Source of the DNA: Filomicrobium sp.
GTDB lineage: Bacteria; Pseudomonadota; Alphaproteobacteria; Rhizobiales; Hyphomicrobiaceae
Reading direction: 5' to 3'
Length of the DNA stretch: 64,000 bases
Assembly: GCA_040219445.1 (NCBI GenBank)
Contig: JAVJSM010000003.1
Location: 821,020-885,019 of the forward strand
This document shows positions 1 to 64,000 of this stretch, in pieces. Position 1 is the first letter of the stretch; every line of letters starts with the position of its first letter. The translations under genes and the position numbers were made by a program. The notes under the pieces were generated by a model. It searched no databases, was not told the DNA's origin, and was given only the letters and a program-made list of their open reading frames with translations.

Positions 1-576
1 GAAGATGCGCCCGATGAGGCGACCATCATTACCATCGGCTTCGAGAAGGGCGATGCGGTTTCCATCAATGGCGAGAAGCTTTCTCCTGCAACCTTGTTGG
101 CGCGGTTGAATGATCTGGGGCGCGATAACGGTATTGGCCGGGTCGATCTGGTTGAGAACCGGTTTGTTGGGATGAAGTCGCGTGGTGTTTATGAAACGCC
201 AGGCGGGACGATCTTGCTGGAAGCGCACCGGGCCATGGAAAGCCTCACACTCGATCGCGGAGCAGCGCACCTGAAAGATGAGCTGATGCCGCGGTATGCA
301 GAGCTCATTTACAATGGGTTCTGGTTCTCGCCTGAGCGCGAGATGTTGCAGGCAGCCATCGACCAGAGCCAAGAGCATGTTGAGGGCGAAGTTCGTCTCA
401 AGCTGTACAAGGGCAACGTGATTGTCATCGGTCGCGCCAGCCCGAAATCGCTTTACTCCGATCAGCTCGTTACCTTTGAAGACGACGAAGGTGCGTACGA
501 TCAGAAGGATGCTGAAGGGTTCATCAAATTGCAGGCGCTGCGTTTGCGGACGCTGGGCATGCGGGGCCGGAGCTGA
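1..576 (+). CDS. argG: Argininosuccinate synthase, C-terminal part. The gene starts upstream of the window.
   Basis: The frame is open from position 1. The translation ([26 protein letters not shown]...[15 protein letters not shown]) matches the conserved ArgG C-terminal region. Stop at 576. Confidence 0.9.
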
Positions 577-657
577 GCAGGCGGGCTGTTTGCGGTCTGG
601 TTCGTGTGTTGGTTTGGAGGGTGGGTGCGGTTGCGTGTAGCGCTGCGCCCGCTTTTT

Positions 658-1191
658 TTATCCGCCGCGCTGGTAGATCGGTTCGGTCTTCGCGCGGTTG
701 ATTTCGCGTTTTGCCTTGAGAGGTTTGTCGAGGGCCGCATAGGCTGCGTTCAGACGGCGTGACATCGCTTGGATGTAATCTGAAATCTCGTCTGGGAGAT
801 CAGCACCATTGAAGCGGTCGGGGTGATAGCGCCGTGCGAGCCGGTGGTAAGCTTCGCGGGCGGCTTCCATAGCAGCGCCGCGCGGTAAACCGAGGATCTT
901 GTAGGGGTCAAACTCATTCGGATTGGCTGAAGCGGTGGGCAGCGGTTTGGCAGCTGGCACTTTGGTGGGCCGGATGGTGCGGAGCGTGCTCTTGGCGATC
1001 AGTTCGCGCGGACCTTCGTAAGATTGAAAATCCAGAAAACCGCCGTTGTCGTTCATTTCGTCGTAGAGCTGCCGCGTTGAAACGAGGAAAACGCAGCCTT
1101 TCGCGATGCGGCCGTCATCCAGCTCCAGTTCAACGTGGATGGTATTTTCGCGCGTTCGTGAAGCGTTATCGATGCGGTTGCGTTCGAACAT
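658..1191 (-). CDS. J-domain (DnaJ-like) protein. The ORF extends to a TTG at 1308; the ATG at 1191 is preferred as start.
   Basis: J-domain signature DPYKILGLPRGAAMEAAREAYHRLARRYHPDR in the C-terminal half. Stop at 658. Start is ambiguous (TTG at 1308 or ATG at 1191). Confidence 0.6.
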   Translation of the reverse strand: MFERNRIDNASRTRENTIHVELELDDGRIAKGCVFLVSTRQLYDEMNDNGGFLDFQSYEGPRELIAKSTLRTIRPTKVPAAKPLPTASANPNEFDPYKILGLPRGAAMEAAREAYHRLARRYHPDRFNGADLPDEISDYIQAMSRRLNAAYAALDKPLKAKREINRAKTEPIYQRGG

Positions 1192-1402
1192 GGGAGCCTG
1201 CGGTGTTTCAAATCTGAGCAATTGGACAAACTTGAATGGGCTGCTGCAATTTGGAGGCCGGGCTTTCGCGCCAGGCTGCGGACCGGCCAAAACGGCGTTA
1301 AGTGCCAATTGCAGAGTTTCGTCAGGACGACAAACTGGCGTGCTTTTCTAACCCGACGCCCTGTGTGAGGCTCATTTGTTCGTTTGAGGAGTTCGTTCAC
1401 CA

Positions 1403-3379
1403 ATGGTCAATCGGGATGACAGCGATCTGAGCCGCTCGTACCAGTTTGAAAAGTCCGAAGATGAACCGGTTAACGTGACTGCAAATGCAACCTTTGGCGA
1501 TGTGCTGGCCGAACGGTTGTCGCGGCGCGATCTGATGCAAGGCGTATTGGCGACCACCGCGATTGCGGCTGCGGTTTCGCCTGCTGTTGTGCTGTCGGCT
1601 TGTTCGGAAGCTCCGTTGACGACGCCGAATTTCAACTTTCGGGAAGTCACCGCCGGGGAGAGTGAGCGCGATTACGTGGCGGACGGGTATCTGGCCGATG
1701 TGTTGATCGGCTGGGGCGATAAGGTCGAAGCTGATGCACCGAAGTTCGATGCTGAGAACCTGACTGCTGAAGCGCAGGCCAAGCAGTTTGGCTACAATAA
1801 CGACTTCCTCGGCTTCATTCCGCTGGCTGGACGCGCGGATCATGGTCTGCTTGTCGTCAACCATGAGTTCACGAACGAAGAACTTATGTTTCCTGGTATC
1901 GACCCGACGGACAAGAAATCAAAACGCTTTGAGCAAATGACGCCGGAGCGCGTTGCTGTGGAGATGATGGCGCATGGCGGTTCGGTGATTGAGGTTAAGC
2001 GCACGGCTGATACCTGGGCGGTGGTTGCCGACTCTGTTTATGCAAGGCGGATCACAGCGGAGACGCCGATTGAGATTACCGGTCCGGCGGCCGGTCATGA
2101 GAAAATGCGCACGAGCTACGATAAAGACGGCCGGAAGGTGCGCGGCATGCTCAACAACTGCGCCGGTGCTGTTACGCCGTGGGGGACGTGGCTGACGTGT
2201 GAAGAGAACTTCAACGGCTATTTCTTCAACAAGAACGCGGCGAAGAAATCACCTCAGTCGGCTTCGCTTCGCCGCTACGGAGCGCCAGCGGAGTTTTATA
2301 ACTGGGGTGAGCATCACGACCGGTTTGACGTTGCGAAGGAGCCCAATGAGGTTAACCGCTTTGGCTGGGTGGTCGAGATCGATCCGCTCGATCCCAACTC
2401 AACGCCGAAGAAGCGCACGGCGCTGGGCCGTTTCAAGCATGAGGGCGCAGGGAACATCGTCAATCGCGATGGCCGGTTTGTTGTCTACCAAGGCGATGAC
2501 CAGCGCTTTGAGTACATCTACCGGTTCGTGACCAAGGCAAAGGTTGATGAAGCGAGTCGTAAAGGTAACAAGGACATCCTCGATGATGGGACGCTTTATG
2601 TTGCGCGCTTGAACTCCGATGGTAGCGGGATCTGGTTGCCGCTGGTTTTCGGTGAGGGGCCGCTGACGCCATCGAGTGGATTTGCTGACCAGGGCGACGT
2701 GGTGATCAATACGCGGATTGCGGCTGATCTGCTTGGTGCAACGAAAATGGATCGGCCGGAGGATATCGAAGCCAATCCGCGCACCGGCAAGGTCTATTGC
2801 ATGCTTACCAACAATACAAAACGCACCGAAGTTGCGACGAATGCCGCCAATCCGCGGGCGTTCAACAAGTACGGCCATATCGTTGAGATCACGCCCGATG
2901 GGGGGGATCATACGGCGGCGACGTTTCGATGGGAGATCCTGGTGAAGTGCGGTGACCCGGAAGACGCCGAGGTTGGGGCGACGTTCAATCCGGCGACCAG
3001 CGAGAACGGCTGGTTTGCCAACCCCGATAACTGCGTTTTCGATGCTGAAGGGCGTTTGTGGATTGCGACAGACGGAAATTCGGGCCGTAAAACCGGGCGT
3101 GCTGATGGTCTCTGGGCGCTGGAGACGGACGGAAAGGCGCGTGGGACGGGCCGGTTGTTTTACAGATGCCCGGTCGGAGCGGAGCTGTGCGGGCCCTGCG
3201 TGACGCCTGATACAAAGACGTTTTTTGTTGCTGTCCAGCATCCGGGGGCTGGTGAAAAGGGCGTTGTTTCGACGTTCAAGAGCCCGCGCACCCGCTGGCC
3301 CGACTTTAAGTGGAGTGTGCCGCCGCGTCCGGCGGTGGTGGCCATTACCAAGAAGGGTGGTGGCAAAATCGGGGTTTAG
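1403..3379 (+). CDS. phoX: PhoX-family alkaline phosphatase (DUF839) with a twin-arginine signal peptide.
   Basis: 658 aa. N-terminal Tat motif SRRDLMQGVLATTAIAAA. Long beta-propeller-like body typical of PhoX. GAGGA Shine-Dalgarno about 11 nt upstream of the ATG. Confidence 0.85.
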   Translation: MVNRDDSDLSRSYQFEKSEDEPVNVTANATFGDVLAERLSRRDLMQGVLATTAIAAAVSPAVVLSACSEAPLTTPNFNFREVTAGESERDYVADGYLADVLIGWGDKVEADAPKFDAENLTAEAQAKQFGYNNDFLGFIPLAGRADHGLLVVNHEFTNEELMFPGIDPTDKKSKRFEQMTPERVAVEMMAHGGSVIEVKRTADTWAVVADSVYARRITAETPIEITGPAAGHEKMRTSYDKDGRKVRGMLNNCAGAVTPWGTWLTCEENFNGYFFNKNAAKKSPQSASLRRYGAPAEFYNWGEHHDRFDVAKEPNEVNRFGWVVEIDPLDPNSTPKKRTALGRFKHEGAGNIVNRDGRFVVYQGDDQRFEYIYRFVTKAKVDEASRKGNKDILDDGTLYVARLNSDGSGIWLPLVFGEGPLTPSSGFADQGDVVINTRIAADLLGATKMDRPEDIEANPRTGKVYCMLTNNTKRTEVATNAANPRAFNKYGHIVEITPDGGDHTAATFRWEILVKCGDPEDAEVGATFNPATSENGWFANPDNCVFDAEGRLWIATDGNSGRKTGRADGLWALETDGKARGTGRLFYRCPVGAELCGPCVTPDTKTFFVAVQHPGAGEKGVVSTFKSPRTRWPDFKWSVPPRPAVVAITKKGGGKIGV

Positions 3380-3674
3380 GGGCTGAAGGTCTTGGAAGGT
3401 CCCGGGTTTGCCGAGTTGAGGCGCAGGCGTTTTTGTATACCGGAGCTGACGAATTCCCTGGCTGGGCACTATAATGTGCTTTGCTTGCAGCTTAATCCCG
3501 CCGGTCATTGACGGATGGGTCTTAAACCTTAATTTGCCGGATCGAAGTCCAGGTAAACGCGACGAACGGCACCTTGCATCTTGAGGCGGGGCGGGACATT
3601 GATTGCGCCCGGATAAATTGAACACTGAATGTGAGCCGCAGGTTTGGCTGTTGCGGCAGGGAGATCGGATACGG

Positions 3675-4703
3675 ATGCTCGATAACCACGTGAGCGAAGA
3701 TCAGACTGAGCGCAGTGATGGTGCGGCAGAAGTTGGCGGGGGCCGCCATAACTGGACGCTTGCCGAAGCCCGGGCGATCTATGAGCTGCCGTTTAACGAT
3801 CTGCTGTTCCGCGCACAGTGTGTTCACCGCGAGCATTTCGATCCCAACGTTGTTCAGAAGAGCCAGCTGTTGTCGATCAAGACCGGTGGTTGTCCTGAGG
3901 ATTGCTCCTATTGCAGTCAGTCAGCCCGCTATCAGACGGGGCTAAAAGCTTCCAAGCTGATGGCGGTGGAAAAGGTGTTGGAGGGCGCGCGCGCGGCAAA
4001 GGCCAAAGGCGCGACCCGGTACTGCATGGGGGCGGCTTGGCGCAGCCCTAAGCAGCGCGACATGGATGTTGTGCTGGCGATGGTGGCAGGCGTCAAAAGC
4101 CTTGGCATGGAAACCTGCATGACACTGGGTATGTTGAGCGACGAAGAAGTTGCGCAGCTGCGTGAAGCGGGCCTCGATTACTACAACCACAACATCGATA
4201 CCTCAGAGCGGTATTATCCTGAGGTTATCACCTCGCGGACGTTTGTCGATCGCCTTGAGACGCTGGAGCGGGTCCGCAACTCGGGCATGAAAGTCTGTTC
4301 GGGTGGAATTCTCGGGATGGGGGAAACCGAGGACGACCGGCTCGATATGCTGGTTACGCTGGCGAACCTGCCGGAGCATCCAGAAAGCGTGCCGATCAAT
4401 ATGTTGATGGCCATGGAAGGCACGCCGCTGGAGAACATCGATAAGGTCGATGGCGTCGCCTTTGTGCGTGCGATTGCTGTTGCGCGGATCATGATGCCGA
4501 AGTCTCATGTGCGGCTGTCGGCTGGGCGCAGTGAGATGAGCGATGAGCTACAGGCGTTGTGCTTCTTTGCCGGTGCAAATTCGATTTTCTGCGGGGAGCA
4601 ATTGCTGACGGCGGATAATCCTGGCGAGGATGCTGATGATCGTCTGTTTGCCAAGCTGGGGTTACGTGGTGAGGCTGTGGGGAGTGCAGGAAACTCCGAT
4701 TGA
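3675..4703 (+). CDS. bioB: Biotin synthase.
   Basis: Radical-SAM CxxxCxxC motif ([13 protein letters not shown]). The N-terminus ([22 protein letters not shown]) aligns with BioB. ATG at 3675 is preceded by GGGAGA; the ORF track starts at an upstream TTG (3603). Confidence 0.9.
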
Positions 4704-5920
4704 GCAGCGATAGCGACACGACGACAAACCAATTTCGCGAACACGCGCAATCTCTGTTGGCGCTGGAGCGGCGTAACCGGTTGCGTCGTTTGACGCCGCG
4801 TCAGGGCCATGACTTCTCTTCCAATGATTATCTTGGGCTCGCTAATAGCGAGGAGCTTCGTCAGGCGATTGTTCGTGCGATAAGTCGAGGCGTGGCGATT
4901 GGTTCGGGTGGCTCGCGGCTGTTGCGCGGAAATGATCCAGAGCATGAGAAGCTCGAAGCGGAAGCGGCGGAGTTCTTCGGGGCGGAAGCAGCGCTTTATT
5001 TTGCTAGCGGTTTTTCTGCCAATGCGGCGGTGTTAGCGACGTTGCCGCAACGTGGTGACGTGATTGTTTATGACAATCTCATCCATGCCAGCGCCCATGA
5101 CGGCATGAAGCTATCGCGGGCGGAAAAAACCGCTGCCCGTCATAACGATGCGCAGGCCTTTGAGGACGTTATCAAGACGTGGCGCAAGGCCGGTGGTAAA
5201 GGCCGTCCATGGTTGGCGGTTGAGAGCCTCTACAGCATGGATGGGGATGTTGCTCCGCTCGATGATCTGATTGGGCTTGCGGAAGCACATGACGGCGTGT
5301 TGCTGATCGATGAGGCGCATGCAACCGGCGTGCTTGGCCCTCAGGGCCGCGGATTGGGTGCGCATCTTGAAGGCCGCGAGGATGTTTTGTCGCTGCATAC
5401 CTGTGGCAAGGCGTTGGGTGCGATGGGCGGTCTGGTTTGCGGGTCGCGGTTGCTGATCGACTATCTGGTTAATCGCTGCCGTCCCTTCATCTATTCTACT
5501 GCGCCATCCCCGCTTATGGCATCAGCCGTGCGCGCTGCCTTGGAGCTCGTCAAAGCTGACACTGGTGATGGTCCAGACAGCCGGCGTGCAGCACATCGGG
5601 AGCTTGTGACGTCGGCGGGTTCGCTGCTTGAGTCCCATTGCGGGATCAAACCGACCGGGACGCACATTCAGCCCGTGATAGTTGGCCGGGATGAACTGGC
5701 GGTGTGTGTTGCTGAAGCGATGCAGCGCCGCGGTTTTGATGTCCGGGCGATCCGGCCGCCGACCGTCCCGGAGGGGAGTGCGCGGCTTAGAGTTCCGATT
5801 ACGATGAATGTTGATGCATCGATTTTTGAGGCGTTTGCGTTAGCGCTCGCGGAAGAGCTTGCAAAAGTAGGCCTTGGCGCGGCTGAAATTGCTCAGGTGA
5901 ACCAGGGAGCAGCGGTTTGA
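4700..5920 (+). CDS. bioF: 8-amino-7-oxononanoate synthase.
   Basis: 406-aa PLP-dependent class II aminotransferase-fold protein in bio operon context. TTG start overlaps the bioB stop by 4 nt. Confidence 0.9.
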
Positions 5921-6549
5921 CGAAACAGCATCGGTTGGTTGTTGCCGGGACGGATACCGGCGTTGGCAAGACCGTGTTTTCCGCGGCGCTCGCTGGCGCG
6001 CTTGATGCCGATTATTGGAAGCCGGTCCAATCCGGGCTTGCCGATGGAACAGACCGTGAGTGCGTTGCGGAACTCAGTGGTTTGCCCGCAGAGCAGATCT
6101 TTCCTGAAGTTTACAAGCTGACTGAACCGATGTCGCCGCACCTTGCGGCTGAGATCGATGGCGTGACGGTGGATGCCGTGCGGCTTGTACCGCCGCAAAC
6201 GGAGCGTCCACTCGTTATTGAGCTCGCGGGCGGTTTGCTGGTTCCGCTTAACAATGACGACTTGCAGGTTGATGTCGTTGCCGGTTGGGCTGCACCTGTT
6301 GTGTTGGTGGCGCGCACGGCACTTGGTACGATCAACCACAGCTTGCTCTCGCTTGAAGCCCTGCGCGCGCGCAACATCCCGATCGTTGGCGTCGCTTTTG
6401 TTGGTGACCCCGAGCCAAAGGTTGAGGCGACGATCAGCCGGATGGGGCAGGTTAAACGTCTCGGGCGGTTGCCGTTCGTCTCGCCGTTGGACCAAGGGGC
6501 GTTGGCGCGGGCGTTTGCGGATAACTTCGATCTTAAGGATTTTTTGTGA
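5917..6549 (+). CDS. bioD: Dethiobiotin synthetase.
   Basis: P-loop [12 protein letters not shown] typical of BioD. 4-nt start/stop overlap with bioF. Confidence 0.9.
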
Positions 6550-7820
6550 CCACTTCGTCCCCGGTTTGGCATCCTTTTACGCAGCATCGGACAGCGCCGC
6601 CTGCGATTAACGTCGCGCGGGCGTCTGGTGCGCGACTACATCGGGCTGATGGCGGCACGCTTATTGATGCGATTTCGTCGTGGTGGGTCATCACACATGG
6701 GCATTGTCATCCGCGCATCGTGGAGGCGGTGAAACGGCAGGCTGAAGAGCTCGATCAGGTAATTTTTGCAGGCTTTACGCATCCGCCGGCTGAGCGGCTG
6801 GCGGAGGAACTGGTGAAGCTGGTTCCCGCTGAGCTGACCCGAGTATTCTATTCGGATTCGGGGTCTACTGCCGTTGAGGTCGCTCTGAAGATGGCGCTTG
6901 GCTATTGGCATAATCTCGGCCACCAGCGGACCCGTGTGATCGTGCTTGAGCATGCCTATCACGGTGACACCATCGGTACGATGTCGGCGGGTGAGCGCGG
7001 TGTTTTCAACGCGGCTTATGCGCCGCTGTTGTTTGATGTCGTGCGGTTGCCGTTTCCTGAAACCGGGCGTGAGGCTGCGGTTCTTGAGGAACTGGAAGCG
7101 CAATGCAGGACAGGCGACGTCGCGGCCCTTGTTGTGGAGCCGCTGGTCCTTGGGGCTGGCGGTATGTTGATGTGGGATGCAGCGACGCTGAAAGAGATGC
7201 GCCGGATCACCAAAGCGCACGATGTGTTGCTGATTGCCGATGAGGTGATGACCGGTTGGGGGCGGACGGGAACGGTGTTTGCCTGTGACCAAGCCGGTGT
7301 CACGCCCGATATCATGTGTATCGCGAAAGGGCTGACGGGCGGTTATCTGCCGCTTGCGGCCACGTTTGCGACCGAGCCCATCTTTGCTGCGCATTATTCG
7401 GAGGACCGTTCAAAAACTTTCTTTCACTCTTCATCGTTCACGGCAAACCCGCTGTGTTGCGCGGCGGCGCTTGAGAATGTCCAGATTTGGAAGGATGAGC
7501 CGGTTCGCGAGCGCATCACCCAGCTGGCCGAGAAGCAATCGGCAGCCTTGGCGAGGCAGAATGCAAGCGGGCTGTTCAAGAATTGCCGGCAGTGTGGAAC
7601 GATCACAGCCGTCGATATTGATGTTCCGGATTCTGGGTACCTGGCGGGTATCGGGCCTGCCCTTCAGCGGACTTTCCTGGAACGCGGTGTGCTGTTGCGG
7701 CCGTTGGGGAATACGATCTACGTGATGCCGCCCTACTGCATTTCCGATGATGAGCTTTCTCAGGTTTATGAGGTTCTGGAAGCGGGTGTTCGGTCTGTCT
7801 TGGCGGAGGCCCGCGCATGA
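6546..7820 (+). CDS. bioA: Adenosylmethionine-8-amino-7-oxononanoate aminotransferase.
   Basis: 424-aa class III aminotransferase. GTG start overlaps the bioD stop. Operon context. Confidence 0.9.
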
Positions 7821-8824
7821 CACTTGCGGTTAGGGGCGCAGCAGCCGGTGGTGTCAGGTTTGCTGGTTTTGGCCACTATGCGCCACAGCGAGTTGTCGTA
7901 AACGCTGAGATCGAGCAACGTTTGGGCCTCGAACCTGGCTGGATTGAGCGCCGCACGGGAATTCGGGAGCGGCGCTGGGCGGCGGATGGGGAAAAGCTTT
8001 CCGACATGGCGGTGGCTGCGGGGCGCATGGCGCTTGATGCGGCAGGTGATGCTGGAGGCGATGTCGGTCTTGTTTTGCTGGCGACTTCAACGCCTGACCA
8101 TTTGTTGCCGCCGACAGCCCCGCTTGTTGTGCACCGCCTAGGTTTGGGCTCTGCGGGCGGGATCGATTTGACGGGGGCCTGTGCCGGGTTTCTATATGCT
8201 CTGACCATGGCGGACGGATTTGTTCGACTGCACCAGAAGAAAGCGCTTGTGATCGCAGCCAATATCCTGTCGCGGCGGATCAATCCGAACGAAAAAGCCA
8301 GTTCTGTGTTGTTTGCTGATGCGGCCGGTGCCGTTTTGTTGACCCCTTGCGAGGATCGCGGGGCTGGCATTCTGGCGGCGGATCTGCGCACAGACGGAGA
8401 AGGATATGAGCTGATCAAGATCGCAGCTGGCGGCAGTGCGGAGCCGTTCGAACCGGGGCTGTCGCCCGAGGCCCTGCAAATGCAAATGCGAGACGGCCGA
8501 GCGGTTTTTCAAAAAGCTGTGTCCATGATGACGGATGCATCTCGGAATGTTTTGGAGACTGCGGGGCTCACCGCAGAGGATATCGATCACTTCGTGCCTC
8601 ACCAAGCGAATGTTCGGATTTTGGACGCTGTTTCCCGCAACCTAAAGATCCCACAGCGGACCTGTTGCACCACTTTGGAGGCCTTCGGGAACAGTTCTGC
8701 AGCGACAATCCCGTTCACTATGTCAAGTTTGTCTCAAACTCGTGGCTTCCAGGTTGGCGATCGCGTGTTACTGTGTGCAGCAGGGGCCGGCATGAACGGT
8801 GGTGCGGTTGTCGCTGGCTTGTAG
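7817..8824 (+). CDS. bioZ: KAS III (FabH)-like 3-oxoacyl-ACP synthase completing a bioBFDAZ operon (BioZ-type pimeloyl-ACP precursor synthase).
   Basis: 335-aa FabH-like thiolase fold (GACAGF active-site cysteine, HQAN motif). ATG overlaps the bioA stop (ATGA). The bioBFDAZ organisation is established in Agrobacterium, Mesorhizobium and Brucella. Confidence 0.8.
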
Positions 8825-8897
8825 GGTGCCTGCCGCGAAGAAGCCTTTGTTTTCCGGGTATTCTTTGTTCGGGCGAAGTGAAGGAGTGGCACGTCGA

Positions 8898-9338
8898 ATG
8901 GGTATGGATCAGGACGCTAAGTTGGCAGAAGTGCTGGCCGTCAACGAACACTTCTATGATGTTTTCCGTTCCGGTGACTTTGCGGCAATGGATGAGATGT
9001 GGTCACGGCGGGAGGATGTTTCGGTTTATCATCCCGATTGGCCAGGCATCACCGGTCGCGAGGACGTCATGGCTTCATGGCATCGGCTGATGATCAGCAA
9101 TGATCCGCCAGCTGTGTTCGTGCGTGACCCGATGGTGGTGCGCGAGGGCCGGGTCGCTGTGGTGTTTTGTTTCGAAGACGTTGAAGGTAGCACGATGACT
9201 GCTAGCAACGTTTTCGTAAAGGAAGACGGGGTTTGGAAAATTACCAGCCATCATGCACGCCCGTTGCCGCAGCTGGGCGAAGGCTCCGATGACGACGAAG
9301 CCGGTGATGCTGGTGGAACAGGTGATGGGGCTGCCTAG
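8898..9338 (+). CDS. SnoaL-like / NTF2-fold small protein (DUF4440-like) with an acidic C-terminal tail.
   Basis: ATG at 8898 with AAGGAG about 14 nt upstream. Sequence AVNEHFYDVFRSGDFAAMDEMWS...VWKITSHHA is typical of the NTF2-like superfamily. Confidence 0.55.
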   Translation: MGMDQDAKLAEVLAVNEHFYDVFRSGDFAAMDEMWSRREDVSVYHPDWPGITGREDVMASWHRLMISNDPPAVFVRDPMVVREGRVAVVFCFEDVEGSTMTASNVFVKEDGVWKITSHHARPLPQLGEGSDDDEAGDAGGTGDGAA

Positions 9339-9489
9339 GCCTCGTTTCCCCGATAACGTGATTTTTGAGAACCGGCGGCTACTTTAGGCGTCGGTTTTTT
9401 ATTGGCCTGAATCACTGGGTTCTGGGCAACTCTTCCAACTGGCGTTGGCCTCCAGTACAGCGGTGCGCCGGCAAGCGAATGTTTGAGTG

Positions 9490-11019
9490 TCAGGCGGCCT
9501 GTTTTCTACGCAGTGTTTCGCCCCGATAAGACAGTGCTTCTGCGATATGAAGGCGCGTTACCTGATCGGTTTCGTCCAGGTCAGCGAGTGTGCGTGCGAC
9601 ACGCAGTGTTCGGTGAAACCCGCGTGCTGATAATCCTAGGTTTTCGGCTGCTTGGCGAAGGAGCTTTTGCCCTGCTTCGTCTGGCATGGCGGTTTCTTCA
9701 AGGATTTGACCGGCACATTCCGCGTTGGTTCTGGTTCCTTTGACGCCGAGTGAGGCAAATCTTTCTAACTGGCGGTTGCGCGCACTCTCGACGCGGGCGC
9801 GTACTTCGGCGCTACCTTCTTTTGCTGGGGGCAAAACGAGGTCGGCTGCGGTTACAGCAGGGACTTCAATCTGAAGATCTATGCGATCCATCAGAGGGCC
9901 GGAGATCCGCGCCTGATAGTCTTCAGCGCACCTGGGACCACGCTTGCAGGACTGGCCCGGATTGCTTGTACCGCATCTGCAAGGGTTCATCGCGGCGATG
10001 AGCTGGATGCGCGAGGGGTAGGAGATCCGGTGATTGGCACGTGCAATGACCATTTCACCGGTTTCGAGCGGCTGACGCAGGCTATCGAGCACCTGTGGGT
10101 TGAACTCGGGAAGCTCATCGAGAAACAATACGCCCAGATGCGCTAGGCTCGCTTCGCCGGGGCGGGGGCGTGATCCGCCGCCGACGAGGGCGGCCATGCT
10201 TGCGGAATGGTGCGGTTGTCGGAAGGGGCGCTCGGAGGCAAGCTTGCCGCCCATCAATTCGCCAGCGAGCGAATGTACCATCGAGACTTCCAGCATTTCT
10301 TCTGGCGTGAGCGGTGGCAGGATGGATGGCAGGCGAGCTGCCAGCATTGATTTGCCTGACCCTGGTGGACCGATCATCAGCATGTTGTGGCCGCCGGCTG
10401 CAGCGATTTCGAGAACGCGTTTGGCGCTTTCCTGGCCTTTGATGTCTTTGAGGTCCGGCATCGGTTTCGCCGATTCGGCAATGCTTGGTTTGGGCCGGGA
10501 GAGGACTTGGTGACCTTTGAAATGATTGACCAAGCTTAAGAGGTGTTCAGGCGCGAGGATGTTCATTTCTTCCCCAGCCCAAGCGGCTTCAGAACCACAA
10601 GCTGCCGGGCAGATCAGCCCCTTGCCCAGAGCGTTAGCACCGATTGCAGCTGGGAGCGCACCGGGAACTTCCCTGATTGAGCCATCCAGGGCCAACTCAC
10701 CTATGGCGGCATATTCCGAGATAGCCTCCGGCGCGATTGCCCCCATCGCCGCCATCAGGGCGAGGGCGATGGCCAAATCGTAATGGCTGCCTTCTTTTGG
10801 GAGGTCGGCTGGAGCGAGATTTACGGTTAGGTGCTTATAAGGAAGGCCAAGGCCGACCGCGTGAAGTGCGTTGCGGACCCGTTTCCGGCTTTCTGCGACG
10901 GCTTTGTCGGGCAAACCCACGATCATGAAGGCTTGCTGTCCGGGTGTAATGCGGACTTGGACCTCGACAGCACGCGCTTCGACGCCGACAAAGGCGAGGG
11001 TCGAAATCTGAGCGTACAT
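9490..11019 (-). CDS. yifB: YifB/ComM-family Mg-chelatase-like AAA+ ATPase.
   Basis: N-terminal Lon-like domain (MYAQISTLAFVGVEARAVEVQV), Walker A GPPGSGKSML, and a C-terminal ChlI-like domain. Start taken at the ATG (MYAQ) rather than the upstream TTG. Confidence 0.85.
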   Translation of the reverse strand: MYAQISTLAFVGVEARAVEVQVRITPGQQAFMIVGLPDKAVAESRKRVRNALHAVGLGLPYKHLTVNLAPADLPKEGSHYDLAIALALMAAMGAIAPEAISEYAAIGELALDGSIREVPGALPAAIGANALGKGLICPAACGSEAAWAGEEMNILAPEHLLSLVNHFKGHQVLSRPKPSIAESAKPMPDLKDIKGQESAKRVLEIAAAGGHNMLMIGPPGSGKSMLAARLPSILPPLTPEEMLEVSMVHSLAGELMGGKLASERPFRQPHHSASMAALVGGGSRPRPGEASLAHLGVLFLDELPEFNPQVLDSLRQPLETGEMVIARANHRISYPSRIQLIAAMNPCRCGTSNPGQSCKRGPRCAEDYQARISGPLMDRIDLQIEVPAVTAADLVLPPAKEGSAEVRARVESARNRQLERFASLGVKGTRTNAECAGQILEETAMPDEAGQKLLRQAAENLGLSARGFHRTLRVARTLADLDETDQVTRLHIAEALSYRGETLRRKQAA

Positions 11020-11116
11020 GCACAGCCCCTGTTGGATTATCGGTTTCCCATGTTCACGAAACAACGTACGCCAAAGCAGCGGTACGCGCAAGAACAAATA
11101 GTGAACATTGGACTAT

Positions 11117-11521
11117 TTACAATGCGTTCGGCAAATGGATGGGAAGGTGCCACGGGAGTAGAAAGATCAAGTCGAAGCCGATGGTGTGCTCCTGATAGCG
11201 CGGATGCTTTGCCAACCAGAGGTCCGCAGCGTGCCGAGTGCGTTGGCGCTGTTTGGCTGTCACCGAGGCTTCAGCCAATTCGAGAGTTCTTCGCCGTTTT
11301 ACTTCGACAAATGCGATGCGTTTGCCGCGTGTTGCGATGAGATCGATTTCGCCAGCGGGCGTGCGGACCCTTGCGCCGAGGACGACATAGCCTTTCAAGA
11401 AAAGCCAGATGGCGGCTGTCCGCTCGGCTGCCAGGCCTGACTTGTAACGTTGACGGCGCGTGGTCGTTTCGCTGCTTGCGTCCTGGCTCCCGCCCCCGCT
11501 TTGGCTCGTACCTCGTCCCAT
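11117..11521 (-). CDS. yraN: YraN-family (UPF0102) endonuclease-like protein.
   Basis: 134 aa. GEIDLIATRGKRIAFVEVKRR core. Its start ATG overlaps the rsmI stop (TGATG). Confidence 0.8.
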   Translation of the reverse strand: MGRGTSQSGGGSQDASSETTTRRQRYKSGLAAERTAAIWLFLKGYVVLGARVRTPAGEIDLIATRGKRIAFVEVKRRRTLELAEASVTAKQRQRTRHAADLWLAKHPRYQEHTIGFDLIFLLPWHLPIHLPNAL

Positions 11522-12453
11522 CAGTCCCCGCCCTGGCGCAGCTTCAGACCCAGGTCATAAACGCGTTTGCGGGGAACTTTCAGGGATTCGGATACGGATT
11601 TTGCAGCATCGCGCAGCGACATAGACGGCATGGCATCCTGAAGTGCTTGGGAGATCCTGTCGTCGTCGACCATTTGCGGAGTTGGCGGGGCAATCACTAT
11701 GACGATTTCGCCTTTGATGCTGTCTCGATCAGAGAAATCTTGAGCAAGGCTCGATAGCGTTCCGCGCGCCAATTCCTCATTCAGCTTGGTAAGTTCCCGC
11801 GCGACAGCGGCCGGCCGGTCGCCTAATCCTTCAGCGAGTGCAGCGAGAGTGTCAGCCAAACGGCTTGGGGCTTCGAACAGGATCAATGTTGCCGGTAGCG
11901 CGCTGAGTTCGTCGATGCGGGATTTGCGCGCCGAGGCTTTGTTTGGGAGGAAGCCTGCGAACAAGAAGGTGTCGGTTGGTAGTCCGGAAGTGACCAATGC
12001 GGTGATGGGAGCTGCGGCACCTGGGATGCAGTCGACGGTATGTCCAGCTTCGGCGCAATCGCGGACAAGCTTGTAGCCTGGGTCTGAGATCAACGGGGTT
12101 CCAGCATCCGATATGAGTGCGATACTCCTTTGTTCGGCAAGCGCTGCTAAGATGGCCGGGCGCTCGTGGCTCGCGTTGTGCTCGTGATACGGTTTCAGTT
12201 TGGTTCGGATGCCAAAGTGACTGAGCAGCTTGCCGCTGTGGCGAGTGTCTTCGGCATAGACAACATCGGCGGTCGCCAGGATGGCGAGGGCGCGCAAAGT
12301 GATGTCGGAGAGATTGCCGATAGGCGTCGCGACGAGATGCAACCCGGGGCTATGAGCGCGTTGCAGAGCTTGTGCGAGTTCGCTTGAGACGCGATCCTTA
12401 AGGTGGGTGTGCGGACTGTCCGGGGACGCGGGCAATGGGCTGGTCTTTTCCAA
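11521..12453 (-). CDS. rsmI: 16S rRNA (cytidine1402-2'-O)-methyltransferase.
   Basis: LHLVATPIGNLSDITLRALAIL...YAEDTRHSGKLL tetrapyrrole-methylase fold typical of RsmI. Conserved synteny with yraN and lpoA. Start uncertain (the track uses TTG). Confidence 0.85.
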   Translation of the reverse strand: MEKTSPLPASPDSPHTHLKDRVSSELAQALQRAHSPGLHLVATPIGNLSDITLRALAILATADVVYAEDTRHSGKLLSHFGIRTKLKPYHEHNASHERPAILAALAEQRSIALISDAGTPLISDPGYKLVRDCAEAGHTVDCIPGAAAPITALVTSGLPTDTFLFAGFLPNKASARKSRIDELSALPATLILFEAPSRLADTLAALAEGLGDRPAAVARELTKLNEELARGTLSSLAQDFSDRDSIKGEIVIVIAPPTPQMVDDDRISQALQDAMPSMSLRDAAKSVSESLKVPRKRVYDLGLKLRQGGD

Positions 12454-12805
12454 ATTTTAAATGGGCGATGGCGAATGCAGCGCTTGCTCGATATTGATCT
12501 GTTCGCAGAGGATTGTGAGCTGTTGCACTGGGAGGTTCGAGGGCCCAAGTCCTCAAGGGGCAAATATAACCTGTCTTTTTGGTTTAGCACTTAGCCCCTG
12601 GTCGTGGGCAAATCGGCTGCAAGTGGTCAAATTTGCCAACTAATTGAGTTTTTGGGTGGTCGGACGCTGGCGGTCCATTCAACCCCTATCATAAGATACC
12701 TGCGAATCACTCGCGGGAGGCGGTCGATTGGTTGGCTTGGGGCTGATCTGTTATCGCGTTGTTTTTTCCGGTGTGGTCGGAACTGGTTATGGGGAGCGGG
12801 ACTAC

Positions 12806-14170
12806 TTGGTACTGCGCAATTCTATAAAGGCACTGTTTTGGCTCCTGGCATCTTTGGTGCTCGTGGCAGTGGCTGGTTGCGCGGCCAATTTGGACAGCAT
12901 GCCGTCCGCACCACAGGTCGGTGCCGGTGGACAATCTCCTGCGGTTGCTCCGAAAAAGCGACATCGTCCGGTTACGATTGCTATGTTGCTGCCGCTGAAG
13001 GGCTTCGGTCAGGCGGCGTTGATTGGCAAAGGTCTTAAACAGGCTGGAGAGCTAGCGCTTTTTGAATCCGACAATCCGCGGGTGCAACTTATCGTCAAGC
13101 ACGATGACGGTACTTCGCAGGGTGCGGAGGCGGCTGCCCGGGCGGCCATCGCGGAAGGCGCTGAAATTATCGTCGGCCCATTGTTTGGCCGGTCGGTGGG
13201 GCAGGTGGCAGCTGTCGCCCGGGCTTCAAACGTGCCGGTTTTGACGCTGTCGAATGATCGGTCGGTTGTGACCGGTGGCGTCTACCTGATGAGCTATCTT
13301 CCGCAAGCAGAAGTGGCGCGCATTGTTTCGTTTGCACTTCGCCAGGGTAAGCGGCGATACGCGGCGCTGATTCCGGCTGGAGCCTATGGTGATACGGTTG
13401 CGCAGGCATTCTCTGCGGCGGTGTCGCGCGGTGGCGGGCAGGTGGTGGCGCTGGAGCGTTATGAAGGTGGCGCAAACGCCATGCTGGAGCCGGCCAAGCG
13501 TGTGTTCGATGTGATCAACGAAGCGGCGCAATTGGGTGCGCCCGTTGATGCCTTCTTCCTGCCGGGCAACCGCGAGACTTTGCCCGTGCTCGGGCCGCAG
13601 CTCGCTTATGCCAATCTCGATACGCGGACGACGCAGCTCATAGGTCTTGGTGGCTGGGACTATCCCAATATCGGTCAGAATGCTGTTTTTGTGGGTGGCT
13701 GGTATCCTGGGCCTGATCCGCGTGGCTGGCAGGCGTTCGCTGAGCGTTTTTCGAAGACGTTCGGGCAGTCGCCGCCGCGGGTGGCAAGCCACGCCTACGA
13801 TGCAGTCAAGCTGGCGATTTCATTGTCTGACAGGCCGAAGGGCCAGCGTTATACGCAAGCCAATCTCGCTAACCCGGCGGGTTTTGATGGTGTTGATGGC
13901 CGGTTCGTCTTGCAAGCTGATGGGCTGTCGACGCGGCCGTTGGCTGTTTTGCAGGTTCAGAAATTTGGTGCGACCGTTGTTGAAGCGGCTGTTGCTACGG
14001 GTGTCGAACCGCAGGCAATTGGGTTTTCTGGTGGGATAAGCTCAACTGTGTTTGGCGCCTCGTCCGCGCTGGCAAACGAAGCGCAAAACAACAGGCCTGC
14101 ACCGGGATCGCGCCGCTCGAATACGGATGCGTCTGGCACGATGGATATCGACGGAGCCTCGCGGCTCTAG
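12806..14170 (+). CDS. lpoA: LpoA-like penicillin-binding-protein activator / periplasmic-binding-fold lipoprotein.
   Basis: Divergent from rsmI, as in the E. coli rsmI/lpoA/yraN arrangement. Lipoprotein signal LVLRNSIKALFWLLASLVLVAVAG-C. Leu/Ile/Val-binding-protein-like body. The ORF track starts at 12728 (TTG); start preferred at TTG 12806. Confidence 0.6.
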   Translation: MVLRNSIKALFWLLASLVLVAVAGCAANLDSMPSAPQVGAGGQSPAVAPKKRHRPVTIAMLLPLKGFGQAALIGKGLKQAGELALFESDNPRVQLIVKHDDGTSQGAEAAARAAIAEGAEIIVGPLFGRSVGQVAAVARASNVPVLTLSNDRSVVTGGVYLMSYLPQAEVARIVSFALRQGKRRYAALIPAGAYGDTVAQAFSAAVSRGGGQVVALERYEGGANAMLEPAKRVFDVINEAAQLGAPVDAFFLPGNRETLPVLGPQLAYANLDTRTTQLIGLGGWDYPNIGQNAVFVGGWYPGPDPRGWQAFAERFSKTFGQSPPRVASHAYDAVKLAISLSDRPKGQRYTQANLANPAGFDGVDGRFVLQADGLSTRPLAVLQVQKFGATVVEAAVATGVEPQAIGFSGGISSTVFGASSALANEAQNNRPAPGSRRSNTDASGTMDIDGASRL

Positions 14171-14246
14171 CTGATCATGCTTGCCGCTGCGGGCGTGCGA
14201 AAACCAAAGTTGCTCTCGTTAAAACGCGGGTCCGTCCGCCAACACC

Positions 14247-15953
14247 CTAGGCGTAAACCGCGCCCGGCGCGGTCGCCTCGGTGATGTCTCCGGTGACCGG
14301 CTCAATATCGAATGACAGTCCGAAATCGGCCCGCATATGCAACATCGCTCGCTCTGCAAGCGCGGTGATGGTGAACAGCGGATTGACACCGAGCGAGCGT
14401 GGGATAATCGAGCCATCGATGACGTAGAGGCCAGAGTGGACTGCGGTGGCGTCTGATCCAGCCGAGCGATCGAAGACCTGGCCTTTGTGGTTGACGACAC
14501 CACTTTGGCAGTCCGAACCCATGCCGCAGCCACCAAGCGGATGTGCGGTTGCAGGTTGGTTGCCCATGACCGTTCCAGCCAGTGGGTTCTGGACATAGCT
14601 CCCGCCGAGTTGTCCGGCGATCTTTGACAAGGCTTCACCGAGGCGTTGGTAGACGGGTTCGTCTTTGGCACCTGGCCAGCTGAGCGCAAGCTGATCGCCG
14701 TCGAGGCTGAATGCGCCGGATGCGCTGTCGTGGGAGACCGCGAAGAAAGTCTGCAACCGAGAAAACGGACCGTTATAGACACCGCTGATCAGGCTTTGGA
14801 CGGCACCGAGCAAACGTCCGTTGGGCAAGAACATCACTGGCAGGACCGGGGCGATGGGCGACGGCAAAGCGCCATCCTGGACGGCGAATTGATGATCCAG
14901 ATTGTCCGCATCGTGATGCTCGAGTTGCCCTGTGACGGCGCTGCCGACTTCGAAATTCTCAATCTTTGGTGGATGGCCTATGCCAATGGCGTTGACGGTT
15001 TGATCTCCGCCGTAGCCAAACGCGATGATGTCGCCATTGGCAGAGAACCTTTTGCCGAGTCGCTCGGATACGGCGAGGCCAGACTCAGCTGACCGAAGCA
15101 GGATTTCCGTTGAGCCAAGCGTGCCTGCAGCCAGGATAACGACGTTTGCTTCGATGGTGATCAAAGCGGCTTCGTCTTGTGATTTGCCGGATGATTTATG
15201 GTTGGTCGGCAGGGCTTCAATCTGCCAGCTGCCGTCGCTCCGTTTGACGACGCGGCGCACGCTGATCTCGGTGAAGATTTCGGCACCGTGGCGGGCAGCA
15301 TCCGGCAGGTACGATAAGGCGACGGTATTCTTGGCACCGACGTTGCAGCCTGAGCAGCAGTCACCGCATGAGGTGCAGGCGGTCTGGCGGACGCCCGCCG
15401 GGTTCACGTTGTCCTCGAAGCTTACTGCGACGGGTGTGTCGCGCATGGTGCAATTGGCGGCGTCGGCTGCGCTGGCGACGGCCTGATACTTTGTCATTTC
15501 GCTCGCGCGTGGATGCGTCGAGGGGCGGATCCACTTTTCGGCGTTGGCAAATCCTTTGTCGAGCAGGCCATCTTGACGGATTTGCCCCGGCCAGACTTCG
15601 TCGGCAAAGACACGGTTGTCTGGGCGAAGGGTGACGCCTGCATTAACGAGCGACCCGCCACCCAGGCCACAGCCTGTTAAGACGTGGATGTCTTTGCCCA
15701 GGCGAAGATCGAATAATGCGGTTGGTGAGCCGGAAACCGATGATTTGCTTGTGACGCGCATCTCATTGCGCAGCTCTGGAAAGCGGGAGGGGAATTCGCC
15801 AGTCAGAATTTCGCGGCCGCGCTCAAGGACAGCAACCTTTTTGCCCGCGCGTGCCAACCTGGATGCCGAGACACCCCCGCCGTAACCAGATCCGACGACA
15901 ACGACATCATAATGCGCGCGAAGGTCTTCCAGCGGTCGTGCAAGTCGGCTCAT
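14247..15953 (-). CDS. GMC-family FAD-dependent oxidoreductase (choline dehydrogenase / cholesterol oxidase-like).
   Basis: N-terminal Rossmann motif YDVVVVGSGYGGGVSASRLARAGKKVAVLERG. GMC C-terminal region. Start at ATG (MSRLARPLEDL) rather than the far-upstream TTG 16196. Confidence 0.8.
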   Translation of the reverse strand: MSRLARPLEDLRAHYDVVVVGSGYGGGVSASRLARAGKKVAVLERGREILTGEFPSRFPELRNEMRVTSKSSVSGSPTALFDLRLGKDIHVLTGCGLGGGSLVNAGVTLRPDNRVFADEVWPGQIRQDGLLDKGFANAEKWIRPSTHPRASEMTKYQAVASAADAANCTMRDTPVAVSFEDNVNPAGVRQTACTSCGDCCSGCNVGAKNTVALSYLPDAARHGAEIFTEISVRRVVKRSDGSWQIEALPTNHKSSGKSQDEAALITIEANVVILAAGTLGSTEILLRSAESGLAVSERLGKRFSANGDIIAFGYGGDQTVNAIGIGHPPKIENFEVGSAVTGQLEHHDADNLDHQFAVQDGALPSPIAPVLPVMFLPNGRLLGAVQSLISGVYNGPFSRLQTFFAVSHDSASGAFSLDGDQLALSWPGAKDEPVYQRLGEALSKIAGQLGGSYVQNPLAGTVMGNQPATAHPLGGCGMGSDCQSGVVNHKGQVFDRSAGSDATAVHSGLYVIDGSIIPRSLGVNPLFTITALAERAMLHMRADFGLSFDIEPVTGDITEATAPGAVYA

Positions 15954-16200
15954 TTCGGCTCCCCATCTCACATTGTGCCAAATGCATCCTGATCTCTTAC
16001 CGGCAATGCCGGCAAGCGTCACGGGAGCTGCGACACTGAAATTCGCAAATGTCCTTAAGATCAACGCTTTTGAAATATACTTTCGCCCAATTCCCCCCTT
16101 AGCTCTCCGCCTCCCTTGGGCAACGCCATGTGTTCGGGCTCTGTGAGACCCGTCTAGCGCGCCTCGCTTTGCGGTGCGTGTGTTCTGCAAGTTCAAGGTC

Positions 16201-16275
16201 GAGGCTATAGCTCAGAGGTAGAGCATCTGGGTCAGACCCGGAAGGACGAGGGTTCAAATCCCTTTAGCTTCTCCA
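16201..16275 (+). tRNA. 75-nt class I tRNA gene with encoded CCA and unusual identity. The acceptor stem has G3:U70 (the tRNA-Ala determinant) but the anticodon is CAG (Leu-decoding).
   Basis: Manual fold: acceptor GAGGCTA/TAGCTTC with G3:U70; D arm GCTC-AGAGGTA-GAGC; anticodon arm TCTGG-GTCAGAC-CCGGA; 5-nt variable loop; T arm GAGGG-TTCAAAT-CCCTT; discriminator T then CCA. Confidence 0.6.
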
Positions 16276-16276
16276 C

Positions 16277-16357
16277 GTTCGATGGTCGAACACTGGACTT
16301 TTAATCCAGCTAGCCGAAAGGCTTTCGCAGGTTCGAATCCTGCAATGCGTGTTACCA
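16277..16357 (+). other. tRNA-Sec (selC)-like partial tRNA structure lacking an acceptor stem.
   Basis: 6-bp D-like stem GTTCGA/TCGAAC with a 3-nt loop. Anticodon arm CTGGA-CTTTTAA-TCCAG (the E. coli selC stem is identical; the loop gives anticodon UUU). Long variable arm with GCC-GAAA-GGC. T arm GCAGG-TTCGAAT-CCTGC. No 5' strand pairs with the 3' AATGCGTG. A hairpin follows (ATGCGT...ACGCAT). Confidence 0.35.
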
Positions 16358-16770
16358 AACGCATCTGGTTAGGGGCCAGACCAAAGACTGATGGGAAGCC
16401 GGGCGTTGTGGTCCGGCGAGCTGCGGCAAACGCTTTTGGTTTCGGCCGAAGGTGGGCGCTGCGGTGAGCAGCACGGCTGCCAATATGTGCTGCCGCGGAT
16501 ACCGCTGCGGGACTGTGGCTGGCGCTTCGTGCCCCGGGTCGGTTTGCGCTTCCTTCGGGAAGGCGGTCGGCTCGCAGCGCGCGGCAAAGGTCACAGACCT
16601 GGAGCTTAAGCGGGAGCCCGTGGTCAGTCATGTGGGCTAGGGCGCTCGGCGACCCTTTCGAATGACGCAGCGTGGGCGTCGCAACGGTAGAGAGCACGGT
16701 TGGAGTTCAGGCAGTTCGCTGGTGGCTCCGACCAATATCAAAGGATCGAAATGAAGTAGGAATATGGATC

Positions 16771-17922
16771 ATGTTCGGCATTGGTTTTTTCACAGTAGAC
16801 GTCAAGGATAGCGAACGCGCGTTCTTGTCTCGCAACGGTCGTTTTGAACAATTGCTTGGTCCGGGCCGGTTCCGGACGCTAGATCTTGCCGGGCATTATG
16901 CGGCTGAGATCGTAAACGTTGCGCGTGCCGAAATTCCTGCTGAGCGGGCGTTGATGTTTGAAAAGACGCATCCGAAGCTTGCCGAAGAGAACTTCGTCAT
17001 CGTGCAGACCTCGGCTGAAGAGGTGGCGATTGTTTCTCTCGATGGTGAGCCTGTTCGGTTGGTGCGTCCAAACTCAACGCGCGCGTACTGGAAGACGTTG
17101 ACGCAAGTTGATGTGGAACGCATCGACGCGGCAAGCAACGCACGGTTGACCAACAAGGTTCTCGACCGGTTGGCGGATTTCCAGACCAACTTGTTCAAGG
17201 TCCATGTGATCGAGGAATACGAAGTTGGTTTGTTGTTCATCAACGGTGCGTTTGTTGAGACGCTTAAGCCTGGACGCCATGCCTTCTGGGAAGTCGGCCG
17301 AAAGGTAGAAGTGCGCCGGTTGGATCTCAGGCCGACGCCGCTTGAAGTGACGGCACAGGAGATTTTGACGAAGGACCGCGTTGGTATCCGTGTGACGCTT
17401 ACGGCCTTCTACAAAATCGTATCGCCGCAGAAGGCGGTGATGGGTTCGGGTGACGTTGCCAACACGCTTTACCGGATGGTGCAGTTTGCCATCCGTGAAG
17501 CGGTCGCGACGCGCACGCTCGACGATATCCTTGCCGCACGCGACACGATCGACCGCGAAGTTCGTTCGTTCGTGAGTAAGCGGGCTGAGGATCTTGGTGT
17601 CGAGATCGGTGAAATCGGCGTCAAGGATGTGATCTTGCCCGGCGACGTACGTTCGTTGCTTAACAAGGTCGTTGAGGCGGAGCGGGTTGCGAAGGCAAAC
17701 CTCATTCGCCGTCAGGAAGAAACGGCTGCAACGCGTTCGTTGCTCAACACAGCACGGTTGATGGAAGACAACCCGTTGTTGTTGCGGCTCAAGGAACTCG
17801 AAGCGTTGGAGAAGCTCGTGGAGAAGGTTGGCAAGATTGATTTGCACACCGGCGAAACGGGTGGTTTCGATGCGATGCTTCAGCGCCTCTACAAGTTGGG
17901 TGGCAGCAAAGCAGCTGAGTAA
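16771..17922 (+). CDS. SPFH/band-7 (slipin-like) domain protein.
   Basis: ATG at 16771. N-terminal hydrophobic MFGIGFFTV. SPFH-type core (VTLTAFYKIV...DVILPGDVRSLLNKVVEAERVAKANLIRRQEE). A strong terminator follows. Confidence 0.8.
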   Translation: MFGIGFFTVDVKDSERAFLSRNGRFEQLLGPGRFRTLDLAGHYAAEIVNVARAEIPAERALMFEKTHPKLAEENFVIVQTSAEEVAIVSLDGEPVRLVRPNSTRAYWKTLTQVDVERIDAASNARLTNKVLDRLADFQTNLFKVHVIEEYEVGLLFINGAFVETLKPGRHAFWEVGRKVEVRRLDLRPTPLEVTAQEILTKDRVGIRVTLTAFYKIVSPQKAVMGSGDVANTLYRMVQFAIREAVATRTLDDILAARDTIDREVRSFVSKRAEDLGVEIGEIGVKDVILPGDVRSLLNKVVEAERVAKANLIRRQEETAATRSLLNTARLMEDNPLLLRLKELEALEKLVEKVGKIDLHTGETGGFDAMLQRLYKLGGSKAAE

Positions 17923-17924
17923 GA

Positions 17925-17952
17925 GAGAGGGGGCTTCGGCCCCCTCTTTTTT
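17925..17952 (+). terminator. Rho-independent terminator of the SPFH gene.
   Basis: GAGGGGGC-TTCG-GCCCCCTC stem-loop followed by TTTTTT. Confidence 0.65.
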
Positions 17953-17975
17953 GGTTTCCGCTCGAGGCGGAATAG

Positions 17976-18054
17976 CACCGCCAGCCCGCTCCCCCTCCCG
18001 ACCGCCCATGACAGCATCCTTTTGGGTGGCCGGGAGGGGGAGCGGGCTGGTTCC
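17976..18054. repeat. Large near-perfect inverted repeat (RIME/REP-like extragenic palindrome).
   Basis: CCAGCCCGCTCCCCCTCCCG (17981-18000) is exactly complementary to CGGGAGGGGGAGCGGGCTGG (18031-18050). Flanking bases extend the pairing. The 30-nt spacer is itself partly palindromic. Confidence 0.5.
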
Positions 18055-18236
18055 AGCAACGGCTCCCTCTTTTCATTTTAAGCAGTGTTCACTTCAAGAT
18101 GAGGTCTGGCTGACCAGAGTTTCACCGAGGTGTGAAGGATTTCGTCAAAATCTGATTTGCGGTCGCGCGCGGCAACGTCCTAACTAGTGCGGGCGGGTAG
18201 GACGCACATCGAATGGTCCATAGGAGGCCTAGAGTT

Positions 18237-18554
18237 ATGAAGTACGTATTCGTACCAGTCGTCGGTGCATTGGCTGCGTTTGCATTTGGTGCCCAAGTTT
18301 CGCCCGCTGAAGCTAAGATCCGCTGCCAGGGTGCTTACCAGATCGTGCAAGGAAGTCCGATCGCGACCCCTTATTGCGGCGATAACCATCTTGCGCGTGT
18401 CGCCAAAGGATATGGGTCTAAGGTTTCCGCGCGGCAGATCCGGCAGAACCCATCGACGAAACGCGAGATCTGCCAGTGGATCGGACACGACATTCGCGTG
18501 CAGGATATCTGTGCTGGTTTCCGCAACGATGATGGTGGCTACGGCCGTAACTGA
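18237..18554 (+). CDS. Small secreted cysteine-containing protein of unknown function.
   Basis: AGGAGG Shine-Dalgarno 6 nt before the ATG. Signal peptide MKYVFVPVVGALAAFAFGAQVSPAEA. Four Cys. Followed by a bidirectional hairpin terminator. Confidence 0.55.
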   Translation: MKYVFVPVVGALAAFAFGAQVSPAEAKIRCQGAYQIVQGSPIATPYCGDNHLARVAKGYGSKVSARQIRQNPSTKREICQWIGHDIRVQDICAGFRNDDGGYGRN

Positions 18555-18581
18555 TCACCGATCGTTTGGTTTTCAAATCAA

Positions 18582-18620
18582 AAACGGCCGCCCGAGAGAT
18601 CGAGTGGCCGTTTGTTTTTG
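18582..18620. terminator. Bidirectional hairpin terminator between the small secreted-protein gene and folD.
   Basis: AAACGGCC...GGCCGTTT 8-bp stem with a T-run on the + side and a T-rich tract on the - side. Confidence 0.4.
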
Positions 18621-18643
18621 CGTTGATTAGGTGCGCATAGCGA

Positions 18644-19528
18644 TCAGGCGGTGATTTCGAGACCGCGCTGCATCTGAGCTGCTTGCAGCGTGTTCTTCAG
18701 CAGGCAGGCGATCGTCATCGGGCCGACGCCGCCTGGAACCGGCGTAATGGCACTGGCGACTTCTGCGGCTGGCGCGTAGTCGACGTCGCCTTTGAGTTTG
18801 GCTTTGCCGCCTGGGACTTCGACGCGGTTGATGCCGACATCGATTACGATGGCACCAGGCTTGATCCAGTCGCCCTTGACGAATTCAGCAATGCCGACCG
18901 CGGCTACGACCAAGTCGGCGCCTCTGACGACAGACGCGATATCCTTGGTGCGGCTGTGTGCGACCGTCACGGTGCAGTTCTCGCGAAGGAGCAGCGCGGC
19001 CATCGGTTTGCCAACGATGTTGGAACGTCCGATGACGACGGCGTTCATGCCGGAGAGGTTTTCCTGGACTGACTTGGCCAGGATGAGCGAGCCCGTTGGT
19101 GTGCAAGGCGCTAGCGCAGGTTCACCGACCCACAGGCGGCCGACGTTCACCGGGTGGAAGCCATCAACGTCCTTTGCTGGATCAATGGCATTGAGGACTT
19201 TCTCAGAATTGATGTGTTTTGGAACTGGTAGTTGGACCAAGATACCGTTAACGGCTGGGTCGTTATTCAGTTTGTCGACGAGCGCCAAGAGATCGGCTTC
19301 CGATGTCTCCGCTGGCAGTTTGTGCTCGATCGAGTTCATGCCGACTTCTTTGGTCTGCTGACCTTTGTTACGCACGTAGACTTGGCTTGCTGGATCCTCT
19401 CCAACGAGCACAACTGCGAGTCCTGGCGTGAAACCATGAGCACTTTTCAGTGCTTCAACTTTGGCGGCGAGATCCGCGCGGACCTGTGCGGCGACGGCTT
19501 TTCCGTCGATGACTCGTGCGCTCGACAT
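18644..19528 (-). CDS. folD: Bifunctional methylenetetrahydrofolate dehydrogenase/cyclohydrolase.
   Basis: Typical FolD sequence ([20 protein letters not shown]...[15 protein letters not shown]...[10 protein letters not shown]). ATG preceded by AGGAGGA; the track ORF starts further upstream (19600). Confidence 0.9.
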
Positions 19529-19596
19529 GTTTGATGTTTCCTCCTGCGTTTGTTGTGTGTTTTGCGGCTTTGACTTGCGGCCGAATAATCCAAAAA

Positions 19597-19941
19597 TCAT
19601 TTGCCCTGCCCGAGTACGTTCGTTTTGGCGCGAAGGCTATGTACTAAAGTACCCCCTTCCGCCTGGACATGCAGCAACTTGACGCGTGATTTGGTGCCTG
19701 CGCGAAGGTTAACGCTGGATTTTGGGAGATCGAGCCACTTGGCAATCAGTTTCTCGACGGCGGTATTGGCAGCGCCATTTTCCGGGATTGCGCGGACCTT
19801 GACCTGAAGAGCAGGGCCGTCAGCCGTTTCGCACCAACCAACGATTTTGTCCGTAGAGGCGTTTGGCGTCACGCGGACGCGGAGTGTGACGCCGGTTTCA
19901 GAGATTTGCCAAGGCTCATCAGGCTTACGTGCCGTGAGCAC
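19597..19941 (-). CDS. yggU: DUF167 (YggU-family) protein.
   Basis: 114 aa. [20 protein letters not shown]...[26 protein letters not shown] matches the YggU family. Confidence 0.75.
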
Positions 19942-19943
19942 TC

Positions 19944-20249
19944 TTAAAGGCCCAGCATCAATGGCAATTGCTGGATGATGGGAATGACCAGATACATCAA
20001 GACCAGAAGCAAAACGATCGGTGAAATGTCGACGGACCCGAGGTCTGGGAGAATGCGCCGGATTGGTCGTAGCGCTGGTTCAGTCAGAGCATCAATGGCC
20101 TGATGTATCGATCGAACGGTCGGGTTGTAGGGATTAACCACGCCAAACGCGATCAGCCAGCTGAATATGACGCCCGCGATCACGATGAAGACGTAGACCT
20201 GAATGGCCTGGACCAGGAAGTTCAGAAAGATGATCAGGATATTGCCCAT
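19944..20249 (-). CDS. yggT: YggT-family membrane protein.
   Basis: Two hydrophobic segments and the conserved YggT pattern (IVIAGVIFSWL...NPYNP...LRPIRRILP). Start at ATG MGNIL. Confidence 0.75.
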   Translation of the reverse strand: MGNILIIFLNFLVQAIQVYVFIVIAGVIFSWLIAFGVVNPYNPTVRSIHQAIDALTEPALRPIRRILPDLGSVDISPIVLLLVLMYLVIPIIQQLPLMLGL

Positions 20250-20605
20250 TTCGCCCCGCCTCGCAGTTGGAAGATCAATCGACGTGTAGCGTTGCGTCAA
20301 CGCTTCGGCAAGTGGCGAGGCTCCTTTGTTCCAGGCCTGTATTTGGTGCGACTTGGTGTGTTGGTGCAGTGGATTTGGGTAGTAATGTCTTAATCACCTC
20401 GTCTCGGCGGGAAAAACTGACTGGTGCGGCGAGGAACAACAAGTGTGCAGTGCAAAATCCAAAGCGCAGAGATAAGTATTAATCCCGAATTAAATTAGGA
20501 ATAATTCCCGTATTTTAGGGGGATTTAGTCATGCCTATTGCGGCGCAACAGGCGTGGGTGTAACTCGTTATTATGGTCATTCCAGCACTGATAAGGAGGT
20601 CTTAC

Positions 20606-20863
20606 ATGACTCGTTCTGTTGCCATCATCGCAGCTTTGGTTCTCGGCACATCGGCCGCTTTTGCCGACTCCAAGCCATCCGACGAAGAAGCCAAAAAGCT
20701 CGCTGAAGCGCTTGCGGCACTTGGTTGCGAAGGTGGCGAGCTGGAGAAAGAAACCGAAGGTAGCGGTACATTCGAAGTTGATGACGCCAAGTGCAAGTTC
20801 GGCGGTCAGTGGGACATCAAGTTCGACAGCAAATATCAGGCAACCAGCATGACCCGCGACTAA
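20606..20863 (+). CDS. Small secreted PepSY-like domain protein.
   Basis: AAGGAGG Shine-Dalgarno. Signal peptide MTRSVAIIAALVLGTSAAFA. Two Cys. Terminator downstream. Confidence 0.5.
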   Translation: MTRSVAIIAALVLGTSAAFADSKPSDEEAKKLAEALAALGCEGGELEKETEGSGTFEVDDAKCKFGGQWDIKFDSKYQATSMTRD

Positions 20864-20894
20864 TCTCGCGGAGCGTTGTTGCTCAGGATATGAA

Positions 20895-20931
20895 GGCAGT
20901 GATCGGTCGCGATCGCTGCCTTTTCTTTTTC
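20895..20931 (+). terminator. Rho-independent terminator.
   Basis: GGCAGTGATCG-GTCG-CGATCGCTGCC stem-loop followed by TTTTCTTTTT. Confidence 0.55.
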
Positions 20932-21021
20932 GGAAAGCCGGCTGTGTTTGGTGCTTCCTCGGGTCGTATGATGTGAACCAACAGTTTCGACTTCAACATG
21001 CCTGGCCGTCATAGTGAGGCG

Positions 21022-22230
21022 CTAGGCTGCCGGTACAGCGCAAACGCAGGTGCTATCGCTAGAGCGTACCGAGGGCTTTTTTCTGATGAACACTTTTGTT
21101 TTCGAATCCGGGCCAATGTAGCAATTGCGGCCGGCTTGCTTTGCCCGGTACATGCGTTGATCGGCGAGTTCAACGAGTTCCATAACGTGGGTGGATTTGT
21201 CCGCCGTTCGCTCAGCAATTCCTATGCTACCGGTTTGTGGCATGTGGTTTGGGCGCAAACCGATCCCATGTGCTGCAATCTTCTGGACAACGCGCTCTGC
21301 GCCGGTGCTGTCGGTTTCTGGAAGAAGAATGGCAAATTCCTCGCCGCCCCATCGAATGACGCTGTCCTGTTTCCGCAGGCAACGCGCAATAGACTGAGCC
21401 GCGTCCTGGAGGACTTGGTCGCCGCTCGCATGACCCCAACGGTCGTTAATCTGCTTGAACCGGTCTAGGTCGATAAATATCACCGATAGAGGCCTGTTTT
21501 GGCGTTCTGCCAGTGCGAAGGTTGCGATCAAGAGCTCACTGCCTGCGCGTCTGTTCAATGTCGCGGTCAGAGCGTCCCGTGACGAACGTTCGACGAGTCT
21601 CAACAGGAGCCGCAACTGGCTCATTGCGGAAACGGCACCAATTCCGATTAGCAAGGCGAGTATTACGACAATTGCGCCGACAGATATTGAAGGGTCAATG
21701 CTCGACCACAGAATTGCGGTCAGGGTCATCGTGCCCATCAGCGGCAAGGCGAGGATGAGGCACTCAAGAGCCGTCAGCGGAAAAAAGCTGAGACCGGCTG
21801 CGATCAGGAAGGGAGCGTAAAGGTATGTGTCAGCTGTAAAGTGAGATTGCGGTAAGCCGAACCACCAAAAGGATAAATTGGCAGCGAGGCAAAAAGCTAT
21901 TGCCGTTCCGATCAGGCCGCCAATAGCGATGTAGGCGTTTTTCAACGTCGCTTCGAACTTTTTGCGCGCGAGGTAGGCAAAGCCCACGGCTGCCAGAAGG
22001 CGGAAGGGAATGATGACGCCAGAGATCGGCCAGTCGATCGTCAGTGATTCGACTAGGATCCAAACGATCGTCAGGATGTAGAACACTCCCGCGATAGACT
22101 GGACGCGCCGGATAATCTGTCGATTTCGTTCAGTTTCGGCTTCTGGTGGGTGTGCCTTGGCGTGCAATAGTAGATCGGAAGCTTTTGGCCCAAAAAACCT
22201 ATCGATTGATGCCGAGACCAATGTCTGCAT
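21022..22230 (-). CDS. Membrane-anchored diguanylate cyclase (GGDEF domain).
   Basis: About 200-aa N-terminal polytopic membrane region. GGDEF domain with RWGGEEFAILL and DLDRFKQINDRWGH. Confidence 0.85.
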   Translation of the reverse strand: MQTLVSASIDRFFGPKASDLLLHAKAHPPEAETERNRQIIRRVQSIAGVFYILTIVWILVESLTIDWPISGVIIPFRLLAAVGFAYLARKKFEATLKNAYIAIGGLIGTAIAFCLAANLSFWWFGLPQSHFTADTYLYAPFLIAAGLSFFPLTALECLILALPLMGTMTLTAILWSSIDPSISVGAIVVILALLIGIGAVSAMSQLRLLLRLVERSSRDALTATLNRRAGSELLIATFALAERQNRPLSVIFIDLDRFKQINDRWGHASGDQVLQDAAQSIARCLRKQDSVIRWGGEEFAILLPETDSTGAERVVQKIAAHGIGLRPNHMPQTGSIGIAERTADKSTHVMELVELADQRMYRAKQAGRNCYIGPDSKTKVFIRKKPSVRSSDSTCVCAVPAA

Positions 22231-22438
22231 CTTTTTTCCTCACTTGGTCTCGCCCTAGAGAGTTTTTTGTCCGCTGGTTTGCGTAAAACCGGTATCGGAG
22301 CGGATCTTTTTTATGAGACTTCTATTCCCCTTTTTATCTGCCGTGGGTTTAGGAATAAGTTCCAGGCAATGTAATTTGCGTCCTTTGTTCTATGCATGAC
22401 TTCTGTGTGGACCGTAGTTTCGGGTTGATGGCTCGGTT

Positions 22439-23026
22439 TCAATCAGCGGCTGATTGAATGGCTGGCACGAGGTGTTCGGGTAGCGGCAGCTTGAGCGCGG
22501 CGTCGCGTCCTGGTTGAGACATCTTTCGCGCGGTTTTTTGGACGATGCGAAATAGTTCGTCTTCCGGCCGGTCTGCTGCGAACGGCGAGAAGTACCAACG
22601 CATGAAAACGAGGCAGGCGACGTCTTCCAACGTTTGGGCTTCGGCGTCTTTTTTTATTGCCCGTTTGGAAAGCAATAGCGCGACACGTTCGCAATCAGTC
22701 TGATCGTATCCCGCTTCAAGCATCAAATCAGATGCGCGTTGACCGTGAAATACTGCAGCGTCTTTGCGCCATGCAAGATAACCGGCACGGCCCTCGGGGT
22801 AGTCGCTGCGTTCTCTGGTCCAGCGTTCGATATGTTGCGCGCGTACGGCAATCTGAAGATGCTCGGACGCCTCAGGTTGAAACTCGCTTAGAACATTCGA
22901 CATGCGTTGGCCGTAAAGGAGTGCCGATGGCGTCGAACGTCCGTCGAGCTCGGTCATGTTTGGGTCGGCGGAATTTGCGTTATCGATTTTTTGGAGCACA
23001 GTTTCTAGGCGGGTTTGGTCCGACAT
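22439..23026 (-). CDS. DUF4202-family protein.
   Basis: 195 aa. AGGAG Shine-Dalgarno before the ATG. Family assignment is from memory of the DUF4202 pattern. Confidence 0.55.
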   Translation of the reverse strand: MSDQTRLETVLQKIDNANSADPNMTELDGRSTPSALLYGQRMSNVLSEFQPEASEHLQIAVRAQHIERWTRERSDYPEGRAGYLAWRKDAAVFHGQRASDLMLEAGYDQTDCERVALLLSKRAIKKDAEAQTLEDVACLVFMRWYFSPFAADRPEDELFRIVQKTARKMSQPGRDAALKLPLPEHLVPAIQSAAD

Positions 23027-23295
23027 TCAGTCGCTCCTGATTGGTTTCGAATAGTTGCCGTTGAGTGGTGGTGCCTACTCAACGTCTGATCATCACACTT
23101 GCGGATTGTTTTTTCCAGCGTTCGCTGCTTTCACTCCGACAGGTTTGGGATCGTGGGTGATTGTATCTCGCAACACGTGGCGACTTATGGAGTGCAGGCT
23201 GTGCTCTGATGGTCGGGGAATAATTGGGTGTGACGTTTGGCAGTTTGGCGTGGCGCTTGAATTCTTGTATAAGACTGTGAGGGAAAGGCAGCTGC

Positions 23296-23565
23296 GTGCC
23301 GCAGAATACCAAGTTCGAAGTTTGGCTTGTCTGGAGTGACCAGCGAATCGTCGTTCCTGAAAATGTTTCGTGCCTTGATGCGTTGATTGCTGCAGACGTG
23401 CCGATTGAGCCGGGGTGTCGGACAGGGGGCTGCGGAGAATGCGTCACGCAGTACGTCGAAGGCGAGGTGCTGCATAAGGATTCCTGCCTCAATGACGAGG
23501 AACGCAAGACGCAGTTTTGTCCATGCGTGTCGCGTGCAGTTGGGACGCTTGTGCTTCCGTTTTGA
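23296..23565 (+). CDS. Small 2Fe-2S ferredoxin-like protein.
   Basis: Cys pattern CRTGGCGEC...C...CPC typical of plant-type 2Fe-2S ferredoxins. GTG start. Confidence 0.55.
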   Translation: MPQNTKFEVWLVWSDQRIVVPENVSCLDALIAADVPIEPGCRTGGCGECVTQYVEGEVLHKDSCLNDEERKTQFCPCVSRAVGTLVLPF

Positions 23566-23682
23566 TGGCAGTCCACATGCATGCGTTTTCCTATGATGAG
23601 CATGGCTTGGAGCTGCTTTTTTGTTTGGGGTTGGCCGGTTCTCCGATTAGGTGGATTTTCTCAAGAAGGGTTTAGTTGAGAC

Positions 23683-24621
23683 GTGCTGGACGTCCTTTCG
23701 ATCATTGCGCCGGTGTTTGGGCTTATTGCGATTGGTTTTTTGTTTGGCCGGCTGCAATGGCTATCGCCGACGGCTGAAAAAGGCGTCTCAGAGTTCGCTT
23801 TTAACCTCGCCATTCCAGCTCTCCTGTTTAAGACGATTGCGACGATGGAACTCGGCGATGTTTCCGTCGCCGGGGTCTGGTTGAGTTTCTACGGTGCGAT
23901 TGCAACGGCGTATTTGCTGTCGGTATTGGGCACAAAGTTCGTCCTAAAGCGACCGATGCTCGATGGTGCTTCGATTGCGATGTCGACTGTGTTCGGAAAT
24001 GCCGTAATGCTGGGTATTCCGATTAGCCTTACAACATTCGGTACGCCTGCAGCTGCGCCACTCGCTCTAATCCTGTCAGTGCACGCTCCGTCGCTTTGGC
24101 TGGCGACAACACTGCATGCGCGTATGGCCGACCGGCAGGTTGGTGTCGGTCTTTCAACGGTTGCTGCCCGGTTGTTTGACGACCTCAGTCATAATCCGAT
24201 CATTCTCGGCATTGTTGCTGGCGTGTTGTGGCGGCTCTTCGGCTTCACAATGCCGGACGTTGGCTTGAAGGTTCTAAACTTGTTGGCGCAGGCGGGTGTT
24301 CCGGCTGCTTTGGTGGCGCTCGGGTTGTCGCTCGTTCGTTTTCAGATCAAAGGCCAGGTCCCAACGCTCACGATGATTATAGCGTTGAAGCTGTTGGCTA
24401 TGCCGATCGTGGCGTTTTCGCTCGGCTACTTTGTTTTGGGACTCGACCCGGTTTCGCTAGGTGTCGTAACGATCGTTGCGGCCGCGCCAACAGGGGCGAA
24501 CGCCTACATCTTTGCCAATAAGAATGGCCGTGCGGTCAATTCCGCATCAGGTGCCGTGGCGCTTGGTACCGTGCTCTCCGCAATCACGATGACGGTCGTA
24601 CTGACGGTCATAAAACCCTGA
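23683..24621 (+). CDS. AEC-family (auxin-efflux-carrier / MdcF-like) transporter.
   Basis: 312 aa with about 10 TM segments. N-terminal MLDVLSIIAPVFGLIAIGFLFGR is characteristic of the AEC family. Confidence 0.8.
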   Translation: MLDVLSIIAPVFGLIAIGFLFGRLQWLSPTAEKGVSEFAFNLAIPALLFKTIATMELGDVSVAGVWLSFYGAIATAYLLSVLGTKFVLKRPMLDGASIAMSTVFGNAVMLGIPISLTTFGTPAAAPLALILSVHAPSLWLATTLHARMADRQVGVGLSTVAARLFDDLSHNPIILGIVAGVLWRLFGFTMPDVGLKVLNLLAQAGVPAALVALGLSLVRFQIKGQVPTLTMIIALKLLAMPIVAFSLGYFVLGLDPVSLGVVTIVAAAPTGANAYIFANKNGRAVNSASGAVALGTVLSAITMTVVLTVIKP

Positions 24622-24688
24622 GCTGCACGGGAGGCGTTTCGTGTGCGCGGTGTGCGTCGGGCTGGGCAGTCGCGGAGCGCCCATAAGC

Positions 24689-25276
24689 TCAGCCGTGTAG
24701 AACCTTTGCGACCCGAGCTAGGTTTTCGATCAGGCTCTTGTAACGTTCTTGGGCTGCCTCGTCCGCCAGATTGCCATCTTCGTTGAAGGCATTCGCGGCG
24801 CGTGGCACAGCGATTTGTTCCGGCAGGACCAACGCTCCTAATCCGATTTCAAGAACGTGGCGCACCGTGTTCAGGCCGCGTAGTCCGCCCATGCCGCCAG
24901 GAGATGCAGAGGCCAGTGCGAAGACTCTGGTGCGGTAAACTTCGTTCATACCTTCACCTTCTTCTCGGACACGGCTGACCCAATCAAGCGTGTTTTTCAG
25001 AAGTGGTGAAATGGACGCGTTGTATTCTGGGCTGGCGATCAAAATGCCGGTGTGAAGCTGGAACAGAGCTTTCAATTTACGGGCATTTTCCGGAGGGCCT
25101 TCGCCTGCCTCCAGGTCTCCGTCGTAGACCGGCATTGGATAGTCGCCAAGATCTGCGAACGTGCTGGTTATGCCGTTGGCTTGAGCGATCTGTGCACCCA
25201 GGCGGGCAACCTTCTTGTTGAAAGACCCGCTGCGGGCGGAGCCTGCGATAAACAGCAGTCGTGTCGGTTCGCTCAT
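24689..25276 (-). CDS. NADPH-dependent FMN reductase-family flavoprotein.
   Basis: LLFIAGSARSGSFNKKVARL flavodoxin-like N-terminus typical of NADPH-dependent FMN reductases. AGGGAA Shine-Dalgarno. Confidence 0.8.
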   Translation of the reverse strand: MSEPTRLLFIAGSARSGSFNKKVARLGAQIAQANGITSTFADLGDYPMPVYDGDLEAGEGPPENARKLKALFQLHTGILIASPEYNASISPLLKNTLDWVSRVREEGEGMNEVYRTRVFALASASPGGMGGLRGLNTVRHVLEIGLGALVLPEQIAVPRAANAFNEDGNLADEAAQERYKSLIENLARVAKVLHG

Positions 25277-25304
25277 GATCGGAATTCCCTGGCTTCTTGT
25301 CGCT

Positions 25305-25775
25305 CTACTTTTTGGCGTTGCCGGGGAGGGTTTTCAAGTAGGCGATGACGGCCTTACGGTGCACGTGGTTCTCGATGCCGGTGTGGCGCATGCGGATGTC
25401 CGGCGTGTCGAACGTGGTTTGCGCTAGCCAGTTATCGAGCGTTGAGGGTGTCCATGGTGTGTTGATGCCCTTCATGTTCTCGGAATAGGTGAAGCCATCA
25501 AGACTACCGGGCGCACGGCCAAAAAGGTTGTGAAGGGGCGCTGCATAGCGGTCCTCTCCAGGTTCGAGCGCATGGCAGTTGGAGCAGCGCTGCAGGACGA
25601 GCATGTTGCCGAGTTTTAAAACCGCTTCTGGAGAAGGTTGTGGCGCGTTTTGAGGAGGACTTCCTGCTGACGCGGGGAGTGTCAGCGCCGAGAAGAGCGC
25701 CAACGCACAAATGGTAAATTTTGCTGCGGATTGGCGAACTACTTGGTTCAAGTGGGTCAATCGGAATGCGGTCAT
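25305..25775 (-). CDS. Periplasmic c-type cytochrome (class I).
   Basis: Signal peptide. Heme-binding CSNCH. GAAGGA Shine-Dalgarno before the ATG (MTAFRL). Confidence 0.75.
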   Translation of the reverse strand: MTAFRLTHLNQVVRQSAAKFTICALALFSALTLPASAGSPPQNAPQPSPEAVLKLGNMLVLQRCSNCHALEPGEDRYAAPLHNLFGRAPGSLDGFTYSENMKGINTPWTPSTLDNWLAQTTFDTPDIRMRHTGIENHVHRKAVIAYLKTLPGNAKK

Positions 25776-26036
25776 TTGGGTTTGTCCTTCTTTTTCGCGC
25801 ACGATCTTCAAAAAGCAGATACGCGTTTGCGGTGTGGATGGATCAAACCCGTTAATTTCGACTGGTCTTTGCCAACACGTGAGCCCTTGGGGCTGTGGAG
25901 GTGTATGCTTCACAAAAAAGGCACCGGTCCTGGGCTGGTCCGGTGCCTTTTGGGCTAATCTTTGATGCTCCGTGCGCGCAGTAGCATTCTGCGATTCAAA
26001 CCGCAGAACTCGCCGCGTGGTGCAGTCTGGCGCGAT

Positions 26037-26450
26037 TTATTTGGTGGTCAGCGATTCGATGTAAGCCAGGAGGAAGTCCTGTTCGGCTTTATCGGTAATG
26101 CCAACGTGGCGCATACGGGTGCCAGGCATGAAGCCGTCGTTGTCGGCCATCCAGGCGCGCAGGCTGTTCAGGTTCCAGACGATGCCGGAATTCTTCATGG
26201 CGTCTGAGTAATCGAAACCTTCCAACGTTCCGGCTTTGCGGCCGACCACGCCTAGCAGGCTTGGGCCATAAGCTTTGCGTTTAGGGTCATCGGCATGGCA
26301 GCTTTCGCAGCGCTGTTCGAACATGATTTTGCCGGCGGCCTGCATGGCTTTTTTGCCTGCTTCCGTCATTTCGGCATTAGCAACGCCCGCGTTCATCGAG
26401 ACTGCGGCGCAAAGGGTGGCAAGGGCCAGAAATTTTTTTGTGAGCTGCAT
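26037..26450 (-). CDS. Periplasmic c-type cytochrome, paralogous to the neighbouring cytochrome.
   Basis: Signal peptide MQLTKKFLALATLCAAVSMNAGVANA. CESCH heme motif. The downstream region is similar to the adjacent cytochrome (GTLEGFDYS / TRMRHVGI). Confidence 0.75.
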   Translation of the reverse strand: MQLTKKFLALATLCAAVSMNAGVANAEMTEAGKKAMQAAGKIMFEQRCESCHADDPKRKAYGPSLLGVVGRKAGTLEGFDYSDAMKNSGIVWNLNSLRAWMADNDGFMPGTRMRHVGITDKAEQDFLLAYIESLTTK

Positions 26451-26668
26451 GATCGCTATCTCCAGTTCCCCAAGATTCCTAGTGATCTTGGACGTTGGCA
26501 CACTAAGTCTCGTGCCAAGCTGAACTTTGATTGCGATCAAGAATCAATGGCAATAAGTCGCTTCCGACCGAAAGTCGAATCCGCGAATGCTCCGTGCCTA
26601 CAACCAAAGTTTATCGGGTCTGGCATTAGGCAGGCGTATGGGTGTGGTCGGATTCAAAATTAGTCGAA

Positions 26669-27823
26669 TCAGAGGTCTTTGCTATCGCCTTCAAAAAGGC
26701 CCTTAACCCGATCGAAAAAGCTTTGGCTTTCGGGGCTGGTTTTATCTCCAGATAGCTTTTGAAACTCTTCAAGCAGCTCGCGCTGGCGTTTGTTGAGATT
26801 GGTCGGCGTTTCAACTTCGACCTGGATGTACATGTCGCCGGTTAGCTTCGAGCGCAGGACCGGCATGCCTTTTCCTTTCAGCCGGAACTGTTTGCCGCTT
26901 TGTGTGGCCTCAGGGATTTTTACGCGAGACTTTGTGCCACTGACTGTTGGAACTTCGATGGTTCCACCCAGTGCAGCGGTGGTCATTGAAATTGGCACGC
27001 GGCAGAAAATATCTGAGCCGTCGCGCTGAAAGATTGGGTGCGGTTCGATCGACAAGAAGATGTAAAGGTCGCCGGTTGGGCCACCTCTCATGCCTGCTTC
27101 GCCTTCTCCAGACAAGCGGATGCGCGTGCCGTCTTCGACGCCCGCGGGAATGTTTACCGAAAGCGTGCGCTCTTTGGTCTTGCGACCCGTGCCTGAGCAG
27201 TCTGTGCATGGGTCTTCGATGACTTCGCCACGGCCCTGACAGTTGGGACAGGGGCGCTCAATGGTGAAGAAGCCTTGGCTTGCGCGGATTTTACCGGCAC
27301 CCGAACAGGCCGGGCAAGTTACCGGCTGTGTGCCTGGCTTTGCGCCGCTACCATTACAGGTCTCACAGATGACGCTGGTCGGGACGCGAATTTGTGCGGT
27401 CTTACCTTCGTAGGCTTCGTCGAGTTTGATGGTCATATTGTAGCGCAAGTCCGCGCCACGTTCATGCCCGCCGCGACGTCCGCCAGGTCCGCGCCGACCG
27501 CCCATGAATTCGCCGAACAGATCGTCGAAGATGTCAGACATCGACGACGCGAAATCTGGACCAAACCCACCTTGTCCGCCGGGGCCGCGTCCGGCTCCGT
27601 CGAAAGCGGCATGGCCGAATTGGTCGTAAGCGGCTCGCTTTTGCGGATCACGAAGCGCCTCGTAGGCTTCGTTCACCTCTTTGAAGTTCTTTTCAGCGTT
27701 TTCATCACCGGGGTTGGCATCCGGGTGGTATTTCTTGGCCAATTTTCGAAAAGCGGATTTCAAATCCTTTTCGTCTGCGCTGCGGTCAACGCCGAGAACC
27801 TCGTAATAGTCGCGCTTGGCCAT
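26669..27823 (-). CDS. dnaJ: Molecular chaperone DnaJ.
   Basis: [13 protein letters not shown]-domain. G/F-rich linker. Four CxxCxGxG zinc-finger repeats. C-terminal substrate-binding domain. Confidence 0.93.
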
Positions 27824-28061
27824 TGTCGTCATTGCTTTCCTTACAGCGGAGTTCGCGCACCTGGCGGGCGGTATCGGGGGACTGGACGAGACCGGCTTGA
27901 TGTCTGTAATGCGCGTTCGATCGTTAGCTCCCGCTTGCTCGGCTGGTGTGCCCGAGGGCCATCTTCAAAAAGAATCAGGGCCAGGGTCTTCAGATCCTTA
28001 TAAACGAATTTTGGGGCCCGGTCGAAAGCCGGACCCCACGTGGTAGGCGTAAATCGGCCGA

Positions 28062-29984
28062 TTAGGCCTTTTTCTTGTCGTCGTCGACTTCTTCAAAATC
28101 GGCATCGACGACATCGTCGGCTGGGTCTGACGAAGCGGCTGCATCGGCAGCTGCGTCAGCTTCAGCGGTTTCCTGCTGGCCGGCATAGACCGCTTCACCA
28201 ATCTTCATGGAAGCCTGGGTCAGGTTCGCAACAGCCGTCTTGATGGCTTCGAGATCCTCTTTGCCCATAGCTTCTTTGGTGTCGTTGATGGCTGCTTCAA
28301 CTTCGTCTTTAACAGCGGCGACCTTTTCGTTGTCCTTGTTCTCTTCAAGGGTTTTCTCGGTCGCGTGGACCATGGCTTCAGCTTGGTTGCGCGTCTCGAC
28401 GAGCTCACGGCGAACTTTGTCTTCGCTGGCGTGGGCTTCGGCGTCCTTGACCATTTTATCGATCTCGTCGTCCGTCAGACCGCCGGAAGCTTCAATGCGA
28501 ACCGATTGCTCTTTGCCGGTCGCTTTGTCTTTGGCCGAAACGTGGACGATACCATTGGCGTCGATGTCGAACGTGACCTCGATCTGCGGTACGCCGCGTG
28601 GTGCTGGTGGAATGCCGATAAGGTCGAACTGACCAAGTAGTTTGTTATCGGCAGCCATTTCGCGCTCGCCCTGCTGGACCCGGATCGTCACAGCGCTTTG
28701 GCCATCTTCAGCGGTGGAGAACACCTGGCTCTTTTTCGTTGGGATCGTGGTGTTGCGATCGATAAGGCGGGTAAACACACCGCCAAGTGTTTCGATGCCA
28801 AGCGACAGAGGCGTAACGTCAAGAAGCAGGACGTCTTTAACTTCACCTTTGAGAACACCGGCCTGGATGGCAGCGCCGACTGCAACGACCTCGTCCGGGT
28901 TGACGCCTTTATGAGGTTCTTTACCGAAGAGCTGTTTGACGACTTCCTGCACGCGCGGCATGCGCGTCATGCCACCAACGAGGACGACTTCGTCGATGTC
29001 TGCAGCTTTGAGACCGGCGTCTTTGATTGCTTGCTGACACGGACCTTTGGTGCGGTCGATCAGGTCGCTGACTAGGCTTTCCATCTTGGCCCGGGTCAGC
29101 TTCATGGTCAGGTGTTTCGGACCCGATTGATCCGCTGTGATGAACGGCAGGTTGACTTCCGTTTGCGAAGATGAGGACAGTTCGATCTTGGCTTTTTCAG
29201 CAGCTTCCTTGAGGCGCTGCAGGGCGAGCTTGTCCTGGCGCAGGTCGATTGAGTTTTCTTTCTTGAACTCATCAGCCAGATAAGAGACGAGCGCCATGTC
29301 GAAGTCTTCACCACCAAGGAAAGTATCGCCGTTGGTCGATTTCACTTCGAAGACACCGTCGCCGATCTCGAGGATCGATATATCGAAGGTACCTCCGCCA
29401 AGGTCATAGACAGCGATTGTGGTTGCGGTGTCTTTTTTGTCGAGGCCATAAGCCAGAGCGGCTGCGGTCGGCTCGTTAATGATGCGCAGCACTTCGAGGC
29501 CCGCGATTTTACCGGCGTCTTTGGTTGCCTGGCGCTGGGCGTCATTGAAGTAAGCCGGAACGGTGATGACTGCCTGAGTAACGGTCTCGCCGAGCTTCGC
29601 TTCAGCGGTTTCCTTCATCTTTTGCAGAATGAAGGCAGAGATTTCCTGCGGTGAATATTTCTTGCCGCCAGCTTCGATCCACGCGTCGCCACTTGGGCCT
29701 TCGACGATCTCATACGGAACGAGGTCCTGATCTTTCTTAACGGTTGGGTCATCGAAGCGTCGGCCGATGAGGCGCTTAATCGCGAACAAGGTGTTCAGTG
29801 GGTTCGTTACGGCCTGACGTTTTGCTGGCAGACCGACCAGACGCTCGCCATCTTCTGTGAAAGCGACGATCGAGGGTGTCGTATTGGCGCCTTCAGCGTT
29901 GTCGAGCACGCGAGGCTTGCCACCTTCCATAACAGCGACGCAGGAGTTCGTGGTTCCAAGGTCGATGCCGATAACTTTTGACAT
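28062..29984 (-). CDS. dnaK: Molecular chaperone DnaK (Hsp70).
   Basis: [21 protein letters not shown]. Full Hsp70 ATPase and substrate-binding domains. Acidic C-terminus. Confidence 0.95.
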
Positions 29985-30165
29985 TCTTCGTAATTCCTTT
30001 CGATTGCGGCAGACCGTCTGGGCCCTTTTTCTTCGGCGCCCCGGAATACCTACTCGCTCGTTGCGGAGTGACGCCTTCGACCGGCGCCTAGGTACGGTCC
30101 CCTTTGATACAGCCGACCGCAGCGCTCCCGGCCGCGGCGACTTGAGATCGTGACTTGATGGACAG

Positions 30166-30196
30166 ATATATAAGCGGCCTGTTTCGCCGTGCAACC
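30166..30196 (-). promoter_or_regulatory. Putative RpoH (sigma-32)-type heat-shock promoter upstream of dnaK.
   Basis: On the minus strand: GTTGCA, a 15-nt spacer, then CTTATATAT, about 180 nt upstream of the dnaK ATG. Resembles the alphaproteobacterial RpoH consensus (CTTG...CYTATNT). By eye only. Confidence 0.25.
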
Positions 30197-30332
30197 GCGC
30201 CAATTGTGGCGGTTGTTGAAGAAACACAGTAGAGAGGCGGCCCGGTCAGTTGGCGAATCGTCCAGAGACCGTCTGTTGCACTAGAACTTGTTGTCTTGTT
30301 GGCATTTTCTGTGTTGGAGCTTGCGTTAAGCG

Positions 30333-30941
30333 ATGGTCGAGGGATGCCGACATTTAGAGGGTTTTCTTAGTCTTTCGGAGCAGGAGAACCTGTTGAGCGA
30401 CTTAAGGGACGCCGCAAAAACGGCCCCTTACTTTCGACCTGTCATGCCGCGCTCGGGCCGTCCGTTCTCGGTGGAAATGACGAATTGCGGCTCATTGGGC
30501 TGGGTTTCCGACAAGGTAAAGGGCTACCGTTACCAAGACGTGCACCCTGAAACCGGACAGCCTTGGCCCGAAATTCCGCAACAGCTTCTCGATCTATGGC
30601 GTGCGGTGGCGGATTACCCCGGGATGCCCGAAGCCTGCTTGGTTAACTACTATGCTGACGGTGCGAAGATGGGCAGCCATGTGGATCGCGATGAAGAGGA
30701 AAGGGATGCTCCCGTTGTCTCCGTTTCTCTTGGTGACGAGGCTGTTTTCCACGTTGGCGGTTTGAAGCGCGGAGGGACCAAGACCCGATACAACTTGAAG
30801 TCGGGTGATGTGTTCGTCTTGGGCGGTAGTGCGCGGTTTGCGTATCACGGGATTGATCGTGTGATTTCCGGTTCTTCGTCGCTGTTGCCGGAAGGTGGGC
30901 GGATCAACATCACCATGCGTAGAGTTCGCCCTTTGGAATAG
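30333..30941 (+). CDS. alkB: Alpha-ketoglutarate/Fe(II)-dependent dioxygenase AlkB (DNA/RNA alkylation repair).
   Basis: Collinear with E. coli AlkB: SVEMTNCGSLGW, PWPEIP, GSHVDRDE (HxD), VVSVSLGDEAVFHVGG, ARFAYHGI. Confidence 0.85.
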   Translation: MVEGCRHLEGFLSLSEQENLLSDLRDAAKTAPYFRPVMPRSGRPFSVEMTNCGSLGWVSDKVKGYRYQDVHPETGQPWPEIPQQLLDLWRAVADYPGMPEACLVNYYADGAKMGSHVDRDEEERDAPVVSVSLGDEAVFHVGGLKRGGTKTRYNLKSGDVFVLGGSARFAYHGIDRVISGSSSLLPEGGRINITMRRVRPLE

Positions 30942-31075
30942 TGGTTCCTGGTTCGTTCTATTTCCTATTGCTCAATAAGCCTATGCAATTCGGTAATGAA
31001 TTATTGAATCCTGTCTCACAATAGTTCGCCAAAGACTCTCTTTTGATTCTGATTCTTTATTGGCGAGGCCTGGAA

Positions 31076-32926
31076 ATGCTGTACGTCATCTTAGGTTTTC
31101 TAGCACTTGCGTACGGTATCTGGCGTTTGGTCCGCGGCGGCGGGCAACTCAAGCTGCCTGCGCAGATCGGCGGTGAGGATGACAAAGGCGGACGGATGGC
31201 GAAGGCCCGACGTGTAGCACAGACAGCCGGTGGGTTACTCGGCGCTGTGGCTTCTATCGTCGTTGGCTTGTTCCTTCTCGCTTCGACCTCGTTTGTCTTG
31301 ATCGATGCCGATAGCGTGGGGCATCTGAAACGCATCTACGCTTTCCAGGAACTGCCCAAGGGTCGGATTATTGCGCTTTCTGGACAAAAGGGTCCGCAAG
31401 CGAAGATCTTGGGGCCGGGCTTCCATTTTATTCCGCTGGTTCGGGTTCTCTACGATGTGGAGAGCTATCCGGTTGTGAAGGTTCCGGAAGGCCACTACGG
31501 CGAGATTGTCGCCAGAGATGGCCAGGCTATGCCGGACGGTATGTTTATCGCGCCGAAGATCGCGGATGACCGGCTGACCGATATGCTGACGGCTGAGACC
31601 TTCTTGACCGAAGGTGGCTTTCGCGGTCCTCAGGAAACGGTTTTGAAACCGGGGGATTGGCGTCTTAACCGGTACTTGTTCGATGTTCGGGTGCAGGAGT
31701 TCGTTCCGGAGCGTGATGACGATACGCGCGCGACGATCATCCCGGCTGGTCATGTCGGCGTTGTGAAGAGTAACGTTTCGAAGCCGGGTGTTTCGTGCGT
31801 GAAGGAAGAAGTGAAGGCTAGCGAATTCGTTCCTGGTGCTTTGTCGGTACCACTGGTGCCGCCTGGATGTGTTGGGATCTGGCGCGAGCCGCTTTTGCCG
31901 GGTGCTTACTATCTCAACCGCAAAGCCTACGAAGTGACGCTTGTCGATACGCGTGTGAAGACCTGGGAATACAAAGGCGGTTTCACAAAGCGCATTATCG
32001 ATCTGTCGGTCGATCAGCAGGGTAACATCAAGCAGAACGAAAGGACTGAGACGCAGAAAGTCCCGGTCGAAGCTGCAGATCGTGCCGTGTTCGTTAAGGT
32101 AGAGGGTTGGGATATCCCACAAGAGCTGCGTGTGCTTGTGCAGGTCAACCCGAAGAATGCGCCGATTGTTGTTGGTGCTGTTGGCGGGCTTGAGGAGATC
32201 GAGAACCGGATCCTGACGCCGGTTATTCGATCCATTGTTCGCAACGTTGCGGGGTCGGAAATCGAAGTGCCTGATCCGAATGATCCAACGAAGACCATTC
32301 GGCGCAAGACGGAGGTGCTCGATCTCATCGAAAACCGCGATGCGCTTGAGCAGAACATTGAAGATGCGGTGAAACGTGAAGGCCGCAAAGCCGGTGTTGA
32401 AATCCAGGAGATCCGTCTTGGCGAACCGGCTGTGCCGCCAGAGCTTCTTGTGCAGCGTTTGCGTGAGCAGTTAGCAGATCAGCTCTCAAAAGCTTACGAG
32501 CGTGAAACGGCGGCGCAAGCCAAGCGCATCGAGACCGAGCAGGCACGTGCGACGGCAAACGAGCAGCCGCGGCTCGTTGAGGCGCAGATTGCTGTGCAGG
32601 TCGCGAAGCAGCGTGAAGCGGAGCGGGCTGCGCTTGGTAGCGCGGAGCGCCAGTTCCTCGAAGAGCTGGCACGCGGTCAACGGGCCCAGGCTGAAGTTCT
32701 TGGGCAAGACCGGGTTGCACTGTTGCAGGCGTTAGAAAAAACGCTGGCAGCATTACAAGAGAAGCCTGAGTTGGTCGGGCTTATCTCACGGCTTGTTCCA
32801 CATACCATGGTGACCGGCGGTGGCGATGGTGGCTTGGCCGGTGCTGCCGCGATTTTGTCGGGTGTCGTCGGCCAGGGCGGGTCACCCGGCAACCGTTCGC
32901 CTGCCGCGGGTGCGCCGGCGCAGTAG
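31076..32926 (+). CDS. Flotillin-like SPFH-domain membrane protein.
   Basis: N-terminal TM (LYVILGFLALAYGIWRLV) and a second hydrophobic stretch. SPFH-like region. C-terminal alanine/glutamate-rich coiled coil (ERETAAQAKRIETEQARA...AERAALGSAERQ). The track ORF begins at TTG 31043; ATG 31076 is preferred. Confidence 0.6.
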   Translation: MLYVILGFLALAYGIWRLVRGGGQLKLPAQIGGEDDKGGRMAKARRVAQTAGGLLGAVASIVVGLFLLASTSFVLIDADSVGHLKRIYAFQELPKGRIIALSGQKGPQAKILGPGFHFIPLVRVLYDVESYPVVKVPEGHYGEIVARDGQAMPDGMFIAPKIADDRLTDMLTAETFLTEGGFRGPQETVLKPGDWRLNRYLFDVRVQEFVPERDDDTRATIIPAGHVGVVKSNVSKPGVSCVKEEVKASEFVPGALSVPLVPPGCVGIWREPLLPGAYYLNRKAYEVTLVDTRVKTWEYKGGFTKRIIDLSVDQQGNIKQNERTETQKVPVEAADRAVFVKVEGWDIPQELRVLVQVNPKNAPIVVGAVGGLEEIENRILTPVIRSIVRNVAGSEIEVPDPNDPTKTIRRKTEVLDLIENRDALEQNIEDAVKREGRKAGVEIQEIRLGEPAVPPELLVQRLREQLADQLSKAYERETAAQAKRIETEQARATANEQPRLVEAQIAVQVAKQREAERAALGSAERQFLEELARGQRAQAEVLGQDRVALLQALEKTLAALQEKPELVGLISRLVPHTMVTGGGDGGLAGAAAILSGVVGQGGSPGNRSPAAGAPAQ

Positions 32927-32946
32927 TACAACTTGGTTCTTAACTA

Positions 32947-32986
32947 AAAGGGTCGGAACTTTCTGGTTCCGACCCTTTAATTTTTT
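32947..32986. terminator. Bidirectional terminator between the flotillin-like gene and grpE.
   Basis: AAAGGGTCGGAAC-TTTCTG-GTTCCGACCCTTT stem-loop followed by AATTTTTT. Confidence 0.55.
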
Positions 32987-33042
32987 AAGCGCGGTTCAGT
33001 GCCGTGTGCGGTTCTTAAGGCGTTGAAAACTGGAACCTGTCG

Positions 33043-33876
33043 TCAAGTTTGCTCCGTTCCGTTCTTCGGAGCTTCGCTTTCTTCTGAGGCGTTTGCTTCT
33101 ACATCAGGTTGGACATTTGCCTCGTCAGGTGCGCTAACGTCTTCTTCTGGCTTTTCTTCTTCTTTTTGTTCTTTCACCGGTTTCGGACCACCTTTGGCGA
33201 CGACGACCATTGCTGGTCGCAGCACGCGGTCGGCGATCATGTAGCCGGCTTGGTACACCTGCAGCACGGTCCCGGCTGGAACGGCTTTGTCATCCTGTTC
33301 CATTACGGCTTGGTGCTTATGCGGGTCGAATAGCTCGTCCTTGGGTGAGATACGCTGGACGCCGTGACGCTCGAGCACGTTCAAGAATTCGCGCTCGGTC
33401 ATGGTGACGCCGTCGAGCAGCGATTTCAGAACCGGATTATCGACGAGGGCGTCTTCTGGGACGGATGAAATTGCCCGCTCGAAGTTGTCGGCAACCGCGA
33501 CCGTATCGCGTGCGAACTTCGTGATCGCATATTTTCCGGCTTCTTCGATTTCCTTCTCGCGGCGGCGATGCAGGTTTTGGATTTCTGCCTGATTGCGGTG
33601 GATTTCCTTTTGCGCTTCAGCGAGGCGTTCAGCAAGTTCTGCCTGCTGTTCCTCCATGGTTTCTAGCTGTGCTTGGAGCATTTCCACCGCGTCGACGGGG
33701 GAGTCGGCGAAGTCTAGTGGGTCCATATTGCCGGCTTCCTGTTCGAAATCAGATTGTAGTGAGTCAAATGCCGCTGTGCCTGGGATTTCGGGTGTTTCGG
33801 TTTTTTTGGATGGTTGGTCGGCGTCCGACAGCGGCGTGTTGTCGTTTTGACCGGTTTTTTTGGTGTCGTCGGTCAT
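33043..33876 (-). CDS. grpE: Nucleotide exchange factor GrpE.
   Basis: GrpE core (KYAITKFARDTVAVADNFERA...DPHKHQAVM...GYMIADRVLRPAMVVV) with a long acidic N-terminus and a charged C-terminus. GGAGATAGG Shine-Dalgarno. Confidence 0.9.
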   Translation of the reverse strand: MTDDTKKTGQNDNTPLSDADQPSKKTETPEIPGTAAFDSLQSDFEQEAGNMDPLDFADSPVDAVEMLQAQLETMEEQQAELAERLAEAQKEIHRNQAEIQNLHRRREKEIEEAGKYAITKFARDTVAVADNFERAISSVPEDALVDNPVLKSLLDGVTMTEREFLNVLERHGVQRISPKDELFDPHKHQAVMEQDDKAVPAGTVLQVYQAGYMIADRVLRPAMVVVAKGGPKPVKEQKEEEKPEEDVSAPDEANVQPDVEANASEESEAPKNGTEQT

Positions 33877-34001
33877 CCTATCTCCGATTCCCTAGTGGTT
33901 GCGCCGGTGCCCAGCTGGTCGGTCAGACCTCAAAAGGTTGAACAGACCGCGTGCGAGCTGGTGCGCAGCGCCCTTTCGATATCAGTGAGAGCCTGTCGAA
34001 T

Positions 34002-35081
34002 TCAAGTCAGCAGCTTGCTTACCAGCTTGGCTGTGTAGTCGACCATTGGAATAATCCGCGCATAATTGAGGCGGGTTGGGCCGATAATCCCGATAACACC
34101 GACGATTTTACGGTGGTCGTCGCGGAAGGGTGCGACAATCATTGACGAGCCGGACAAGGAAAACAGTTTGTTTTCCGAGCCAATAAAGATTTTGACGCCT
34201 TCAGCAGCTTCGGCGATGCCGAGAACCTGCATCAGATCCTGCTTCTTTTCCAAGTCATCGAACAGGTGGCGGATGCGCTCCAAGTCTTCCTGGGCGGTGA
34301 CCTCTTTCAACAGATTGGATTGACCTCTGACGATCAGGCTCTTGCGGTCATCAAGCGTGCCGGACCATTCCGCCAAGCCGGAGTTGATAACGCGTTGGGT
34401 GAGTTCGTCGAGTTCGGCTTTCGTTTTTTCATGTTCAGAATTGAGTTTGGCGATGGCTTCGCCAATCGTTAAGCCTTGGATATGAGCGTTCAGGTAGTTG
34501 CTGGCTTTAGTCAGTGCGCCCGAAGGCAGACCTTCTGGCAATTCAAGGATGCGGTTTTCGACTTCGCCAGATTCCCCAACGAGAATGACAAGCGCTTTGT
34601 GCGGGTCGAGCGGGACGAACTCAACTTGCTTCAGGCGCTCTACCTGTTTGTCGGCCAATACAACGCCAGCGCAGTGGGAAAGGCCGGAAATCATTTCTCC
34701 TGCTTCATTGAGGAGCGTATCGAATGAACTTTGATTCCCTCCGGAGATTTGCGCTTCGATCGAACGGCGTTCGTCGTCACTGAGATCCCCCAGCTCCAGT
34801 AGGCCGTCGACGAACATGCGCAGTCCTGACTGCGTTGGTAACCGGCCAGCTGAGGTATGTGGGGCAGCGATCAATCCCAGGTGCTCCAGATCCGACATGA
34901 CGTTACGGATCGAGGCTGGCGAGAGGCTCATCGGCAGCGAGCGGGCGAGATTGCGCGACCCCACCGGTTCGCCGGTGTGCAGGTAGGATTCCACGATTTG
35001 GCGGAGGATGGTTCGCGAGCGCTCGTTTAGCTCGTCAATCTTGAGGAGACGATCGCCTGGCTCCAGCCGTGCTTCACTCAT
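34002..35081 (-). CDS. hrcA: Heat-inducible transcription repressor HrcA.
   Basis: N-terminal winged-helix region ([29 protein letters not shown]). Full-length HrcA. Immediately upstream of grpE. Confidence 0.9.
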
Positions 35082-35394
35082 CGCTATCTATTGCCTGAAT
35101 TTCGTTTCGCAGCGCGGGACAGTCTAGCTTTTGGGCGGCCAGCTATCCAGAGGCTGGGTTGTGGGCAGAATCTAGGTGTGGGTACAGGGGCTTTACAAGG
35201 CCGTACAGGGCCGTTTGATTTCGGGCGTTTGCTGATTTGGCGCAGCAATTCCCGCACTTTATTTTATCTGTTGAACCCGAGGCGGGCCTCTTCTAGGTTC
35301 GCGCAACTTCCAATTCTCTCCACTTTAACGGGTCTTGCCGGGCTGCTTACTGGTCATGCTGCGGTCGTTGGCCCCCTATCAGAGCTCTAGTTTT

Positions 35395-36108
35395 ATGCGC
35401 CCATCCAACCGCCAGCCCGACGAACTGCGCCGCGTTTCAATCGATCGTGCCGTTTCTCTTCACGCCGAGGGGTCATGCCTCATTAAATTCGGAAACACGC
35501 ATGTTCTTTGCACGGCGACGCTTGAAGAGCGGGTGCCGCCCTGGCTCAAGGGGCAGGGTCGCGGCTGGGTAACGGCCGAATATGCGATGTTGCCACGGGC
35601 GACGCTTGAGCGGACGCGTCGCGAGGTGACGCGCGGGTCGCCGTCTGGTCGGACGCATGAGATTCAGCGGCTGATCGGGCGAGCGTTACGGGCGATTGTG
35701 GATTTAGAAAAGCTCGGCGAGCGTCAGATCACGATCGACTGCGATGTTATCCAGGCCGATGGCGGGACGCGAACTGCTGCGATCACCGGTGCATGGGTCG
35801 CACTCAGCGACTGTATCGAGTGGATGAAAGTCCGCGATATGGTGAAAGACGATGTGCTAACCGATCAGGTGGCGGCGATTTCGTGTGGTCTCTATAAAGG
35901 CACGCCTGTGCTCGACCTTGATTATGCTGAAGATTCTAATGCTGACGCAGACGCGAACTTCGTGATGACCGGCAACGGCGGCATTGTCGAAATTCAAGGC
36001 ACTGCGGAGACCTCGCCGTTTAGCCACGAGAACTTCGAAGCGTTGATGGACTTGGCGAAAAAAGGCATCGGCGAATTGTTGCAACTCCAAAAGCTCACCA
36101 TCAGCTAA
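35395..36108 (+). CDS. rph: Ribonuclease PH.
   Basis: [20 protein letters not shown]...[17 protein letters not shown]. 237 aa. Start at the ATG downstream of the track TTG. Confidence 0.9.
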
Positions 36109-36177
36109 GCTCAGGTTGCTTGCGGCCGTCTGCGGCTGACCTCTGCCAATGCTCTTATTCAGCCTACCGGGAAAAGC

Positions 36178-37083
36178 GTGATGACGAACGAACTGTCCGC
36201 TGGAATGCGGCTTGTCGTGGCAAGCCACAACCAAGGGAAAGTTTGGGAAATCAAACAGTTGATTGCTCCGTTTGGGCTTGATGCTGTGTCGGCTGGTGAT
36301 TTGAACCTGCCTGAGCCTGAAGAGACCGAGCCGACCTTTGCGGGCAATGCGAAGTTGAAAGCGGTGGCGGCTGCGACGGCATCCGGTTTGCCTGCGTTGG
36401 CTGACGATTCAGGGCTTGAGGTTGAATGTCTCGGTGGGGCTCCTGGCATTTACTCTGCGCGCTGGGCGGGGCCTTCAAAAGACTTTGCACTGGCGATGCA
36501 GAAGGTCGATGAGGAGATTGAGAAGCGTCAAGGTTGGGCGGCACCGGGGCCTCGCGCCAACTTTATCTGCACGCTTTGTTTAGCGTGGCCGGATGGGCAG
36601 GCTGAAGTTTTCGAAGGTCGGGTCGATGGCATTCTGGTGCGTCCGGTGCGCGGTGGAAATGGATTTGGGTACGACCCCATGTTCCAGCCCGATGGTCATG
36701 AGTTGACCTTTGGCGAGATGGAGCCTGACCAGAAGCATGCCATGTCGCATCGCTCGAGAGCATTCCAGAGGTTTAAGGAAACGAAGCTGGCAGGCTTACC
36801 GCTTCGGGATGCGGCAGTTGCTGAGCTTTCAAAATCAGGAGCCGGTGCTTATGAGGGGCTATCTGCGGCGGCGGCTAATTTGTCGACGCGCGCTGAACTT
36901 GGCACCTTTATCGATAACCTTGCAGCTGACCTCGCGGCCAACCCTGGTGAGTGGGACAATCGTGAGCTTGCGGCTTATCTCAAGGCGTTGAAGATCTGGG
37001 TTTCTAAGAACGATAATCTTGAATCAGAACCGCGCTGGCGCTTACTTGCGAAGACGCTGCTGGCAGGCCGTTCGCAGACTTAG
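36178..37083 (+). CDS. rdgB: RdgB/HAM1 non-canonical purine NTP pyrophosphatase with an extra C-terminal region of about 95 aa.
   Basis: Ham1 motifs ([44 protein letters not shown]) end near residue 205. About 95 more residues ([11 protein letters not shown]...[14 protein letters not shown]...) continue in frame. Confidence 0.8.
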
Positions 37084-37150
37084 AGCGTTCCATATTACCT
37101 TCGTTTTCTGCGGCGACCTGAGTTCGATGTTTGAGAGGTAAAGCTGCTCC

Positions 37151-38392
37151 GTGCGAGACCCCGCTGGCTTTGGTGTTTATGTGCATTGGCCGTTTTGCGC
37201 GCAGAAGTGCCCTTACTGCGACTTCAACAGTCATGTTCGTTTTGGCGGTTCGGATGGTCATAGCGGCTGGGACGAAGCGCGGTTTTTGAGTGCTTACCTT
37301 CGCGAGCTGAGTTATCTGCGGGAGCGGACCGGGCCTCGGCGTGCGACGTCTGTTTTCTTCGGTGGCGGTACGCCATCGTTGATGCAGCCGGAGACAGTTT
37401 CGAAAATTCTGGAAGAAATCGGCCGGTTGTGGCCGCTTGTCGAAGATGCGGAAATTACGCTGGAAGCGAATCCGGGCTCAGTCGAGGCAGCGCGGTTCCA
37501 GGGTTATCGGCGGGCGGGAATTAACCGGGTTTCGATTGGCGTGCAGTCACTGCTGGACGACGACCTGAAAGCGCTGGGCCGAATTCACTCCGTTGAAGAA
37601 GCGCGACGGGCGTTGGAGATCGCAGTCACGACCTTTGAGAGAGTTTCGTTCGACCTGATTTATGCGCGTAGCGGGCAGACGCTTGCGGCATGGAAGGCTG
37701 AGCTTGATGAGGCTTTGCGGTTCGGGCCGTCGCACTTGTCGCTTTATCAGCTCACCATTGAGCCCGGCACGGTTTTCGAGAAGCTCTCTCAGGCGGGTAA
37801 GCTGGTTGTCCCAGATGGCGACTTGGCTGCGGATTTTTACAGTCTGACAGAAGAGATGACTGCTGCCGCTGGATTGCCGGCTTACGAAGTTTCTAACTAT
37901 GCAAAGCCTGGGCAAGAAAGCCGCCATAACCTGACCTATTGGCGTTACGGTGCCTATGTTGGCGCAGGTCCGGGCGCGCACGGGCGTCTTGTTGAAGATG
38001 GCGGTGTGGCTGAAACCAATAATTCGGTACGAGTTGGCACGGAGACCGAAAAGCACCCTGAGACATGGGCGACGCAGGTCGAGGCGCGGGGGCACGGCCT
38101 CAGTGTTTATGAGCCGATCGGACGTGAAGCTGCGGCAGATGAGATTTTGCTTATGGGGTTGCGTCTTCGAGAGGGGCTTGATCTGAAACGCCTTGCCGAT
38201 ATTGGCCGTGTGCGACCTTCAGTCTCCGTGATCGACCGGCTCATCGATCAGGGTGTGCTCGGCCAAAGTTCGGATGGTCGGAGGCTGAAAGCCGTCGGTT
38301 CAGGGCGCTTGTTGATCGACGAACTGGTGTTGCAACTTTCCAATAGCTTTGAGCCGGTATCGCCAAGTGCCATGCCGTTGTCGTCTTCTTAA
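37151..38392 (+). CDS. hemW: Radical-SAM heme chaperone HemW (coproporphyrinogen III oxidase-like).
   Basis: VHWPFCAQKCPYCDFNS CxxxCxxC. HemN-like body. Conserved rph-rdgB-hemW synteny. Confidence 0.85.
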   Translation: MRDPAGFGVYVHWPFCAQKCPYCDFNSHVRFGGSDGHSGWDEARFLSAYLRELSYLRERTGPRRATSVFFGGGTPSLMQPETVSKILEEIGRLWPLVEDAEITLEANPGSVEAARFQGYRRAGINRVSIGVQSLLDDDLKALGRIHSVEEARRALEIAVTTFERVSFDLIYARSGQTLAAWKAELDEALRFGPSHLSLYQLTIEPGTVFEKLSQAGKLVVPDGDLAADFYSLTEEMTAAAGLPAYEVSNYAKPGQESRHNLTYWRYGAYVGAGPGAHGRLVEDGGVAETNNSVRVGTETEKHPETWATQVEARGHGLSVYEPIGREAAADEILLMGLRLREGLDLKRLADIGRVRPSVSVIDRLIDQGVLGQSSDGRRLKAVGSGRLLIDELVLQLSNSFEPVSPSAMPLSSS

Positions 38393-38509
38393 GCGAATTG
38401 GAAGTAGACAGGCTAAACGCGATCGAATAGACGGCCTGCATCCCGCCTTCCTTTGCTGACCTTCGTCGCGAGGCGGTCCCACCTCGAAGCAGTTTAAGTT
38501 CCCGGTGCT

Positions 38510-39091
38510 ATGATCAGAAGCCTTTATGACTGGACGATGCGGGCTGCCAGCGACAAGCGCGCGGTGCCAGCTCTTTTTGGCGTGTCTTTTGTTGAGAGCT
38601 CGTTTTTCCCGATACCGCCTGATGTGATGCTGATCCCAATGGTCTTGGCAGAGCGGGCCAAGGCTTGGTATTTCGCTGCCGTAGCGACCGTGGGTTCGGT
38701 GCTTGGCGGGATCTTTGGTTATCTCATTGGCTTGTTTTTGTTCGATACCGTTGGTCAGCCGGTGCTTGAGCTTTACGGCTACAGCGAAAAGTTCCAGCAG
38801 TTTGCTTCGCAATACAATGAATACGGCGCTTGGATCGTGTTCGTGTTCGGCGTGACGCCATTTCCCTACAAAGTGATTACCATTGCGAGCGGAGCGACCC
38901 AGCTCAGCGTGATTTCGTTCATTTTGGCGAGTGTGTTATCGCGCGGATTGCGATTTTTCGTTGTGGCCGCTTTGCTTTATTGGTTCGGTCCACCAATCAA
39001 GGACTTCATCGAAAAGCGGCTGGGGCTGGTGTTTACCGTGTTTGTTGCTCTTCTGATCGGTGGGTTCATTGCCATCAAGTTTTTGCTGTAA
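38510..39091 (+). CDS. YqaA/DedA-family (VTT-domain) membrane protein.
   Basis: 193 aa with 4-5 TM segments. FVESSFFPIPPDVMLIPM motif typical of the DedA/YqaA family. Confidence 0.7.
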   Translation: MIRSLYDWTMRAASDKRAVPALFGVSFVESSFFPIPPDVMLIPMVLAERAKAWYFAAVATVGSVLGGIFGYLIGLFLFDTVGQPVLELYGYSEKFQQFASQYNEYGAWIVFVFGVTPFPYKVITIASGATQLSVISFILASVLSRGLRFFVVAALLYWFGPPIKDFIEKRLGLVFTVFVALLIGGFIAIKFLL

Positions 39092-39130
39092 AGGGTTGTT
39101 GGCGACAGCGTGCGGGTTGAGGAGAAGCTT

Positions 39131-39652
39131 ATGGCAGGCCAGTCGGGGAATGCGTTGAAATCGCAAGCATATGAGCTGGGCAGCTGGATGCTTTTTCTGG
39201 CTGCGGCCGTCATTGTTGCGGCTTTGGCTTTCGAGTTTCTGGGCGGTTATCGGCCCTGCCCGCTTTGTCTGCAGCAGCGCTACGCCTACTATGCTGGCAT
39301 TCCACTACTTTTCGGTGCGCTCGTGCTGTTGAGTTCTGAAAAAGAGCGGACGGCTGCCATCTTATTTTTCGTCGTCTCGCTGGCGTTCCTGTTTAACTCT
39401 GGGTTGGGAGTATATCAGGCGGGGGCCGAGTATGGTTTCTGGCCGGGGCCTCAGGCCTGCGCGGGTGGACAAGACATCACGACCTCAGCCGAAGGGCTGC
39501 TTGGTGCTTTGGAAGAGACCAAAGTGGTCCGCTGTGATGAGCCCGAGTTCTGGTTCCTGGGGCTCACTTTTGCAGGTTGGAATGCTGTGCTTTCGTTTGT
39601 CCTCTTCATCGGATCGTTGAAAGCCGCATTTGCCGCTGTCGATCAGCGCTAA
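39131..39652 (+). CDS. dsbB: Disulfide bond formation protein DsbB-like.
   Basis: GAGGAGAAG Shine-Dalgarno before the ATG. Four TM segments. Cys pairs CPLC (first periplasmic loop) and C...C (second loop). Confidence 0.7.
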   Translation: MAGQSGNALKSQAYELGSWMLFLAAAVIVAALAFEFLGGYRPCPLCLQQRYAYYAGIPLLFGALVLLSSEKERTAAILFFVVSLAFLFNSGLGVYQAGAEYGFWPGPQACAGGQDITTSAEGLLGALEETKVVRCDEPEFWFLGLTFAGWNAVLSFVLFIGSLKAAFAAVDQR

Positions 39653-40870
39653 ATCAATTTCGTCATCAGATTCAGATCACTAGTTGCAAGCTCGGTTGCG
39701 CAGAGAAAAGCGCTTCCGGGGCTTCTGTGGTTTGTTCATCCACTGTCAATTAATTCACCGTCCACAGGCCCAGTTCCTGTCTTTATGTTGCCCAAATGAA
39801 ACGGTTAATAGTTTCTTAACGAAGGGGCGCACCTCGGAGCTGAGTTTGCAAAGAGGAAGTTGAGTGTAGAGCGCCCTGGCAGGCTGAGTTGAGTGAGTTG
39901 GACGTTGTTGTCGTCAGCCTCGTTTTTGTTCTTCGCGGCCTGTGTCTCGGCCGCTGCCTGAGTGCCCTCTCCAGGCAATTGTACCCGCCGCGTTTTGAGT
40001 ATGGCGAACCCGAGTTGTTTGTTTCGAGTCGTTAGAAGTGCGTGGCGTTTCCCCATGAGTCGTTCTCAAGTTTCGTGTGCCGTTTCCCGTTCCGAGTTGG
40101 TTCTTCGTGAGTTGGTGAGCGTTGGTACCCAGTCGTCGAGTTCTGCGACTGAGTTTGTTGCCTACCGTAAGCGTAAGAGTGGTGCGTTGGTTTCGGGGCC
40201 CTCTCCCAAGGACATGCTCCCCGCAGTGTTCGAAGGATTGAGGCGTTCTGTCCGGGCGAAGAAATGTAAGCGTATTGGCCGGCAGGTTAACGCTTCGGCG
40301 AGAGCTCCTGAGTTGCGTTCTGATGCGTTGTGTTGAGTTGGTTGCCTAAGGCGTTGGTACTTCGTTGCGTTTGTGAAGCGTTGTTTTCGTTTGTGATGCG
40401 TATTCCCGGGTCCCCGCCCTGGAAGATGGAACTTGGCCATGACCGGTGACGGTCAGATGCGGATTTGAACCGGCCGGTCGTGGCTTTGTTATCTGAAGGT
40501 TATGTTGGTTTGTGTTGGAGGCGTGTTGTGGAGAGTGATGAGTCGAGTTGGCGTCCGTTGAGTGATGTCGTGACGGATTTGATCGGCGGCGTAACGATTG
40601 AAGCTGACGAATCCTGATGAGCTTTAAGTGGCGTTGGTTGTCGTGTGTTTGTTTGCGTTAAGTGCGGAAATTAAGAGTTTGCCCCGGAAGATTTGAGTTC
40701 GAGACGTTTGAACCTTTGAGGGTTCCGTCTCTTCCAGTTGGCAGATGCGTCGAGCGCTTGAGACTTCGCCTCAAACGAAGTGCTGTATGTCCCGGTTGCG
40801 CGTAGCAGCACGTCAGCGTTCCTCGCATCTGCCGCCCTCAAGACCGGGCGTCGCGGAAGTAAATGGAGCA

Positions 40871-41101
40871 ATGCAAATGCAGATGAGCCCAGAGTATGTC
40901 GACCAGATGCAATGGCACCAAACCCTTGGCTTTGCCCGCCAAGCTTGTGCTCGCGTGTTTCGCGATGGCGGAACGCCTGCTGATGCGCTGAAAGCCTTTG
41001 GGTTTTCGCACAAGGCGCAAGACGTTGGGAATGACTGGAGCAAGGCGGTTGAAGTCATCGCCGAACGCATGTGTGCGACGTCCGATAAAAAGGCGGCCTA
41101 G
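40871..41101 (+). CDS. Small hypothetical protein (77 aa).
   Basis: ATG-start ORF (MQMQMSPEYVDQMQWHQTLGFARQACARVF...) of ordinary composition. Sits immediately after the GT-skewed non-coding region and is followed by a canonical terminator. Confidence 0.4.
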   Translation: MQMQMSPEYVDQMQWHQTLGFARQACARVFRDGGTPADALKAFGFSHKAQDVGNDWSKAVEVIAERMCATSDKKAA

Positions 41102-41162
41102 GTTGGCGCCCGGACGGGCTTACGCTTTGATCACTAGGTTATCAGCCAGTCCTGCAAATTTA

Positions 41163-41190
41163 AGGGCGCCGAGAGGCGCCCTTTTTTGTT
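41163..41190 (+). terminator. Rho-independent terminator.
   Basis: AGGGCGCC-GAGA-GGCGCCCT stem-loop followed by TTTTTT. Confidence 0.6.
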
Positions 41191-41216
41191 GTCCGCTTGC
41201 ATGATGTTGGTGCCGT

Positions 41217-41822
41217 TTAAGGCTCCAGCTCGGTGTCCCAATAGAGGTAATCGAGCCAGCTTTCATGCAGATAGTTCGGTGGAAACATCCGACCATTGCG
41301 GTGTAACTCAAATACTGTTGGGCGGTAGGGAGCCTGCATCGGCAGCATGCCGGCGACTTCAGGCATATCCCCACCCTTTTTGAGGTTACATGGCGCGCAA
41401 GCCGTTACGACGTTGTCCCAACGTGTCAGTCCCCCGCGCGAGCGTGGGATTACGTGGTCGAACGTCAGGTCTTCCTGAATACCGCAGTACTGACAGGTAA
41501 ACCGGTCGCGCAGAAATACATTGAAGCGCGTGAAAGCAGGGAAGAGGGCCGGCTTTACGTAGCTCTTCAACGAGACAACGCTCGGCAGTCTCATTTTAAA
41601 GTTCGGGCTGGAAACATGGCGATCGTACTCAGAGACGATGTTCACACGATCGAGGAACACAGCCTTCACCGCTTCCTGCCAACTCCAGAGCGATAGCGGA
41701 TAATAGCTCAGGGGCCGGAAGTCGGCATTGAGAACCAGGGCCGGAGAGTTGTCCAGCATTGCAGCAGAACGATTCACGTTCGTGCCTCCTGTTGGGTCTT
41801 TTCCAGAATCGGTCCGCGCCAC
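41217..41822 (-). CDS. HNH endonuclease-family protein (McrA-like).
   Basis: C-terminal HNH motif CQYCG...LTFDHVIPRSRGG...NVVTACAPCNLKK. Alternative ATG start at about 41759 (MLDNSPALVLNADF). Confidence 0.8.
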   Translation of the reverse strand: MARTDSGKDPTGGTNVNRSAAMLDNSPALVLNADFRPLSYYPLSLWSWQEAVKAVFLDRVNIVSEYDRHVSSPNFKMRLPSVVSLKSYVKPALFPAFTRFNVFLRDRFTCQYCGIQEDLTFDHVIPRSRGGLTRWDNVVTACAPCNLKKGGDMPEVAGMLPMQAPYRPTVFELHRNGRMFPPNYLHESWLDYLYWDTELEP

Positions 41823-42028
41823 CAGACCGACGCCGGGATACTAAACGTGCATGTCAGCTCTGTGAAGCTCTCCTGTGAGAAGTATCAAAGGGTTGCAAAA
41901 AAGCCGATTTGCATCATTCCCATCCTGCAAACCGAAGCTTCATAGAACTTGCGATCGCTGCGCAAATGGCGCTGGGGCTGTGCAAATACAAGGGTTTGCG
42001 GCTGAAAAAGGCGGGTCGGTCCGTTTCT

Positions 42029-42685
42029 TTACTCGGCGCGGTGGGGTTTCGTTGCGTAGTAGGCCCACAAGAGCCTGGCAGCGACGCCGCGCCAGGGCCG
42101 CCAGCGTTCAGCGAGCTCTACAAGCTCATTTTGTGACGGGCGTGATTCGGTTTTGAGAGCTATCCGCGCCGCTTCCTGCAGCGCCAGATCTCCAGGTGCA
42201 AACGCGTCTTGGGTGCCGATGCAGAATAGGCAATAGATGTCCGCCGTCCATGGGCCGATGCCGGGTAAGGCGGTGAGGTGCTCATGGATTTCGTCGATGC
42301 TGGCGGTTTCGAGCTGGCTGAAATTGAGGGTGCCTTCACTTGCTGCCATTGCGATTCCGCGCAGGGTTTTCGTTTTTCCGCGCGATAACCCGACGGACCT
42401 TAGGGTTTCGTCGTTGTGGTTTAAGAAGGTGTCCGGAGAGAATGGTTGGGTCGTGGTTTCAAGCCGCTTCCAGATAGCACCTGCACTGGCAATCGAGAGT
42501 TGTTGGCCCACAACGATGCGGGCTAAGCCGGGAAATCCAGCCGTGTGGCGTCGCAGCGGTGGGTCTCCGATCTGCTTGTGGATCGCTTTGAGGTTGGGGC
42601 AAAGTTTGCGTAATTGTCGGCAGCCGCGTTTGATATCGGCTGTGGTTTCGATGATTGGTTTAGCTGGTTTTTTTCGCGGTGGCAT
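42029..42685 (-). CDS. HhH-GPD DNA glycosylase (AlkA-like DNA-3-methyladenine glycosylase II).
   Basis: Helix-hairpin-helix GPD region LTALPGIGPWTADIYCLFCIGTQDAFAPGDLAL with the catalytic Asp. Confidence 0.8.
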   Translation of the reverse strand: MPPRKKPAKPIIETTADIKRGCRQLRKLCPNLKAIHKQIGDPPLRRHTAGFPGLARIVVGQQLSIASAGAIWKRLETTTQPFSPDTFLNHNDETLRSVGLSRGKTKTLRGIAMAASEGTLNFSQLETASIDEIHEHLTALPGIGPWTADIYCLFCIGTQDAFAPGDLALQEAARIALKTESRPSQNELVELAERWRPWRGVAARLLWAYYATKPHRAE

Positions 42686-42846
42686 TGAGCGGTCAGTCCT
42701 GGCGGCATTGTTGTGTGTCGGCAGGTTTGGGTTTTGAGTGGCGTGGAGTTAGATGAGCCGCTCCACTGTCAAACTCTGCATTGTTGCCGATTGCCCGGTG
42801 CGTGCCAATGCCAATTGATGGAGCATGATCACTTGGAGCCTCATCG

Positions 42847-43761
42847 ATGAGCCAACCTGTGTTGCGGTTTGCACCGAGCCCTAATGGGTTGCTGCACCTC
42901 GGGCATGCGGCATCGGCTCTGCATAACCAACTGCAAGCACGTCGATTGGGCGGAAAAGTGCTGTTGCGCATAGAGGACATTGATGTCGGGCGCACGCGCG
43001 AAGAGTTCGTTGCCGCGATTGAAGAGGATCTCCATTGGATTGGGTTTGAATGGGAAGGCGAGGTGCGGCGCCAATCTGAGCACTTCGATGACTATCGGGC
43101 GGCGGCGGCAAGGCTGGAGGGCATGGGGGTGCTCTATCCTTGCTTTGCGACGAGAGCCGAGATCGATGAGGTGGCGAAGGTTTCAGATGCGCCACGCGAT
43201 CCCGATGGGGCTTGGGTTTATCCGGGTTTGTGGCGGGGGCGATCTGCCGTAGCGGTTCAGGAGCAGTTAGCTCGCGGTACGCCGTTTGCGATGCGGCTTG
43301 ATATGGCGGCGGCCCGGAAGCTCTGTCGTGAGCGTCTTGCGCAATCATGTGCGGACCTCACTAGCCCGGGCGGCTCCCAGTCGGCTGGCCTTGGCTATGT
43401 TGAGATGGCGGCAGATGGGGAGCATTGTGAGCGAAGTGTCGATCCTGTCGTGTGGGGTGACGTTGTCATCCAGCGCAAGGATGTGCCGACGAGTTATCAT
43501 CTTTCCGTCGTGTTGGACGATACGCTGCAAGGCGTGACGCATGTGGTGCGGGGGCAGGATCTGCAGCCGGCAACCGGTGTTCATCGGCTGCTGCAAGTTC
43601 TGCTTGACCTACCAGAGCCGATCTATTCGCATCATGAGCTGATCTGTGGCGCAGACGGGCGCAAGCTTGCAAAAAGCAATTCCGACACGAGTTTGCGCGC
43701 GCTCCGTGAGGCAGGTTGGTCGCGTGAAGATGTTCGTCGTGAGGTTGGCTTCGGCTCGTGA
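42847..43761 (+). CDS. gluQ: Glutamyl-Q tRNA(Asp) synthetase (truncated GluRS paralogue).
   Basis: 304 aa. Class I HIGH motif (PSPNGLLHLGHAASAL) and KLAKS (KMSKS-like). No anticodon-binding domain. Confidence 0.85.
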   Translation: MSQPVLRFAPSPNGLLHLGHAASALHNQLQARRLGGKVLLRIEDIDVGRTREEFVAAIEEDLHWIGFEWEGEVRRQSEHFDDYRAAAARLEGMGVLYPCFATRAEIDEVAKVSDAPRDPDGAWVYPGLWRGRSAVAVQEQLARGTPFAMRLDMAAARKLCRERLAQSCADLTSPGGSQSAGLGYVEMAADGEHCERSVDPVVWGDVVIQRKDVPTSYHLSVVLDDTLQGVTHVVRGQDLQPATGVHRLLQVLLDLPEPIYSHHELICGADGRKLAKSNSDTSLRALREAGWSREDVRREVGFGS

Positions 43762-43932
43762 GATGCGTTTTGCTGAAGGTATTTTCTCGGTTGCTTTTGG
43801 GCGCAATGTGCGCCGCAGCTGAACGATAGTTTTTCCGCCGAAACCTATGGACTTGGGTGTTCCAAGATGGTTAATTGTCGCAGTGTTGGCGTTGCGGTCG
43901 CCATCCTCTTCTAAATTCTGGAGACACGAGTA

Positions 43933-44577
43933 GTGTTCGCCCTTGTTTGCAGTGCGGCGCGGAGTGCGGTCGTCTTGGTGTTGATGTCGGCGATTGGGCT
44001 GGTTGGCTCTAGCGATGTCGGGTTTGCCAAGGCTCAGGCGGGCGGTGAAGTCGTTTTCGCCCAGAAGCTGGTTGCAGCCGCGCGTGAGCAGCGCACTGTT
44101 CCCGTCATTTATGATCCCAGTTATCGCCAGCTCGAATATCCGATGGGCGATGTGCCGTGGTACGTTGGCGTTTGCACAGATGTTGTCATTCGCGCCTACC
44201 GCAAACTCGGAATTGACCTGCAGCCGCTTGTTCACCGATCACGGTTGGGTTCAGGGGACCGCAACATCGATCATCGGCGTGTCCGAGTTCTGAAAAAGTA
44301 CTTTTCCCGCTATGGCACCAGTTTGAAGGTGAGCAAAGATCCTGGGAATTACATGCCAGGCGATTTGGTTACCTATTACGTGCCCGACGGTACTTTCTCC
44401 AAGACGCATATTGCGATTGTTTCGGACAAACAGACTCTCGCCGGCGTTCCATTTGTGATTCATAACCGTGGTTATGGTGTGCGGGAAGAGGATTGGCTTT
44501 TCGGAAGCGAAATTACCGGACACTATCGTTTCAAAAGGGCTCCGAATATCGAAGGATGGAGTTCTAAGGCCAAATAG
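43933..44577 (+). CDS. DUF1287-domain secreted protein.
   Basis: Signal peptide. Conserved stretch (YDPSYRQLEYPMGDVPWYVGVCTDVVIRAYRKLGIDLQ...HIAIVSD) that I recognise as the DUF1287 family. Confidence 0.65.
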   Translation: MFALVCSAARSAVVLVLMSAIGLVGSSDVGFAKAQAGGEVVFAQKLVAAAREQRTVPVIYDPSYRQLEYPMGDVPWYVGVCTDVVIRAYRKLGIDLQPLVHRSRLGSGDRNIDHRRVRVLKKYFSRYGTSLKVSKDPGNYMPGDLVTYYVPDGTFSKTHIAIVSDKQTLAGVPFVIHNRGYGVREEDWLFGSEITGHYRFKRAPNIEGWSSKAK

Positions 44578-44947
44578 ACTTCTGATTTTGCACCTCGCCG
44601 CAGTGCTTTATCTAGTGTGTTAGGTGGCCGGATATGGCGTTGCTCAATGTCATCTCGACCAGGTTTGGCGGCCCAAAGCTGCACAGACGTGTGCTAGTTA
44701 ACGCGGTTAAATGTGCGCGGCACTTTTCTGCGTGTTCGCGCTTTTCATCCCTGAATATAATTCATAAGAAATCTTCTCATTATCGTTAATTTAACGCTAA
44801 ACATTTTGATGATTTTGAAGTAGAATATTCGAGCATAAATTGATTCTTCTTTCCGGCTGATTTTTGAGTTGGAGGGTCAATCTAAATTGACGGCGGCTCA
44901 TTCCGCTAGAGATTAGCCTCGTGCTCAGAAGCTTGGTGTTGGAGCGA

Positions 44948-45784
44948 ATGAATCTTTTGCCCTTAATAGGAACGGAAGGCCTCATCATCTTTATGGTGAT
45001 CGTGCTCGTTAGCTTGATCGCGGTTCGGATGTTGGCGCCGTACAGCGTTCATACTGAGGTTCCTTTGGGGTTGGCTGCTGCTGAGGATGATCGTCCTCAG
45101 CCAAAGCGGGTGACTGCAACTCGTCGCGTTGTTCGTAAGTCTTCAGGTTTTCGATTGCCGGTTGTTTCGGCTCTTCCCGTAGATCGGGCTCAAATCGCTG
45201 CTGCCAAGTACCGGCAGGCGGCGCTTGGTGCGATTGATCGGGGTGCAGCCTTTGCTGGCAAGGCTCGCGGCTCGGTTCGTGCGTTTTTGAACGGAGCTGC
45301 CGAAAAGAAGGGGGCATATCGGCGGGCTTCGGTTCGGCCGATGTTTGCGATGAGCGCAGAAAAACAAAATCTTGATGAAGCTGCAACTTCGGTGGTGCGG
45401 GACGCGCATGATGAGTTGCATCTGGATGGCGATGTGCAGTGGGACCGTCTGAATGACTTTGTTGCAGAGGGTATCGCTAGAACACAGCAGGTTGAAGATT
45501 TGCACGATGCGGCTGCGCGCCAACTCGATGCTGTTGATTACGCTTACGAGCGGATGCTGCTCGAACTGAGCGAGGTCTTGCCCGGTGTTGTTGGTGCCCA
45601 GGAAACGTGCCGCAGCAATCGTGATGAAGCCTATGGCGTGGCTCAGTCCAGCGGTGAGGTGACGGGGTCGGAGCCGCTATCTCGGGCAGCTGCTGCCGCA
45701 ACAGAAAATTCCGGATCCGCTCTCGCGACGGATAGGCACGCTGAGCCAGTTCGATCGTCTTCTTCTGAACCAGTCGCAGCATAA
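44948..45784 (+). CDS. Hypothetical membrane-anchored protein, preceded by an AT-rich segment.
   Basis: N-terminal TM (LIIFMVIVLVSLIAV). Ala/Arg-rich body with no recognisable motifs. The upstream 44740-44900 is strongly AT-rich relative to the 60% GC background. Confidence 0.45.
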   Translation: MNLLPLIGTEGLIIFMVIVLVSLIAVRMLAPYSVHTEVPLGLAAAEDDRPQPKRVTATRRVVRKSSGFRLPVVSALPVDRAQIAAAKYRQAALGAIDRGAAFAGKARGSVRAFLNGAAEKKGAYRRASVRPMFAMSAEKQNLDEAATSVVRDAHDELHLDGDVQWDRLNDFVAEGIARTQQVEDLHDAAARQLDAVDYAYERMLLELSEVLPGVVGAQETCRSNRDEAYGVAQSSGEVTGSEPLSRAAAAATENSGSALATDRHAEPVRSSSSEPVAA

Positions 45785-45947
45785 ATAATCTGCCGGAAGT
45801 AGCCTTTGTCCAGCTTCACTTCAGTGTGTTGGTCGCTGGCCGGGTCGGCGGAAACGTCTGCAATCTATCAGCGTGTTTGGGACAGTGTTTCCTGTGGTGC
45901 AACGACAAGTTGGTTTGTTGAGTGACAAACACTCAGCCAATAGAAAA

Positions 45948-45972
45948 GGCGCGACGTTTTGCGGTCGCGCCT
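45948..45972 (-). terminator. Terminator of the DUF4399 gene.
   Basis: GGCGCGAC-GTTTTGC-GGTCGCGCC hairpin. On the minus strand it is followed by TTTTCTATT. Confidence 0.5.
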
Positions 45973-45998
45973 TGCTATGTTTTTAGGCCCGTCTCGTT

Positions 45999-46415
45999 TT
46001 ACTTCACTGTGATCGTAATGACTTCGCTTTGGACCGGTGGGGCGTGCGGAATGTGGTTTTGGTCGGCCAAAATGAGTTGCAAGGTGTGCTTGCCGGGTTT
46101 TAGTTCGATTGTCGTTTCCGTCTGACCGCCGCCGAAATGCTTGTGGGTGTCGTCAGCGGGGATCGGGGCGCTATAGTCTTCGAGCTTCTGGTTGATCAGA
46201 AGATGATGGTGACCTGTCTTTGCTTTCTCGACACCAGCGGGCGCAACGCCCATACCCGATAATCCGAACTGGACAGTAACCGGGCTTGAAACTTCAGCCC
46301 CATTGGCGGGCGCGATGAAGTAAACTTTTGCGCCTTCAGGAGAGGCTGTTTGAGCCATGGCGGCTCCGGCAAAAATCAAGCTAAAAGCTGAACTCAAAAG
46401 CAGTGCACGTTTCAT
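45999..46415 (-). CDS. DUF4399-like secreted protein.
   Basis: Signal peptide MKRALLLSSAFSLIFAGAAMA. His-rich motif (KTGHHHLLIN). Beta-rich body. Confidence 0.6.
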   Translation of the reverse strand: MKRALLLSSAFSLIFAGAAMAQTASPEGAKVYFIAPANGAEVSSPVTVQFGLSGMGVAPAGVEKAKTGHHHLLINQKLEDYSAPIPADDTHKHFGGGQTETTIELKPGKHTLQLILADQNHIPHAPPVQSEVITITVK

Positions 46416-46523
46416 GGGCTGATCCTCCAAATTATAGTTGAGTGTTCAGTGTCGGTTTGAATATTGGCTCCAGCAAGAAAAAAAGTATCAAGTGTCGGTT
46501 TTGCGAGTGATCACAAACTTGAG

Positions 46524-47279
46524 ATGACAAGTTCGAAGAGACAGCGGTTGGACCAAGAGTTGGTGCGACGCGGCATGGTTCAGTCGCGTTCGCGGGCCCG
46601 TGATCTGGTGGCGCGGGGTGCTGTTTGGGTTGCCGGGATGGTTGCCGCGAAGGCCGGGCAGTTGGTGGATGCTGCGACTTCGATTGAGATTGATGAAGAG
46701 GCCAACGCTTATGTTGCCCGAAGCGGTGCCAAGCTGTTGGCCGGCTTGCGTGAATTCGGTTTCGGTTGCGATGGCGTAACGGCCCTTGATATCGGTGCTT
46801 CGACGGGTGGCTTTACGCAGGTTTTGCTAGAATCTGGTGCAGCTCGCGTCTATGCCGTCGATGTCGGGCAGGATCAGCTTGATGAGAGCTTGCTTGAGGA
46901 TCAACGCGTTGTGGTTTTGGAGGGGCAGGACGCGCGGAAGCTTACTGCGTCCCATGTGCCGGAACGCGTAGGGGCCATTGTCATCGATGTGAGTTTTATC
47001 TCGGTCACGAAGGTTTTGCCGCACATCGACAAGTTTGCGGGTCCTCAGTGCTGGCTCGTAGCTTTGGTCAAACCACAGTTTGAGCTCGGTCGGGAAGCGC
47101 TTGGAAAAGGAGGCGTCGTGCGTGATGCAGACGCTGGGTTGATGGCGTGCGAGAACGTGCGTGTTGTCCTTGAGGGGCTCGGGTGGCAGGTGACCGAAAC
47201 TATTGCTTCACCGCTACCGGGCAAGAAAGGTAACGTTGAGTTTCTTCTTGGGGCCCAACGCATTGGTGGCGGTGTTTAA
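46524..47279 (+). CDS. tlyA: TlyA-family rRNA 2'-O-methyltransferase (hemolysin A-like).
   Basis: S4 domain (RLDQELVRRGMVQSRSRARDLVARGAV). FtsJ-like methyltransferase with ALDIGASTGGFTQVLL. Confidence 0.85.
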   Translation: MTSSKRQRLDQELVRRGMVQSRSRARDLVARGAVWVAGMVAAKAGQLVDAATSIEIDEEANAYVARSGAKLLAGLREFGFGCDGVTALDIGASTGGFTQVLLESGAARVYAVDVGQDQLDESLLEDQRVVVLEGQDARKLTASHVPERVGAIVIDVSFISVTKVLPHIDKFAGPQCWLVALVKPQFELGREALGKGGVVRDADAGLMACENVRVVLEGLGWQVTETIASPLPGKKGNVEFLLGAQRIGGGV

Positions 47280-47349
47280 GGCGCAGGTTGCGGTAATGGT
47301 GCTGGGTTTTGAGAGAATCCATCTTCATCAGTCATAGAGAGAGACTAGG

Positions 47350-48576
47350 TTGCGGGTCACGATCGATAAGCTTGGCGCACAAGGCGATGGGATTGCCCGG
47401 ATCGGGGACCAGGATGTTTTTGTCCCGTTTGCACTGCCGGGCGAAGAAGTCGAGGTTGCGCTTGAAGATGAACGCGCGCAGCTGATGGATGTCGTCGCGC
47501 CATCGCCGCAACGGATTCAACCTGTTTGTGAGCACTTTGGTGTTTGCGGAGGCTGCAGTTTGCAGCACCTGAACCGTGACGACTACCGGGCATGGAAGCG
47601 TAGTTTGGTGAGCTCAGCTTTTGCGGCACGCGGAATTGCTGTTGATTTATCGCCTACGGTTGAGGTCGGTTTGGGTGGGCGCCGCCGGGTCGTTTTGACA
47701 GCGCGTAGGCAGGGTCGCGACATTGAGCTGGGTTTTTTGCAGGCAGGTCGCCATGTGCTGGTTGACCTTGCCGAGTGTCCGGTTGCGGCACCCGATATTC
47801 TTCGGGTGTTGCCGGGGTTGCGGCAGCTGCTGGTGCCGTTGGTTTCTAGCGGTGAAGATGTTCGCGTCACGATTTTGCGTGCCGAGAATGGCCTCGATGT
47901 GAATGTTGTGGGTGGGGCGGAGAAGCTCTCGCCGCGCGTGAGTGCTGAGCTTTCGCAGCGATCGGCTGAACTTGGGCTTTTGCGTCTGAGCCTTGATGAT
48001 GACCCGATTTATCAGGCCGGGTTACCTATCATCAAATGCGGGCCAGCTGAGGTGGCTCCTCCGCCGGGCGTGTTCCTTCAAGCCTCAGCTGAGGCCGAGT
48101 CAGAGATGGCTAAGTTGATCGTCTCGGCTTTTGGAAAACGTGCCAAGCGCGTGGCTGATCTTTTCTGCGGGGTAGGTGCGTTTTCGTTTCCGTTGGCAAG
48201 CCGGGCGAAGGTCCTTGCAATCGATAGCGAGGCGCGGGCAATCGATGCGCTTGAAGAAGCGGATCGGCGGACACAGGGCGTCAAAGGAATTGAAACGCGG
48301 GTGCGGGACTTGTTCCAGGAACCGCTTTCGCGCAAGGAGCTCGAGCCTTTTGATCTTGTCGTGTTCGATCCGCCGCGGGCCGGAGCAAAAGCCCAAGCGG
48401 CAAGCCTTGCTAAATCGAAGGTGCCCATTGTTGTGGCGGTGTCTTGCAATCTCGCAACGGCTGCGCGGGATCTGCGTACCTTGATTGATGGCGGCTACAG
48501 GCTGGTGCAGGTGACGCCGATCGATCAGTTCTTGTTTTCACCGCATGTCGAGGTCGTTTGCGTGCTGAAGCGATAG
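47350..48576 (+). CDS. 23S rRNA (uracil-5)-methyltransferase RlmD/RumA-like (TRAM domain, Fe-S, SAM methyltransferase).
   Basis: TRAM-like N-terminus. Cys cluster CEHFGVCGGCSLQH. C-terminal class I methyltransferase (DLFCGVGAFS, VFDPPRAG). TTG start. Confidence 0.8.
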   Translation: MRVTIDKLGAQGDGIARIGDQDVFVPFALPGEEVEVALEDERAQLMDVVAPSPQRIQPVCEHFGVCGGCSLQHLNRDDYRAWKRSLVSSAFAARGIAVDLSPTVEVGLGGRRRVVLTARRQGRDIELGFLQAGRHVLVDLAECPVAAPDILRVLPGLRQLLVPLVSSGEDVRVTILRAENGLDVNVVGGAEKLSPRVSAELSQRSAELGLLRLSLDDDPIYQAGLPIIKCGPAEVAPPPGVFLQASAEAESEMAKLIVSAFGKRAKRVADLFCGVGAFSFPLASRAKVLAIDSEARAIDALEEADRRTQGVKGIETRVRDLFQEPLSRKELEPFDLVVFDPPRAGAKAQAASLAKSKVPIVVAVSCNLATAARDLRTLIDGGYRLVQVTPIDQFLFSPHVEVVCVLKR

Positions 48577-48639
48577 GGTACGCGGCGGTAAGCCGTACGA
48601 CCAGCACTGCAATTCCACGTGAGTCTGTTTCTATCGAAA

Positions 48640-49371
48640 TTAAGCGGCCTGGCACCGTTCGAATGGTTGGCCTGAGAGAAGGTGCTCAACGTAAGCTGGA
48701 ACGATTTCGGTCGCGTGCCCGTGGTGGCATTCGGCGAAATGGCTTGCGGTGAAGGACGGCTCCAGGTTGAGTTCCACGGTATGCGCGCCTGCGTCGATGG
48801 CGGCAGCGACAAATCCAGCTGCCGGGTAGACATTGCCGCTGGTGCCGATCGAAAGAAACAGATCGCACTTTGACAGTGCATCAGCGATGCGCGGTAGGTG
48901 GTATGGCACTTCGCCAAACCAAACAACGTTGGGACGCAAGCCGCCGCTCAGTTCACATTCTGGACAGGTCAGTTCGTCGGAAAGATCGGTAGTCCAGGGT
49001 AGATGCGCATCACAGTGGGTGCAGACCATAGACTGCATGTCGCCGTGCATATGAAGCAGTTCGCTCGAGCCGGCCGCTTCGTGCAAACAGTCGATGTTTT
49101 GAGTGACGATCAAAACGTCGCCAGGATGGTTTTTTTGAAGGTGAGCGAGCGCGGCGTGCGCGTGGTTGGGCTGTGCTTTAGCGCCCTCTTTGCGGCGCAT
49201 GTTGTAAAATTCATAGACGAGGTGAGGATTGCGCTGGAAGCCTTCCGGGGTGGCGACGTCGCGATAATCGTATTTGTTCCAAATTCCGTCTTTGTCGCGG
49301 AAGGTTGCCAGTCCGGATTCGGCGGAAAGACCAGCACCCGAGAGAATTACAATACGCTCATATCCTGACAT
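48640..49371 (-). CDS. cobB: NAD-dependent protein deacylase (Sir2 family, CobB).
   Basis: GAGLSAESGLATFRD Rossmann motif. Zn ribbon (CTHCDAH...CPECE). VTQNIDCLHEAAG. Confidence 0.85.
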   Translation of the reverse strand: MSGYERIVILSGAGLSAESGLATFRDKDGIWNKYDYRDVATPEGFQRNPHLVYEFYNMRRKEGAKAQPNHAHAALAHLQKNHPGDVLIVTQNIDCLHEAAGSSELLHMHGDMQSMVCTHCDAHLPWTTDLSDELTCPECELSGGLRPNVVWFGEVPYHLPRIADALSKCDLFLSIGTSGNVYPAAGFVAAAIDAGAHTVELNLEPSFTASHFAECHHGHATEIVPAYVEHLLSGQPFERCQAA

Positions 49372-49763
49372 TGCAGCGCCTACTCCTGGGATTATGTCCT
49401 TTTGTTAGCATTTGCACAAAATCGTCATTAGCGGAAGCTAATCAAGAGGACGAAGGCATAGGAAGTTCCCATGTTGCGAATGGTTTTTCCTATTGGGTTA
49501 ACCGGGCTGCAATATGCTGCAGGCGGTGTTGTTGTGACTTTTTCCTTTCGAAATCAGAATCTTGTTTGGGCAATCATGATTTTTAGTTTGAGCTTCTGAT
49601 GCGGTGATCCTGCGCGGATCTTGTCGAAATTAGTTCTTTCGTTGAAATTGTTTCTAGGACCTAACTTTGCGGCGCTGGTCCCTCCGGTAAGCAACTCTGA
49701 CTTGAGCATTTGCGAGAAGAGATTATCGTTCTGGGTGTAGTCTGAAAGAAGCGTTGATGATGC

Positions 49764-50822
49764 GTGCAGGTGACCAGTATGGCGAACCAACTTGAAATGG
49801 CCGTGCAGTTTGCCGGGAACATGGCACGCATGTCCTGGTACAGCGGACTTAGCTGGATGATGCAACGGCAGTCGCGCCGGTTTGCGCCGCCTGTTTCGTT
49901 TACGCCGACCAAACCAGTTCCCGACCGCAAAGAGCTGCTTGCTGACCTACGTTCGCTCTTGCGAGCTGACGCACAGGCGGTTGCGCAAGGCGCTATGCCG
50001 ATGGGCCATGAAGAAGTGACTGGGCCTATCGAACACTTCCGTCGCATTCGCGGGATGTTTGCTGATCTGCCGGGTGTTGCTGAGCGTCGGCGCAATCGAG
50101 ACTCGTCAACGGTCGATGATGTTGTTGATGACGACGGGGATGAACTGCCCGACTACTTCAAGCAAGATTTCCATTTTCAGACTGGTGGCTATTTGTCGGA
50201 AGAGTCTGCGAAACTCTACGACATACAAGTTGAGACGCTGTTCAACGGTGCGGCTGCGGCCATGCGCAGGAAAGCGTTGGTGCCACTTCATGAAGTTATG
50301 GCTGCGAGAGACCAGCGAAAGGTTTCTTTGTGCGACGTGGCTTGCGGGACGGGACGTTTGCTCAAGGATGTTCGTCGGCTGTACCCTGCGATGCGCTTAA
50401 CCGGGCTTGATCTTAGTGCGACCTATCTGGAGGAGGCGCAACGGCATCTTGGCTCTCTTCGGAAGGTCGACTGGTTGAACGCGAATGCAGAAGAGATGCC
50501 TTTAGAAGACGCGAGCCAAGATGTGGTCACCAGCGTCTTTCTGTTTCACGAACTGCCGCCGATGGTTCGCCGCAATGTTGCTTGCGAAGTTGCGCGCATA
50601 CTGAAACCTGGCGGGTGTTTCATCTTCATCGACAGCTTGCAGATTGGCGATAAGCCAGGTTGGGACGGATTGCTGGAGGCGTTTCCGGTCCGCTTCCATG
50701 AGCCGTACTACCGCGGTTACGCGATTGATGACCTCGACGGTGTGTTTAGGGGTGCGGGGCTGACGATTGAATGCCAGAAGCTGGCTTTTCTTTCCAAAAT
50801 GCTGGTCTGCCGAAAGCCTTAA
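49764..50822 (+). CDS. Class I SAM-dependent methyltransferase.
   Basis: Motif I (VACGTGRLL). VTSVFLFHEL. Methyltransferase-11-like fold. Confidence 0.7.
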   Translation: MQVTSMANQLEMAVQFAGNMARMSWYSGLSWMMQRQSRRFAPPVSFTPTKPVPDRKELLADLRSLLRADAQAVAQGAMPMGHEEVTGPIEHFRRIRGMFADLPGVAERRRNRDSSTVDDVVDDDGDELPDYFKQDFHFQTGGYLSEESAKLYDIQVETLFNGAAAAMRRKALVPLHEVMAARDQRKVSLCDVACGTGRLLKDVRRLYPAMRLTGLDLSATYLEEAQRHLGSLRKVDWLNANAEEMPLEDASQDVVTSVFLFHELPPMVRRNVACEVARILKPGGCFIFIDSLQIGDKPGWDGLLEAFPVRFHEPYYRGYAIDDLDGVFRGAGLTIECQKLAFLSKMLVCRKP

Positions 50823-51180
50823 CTCTTCGCTATTCGGCCTGTCGTTTCCGTTGACGCTACTGCATTTCGCTCCCGGCTGTGGTCCCTGGGGGTGGGCGAT
50901 AACAGCTGGCATCTGCGTTTCTTAGCAATATCTTTACGCTGCCTCATTATGGTAATTCGGGCAGCAATCCTCTCTTGTTTCGAGACTGGAGACGGGTGCT
51001 GTGTTCGGGTGGCCGATAGATGCAGCCGTTGGCGCGTTTTCGGCACCAGTTCCAAGTAGAAGCCATCAGGCGTGCAGACCTCTATCTGGGCGGCTTTTGA
51101 GCACTTCGTCATAATCGGTTCAATCCGCTGGGTGGAATTCGCCGGGAGGTCGGGCCGAACAGTTCGGGCGTTTCATACCC

Positions 51181-52065
51181 ATGACCAAGTTCAATCCTCA
51201 GCGTAATTCGACCGTTGTGGCGGAACTGAAGCTCTTGAACCCGTGGGTTGAGAACACCGACTATGGCGATGATGTCGTGCAACTTGCGCGGGCTCTGCTT
51301 GGCGACATCGGGCCCATTTCCGAAAAAGCACATTTCGAGCAGCGCTTGGCGACGATGGGTCGGTTTGCAGCCGGTCGGCAAACTTGGAATGCCTGGGCGC
51401 AGGACATGATGGATGTCCGCAGCCTCGCCGTTGCCGACCCTGCTTTGTCAGCCGTTTGCGACGCTCTGGCGATTGCGAATTTTTCCGGTGCTTGTTTTAC
51501 CGAAACGGTCGACTTTGCCGCCCTGCTGTTCCCTGGCAGAGCGGATTTTAGCGGAAGTGAATTCGAGGCTGACTGCTGGATGCAGGGTTCCACGTTCTAT
51601 GGACCAGCCGCCTTCCGACAAGTTTCGTTTATGGGAGACACGAACTTCGAGCGTTCCACTTTTTACGGGACCGCCGATTTCTCCAACTCGATGTTTTCGC
51701 GCCAGGGTCAGTTTCGGAAGTTCCAAGTTCTGGGGCAGGCGATTTTTGAGCATACCGATTTTGCCAGATGCGCTTGGTTCGCCGATGCCAAGATGCACGA
51801 AGCGTCCTTCGGCAAGGCGCGGTTTGCGGATGCCGCGGCGTTCACGGATTGCGAGTTCTCCGGCAAGGCGTCGTTTGAGCGCGCATGGTTTCAGAAATCG
51901 TGCGGGTTTGAAGGCGCGGTGTTTGGCCAAGATGTGAATTTTCGGGACGTCGATGTGGCGGGTGCGGCGTGGTTCTCAGGTGCGAAGTTTGCACAGGCTG
52001 CAATGTTTGAGGGCATGACGGTTGCTGGCGGCGGAGATTTCGCAGACATGTTTGAGCCGGCCTAA
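51181..52065 (+). CDS. Pentapeptide-repeat protein.
   Basis: Tandem A(D/N)LSG-type pentapeptides over about 200 aa (ANFSGACFTETVDFAALLFPGRADFSGSEFEAD...). Confidence 0.8.
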   Translation: MTKFNPQRNSTVVAELKLLNPWVENTDYGDDVVQLARALLGDIGPISEKAHFEQRLATMGRFAAGRQTWNAWAQDMMDVRSLAVADPALSAVCDALAIANFSGACFTETVDFAALLFPGRADFSGSEFEADCWMQGSTFYGPAAFRQVSFMGDTNFERSTFYGTADFSNSMFSRQGQFRKFQVLGQAIFEHTDFARCAWFADAKMHEASFGKARFADAAAFTDCEFSGKASFERAWFQKSCGFEGAVFGQDVNFRDVDVAGAAWFSGAKFAQAAMFEGMTVAGGGDFADMFEPA

Positions 52066-52110
52066 GGGCTCTGCGCATTGCCGATTTGATCAAAGTGAGG
52101 CGGATCAGTT

Positions 52111-53583
52111 TTGTTAAAAGAACCCGACATCAAGCCGCAAGTGACGCAGCAGGCGCCGTCGGCCGGCAAACGCATCTCTGTTTCTCTTGAGTCTTTCGAG
52201 CAGGTTCGTAGCTTGCTGTCGAAATTCAATGAAGATTACGAGATTACGTTCGTCGTCGCATTGCAGGACCAGTCGGGTATTCAGATTGCGTCAAGCGTCG
52301 ACAGCCGCCCGGCCGTGATCGACGGGAAAGCGGCACGGCGGAGCGGACAAAGCGGAAAAGTCCAACTCGTGTCGTGCGAAGATGAGCGCGACCCAGCACT
52401 CGAAGAGGCAATGCTGGCTTACTTTGACCAGCTGGAAGTTGCTGAGGCCGGCGGTGAGTTTGTTTTCAAATCAACACGGACGGAGTTCGATCACCGTACG
52501 GTTGGATTTCTGATTACGTCTTCACGCCAGGAACCCAGTGCAGAATCCGCCGCCAGCGAACCTCGGATGTTCGAGATCAAGCGGCTTTTTGATGCGCTGA
52601 TCTACGTCTCGCTTCAGTACTGCTTATCTCCGCGCCAATCGGATACCTTCTTTGGTTTAGCTCCAGACCTTCTTTCGCGTGCCGCAGCTCAGCTTTTCCT
52701 GCAAAAGCTATCGCAAGAAGCGACCGGCCGGATGAACTACGGGCTCTATGAGCTCTGCTGCGATTTGGCTGCAGCCCAGTACGAAGGCCGGGCGGGTGCT
52801 GGTTACATCGTGTTGGCAAAACGGGGTGCGGCCAACATTAAGCCAAGCATCGAATTCCGGCGTCCTGTGCATCTTTCGCACAAGACCGGTGCGCGCAAAT
52901 TGATCGAAATGGCCTCGCAGCAGTTCGCGTTGCTGTTTGATGGCGACTACTTCTATGGCTTTTGCGACTTCGACCAAATCCAGGATTGTCCGCATGTTCT
53001 GTTCAAGGGGCGTGGGATCTGGACGATGCAGCGTGGCGAGCAGTTGCTCGCGATGATCTCTTACGGCACTCCGGTTGAAGCCGAACGTATTCTGACCAAG
53101 CAGATCTTCCAGGCGCACATCAAAAAGTGTTTGCCGATGGTCGATGAGGAAGGGTTGGAGACGCTCTGGAACATTGCGATTATCGCAGCCCAACAGCCTG
53201 TGGGAACGAACATTCTCTTTACGCCAGCAGCTCCGAAAGAAGCGCAGCGGCTCTCGTCTCAATGTATCCCGATCCGGCCGGTGGCTCTGACACCGGAAGT
53301 TACAACGCAGCTCACGGCTATCGACGGGACTCTGATCGCAGATGTCGGCGGCAACGTGCATGCTGTTGGCGCGATCATGGATGGTGGTTCAACGTCGAGC
53401 GGCACATGGCAGCGGGGCGGGCGCTATAACTCGGCAGCGAATTACGTGACCAGCTCTCCACATCCGGCATTGATTTTCATTGTTTCCCAAGACGGGTACG
53501 TCGATATCGTGCCGCCAATGAATCCGAAGGGCGATAAATGGTCCATGAAGCGGTACCTAAAGTTGAACTCCACTGCCATCTGA
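52111..53583 (+). CDS. Hypothetical 490-aa protein whose C-terminal domain resembles a diadenylate-cyclase (DAC/DisA_N) fold with non-canonical motifs.
   Basis: C-terminal block IDGTLIADVGGNVHAVGAIMDGGSTSSGTWQRGGRYNSAANY parallels the DAC motif block DGA...(same 34-residue spacing)...GTRHRAA. The preceding VGTNILFT parallels the DAC GALIV motif. No TM segments. The N-terminal 350 aa are uncharacterised. Overlaps the next gene by 46 nt. Confidence 0.45.
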   Translation: MLKEPDIKPQVTQQAPSAGKRISVSLESFEQVRSLLSKFNEDYEITFVVALQDQSGIQIASSVDSRPAVIDGKAARRSGQSGKVQLVSCEDERDPALEEAMLAYFDQLEVAEAGGEFVFKSTRTEFDHRTVGFLITSSRQEPSAESAASEPRMFEIKRLFDALIYVSLQYCLSPRQSDTFFGLAPDLLSRAAAQLFLQKLSQEATGRMNYGLYELCCDLAAAQYEGRAGAGYIVLAKRGAANIKPSIEFRRPVHLSHKTGARKLIEMASQQFALLFDGDYFYGFCDFDQIQDCPHVLFKGRGIWTMQRGEQLLAMISYGTPVEAERILTKQIFQAHIKKCLPMVDEEGLETLWNIAIIAAQQPVGTNILFTPAAPKEAQRLSSQCIPIRPVALTPEVTTQLTAIDGTLIADVGGNVHAVGAIMDGGSTSSGTWQRGGRYNSAANYVTSSPHPALIFIVSQDGYVDIVPPMNPKGDKWSMKRYLKLNSTAI

Positions 53584-54545
53584 TCGGAGTTTTGACGCCG
53601 GCGCTCCTGTGGGATCTGCGTGCTGGTGGGGAAGAGATCCTGGTTGCGCCGGAGGCTGCCAAACCGGTTTCGTTTGGGGAAGGTCCTGACGGATTTGGGC
53701 AATGGCTCATGCGCGTTGAGCCCTATAAGACGGCTAGCTGGCGCACCTATCTGCCAATTCTTGGCTGGCATATCGAACAGCTCGTCGCGCAAGGTGTCGT
53801 CTATGCGGAGATGATGATTTCTCCGATGATGTTCTCGCGCGATTTTGGTGCACTTGCAGAGGAGTTCGCAGAATTCCGTACTTGGGTACGCGAGCGTGAA
53901 GCTGGGCGTATTCAGCTTGAGTTCTTGTTTCTCGTTCCGCGCAGTTTGCCCGACGAATTTATTGTCAAGGATACAGAGCGGTGCATCTTTCTGGCGAAAG
54001 AAGAAGGGATTGCCGGGATCTCAATTGCGGGCCTTGAAACCGACCAACCGGCGACCCGCTTTTCGCGGATGTGCCGGGAGCTGAAAGATCATGGTCTTGG
54101 CATCGAGATCCACGCCGGTGAGCTTGGCGGGCCGGATGAAGTCATAGAAGCAATTGACGTTTGTGGCGCAGACCGGATCGGTCACGGTATTGCGGCGTTT
54201 GAAGATCAGGATTTGGTCGAGCGCTTGCGCGATGAGCAAGTGCATCTGGAATTCTGCCCGACCAGCAACCTCAAGATGGGGGCTGCCGCATCCATTCCGC
54301 AACACCCTATCGGGCAAGCGCGAGACCTGGGGCTCAATTTTTCGATCAATACCGACGATCCGGGAGCGTTTGGTTGCACGATGGCCAGCGAGTTTGAGTT
54401 AGTGCGTGAGCACTTCGGTTTTTCTGATCGTGACTTTGAAGCCGTAGCCAGGAACTCTTTGGCCTCAAGTTTCGCAAAACAGATTCGTGTTAGTGGAATG
54501 AGTCTAGAGGTTGCGCGGCGCCCCACAACCGCCGACGTGAGCTAA
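53538..54545 (+). CDS. Adenosine/adenine-deaminase-family metal-dependent hydrolase.
   Basis: ADA-superfamily motifs: ELHCHL (HxH), IHAGE, DRIGHG, CPTSN, SINTDDPG. Its start lies inside the end of the upstream gene. Confidence 0.8.
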   Translation: MVHEAVPKVELHCHLIGVLTPALLWDLRAGGEEILVAPEAAKPVSFGEGPDGFGQWLMRVEPYKTASWRTYLPILGWHIEQLVAQGVVYAEMMISPMMFSRDFGALAEEFAEFRTWVREREAGRIQLEFLFLVPRSLPDEFIVKDTERCIFLAKEEGIAGISIAGLETDQPATRFSRMCRELKDHGLGIEIHAGELGGPDEVIEAIDVCGADRIGHGIAAFEDQDLVERLRDEQVHLEFCPTSNLKMGAAASIPQHPIGQARDLGLNFSINTDDPGAFGCTMASEFELVREHFGFSDRDFEAVARNSLASSFAKQIRVSGMSLEVARRPTTADVS

Positions 54546-54814
54546 GTCGCAGTATTAGCTGCTTTATTTGTTTGAGTTGGCAGGGCGACTGGTTGGTTAT
54601 TGCCCTGTTTTCATCCACATTGGGCGGGTTCGCTGGTTTGCTATGGATGCCGGTGGCCGTTAAGTTTCCTAGATTAGTTGAAGAGTGAGTCTCCGGCCTG
54701 GGCATGAGCTGGAAAGTCTCGATTTGCGTTTATTGATACTTGGGCAAAGCACAAGACCGTTTGTGGGGGTTCGATCTGGGATAGCGCTGGGTCGCACGGT
54801 CGATTGGGGGCATC

Positions 54815-56572
54815 ATGAGCAACGCATTTAGCGACGCTTTGGATAGCGGCTATCGCCTGTCTGACAAGACAGTGACTTATGCGTTCAGCGACGACTACTT
54901 TGCTTGGAACAGTTACGAGATGGCGCAGTTCCGAGCGGCTCTCGAACAGTGGTCGAACGTTGCGGACCTGCGGTTCGTGCAGACGGCCAATGAAGCCCAG
55001 GCCGACTTCTTGTTGCATAACGTCAATGACGCGGTGTTTGGCCAAGAAGGTATTCTCGGTGCCTTCTTTTTTCCCGGGAACGGACAGCAGGACGGATACT
55101 TCAATTGGCAGGGTGTTGGCTGGGATTACACCAACTCTACTGGTGGCCTGGAACAGGGTGGGTTTGGTTTCTCGACAATCCTGCATGAAGTTGGTCACGG
55201 GTTGGGTCTTGCGCATCCGCATGATGATGGCGGCACATCAACGGTGTTTACCGGCGTCACCAGCCCTTGGGTTACCGGGTACTTAAATTACAATCAGAGC
55301 TTCCACACGGTCATGAGCTACATCGACGGCCGTGTCGGCGATAATCTCAATCCCTATTCGACGCCAAACTACGGCTGGTCTGGCGGCCCTATGGCGTTTG
55401 ACATCTACACAATCCAGCAGATGTATGGAGCCAATCAGTCCTACAAGACCGGCAACGACACCTATCAGCTGATGGCTTCCAACGGGACGGGGACCTACTA
55501 CCAGGCGCTGTGGGATGCTGGCGGTATAGATACGATTGAGCATCGGGGCAGCGCTGCTTCGACCATCGATTTGCGGGCCGCCTCTGTGAACTTTGGCGAT
55601 CCTTACGCCGGTGGATACCTGTCGAGCGTAAATGGTGTCTACGGTGGCTATACCATTGCAAATGGTGTTGTGATCGAAAACGCCCGCGGAGGTTCAGGCA
55701 GAGATTTTATTTTTGGCAACTCTTCGAACAATGTTCTTATCGGCAACAACGGACATGACCGGCTGTTCGGTATGGATGGCCGCGATGTTTTGAAGGGGGG
55801 CGACGGCCACGACTTACTTGATGGTGGTCTGGGCAACGATGTTCTTCGCGGCGGTGATGGTAACGATACAATCAAGACCGGTGAAGGTGCGAATGCTGCC
55901 TATGGTGGTTTTGGCCATGATGTTCTGACCGGTGGGTCGTTGCGCGACACACTGGTTGGAGATCAACACAACGACCGCCTTATCGGTGGTGGCGGTTTTG
56001 ACAGACTGTTTGGAGGTTCGGGACGAGATGCCCTTCTTGGTGGGACTGGTAATGATAGGCTTGCTGGAGGGACGGAGAATGATGTCTTGAACGGTGGTTC
56101 AGGCAATGACTTGCTCTATGGCGAAGCGGGCAATGACAGACTGTTTGGGCTTGCCGGTGATGACATCCTTCATGGTGGCTCTGGTCGGGACTTGTTGCGT
56201 GGGGGAGATGGTCGAGACCGGCTGATTGGATCTACCGGCGACGATCTGCTCGATGGTGGTGCTGGTAACGACTTTCTAGCAGGGGGGGCTGGCCGCGATC
56301 GCTATTGGGGCGGTGAAGGCAATGATACCTATGCCTTTGCCAACGGTAGCGACACCGCAAGTTTTAGCGACAACTGGGGCGATGATGTTGTTCGTGGTTT
56401 TCGCTTGGGCGAGGACCGTCTCGATTTGCGAGACGTCACGGGGCTCAATCGGATCGGTCAGCTTACGATTGAAGCAGATGGCCGTGATACCTTAATTTCG
56501 TTTGGCGGAAATAGCATCCGCTTGCTCAAAGTGGATGCTCAGCAAATCGATGCTGACGATATTTTGCTTTGA
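54815..56572 (+). CDS. Serralysin-family (M10B) zinc metalloprotease with RTX calcium-binding repeats. Likely type I secretion substrate.
   Basis: HEVGHGLGLAHPHD zinc motif. Met-turn TVMSY. More than 15 GGxGxDxL nonapeptide repeats. No N-terminal signal peptide. Confidence 0.8.
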   Translation: MSNAFSDALDSGYRLSDKTVTYAFSDDYFAWNSYEMAQFRAALEQWSNVADLRFVQTANEAQADFLLHNVNDAVFGQEGILGAFFFPGNGQQDGYFNWQGVGWDYTNSTGGLEQGGFGFSTILHEVGHGLGLAHPHDDGGTSTVFTGVTSPWVTGYLNYNQSFHTVMSYIDGRVGDNLNPYSTPNYGWSGGPMAFDIYTIQQMYGANQSYKTGNDTYQLMASNGTGTYYQALWDAGGIDTIEHRGSAASTIDLRAASVNFGDPYAGGYLSSVNGVYGGYTIANGVVIENARGGSGRDFIFGNSSNNVLIGNNGHDRLFGMDGRDVLKGGDGHDLLDGGLGNDVLRGGDGNDTIKTGEGANAAYGGFGHDVLTGGSLRDTLVGDQHNDRLIGGGGFDRLFGGSGRDALLGGTGNDRLAGGTENDVLNGGSGNDLLYGEAGNDRLFGLAGDDILHGGSGRDLLRGGDGRDRLIGSTGDDLLDGGAGNDFLAGGAGRDRYWGGEGNDTYAFANGSDTASFSDNWGDDVVRGFRLGEDRLDLRDVTGLNRIGQLTIEADGRDTLISFGGNSIRLLKVDAQQIDADDILL

Positions 56573-56682
56573 TTTTTGCTTGGTACGGGCACTAGGTGGT
56601 CGCTTTCACGCATAAATGAAAAAAATACGGCGTGATCTTGGATCGAGGAGCGCACTGATTTTGGAGCAGCCAATTCTGCTGC

Positions 56683-57825
56683 TTATTCGTCGTTTTCCAA
56701 ATCATCCAACGGTTCAGAGCTAGTTGCCGTTGCGCTCGGAACGGGGTCGCGGCCGTCCAGAACGGTGTCATGTACGAACCGGATCTGGTCCAGGTCTTGG
56801 ATGATCGATTGGGAATTTGAAAGTACGCTTCGAATAAAGATGAATAGAAAGCGAATGAGTAGGAAACCGATCAGGAGGTAAATCAGACGCTCGGTTGTTG
56901 TCTCCATTGAAGAAAGCACCACAATGGCTGTTGCTAGGACCGCGCCAGAGACAACTGCGAACACAAGGTCTGGGCTCGATTGACCTTTCAGCATGGTTTG
57001 ACGCTTGTCCGATACCTTGCCAGTTAGGCGAAGATAATCCTGGGTCAATGCTGTAAGCTGCTCTTTAGTGATAGGGGTTGCCGGCTGTTTTCGTTTGGCC
57101 CTTTTCGGTAGCATTTGCTTGAAGACTTCGCTGCGCTCCTTTTCAAGATTGGAAATTGTTTTGCTTGCAACGTGCGCGCGGCGGCCGGCCACAAGATAGA
57201 CGGCTTGCAGCGGTAGCAGGGCAGCCAGTGCGAAGATGATCAACATCGGTAATACTAGGCTTAGCAAGGCAAGGATCAAGCCGCACATGGCTGTGTATGA
57301 AATTGCTTCGGCTAAGTTGACGCTTGCCCGGGCGTAGGCACCGATGCTGCGCATTGCGCTCGCGCGGGTGTCGCGTTCGGCGATAAATTCTGTCACGCGT
57401 GGTTGCTCGAAGAAGGAGCTTAACAACGCATGTTCGCCATTGATCCTCATTTTGTATTTGAGAAGCTTTTGGAAATAGCCTGCCAGTCCCGCACTCACGT
57501 AGAGCAGGACGATCAATCCGCCGCCAATCCAAGCGACGTCGGGTTTTGTTAGGCTGCTGCCGTCAAAGCCAAGCGCGTTGGCGATACCCTTTGCTTGTTC
57601 CCACTGAAAAAAAACTACGGCAGCAATTTTGATCGTTCCAGCCAGCGCTGCAAGGTTCAAGCCTCGGGCAATCAGGCCAAGTAGGACAACTAACGTGAAA
57701 TCGAATGTGAGTTTGTGACACACATAGTGGACGAACCGCCTCAGTGTGCTCAACGCCTTCTTTATCGAATTCGGATTGAGTGCCGAGAGGTGGTCCCACA
57801 AGCCGGTGGTCGTTGAGTTGCCCAT
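56683..57825 (-). CDS. Polytopic membrane protein resembling an ABC-exporter transmembrane domain without an ATPase (SbmA/BacA-like possibility).
   Basis: 380 aa with about 6 TM helices and an acidic C-terminal tail. No nucleotide-binding motifs. Confidence 0.45.
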   Translation of the reverse strand: MGNSTTTGLWDHLSALNPNSIKKALSTLRRFVHYVCHKLTFDFTLVVLLGLIARGLNLAALAGTIKIAAVVFFQWEQAKGIANALGFDGSSLTKPDVAWIGGGLIVLLYVSAGLAGYFQKLLKYKMRINGEHALLSSFFEQPRVTEFIAERDTRASAMRSIGAYARASVNLAEAISYTAMCGLILALLSLVLPMLIIFALAALLPLQAVYLVAGRRAHVASKTISNLEKERSEVFKQMLPKRAKRKQPATPITKEQLTALTQDYLRLTGKVSDKRQTMLKGQSSPDLVFAVVSGAVLATAIVVLSSMETTTERLIYLLIGFLLIRFLFIFIRSVLSNSQSIIQDLDQIRFVHDTVLDGRDPVPSATATSSEPLDDLENDE

Positions 57826-57996
57826 ATGGCAAGGCTCCCTGTGGCTCCGTTAACTTATTCGCGCTGCCGAACGAAGCCTCCGGCAATTTTGAAAGGACCT
57901 TTGTTTTGCTTGGTCTTTTGGGCAGGTCTTTGTTCATTACTCTCGCGACCAGCCCGCAGGATTGCAACCGGATCGCGAGAAATTGGTCAATGGCAT

Positions 57997-59919
57997 CTAG
58001 ACTTCGTCGATGATACCGGCGGCTGTTAGGTGTTCAATTAGTTCATCAACCAGGGTTTCGGGGGATTTTGATCCACCGTGGAGGACGTATTCCGGCTCTG
58101 TTGGTGGTTCGTAGGGTGAAGAGATCCCGGTGAAGTTCTTGATTTCGCCCGCACGTGCTTTGGCATAAAGGCCTTTAGGGTCGCGGGTTTCGCAAACCTC
58201 GATTGGCGTGTCGACGTAGAGCTCCAGGAACTCGCCCGTATCAAACCGCTCACGAGCAAAACGACGTTCAGCCCGGAATGGTGAGATGAAGGAGACGACG
58301 GTGATGAGGCCCGCGTCAACCATCAGGCGCGCGACTTCGGTGACACGGCGGATGTTCTCAACGCGGTCGGCGTCGGTGAAGCCGAGGTCGCGGTTGAGGC
58401 CGTGGCGGACGTTATCGCCATCGAGCAGATAGGTGTGGCGGCCCTGCGAATAGAGGCGCTTTTCGAGCAGGTTTGCGATTGTCGATTTGCCCGAGCCGGA
58501 CAATCCGGTGAACCAAAGGCAGCACGCCTTCTGGTGTTTAATCGATGCACGCGCCGTTTTTTGGATGTCGACAGCTTGCCAATGGACGTTGTGTGCCCGG
58601 CGCAATGAGAACCGGATCATGCCAGCGCCGACTGTTTCGTTGGTCAGTCGGTCAATGAGAATGAAGCCGCCATTCTCGCGATTATCCTCGTAGCGGTCGA
58701 AGACGATTGGTTTGGAGACTGACAGATTACACAAGCCAATATCGTTAAGCTCCATCTGGCGGCTTGCGATGTGCTCCAGGGTTTCGACATTGAGTTTGTG
58801 TTTGAGCTCGCTGATCTGACAAACGGCCGATTGTTGGCCGATGCGTAAGAGGTACGGGCGGCCTTTGAGAAGTGGGCGTTCGCTCATCCAGACAATGTCG
58901 GCGGCGAACTGATCGGCGACTTCGGCACGGTCGTTGGCTGCGCAGATAACATCCCCGCGGGAGATGTCGATTTCATCTGCGAGTGTCAGCATAACCGCAT
59001 CGCCAGCGTTCGCTTCAGGCAGGTCACCGTCGGCAGTAACGATGCGTTGCAGCGTGCTGGTGCGGGCGCTTGGCAAGGCGACGACGCTGTCTCCTGGCTT
59101 AACGGAGCCTGAGACGAGTGTTCCGGCATAGCCGCGGAAATCAAGATCTGGGCGACAGACCCATTGCACCGGCATGCGAAGAGGCCCGCCCGCCGAAGCT
59201 GTGCTGACGTCAACGGTTTCCAGTTTTTCCAACAGGGTCGGGCCGCTGTACCACAGTGTCTTTTCGCTGCGGCTGGAAATGTTATCGCCGGTCAGTGCGG
59301 AGAGCGGGATCGTTGTGATGTGTGGAATGCCGAGGGCTCCGGCAAACTCCATGTATTCCTTTTCGATCTCAGCAAAGCGGATGGCGTCGAAGTCGACCAA
59401 GTCCATTTTGTTGACAGCGACAACAACGTGTTTGATGCCGAGGAGATGAGCGATACAGCTGTGGCGGCGGGTTTGCGTGATCACGCCTTTGCGGGCGTCG
59501 ACCAGGATGATGGCCAGATCGCAGCGTGAGGCACCTGTTGCCATGTTGCGCGTGTACTGTTCATGACCTGGTGTGTCGGCGACGATGAACTTGCGTTGCG
59601 GCGTTGAGAAGTAGCGATAAGCAACATCGATGGTGATGCCCTGTTCGCGTTCAGCCTGCAGTCCGTCGACCAAGAGCGCCAGGTCGAGTTCGCCGCCGGT
59701 GGTGCCGAAGTTGCGGCTTTCGGCTGACAAGCTCTCCAGGGTGTCTTCGTGGATGAGCTGGCAGTCAAAAAGCAGGCGCCCGATGAGAGTTGACTTTCCA
59801 TCATCAACGCTGCCGCAGGTGAGAAAGCGAAGGATCGGGAGTTCGCCGTCGGACCCGGGGTTGATTGTTGCGTCGGGGTTAGAGCCTGAGGCGGCTGGGC
59901 GCGCTGTTTCTGCGTCCAT
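57997..59919 (-). CDS. cysNC: Bifunctional sulfate adenylyltransferase subunit 1 / adenylylsulfate kinase (CysN-CysC fusion, NodQ-like).
   Basis: GTPase motifs (GSVDDGKSTLIGRL). C-terminal APS kinase P-loop (WFTGLSGSGKSTIA). Confidence 0.9.
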   Translation of the reverse strand: MDAETARPAASGSNPDATINPGSDGELPILRFLTCGSVDDGKSTLIGRLLFDCQLIHEDTLESLSAESRNFGTTGGELDLALLVDGLQAEREQGITIDVAYRYFSTPQRKFIVADTPGHEQYTRNMATGASRCDLAIILVDARKGVITQTRRHSCIAHLLGIKHVVVAVNKMDLVDFDAIRFAEIEKEYMEFAGALGIPHITTIPLSALTGDNISSRSEKTLWYSGPTLLEKLETVDVSTASAGGPLRMPVQWVCRPDLDFRGYAGTLVSGSVKPGDSVVALPSARTSTLQRIVTADGDLPEANAGDAVMLTLADEIDISRGDVICAANDRAEVADQFAADIVWMSERPLLKGRPYLLRIGQQSAVCQISELKHKLNVETLEHIASRQMELNDIGLCNLSVSKPIVFDRYEDNRENGGFILIDRLTNETVGAGMIRFSLRRAHNVHWQAVDIQKTARASIKHQKACCLWFTGLSGSGKSTIANLLEKRLYSQGRHTYLLDGDNVRHGLNRDLGFTDADRVENIRRVTEVARLMVDAGLITVVSFISPFRAERRFARERFDTGEFLELYVDTPIEVCETRDPKGLYAKARAGEIKNFTGISSPYEPPTEPEYVLHGGSKSPETLVDELIEHLTAAGIIDEV

Positions 59920-60821
59920 CAGAAGTACCCCTCTTCTTTTTTCTTTTCCATTGAGCCTGCCTGATCGCGATCGATCATACGGCCTTGGCGCTCGGAGGTC
60001 CGGGCGGCTTTAATCTCGTTGACGATGTCCGCGATTGTTGTTGCCGGAGACTCGATGGCCCCAGTGAGCGGATAGCAGCCGAGCGTACGGAAGCGGACCT
60101 GCCGCATTTGCGGGGTTTCGCCGTCGTTTAGCGGGAGGCGTTCATCATCGACCATCATGATCATGCCATCACGTTCGACGACCGGGCGTTCGGCTGAGAA
60201 GTACAATGGGACGATCGGGATTTCTTCGACAAGGATGTATTCCCAGATGTCGAGTTCGGTCCAGTTCGACAGTGGGAAGACGCGCATCGTTTCGCCTGGT
60301 GAGAGGCGACCGTTGTATGTTTGCCAGAGTTCCGGGCGTTGCTTTTTGGGGTCCCAGCGGTGATCCGCTGTTCGGTGTGAGAAAACACGTTCCTTCGCGC
60401 GGGATTTCTCTTCGTCGCGTCGTGCGCCACCGATGGCTGCATCGAACTTGTGCGCTTCCAAGGCCTGGCGCAGCGCTTGGGTCTTCATAATGTCAGTATG
60501 TAGTGCGCTACCGTGGGTGAAGGGGCCTATTCCTTCCGCGACACCTTCCTGGTTGATATGCACGATCATGTCGAGGCCGTGTTTTTTGGCGGTCTCATCG
60601 CGGAACGAAATCATCTCGCGGAACTTCCACGTCGTATCCACGTGAAGTAGCGGATAAGGCGGTTTGGCGGGATAGAACGCCTTTAGGGCGAGATGCAATA
60701 GGACTGAAGAGTCCTTGCCGATCGAATACATCAAGACCGGACGTTCAAACTGTCCGGCCACTTCGCGCAGGATATGGATGCTTTCGGCTTCCAAGTCCTT
60801 CAAATGCCTGCTTTTGTGCAC
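59919..60821 (-). CDS. cysD: Sulfate adenylyltransferase subunit 2 (NodP-like).
   Basis: PAPS-reductase-like fold ([15 protein letters not shown]). Stop overlaps the cysNC start. Confidence 0.9.
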
Positions 60822-61333
60822 AGATCCTCGCTCGGTTGCGGTTCTTTTATCGCGTTCGATTCGCAGCTGGCGTTTATCTACTAGGATGGCTAGGTGCTGC
60901 CAAGTCGTCTAAGTGGCACTAATGCGGGTGTGTGTGGATGTCTTCGCCGCACTCTGGAGGAAACCTCACAATCCACTCAGTTGATTGGGAAAACCGCTTT
61001 TGCCCGGTTTGTAGGATAACTAGGTCAAAACCCTGCTCGTTGCTGACTCTCATCATCGTTTGTTGTCGTAAAACCGGCTGTTGGCGACGATTATTCCAGC
61101 AAAGCCGGTGTCACTCGCGGTGTCGCTCGTTCACGGACGTCAGCCAATAGGCCGCAGCTCGCTGCTGAACCTTAGGATCGGTTCTATGCATTCGGCGTCC
61201 ATGCCTAACATTGCGACATGTAAGAAAATTCAGGCTGATCCGAGGTCCGCAAGGTGGTACAGACAGGGGGTGTGAGAACGATTGACCGGGTTTGTTCGAA
61301 CCCGGCTCGATATTGAGAATATGGATGGGATGA

Positions 61334-62131
61334 ATGGCTGCTGCAACCCAAGCTGAAAAAGATGCTTTGCCAAGTGATTTCGTTGTTGATTCTGTTGCTT
61401 TTGATGCGCCGTGGGCTTGGCTTGCAGCGGGCTGGAGGGATCTAACAGAGACGCCTAAACTTAGTCTGGGCTATGGTGCAGTCTTTGCTGCGATCTCGCT
61501 CGCTCTTGTTTACGGACTTTTCCAAGCCGGTTGGCAATCTGTGATTGTAGCTCTGTCGGGCGGTTTCTTAATCCTAGGGCCTCTGTTGGCCATCGGCCTT
61601 TATGAGATTTCCCGGCGCCGGGCGGCAAACGAAGAGCTCTCTTTAGACAAGATCGCATGGGTCAAGGCAGCATCGCCGTTACAGTTGGCGTACATGGGCT
61701 TTGTGCTGCTGTTTATCTTTTCTTCGTGGCTACGCATCGCATTCTTGCTGTTTGCCATCTTCTTCGGTGACGCGACGTTGCCAGCGGCTGAGCAGTTTAT
61801 TCCCGAGCTGTTGTTTACGACGCACGGATTGGGGCTCTTGATTGTCGGCACGATTGTGGGTGGCGTCCTAGCGTTCTTCGCTTTTAGTGTCTCTGCGATA
61901 TCAGTCCCGTTGTTGGTGTACCATCGTGTTGACTTTCTGACTGCGATGACGGTGAGCGTTCGAGCGGTTGCAAAGAACCTGCATGCGATGTTGTTGTGGG
62001 CTGCCTTGATTGCAGGGATCATGGCCTGCGGCATCGCGACGATGTTTATTGGTTTGGTCGTTGCATTCCCGCTTGTCGGGCACGCTACGTGGCATGCTTA
62101 CGCCGAACTCGTTCGGCGAGCGGATGAGTAG
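61334..62131 (+). CDS. DUF2189-domain integral membrane protein.
   Basis: 265 aa with about 6 TM segments. Family recognised by pattern. Typically found beside cbb3-oxidase assembly / copper ATPase genes, which matches the context here. Confidence 0.65.
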   Translation: MAAATQAEKDALPSDFVVDSVAFDAPWAWLAAGWRDLTETPKLSLGYGAVFAAISLALVYGLFQAGWQSVIVALSGGFLILGPLLAIGLYEISRRRAANEELSLDKIAWVKAASPLQLAYMGFVLLFIFSSWLRIAFLLFAIFFGDATLPAAEQFIPELLFTTHGLGLLIVGTIVGGVLAFFAFSVSAISVPLLVYHRVDFLTAMTVSVRAVAKNLHAMLLWAALIAGIMACGIATMFIGLVVAFPLVGHATWHAYAELVRRADE

Positions 62132-62165
62132 GCGATAGGTGCCAACGTAATCGCGGAGTTAGGGA

Positions 62166-62194
62166 AGAGCGGGGCTTGAGAGCTCCGCTTTTTT
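62166..62194 (+). terminator. Rho-independent terminator.
   Basis: GAGCGGGGC...GCTCCGC stem followed by TTTTTTT. Confidence 0.5.
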
Positions 62195-62204
62195 TGTGCC
62201 GTTA

Positions 62205-62384
62205 CTAGTCTTGCTTGTCGATTTGGTCTGCTTTTTTCTGTGACGGCTCATCGTCATCCAGGATGCGGTAGGCGGCTCCCTCGAGATCTTCAAACTGGCC
62301 AGATCTCAATGCCCAAAGGAATGCGCCGAGGCCCAGGAGGCCCAGGAACAGTGCAGCTGGGATAAGCCAGGACAATGAGACCAT
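62205..62384 (-). CDS. ccoS: cbb3-type cytochrome oxidase maturation protein CcoS/FixS (59 aa). Absent from the ORF track because it is under 60 aa.
   Basis: Minus-strand translation MVSLSWLIPAALFLGLLGLGAFLWALRSGQFEDLEGAAYRILDDDEPSQKKADQIDKQD matches the CcoS family pattern (WALKSGQFDDLEG...RIL). Lies immediately downstream of the copper ATPase gene. Coordinates are +/-1. Confidence 0.6.
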   Translation of the reverse strand: MVSLSWLIPAALFLGLLGLGAFLWALRSGQFEDLEGAAYRILDDDEPSQKKADQIDKQD

Positions 62385-62552
62385 GTTCGGACCTCTGTTA
62401 ACTGGAGCTAATCACTTGGTTTCGAGATTTAGTCGAGTTTTGTGCTGACGACCAGTGCTTCTCGCAGGCTACCGGATCTGGCTGCGACCTCATCTGCGGC
62501 GCGGGACGGTGGCGATTTGTGCCGCCAGCCCCGGCTTGACCGTGCTGGCTCC

Positions 62553-64000
62553 TCACAGCGTTAGCTTTGCTGTCGTCAGGCGAAGCGCATTTGCAGTCAC
62601 GATGATGGATGAGGCTGACATCGCAATTGCTGCGATCAAGGGTGTGACGAAGCCAGCCATTGCCAGTGGAATGCAGATGGCGTTGTAGGCGGCGGCGATA
62701 CCGAAGTTTTGCAGCGACATTCTGCGCGTATGGTGCGCGACCGAGATTGTTTCTTTAACGGGTGTCAGGCGATGGCCTTGCATAATGCCATCGGATGCGA
62801 TCTGGCTGACTTCGGCTGCTGAGGACGGCGACAGCGAAGCGTGCGCGGTTGCCAATGCTGGCGCATCGTTCAGACCGTCGCCGACCATTAGCACCCGACT
62901 GCCTTCGCTTTCGAGCTTTTTCAGAAGCGCGATCTTTTCGTTGGGGCGCTGCTCAGCATGCCACTCGTCGATTCCGGCAGCGGCAGCGGTTTGGGTGACG
63001 GCGGATTGGCGGTCACCAGATAGCAGGATCACGCGGAGGCCTGCGTTTTTCGCGTTGGCGATGGTTTCAGCGGCACCTTCTCTTAGTGCATCTGTAAAGT
63101 GGAACGCGACTGGGTTACCACCAGCAGGTCGGTACCACATGGAAGCTTCCGCTAGCTCCGAGGTGGTGTTGTGGACGTCGCACCATGTCGGCGAACCAAG
63201 GCGTGCTTCCCGGTCGTTTTCATCGCGCCATGATAGGCCGCAACCGGGTGTTTCTTCGACGCCTGTGACAGGCGTGATGGACAGGCCACGCGCGTTGGCC
63301 GCTTGCAGGACGGCCTGTGCATAGGGGTGGCGACTGTGGGCTGCGAGGCTGGCTGCGTCGGACAGGATGGTATCGGAGATCTCGTTCCCATTTGTGAGTT
63401 CGGGTTCGCCGCGCGTCAGCGTGCCGGTTTTATCAAACACGATGGTGTCGATCTCCGCCAAGCGTTCGAGGCCATCAGCGGACGTCATGATAACGCCGCG
63501 GCCAAACAGGCGGCTCGTTGCGGCGACCTGTACGGCTGGAACGGCGAGCGCTAGGGCACATGGGCAGGTGATGATGAGAACCGAAATTGCAGTGGTCAGT
63601 GCAGTTTCCCAGCCTGCACCGAGCACCATCCAGCCGATGAAGGTGGCAAGCCCGAGTGCGTGGACGAGAGGCGCATAAATGCCTGCGGCCTTGTCAGCAA
63701 GGCGGACATAGCGTCCCTTGTTTTGTTCGGCGGTTTCCATGAGCCGGGCGATTTCGGCAAGCAGTGTATCGTTGTCGGCTGCCGTTGCTTCGACTTCAAT
63801 CGGGGCGGTGAGCGAGATCGTTCCGGCGTAAACTGCGTCTCCGGTGGTGGCTGCACGAGGTACGGTTTCACCGGTGATGAGTTGTTCGTCGACGTCTGTT
63901 GTTCCAGAGACGATGCGGCCATCGACAGCGATGCGTTCTCCGGTAGCAACGAGCACGCGCATGCCAGGCATGAGCGCGCGGGCGGGTAGACGCTCGCTGC
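62553..64000 (-). CDS. ccoI: Copper-translocating P1B-type ATPase (CcoI/FixI-like). The N-terminal part lies beyond the window end.
   Basis: ITCPCAL, DKTGTLT, GDGLNDAP and HP motifs. The reading frame stays open upstream of the first ATG to position 64000. Confidence 0.85.
   Translation of the reverse strand, partial: SERLPARALMPGMRVLVATGERIAVDGRIVSGTTDVDEQLITGETVPRAATTGDAVYAGTISLTAPIEVEATAADNDTLLAEIARLMETAEQNKGRYVRLADKAAGIYAPLVHALGLATFIGWMVLGAGWETALTTAISVLIITCPCALALAVPAVQVAATSRLFGRGVIMTSADGLERLAEIDTIVFDKTGTLTRGEPELTNGNEISDTILSDAASLAAHSRHPYAQAVLQAANARGLSITPVTGVEETPGCGLSWRDENDREARLGSPTWCDVHNTTSELAEASMWYRPAGGNPVAFHFTDALREGAAETIANAKNAGLRVILLSGDRQSAVTQTAAAAGIDEWHAEQRPNEKIALLKKLESEGSRVLMVGDGLNDAPALATAHASLSPSSAAEVSQIASDGIMQGHRLTPVKETISVAHHTRRMSLQNFGIAAAYNAICIPLAMAGFVTPLIAAIAMSASSIIVTANALRLTTAKLTL

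Follow-up and report, generated by a model that had tools for sequence, protein, structure and literature searches.

A conserved gene cassette pairing a DAC-domain protein with an adenosine-deaminase-family enzyme in Filomicrobium and other bacteria

Described DAC-domain and deaminase systems

A role for DAC-domain enzymes in anti-phage immunity was first demonstrated in 2026, with the DS-2 and PanDA/Panoptoo systems. In DS-2, a variant of CBASS, the DS-2C (CdaG) protein has a DACNG-DACNH-DAC architecture and is partnered by a CD-NTase with a phospholipase or 2TM-beta effector. DS-2C proteins synthesize c-di-AMP in vitro, and the catalytic residues of the DAC domain are required for DS-2 defense against phage (DefensePredictor, Science 2026, PMC13092281; Ragucci et al., bioRxiv 10.64898/2026.08.10.743927; Nabhani et al., bioRxiv 10.64898/2026.08.10.743972). 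PanDA/Panoptoo pairs a minimal DAC, PanS, with the 2TM-beta effector PanE, which is kept in check by the DAC product.

RADAR, Cad1, and Kongming each use a deaminase of the adenosine deaminase (ADA) family as an effector or as a source of signal. RdrB of RADAR is an ADA-family nucleotide deaminase that acts as a defense effector, and both RdrB and Cad1 convert ATP or dATP to ITP or dITP. In Kongming, the ADA-family enzyme KomA deaminates dAMP to dIMP, and the product becomes the immune signal dITP.

Here, we describe a locus that unites the DAC and ADA-family themes in one conserved gene pair, a pairing for which we found no description in the literature searched. The locus lies in a 64,000-nucleotide stretch of Filomicrobium sp. 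DNA (the window), with all features on the forward strand. A pentapeptide-repeat protein gene (51181 to 52065; 294 aa; Pfam Pentapeptide_3, E = 1.5e-26) ends 45 nt before the TTG start of a 490-aa ORF, the cyclase gene (52111 to 53583). Reading the sequence places a GAGG Shine-Dalgarno motif 10 nt before this start (52097 to 52100). The last 46 nt of the cyclase gene (53538 to 53583) are dual coding and also encode the beginning of a 335-aa ADA-family deaminase (53538 to 54545). The deaminase's own GAAGG Shine-Dalgarno motif (53526 to 53530) lies within the cyclase coding region, 6 to 7 nt before the ATG at 53538. A serralysin/RTX protease gene follows the deaminase, and a methyltransferase gene is also among the neighbors of the cyclase in the window. 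The original prediction for this locus, made from the letters alone, had given the same coordinates, protein lengths, overlap, upstream spacing, and secretion-type protease, and our analysis confirms them.

The cyclase and its DAC domain

The cyclase consists of three parts: a clade-specific N-terminal domain, a DACNH domain, and a DAC domain. The N-terminal region spans about 185 residues, of which approximately residues 14 to 140 form an alpha/beta domain (52150 to 52530), and homologs share the same ML(K)EP N-terminal start. Residues 210 to 299 (52738 to 53007) match Pfam DACNH (PF21750, E = 9.7e-15), as do all 13 family members, so the 350 residues that had been described as unrecognizable are only partly so. 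The DisA_N-like catalytic domain (53113 to 53520, approximately residues 335 to 470) follows DACNH. A Pfam DAC match and structural likeness had both been proposed as checks on this assignment. The window cyclase has no match to Pfam DAC (PF02457) at E ≤ 1, and neither a PADLOC search nor a sequence-level search of PDB DACs, profiles included, returned a match for it. Three of the 13 family members reach the PF02457 gathering score (best E = 8.7e-9). DAC homology is thus shown only transitively and by structure: the AlphaFold2 model of the cyclase (pLDDT 77.4, pTM 0.77) has the DAC alpha/beta fold in the C-terminal block, and this block is a genuine DAC domain.

When profiles are aligned with deposited sequences of DisA and CdaA, GTNILFT, IDGT, and RGGRYN fall in register with GALI, DGA, and RHR, in agreement with the original alignment. 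Within D405-G406-T407 (53323 to 53331), the counterpart of DGA in the TmDisA MDGA motif, D405-G406 aligns to D75-G76 and the third residue is Thr rather than Ala. Within R438-Y439-N440 (53422 to 53430), which aligns to the RHR of TmDisA, the first Arg alone is retained. The Asp-to-Arg spacing is +33, identical to that of TmDisA, and it is +32 in LmCdaA; the 34 previously counted as common to DisA and CdaA needs correction.

The same motifs had been read as degenerate, with both catalytic residues replaced. This does not hold, as DGA keeps its Asp and Gly and RHR its first Arg. Neither the 66 superfamily sequences nor the 17-sequence ADA-linked clade show any variation at D405, G406, R435, G436, R438, N440, and S459. 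The R-(Y/F)-N replacement of RHR is the norm across the DACNH-DAC superfamily and is also seen in P0038, a sequence above the DS-2C equivalog cut-off. The DAC domain is not degenerate, and our best reading is that the cyclase is an active-type diadenylate-cyclase-family enzyme, with a predicted activity and a putative product.

The closest characterized relative of the cyclase is the anti-phage DS-2C protein. The two are homologous over DACNH and DAC, with about 30 to 35% identity, and have in common the R-(Y/F)-N-S-A variant of RHR and the invariant Asp-Gly. The NCBIfam model NF053872 (DS2_3_antiphage) matches residues 185 to 483 of the cyclase at model positions 200 to 503 of 576 (E = 6.4e-74), and the score of 249.3 bits falls under the equivalog cut-off of 630 bits, which the positive control P0038 passes at 633 bits. 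Unlike DS-2C, the cyclase lacks DACNG; Pfam finds none, and hhalign of its unrelated N-terminal domain against DACNG gives a probability of 3%. The active-site signature of ADA-linked cyclases is also distinct (IDGT / RGGRYN / VSQxG versus IDGA / RG[AS]R[YF]N / VSEDG in DS-2C), and the third residue of the DGA motif is invariantly Thr in the ADA-linked clade versus Ala in DS-2C/CdaG. Further, the partner of the cyclase is an ADA-family deaminase, together with the pentapeptide-repeat protein, rather than a CD-NTase with its effector; no CD-NTase or CBASS effector gene was found in any ADA-linked locus or beside the window cyclase. The clade of the cyclase is best read as sister to the DS-2C/CdaG proteins of phage defense.

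The locus also resembles PanDA/Panoptoo in that a DAC-domain enzyme is encoded beside a single putative effector gene. However, PanS is about 150 aa long and consists of the DAC domain alone, whereas the 490-aa cyclase carries DACNH and an extra domain. Similarly, PanE is a membrane protein, whereas the putative effector here would be a soluble deaminase; PADLOC and Pfam gave no 2TM-beta match among the cyclase neighbors.

The deaminase and its linkage to the cyclase gene

The deaminase matches Pfam A_deaminase (PF00962) with 191 bits against a gathering cut-off of 27 (E = 3.5e-56). All of the expected ADA motifs are present: HCH at residue 12, HAGE at 192, RIGHG at 213, CPTSN at 240, and NTDDP at 271. 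The metal-binding and catalytic residues H12/H14, H192-A-G-E195, H216, and D273-D274 are intact and invariant in the clade. Canonical ADAs have an Asp or Glu after HxHL (Asp19 of mouse ADA), which we take to contact the ribose of adenosine. In the deaminase this acidic residue is missing, with Ile16 in its place (H12-C13-H14-L15-I16, 53571 to 53585), and the H-C-H codons (53571 to 53579) fall within the last codons of the cyclase. The deaminase is thus of a non-acidic HCHL[I/L]G subtype. Among the 120 closest ADA clusters, the position after HxHL is L/I/V/A/Q in 102 and D in 14; in structures, it is Gly in Cad1 (HCHLGG) and Glu in the adenine deaminase 3ou8. The deaminase scores 197.3 bits with the TIGR01430 adenosine deaminase model, under the equivalog cut-off of 216.55, and far under the cut-offs of all other adenosine-deaminase equivalogs. 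In the PDB, the adenine-deaminase-like 3rys (1.5e-33) and 3ou8 match better than Cad1 (9c67, 3.6e-16), which appears among the matches as a CRISPR-associated adenosine deaminase. A Filomicrobium sp. MAG protein 100% identical to the deaminase is labeled "hypothetical" by NCBI, and some data sources name its relatives "adenosine deaminase" or "aminodeoxyfutalosine deaminase."

Cad1 has the same ADA-family catalytic barrel and likewise lacks an acidic residue after HxHL, with HCHLGG where the deaminase has HCHLIG. The PADLOC CARF_ADA model matches the deaminase at 9.7e-31 over its ADA part (model positions 340 to 583 of 605). Unlike Cad1, the deaminase has no CARF domain, and no ligand-sensing domain is recognizable in its 335 aa. 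Cad1 belongs to type III CRISPR, whereas no cas genes were seen among the scanned neighbors in related loci or in the window, which was scanned in part. The match to RdrB is weak (NF041744, 23.5 bits against a cut-off of 800; PADLOC RdrB, E = 0.068), and RdrB is a protein of about 850 aa partnered by the RdrA ATPase, whereas the window locus has no ATPase neighbor. By description, Kongming is also similar, being a multi-gene anti-phage system with a small nucleotide-acting ADA-family enzyme and an inosine nucleotide as signal, but the partners of KomA are the HAM1-like KomB and the SIR2-like KomC rather than a DAC.

Linkage of this ADA subtype to DAC genes is strong. In an ADA-seeded metagenome sample, a DAC gene lies directly upstream of 5/5 assessable non-acidic-subtype ADAs versus 0/58 ordinary ADA loci (Fisher p = 1.4e-7), and none of 74 ADA loci with Asp or Glu after HxHL has a DAC neighbor. 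The subtype was seen solely beside DAC genes with one exception, L024, in which no DAC gene is nearby and the partner is a cytidine-deaminase-like protein. The substrate of the subtype therefore need not be a DAC product. Together, HCHL[I/L]G in the deaminase and IDGT / RGGRYN / VSQxG in the cyclase give the pair a testable sequence signature.

The gene arrangement is similarly conserved. The overlap between cyclase and deaminase is 46 to 49 nt in all long-form loci (the window, L001, L003 to L005, and L008 to L020) and 1 to 14 nt in short-form loci, which encode short DACNH-DAC and ADA pairs in Terriglobia and other lineages. With an HMM of the pentapeptide-repeat protein, whose gene opens the long-form cassette, a partner was found immediately before the cyclase gene at all long-form loci and at none of the short-form ones. 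In L004 and L005, the pentapeptide-repeat protein is 39 to 43% identical to that of the window and the flanking genes are unrelated; at 46 to 47% identity, the cassette is kept while its flanks change. Across eight independent loci, cyclase and ADA identities co-vary (Mantel r = 0.69, p = 0.003), which could reflect organismal phylogeny. Conserved overlap and subtype linkage support the cyclase and ADA-family genes as a conserved functional pair, as had been proposed, rather than chance neighbors. The pentapeptide-repeat gene, treated earlier as a mere neighbor, belongs to the long-form cassette as its conserved third gene; the downstream protease gene is outside the module.

Genomic context and possible roles

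Genes encoding TIR-, CHAT-, or trypsin-nSTAND1-FGE-sulfatase proteins abut the pair at five independent loci (L004, L021, L022, L024 [no DAC], and L105). Their repeated, tightly convergent placement suggests that the pair is an unrecognized accessory of bacterial NLR-like receptors. The Filomicrobium setting is of another kind. The cassette of pentapeptide-repeat, cyclase, and deaminase genes is vertically inherited, strongly conserved, and syntenic among housekeeping genes in at least 12 Filomicrobium-type species representatives. Across these representatives the cyclase is 74 to 86% identical, a level of conservation no lower than that of the flanking TlyA, tRNA methyltransferase, CobB-like SIR2, and CysNC. 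There is no GC anomaly at the cassette and no STAND gene in the window. The original survey plan had paired a conserved overlap with enrichment in defense islands; the overlap is conserved, and the Filomicrobium cassette is outside any defense island, with no defense genes found among the immediate neighbors scanned. Strong conservation, synteny, and unremarkable GC content are atypical for defense genes and fit a physiological role.

Because unrelated bacteria carry the same pairing, frequently with immune-receptor-like genes next to it, it is probably an undescribed nucleotide-based conflict or signaling module; the original suggestion of such a module is credible. Our main reading, to which we give a probability of roughly 0.45, is that 51181 to 54545 is a cyclase and nucleotide-deaminase signaling or effector module, most likely related to conflict or defense. 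The region would form one operon-like cassette encoding a nucleotide second-messenger module, in which the cyclase domain is controlled by DACNH and the sensor-like N-terminal domain, probably jointly with the pentapeptide-repeat protein. The translationally coupled deaminase would be a dedicated partner rather than an adenosine-salvage enzyme, its ribose-contacting acidic residue having been lost as in Cad1. The output would most likely be deamination of an adenine nucleotide, ATP or dATP to ITP or dITP, and it may be either switched on by the cyclase product or held off by it, as in a Panoptes/PanDA-like guard. Control of a nucleotide-depleting deaminase by a DAC product would give cyclic-dinucleotide immunity an output of a new type. 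The stable, strongly conserved Filomicrobium version would then be a module that has become a stably inherited chromosomal cassette, an example of domestication into a core chromosome.

A different arrangement, possible but unlikely, is that the deaminase edits the cyclase's own product, converting for example c-di-AMP to cAMP-IMP or c-di-IMP. Editing would either yield a separate inosine-containing messenger or switch the signal off by a route other than phosphodiesterase turnover. The two genes' exclusive linkage and their coupled translation are consistent with this, and the ADA-linked cyclases' own active-site signature is compatible with a co-adapted pair. Further, admitting a 3'- and 5'-esterified nucleotide would need loss of the acidic residue that contacts the ribose hydroxyls, and Kongming is a precedent for an ADA-family enzyme as the source of an immune signal that is an inosine nucleotide. 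However, L024 carries the same ADA subtype beside a cytidine-deaminase-like partner and no DAC, minimal two-gene loci encode no receptor or effector for such a messenger, and we know of no ADA-family enzyme that acts on cyclic dinucleotides. An inosine-containing cyclic dinucleotide would be a second-messenger class so far undescribed, and its production by the pair would be new messenger chemistry.

It is also conceivable, though again we think it improbable, that the Filomicrobium cassette is a housekeeping-type unit for c-di-AMP or a related signal, for instance in osmotic or ion homeostasis, with the deaminase serving signal-linked purine or nucleotide turnover and no immune role. The synteny, conservation, normal GC content, and lack of defense neighbors described above all point this way, as does the placement of some short-form loci amid GGDEF/EAL signaling genes. 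Against it, the closest characterized relatives of the cyclase are defense proteins, half of the independent non-Filomicrobium loci adjoin nSTAND1-FGE-sulfatase receptor-like genes, and the long form is patchy, occurring in 14 of approximately 185,000 species representatives. The ADA subtype departs from salvage ADAs at the substrate-contact residue, and no c-di-AMP riboswitch was found in the window, which is weak evidence because 64 kb alone was examined.

More specific versions, in which cyclase and deaminase act in series to make a cAMP-IMP or c-di-IMP messenger, or in which a DAC-product-restrained ATP/dATP deaminase guard is an accessory of nSTAND1-FGE-sulfatase NLR-like receptors, are speculative and we regard them as doubtful.

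The original prediction had offered a nucleotide sensor as one alternative; we consider it very unlikely that the DAC-like domain synthesizes nothing and instead binds a nucleotide and controls the deaminase. Replacement of H109 and R110 of RHR, Thr for the Ala of DGA, and the failure of Pfam DAC and PDB sequence searches to match the cyclase would suit such a sensor. However, every superfamily member has R-(Y/F)-N, even the DS-2C-type proteins for which c-di-AMP synthesis is reported, and the invariant metal-binding and catalytic Asp-Gly, first Arg, and Ser/Asp of VS(Q/E)(D)G form the pattern expected of a working enzyme. The proposal that the deaminase is an ordinary housekeeping add gene with an acquired upstream neighbor, for all its intact catalytic motifs and its relatives' adenosine-deaminase labels, is largely refuted by the 5/5 versus 0/58 DAC linkage, the overlap conserved across lineages, the missed TIGR01430 cut-off with loss of the Asp after HxHL, and NCBI's "hypothetical" label.

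Some observations weigh against the main reading. These are the lack of a PADLOC match for the cyclase, of a recognizable ligand-sensing domain in the deaminase, and of a STAND gene in the window, as well as the better fit of the deaminase to adenine-deaminase-like structures than to Cad1. Further, members of the cyclase family were not found on viral contigs, and plasmid relatives are of the distant CdaG type alone. In favor of the main reading, an HTH-WYL-WCX regulator is encoded near L028/L029.

Pairing of a cyclase gene with an adenosine deaminase family gene

The 490-aa cyclase is encoded on the forward strand at window positions 52111 to 53583, with a TTG start codon and a GAGG Shine-Dalgarno sequence 10 nt upstream; homologues with the same N terminus support this start. 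The 335-aa adenosine deaminase (ADA) family protein follows on the same strand at 53538 to 54545 (ATG start, GAAGG ahead of it), and both reading frames lie where the original prediction placed them. The two genes share 46 nt, and because the codons for the metal-binding H-C-H motif (53571 to 53579, forward strand) sit inside the final codons of the cyclase gene, no later deaminase start could do away with this overlap. A pentapeptide-repeat gene (51181 to 52065, forward strand; Pfam, 1.5e-26) ends 45 nt upstream of the cyclase, and a serralysin/RTX protease gene lies downstream of the deaminase. GC content is flat over the region that holds this three-gene cassette. Promoter and terminator scans gave signals no better than chance, and an Rfam scan of the window found no riboswitch. 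Elsewhere in the window, at 16201 to 16343 (forward strand), there are two neighbouring tRNA matches with 5 nt between them. The second scores a weak 34.4 bits and covers only part of the model (positions 10 to 63 of 71), and the tRNA there may be degraded or of an unusual kind.

Loci from close relatives (L001 and L003) are syntenic with the window. Two loci at 46 to 47% identity (L004 and L005) have unrelated flanks, yet retain the pentapeptide-cyclase-deaminase order and an overlap of 46 to 49 nt. In other lineages, relatives of the deaminase at ~45 to 49% identity adjoin short (~290 to 310 aa) DACNH-DAC genes, including one on a Terriglobia contig, and the overlap there is 1 to 14 nt; the pentapeptide gene accompanies long-form cyclases only. 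We scanned metagenome contigs with ADA seeds and scored the neighbouring genes with purpose-built HMMs. A DAC gene is immediately upstream at 5/5 assessable ADA loci with a non-acidic motif versus 0/58 assessable HCHL[D/E]G loci (Fisher p = 1.4e-7; 1.8e-6 after two near-identical loci are collapsed). The sole ADA of the non-acidic subtype without a DAC, at locus L024, is partnered by a cytidine-deaminase-like gene. ADA-linked cyclases carry the signature GTN / IDGT / RGGRYNSA / VSQxG, which is distinct from that of the DS-2C anti-phage diadenylate cyclases. Cyclase and deaminase identities co-vary over eight independent loci (Mantel r = 0.69, p = 0.003), but we give this correlation little weight because shared phylogeny could produce it. 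The pairing of cyclase and deaminase is real and specific, and the proposal that they form a functional pair is upheld by the linkage and by an overlap kept across unrelated flanks.

Fold, motifs, and architecture of the cyclase

Pfam places a DACNH domain at cyclase residues 210 to 299 (9.7e-15). Its DAC profile does not match the window cyclase at E ≤ 1, although 3 of 13 family members reach it. The NCBIfam model of anti-phage DS-2C proteins, DS2_3_antiphage, matches at 6.4e-74 over residues 185 to 483 only, and its score of 249 bits falls short of the 630-bit cut-off. In a Foldseek search of the PDB with an AlphaFold2 model of the cyclase (pLDDT 77.4, pTM 0.77), the 50 top matches, each with a probability of 1.00, are without exception diadenylate cyclases, the structural kinship that had been anticipated; the model and this search together settle the predicted fold of the C-terminal region as DAC. 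Neither phmmer with the DAC region nor hmmsearch with 13- and 66-sequence profiles found a DAC match in the PDB, even at E ≤ 10. Since sequence-only profiles miss the solved DACs, the link to canonical DACs required structure and hhalign, for which the DisA and CdaA templates were sequences taken from PDB alignments. As mapped in the original prediction, all three motifs fall in register with TmDisA: GT(N)IL of the cyclase family aligns with GALI, IDGT with MDGA, and RGGRYN with TGTRHR. A shallow template profile holds the hhalign probability to only 60%, and we relied on the alignment to set the register of the motifs but did not let it stand as proof that the proteins are homologous. The Asp-to-Arg spacing is like that of TmDisA, as had been noted, but its value is +33 and not 34.

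The DAC domain had been described as degenerate, a view that the superfamily as a whole does not bear out. A 66-sequence superfamily alignment has the consensus TAIDGA...RGARYNSA...VVSEDG, with D405, G406, R435, G436, R438, N440, and S459 invariant. P0038, a homologue that passes the DS-2C equivalog cut-off, has the motifs IDGA / RGARFNSA / ISEDG. DS-2C proteins make c-di-AMP in vitro (Ragucci et al., bioRxiv 10.64898/2026.08.10.743927), and mutations of DAC catalytic residues abolish DS-2 defence (DefensePredictor, PMC13092281). With R-(Y/F)-N standing for RHR throughout the superfamily and DS-2C proteins active, the substitution is characteristic of a clade whose enzymes have reported activity, and it does not count as evidence of a dead DAC domain. 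This argument rests on motif invariance across the superfamily, not on the sequences of the assayed DS-2C proteins.

An exhaustive representative search returned 1,625 clusters related to the cyclase, the majority of them ~580-aa CdaG-type proteins; except for the two closest, they align from about residue 185 on only. The AlphaFold2 model shows the N-terminal ~185 residues as a confident alpha/beta domain, for which the representative search found no sequence relatives beyond those two clusters. Its weak structural matches are to GAF-, IclR-C-, and roadblock-like folds that bind small molecules or proteins. With hhalign, assignment to DACNG reached a probability of 3%, against 99.8% for a DACNH control, and assignment to DACNH or DAC was ruled out. 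The N-terminal domain is clade restricted and not detectably DACNG; therefore, the cyclase is a new architecture in the DACNH-DAC superfamily. It is homologous to DS-2C/CdaG and may work alike, but differs in its sub-cut-off score and in having neither a DACNG domain nor a CD-NTase partner. Nor is it PanS, which is a minimal DAC with a 2TM-beta effector. PADLOC matched neither the cyclase nor the pentapeptide protein, and an exact-sequence look-up returned no record identical to the cyclase. Full-text searches, outside which fell the Galperin 2023 DAC survey (PMC10127676) that may already mention a DACNH-DAC family, returned no paper with both "diadenylate cyclase" and "adenosine deaminase"; where c-di-AMP, adenosine deaminase, and phage turn up in one paper, they belong to separate contexts.

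The deaminase and its proposed role

The deaminase contains a full A_deaminase domain (Pfam, 3.5e-56) with all catalytic motifs present, and an identical protein from a Filomicrobium sp. MAG is labelled "hypothetical" by NCBI. Its score of 197 bits is below the adenosine deaminase equivalog cut-off of 216.55; it belongs to the ADA family but is not an add equivalog. Similarly, it is neither RdrB of RADAR (23.5 bits versus a cut-off of 800) nor Cad1, as it has no CARF domain. Its closest solved relatives are the bacterial adenine-deaminase-like proteins 3rys and 3ou8, with Cad1 farther away. The residue after H-x-H-L is Asp or Glu in canonical ADAs, corresponding in mouse ADA to Asp19, which contacts the ribose, whereas it is Ile16 in the window deaminase. 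Among the 120 closest ADA clusters, this position is L, I, V, A, or Q in 102 and Asp in 14. Structures of Cad1, an ATP deaminase, read HCHLGG and are likewise non-acidic here; in contrast, the adenine deaminase 3ou8 reads HLHLEG. PDB 4gxw, an uncharacterised structural-genomics "adenosine deaminase," has a non-acidic HCHLLG motif and may already provide a structure in which the active site is altered in a similar manner. DAC-linked ADAs also differ consistently from their closest HCHLDG relatives at positions 98 (M versus E), 99 (F versus L), 137 (L versus R), and 174 (R versus P), encoded at 53829 to 53834, 53946 to 53948, and 54057 to 54059; judged from sequence, these are candidate specificity determinants.

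Our proposal, to which we give a probability of roughly 0.45, is a nucleotide second-messenger module: the cassette would couple a regulated, active DAC-family cyclase to a dedicated ADA-family enzyme acting on an adenine nucleotide, not on adenosine. The output would most probably be the deaminase, which would turn ATP or dATP into ITP or dITP, as Cad1 and RADAR do; the cyclase product would either activate it or, along the lines of Panoptes and PanDA, lift its inhibition. No sensor domain is visible in the deaminase, which counts against this model. It is conceivable, if unlikely, that the deaminase instead edits the product, making or destroying an inosine-containing cyclic dinucleotide. 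We prefer a deaminase that acts as output because this ADA subtype occurs at L024 with no DAC, because the substrate-contact position holds a Cad1-like residue, and because the minimal two-gene loci encode no further effector.

A physiological signalling role in Filomicrobium, similarly doubtful, draws on the synteny and strong conservation of the cassette in that genus. There, the cassette passes down by vertical inheritance. Its cyclase, at 74 to 86% identity between species, equals or exceeds the flanking TlyA, tRNA methyltransferase, SIR2, and CysNC in conservation. The identity of the cyclase is higher than that of the adjacent housekeeping genes at 46464 to 50822 (TlyA, 59 to 71%; tRNA methyltransferase, 55 to 74%; UbiE-like methyltransferase, 59 to 71%), which indicates unusually strong purifying selection on the cyclase. 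That the DAC domain is an inactive sensor is quite improbable, the superfamily-wide motifs being those of enzymes with reported activity. Chance adjacency of the cyclase to a housekeeping add gene is scarcely credible beside the linkage data.

Distribution and genomic neighbourhood

The long form is found in 14 of ~185,000 species representatives. The ADA-linked clade is absent from the viral contigs searched, and the plasmids searched hold distant CdaG-type relatives only. Two neighbours downstream of the cassette, in the segment 54815 to 57825, were rejected as module members because they are absent or poorly conserved in relatives: the serralysin/RTX protease and a 380-aa multi-pass membrane protein. 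This segment is variable among Filomicrobium relatives, and both genes are missing in five loci (L003, L013, L015, L016, and L019); the membrane protein has no family match and, where present, is 36 to 62% identical, far under its neighbours. We also rejected the SIR2 gene (48640 to 49371) as a defence NADase, as it is a syntenic housekeeping-type neighbour absent from non-Filomicrobium cassettes.

In five independent loci, an nSTAND1-FGE-sulfatase gene lies directly beside the pair, tightly convergent on the deaminase in 4/5. Its N-terminal effector domain varies: TIR in L004, L021, and L022, CHAT in L024, and Trypsin, with Trypco1 alongside, in L105. The longest window ORF is ≤721 aa, unlike these large STAND genes. 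Proteins of this type have been proposed in the literature as conflict-system receptors, and the papers proposing this make no mention of DAC or adenosine deaminase.

Several of these neighbourhoods have further features. In a Phaeodactylibacter MAG (L024:5209-10542), where no DAC gene accompanies the HCHLIG ADA, a MafB19/dCMP-deaminase-like gene comes before the ADA and the convergent CHAT-nSTAND1-FGE-sulfatase gene after it; this arrangement may represent a form of the module with two deaminases. Two unrelated contigs (L021:5551-11991 and L022:4902-11941) carry DAC, ADA, a convergent TIR-nSTAND1-FGE-sulfatase gene, and then an S1/P1 nuclease, which perhaps belongs to the same neighbourhood. 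At L105:6126-11780 (also L106 and L107), the genes next to a 291-aa DACNH-DAC and its ADA are Trypco1 and a convergent 1161-aa Trypsin_2-nSTAND1-FGE-sulfatase gene. The contig collection lists this ADA in 46 blocks, and we examined 24 of these contigs. The gene at L023:9146-9775, three genes away from a DAC-ADA pair, encodes a Lactamase_B protein that shows a weak Anti-Pycsar Apyc1-like match, and GGDEF and GGDEF-EAL genes flank the pair both on this contig and on that of P0217. Finally, L028:281-1231 and L029:1995-2945 encode an HTH_11-WYL-WCX regulator whose architecture is BrxR/CapW-like, in each case two genes upstream of a short-form pair of DAC and ADA.
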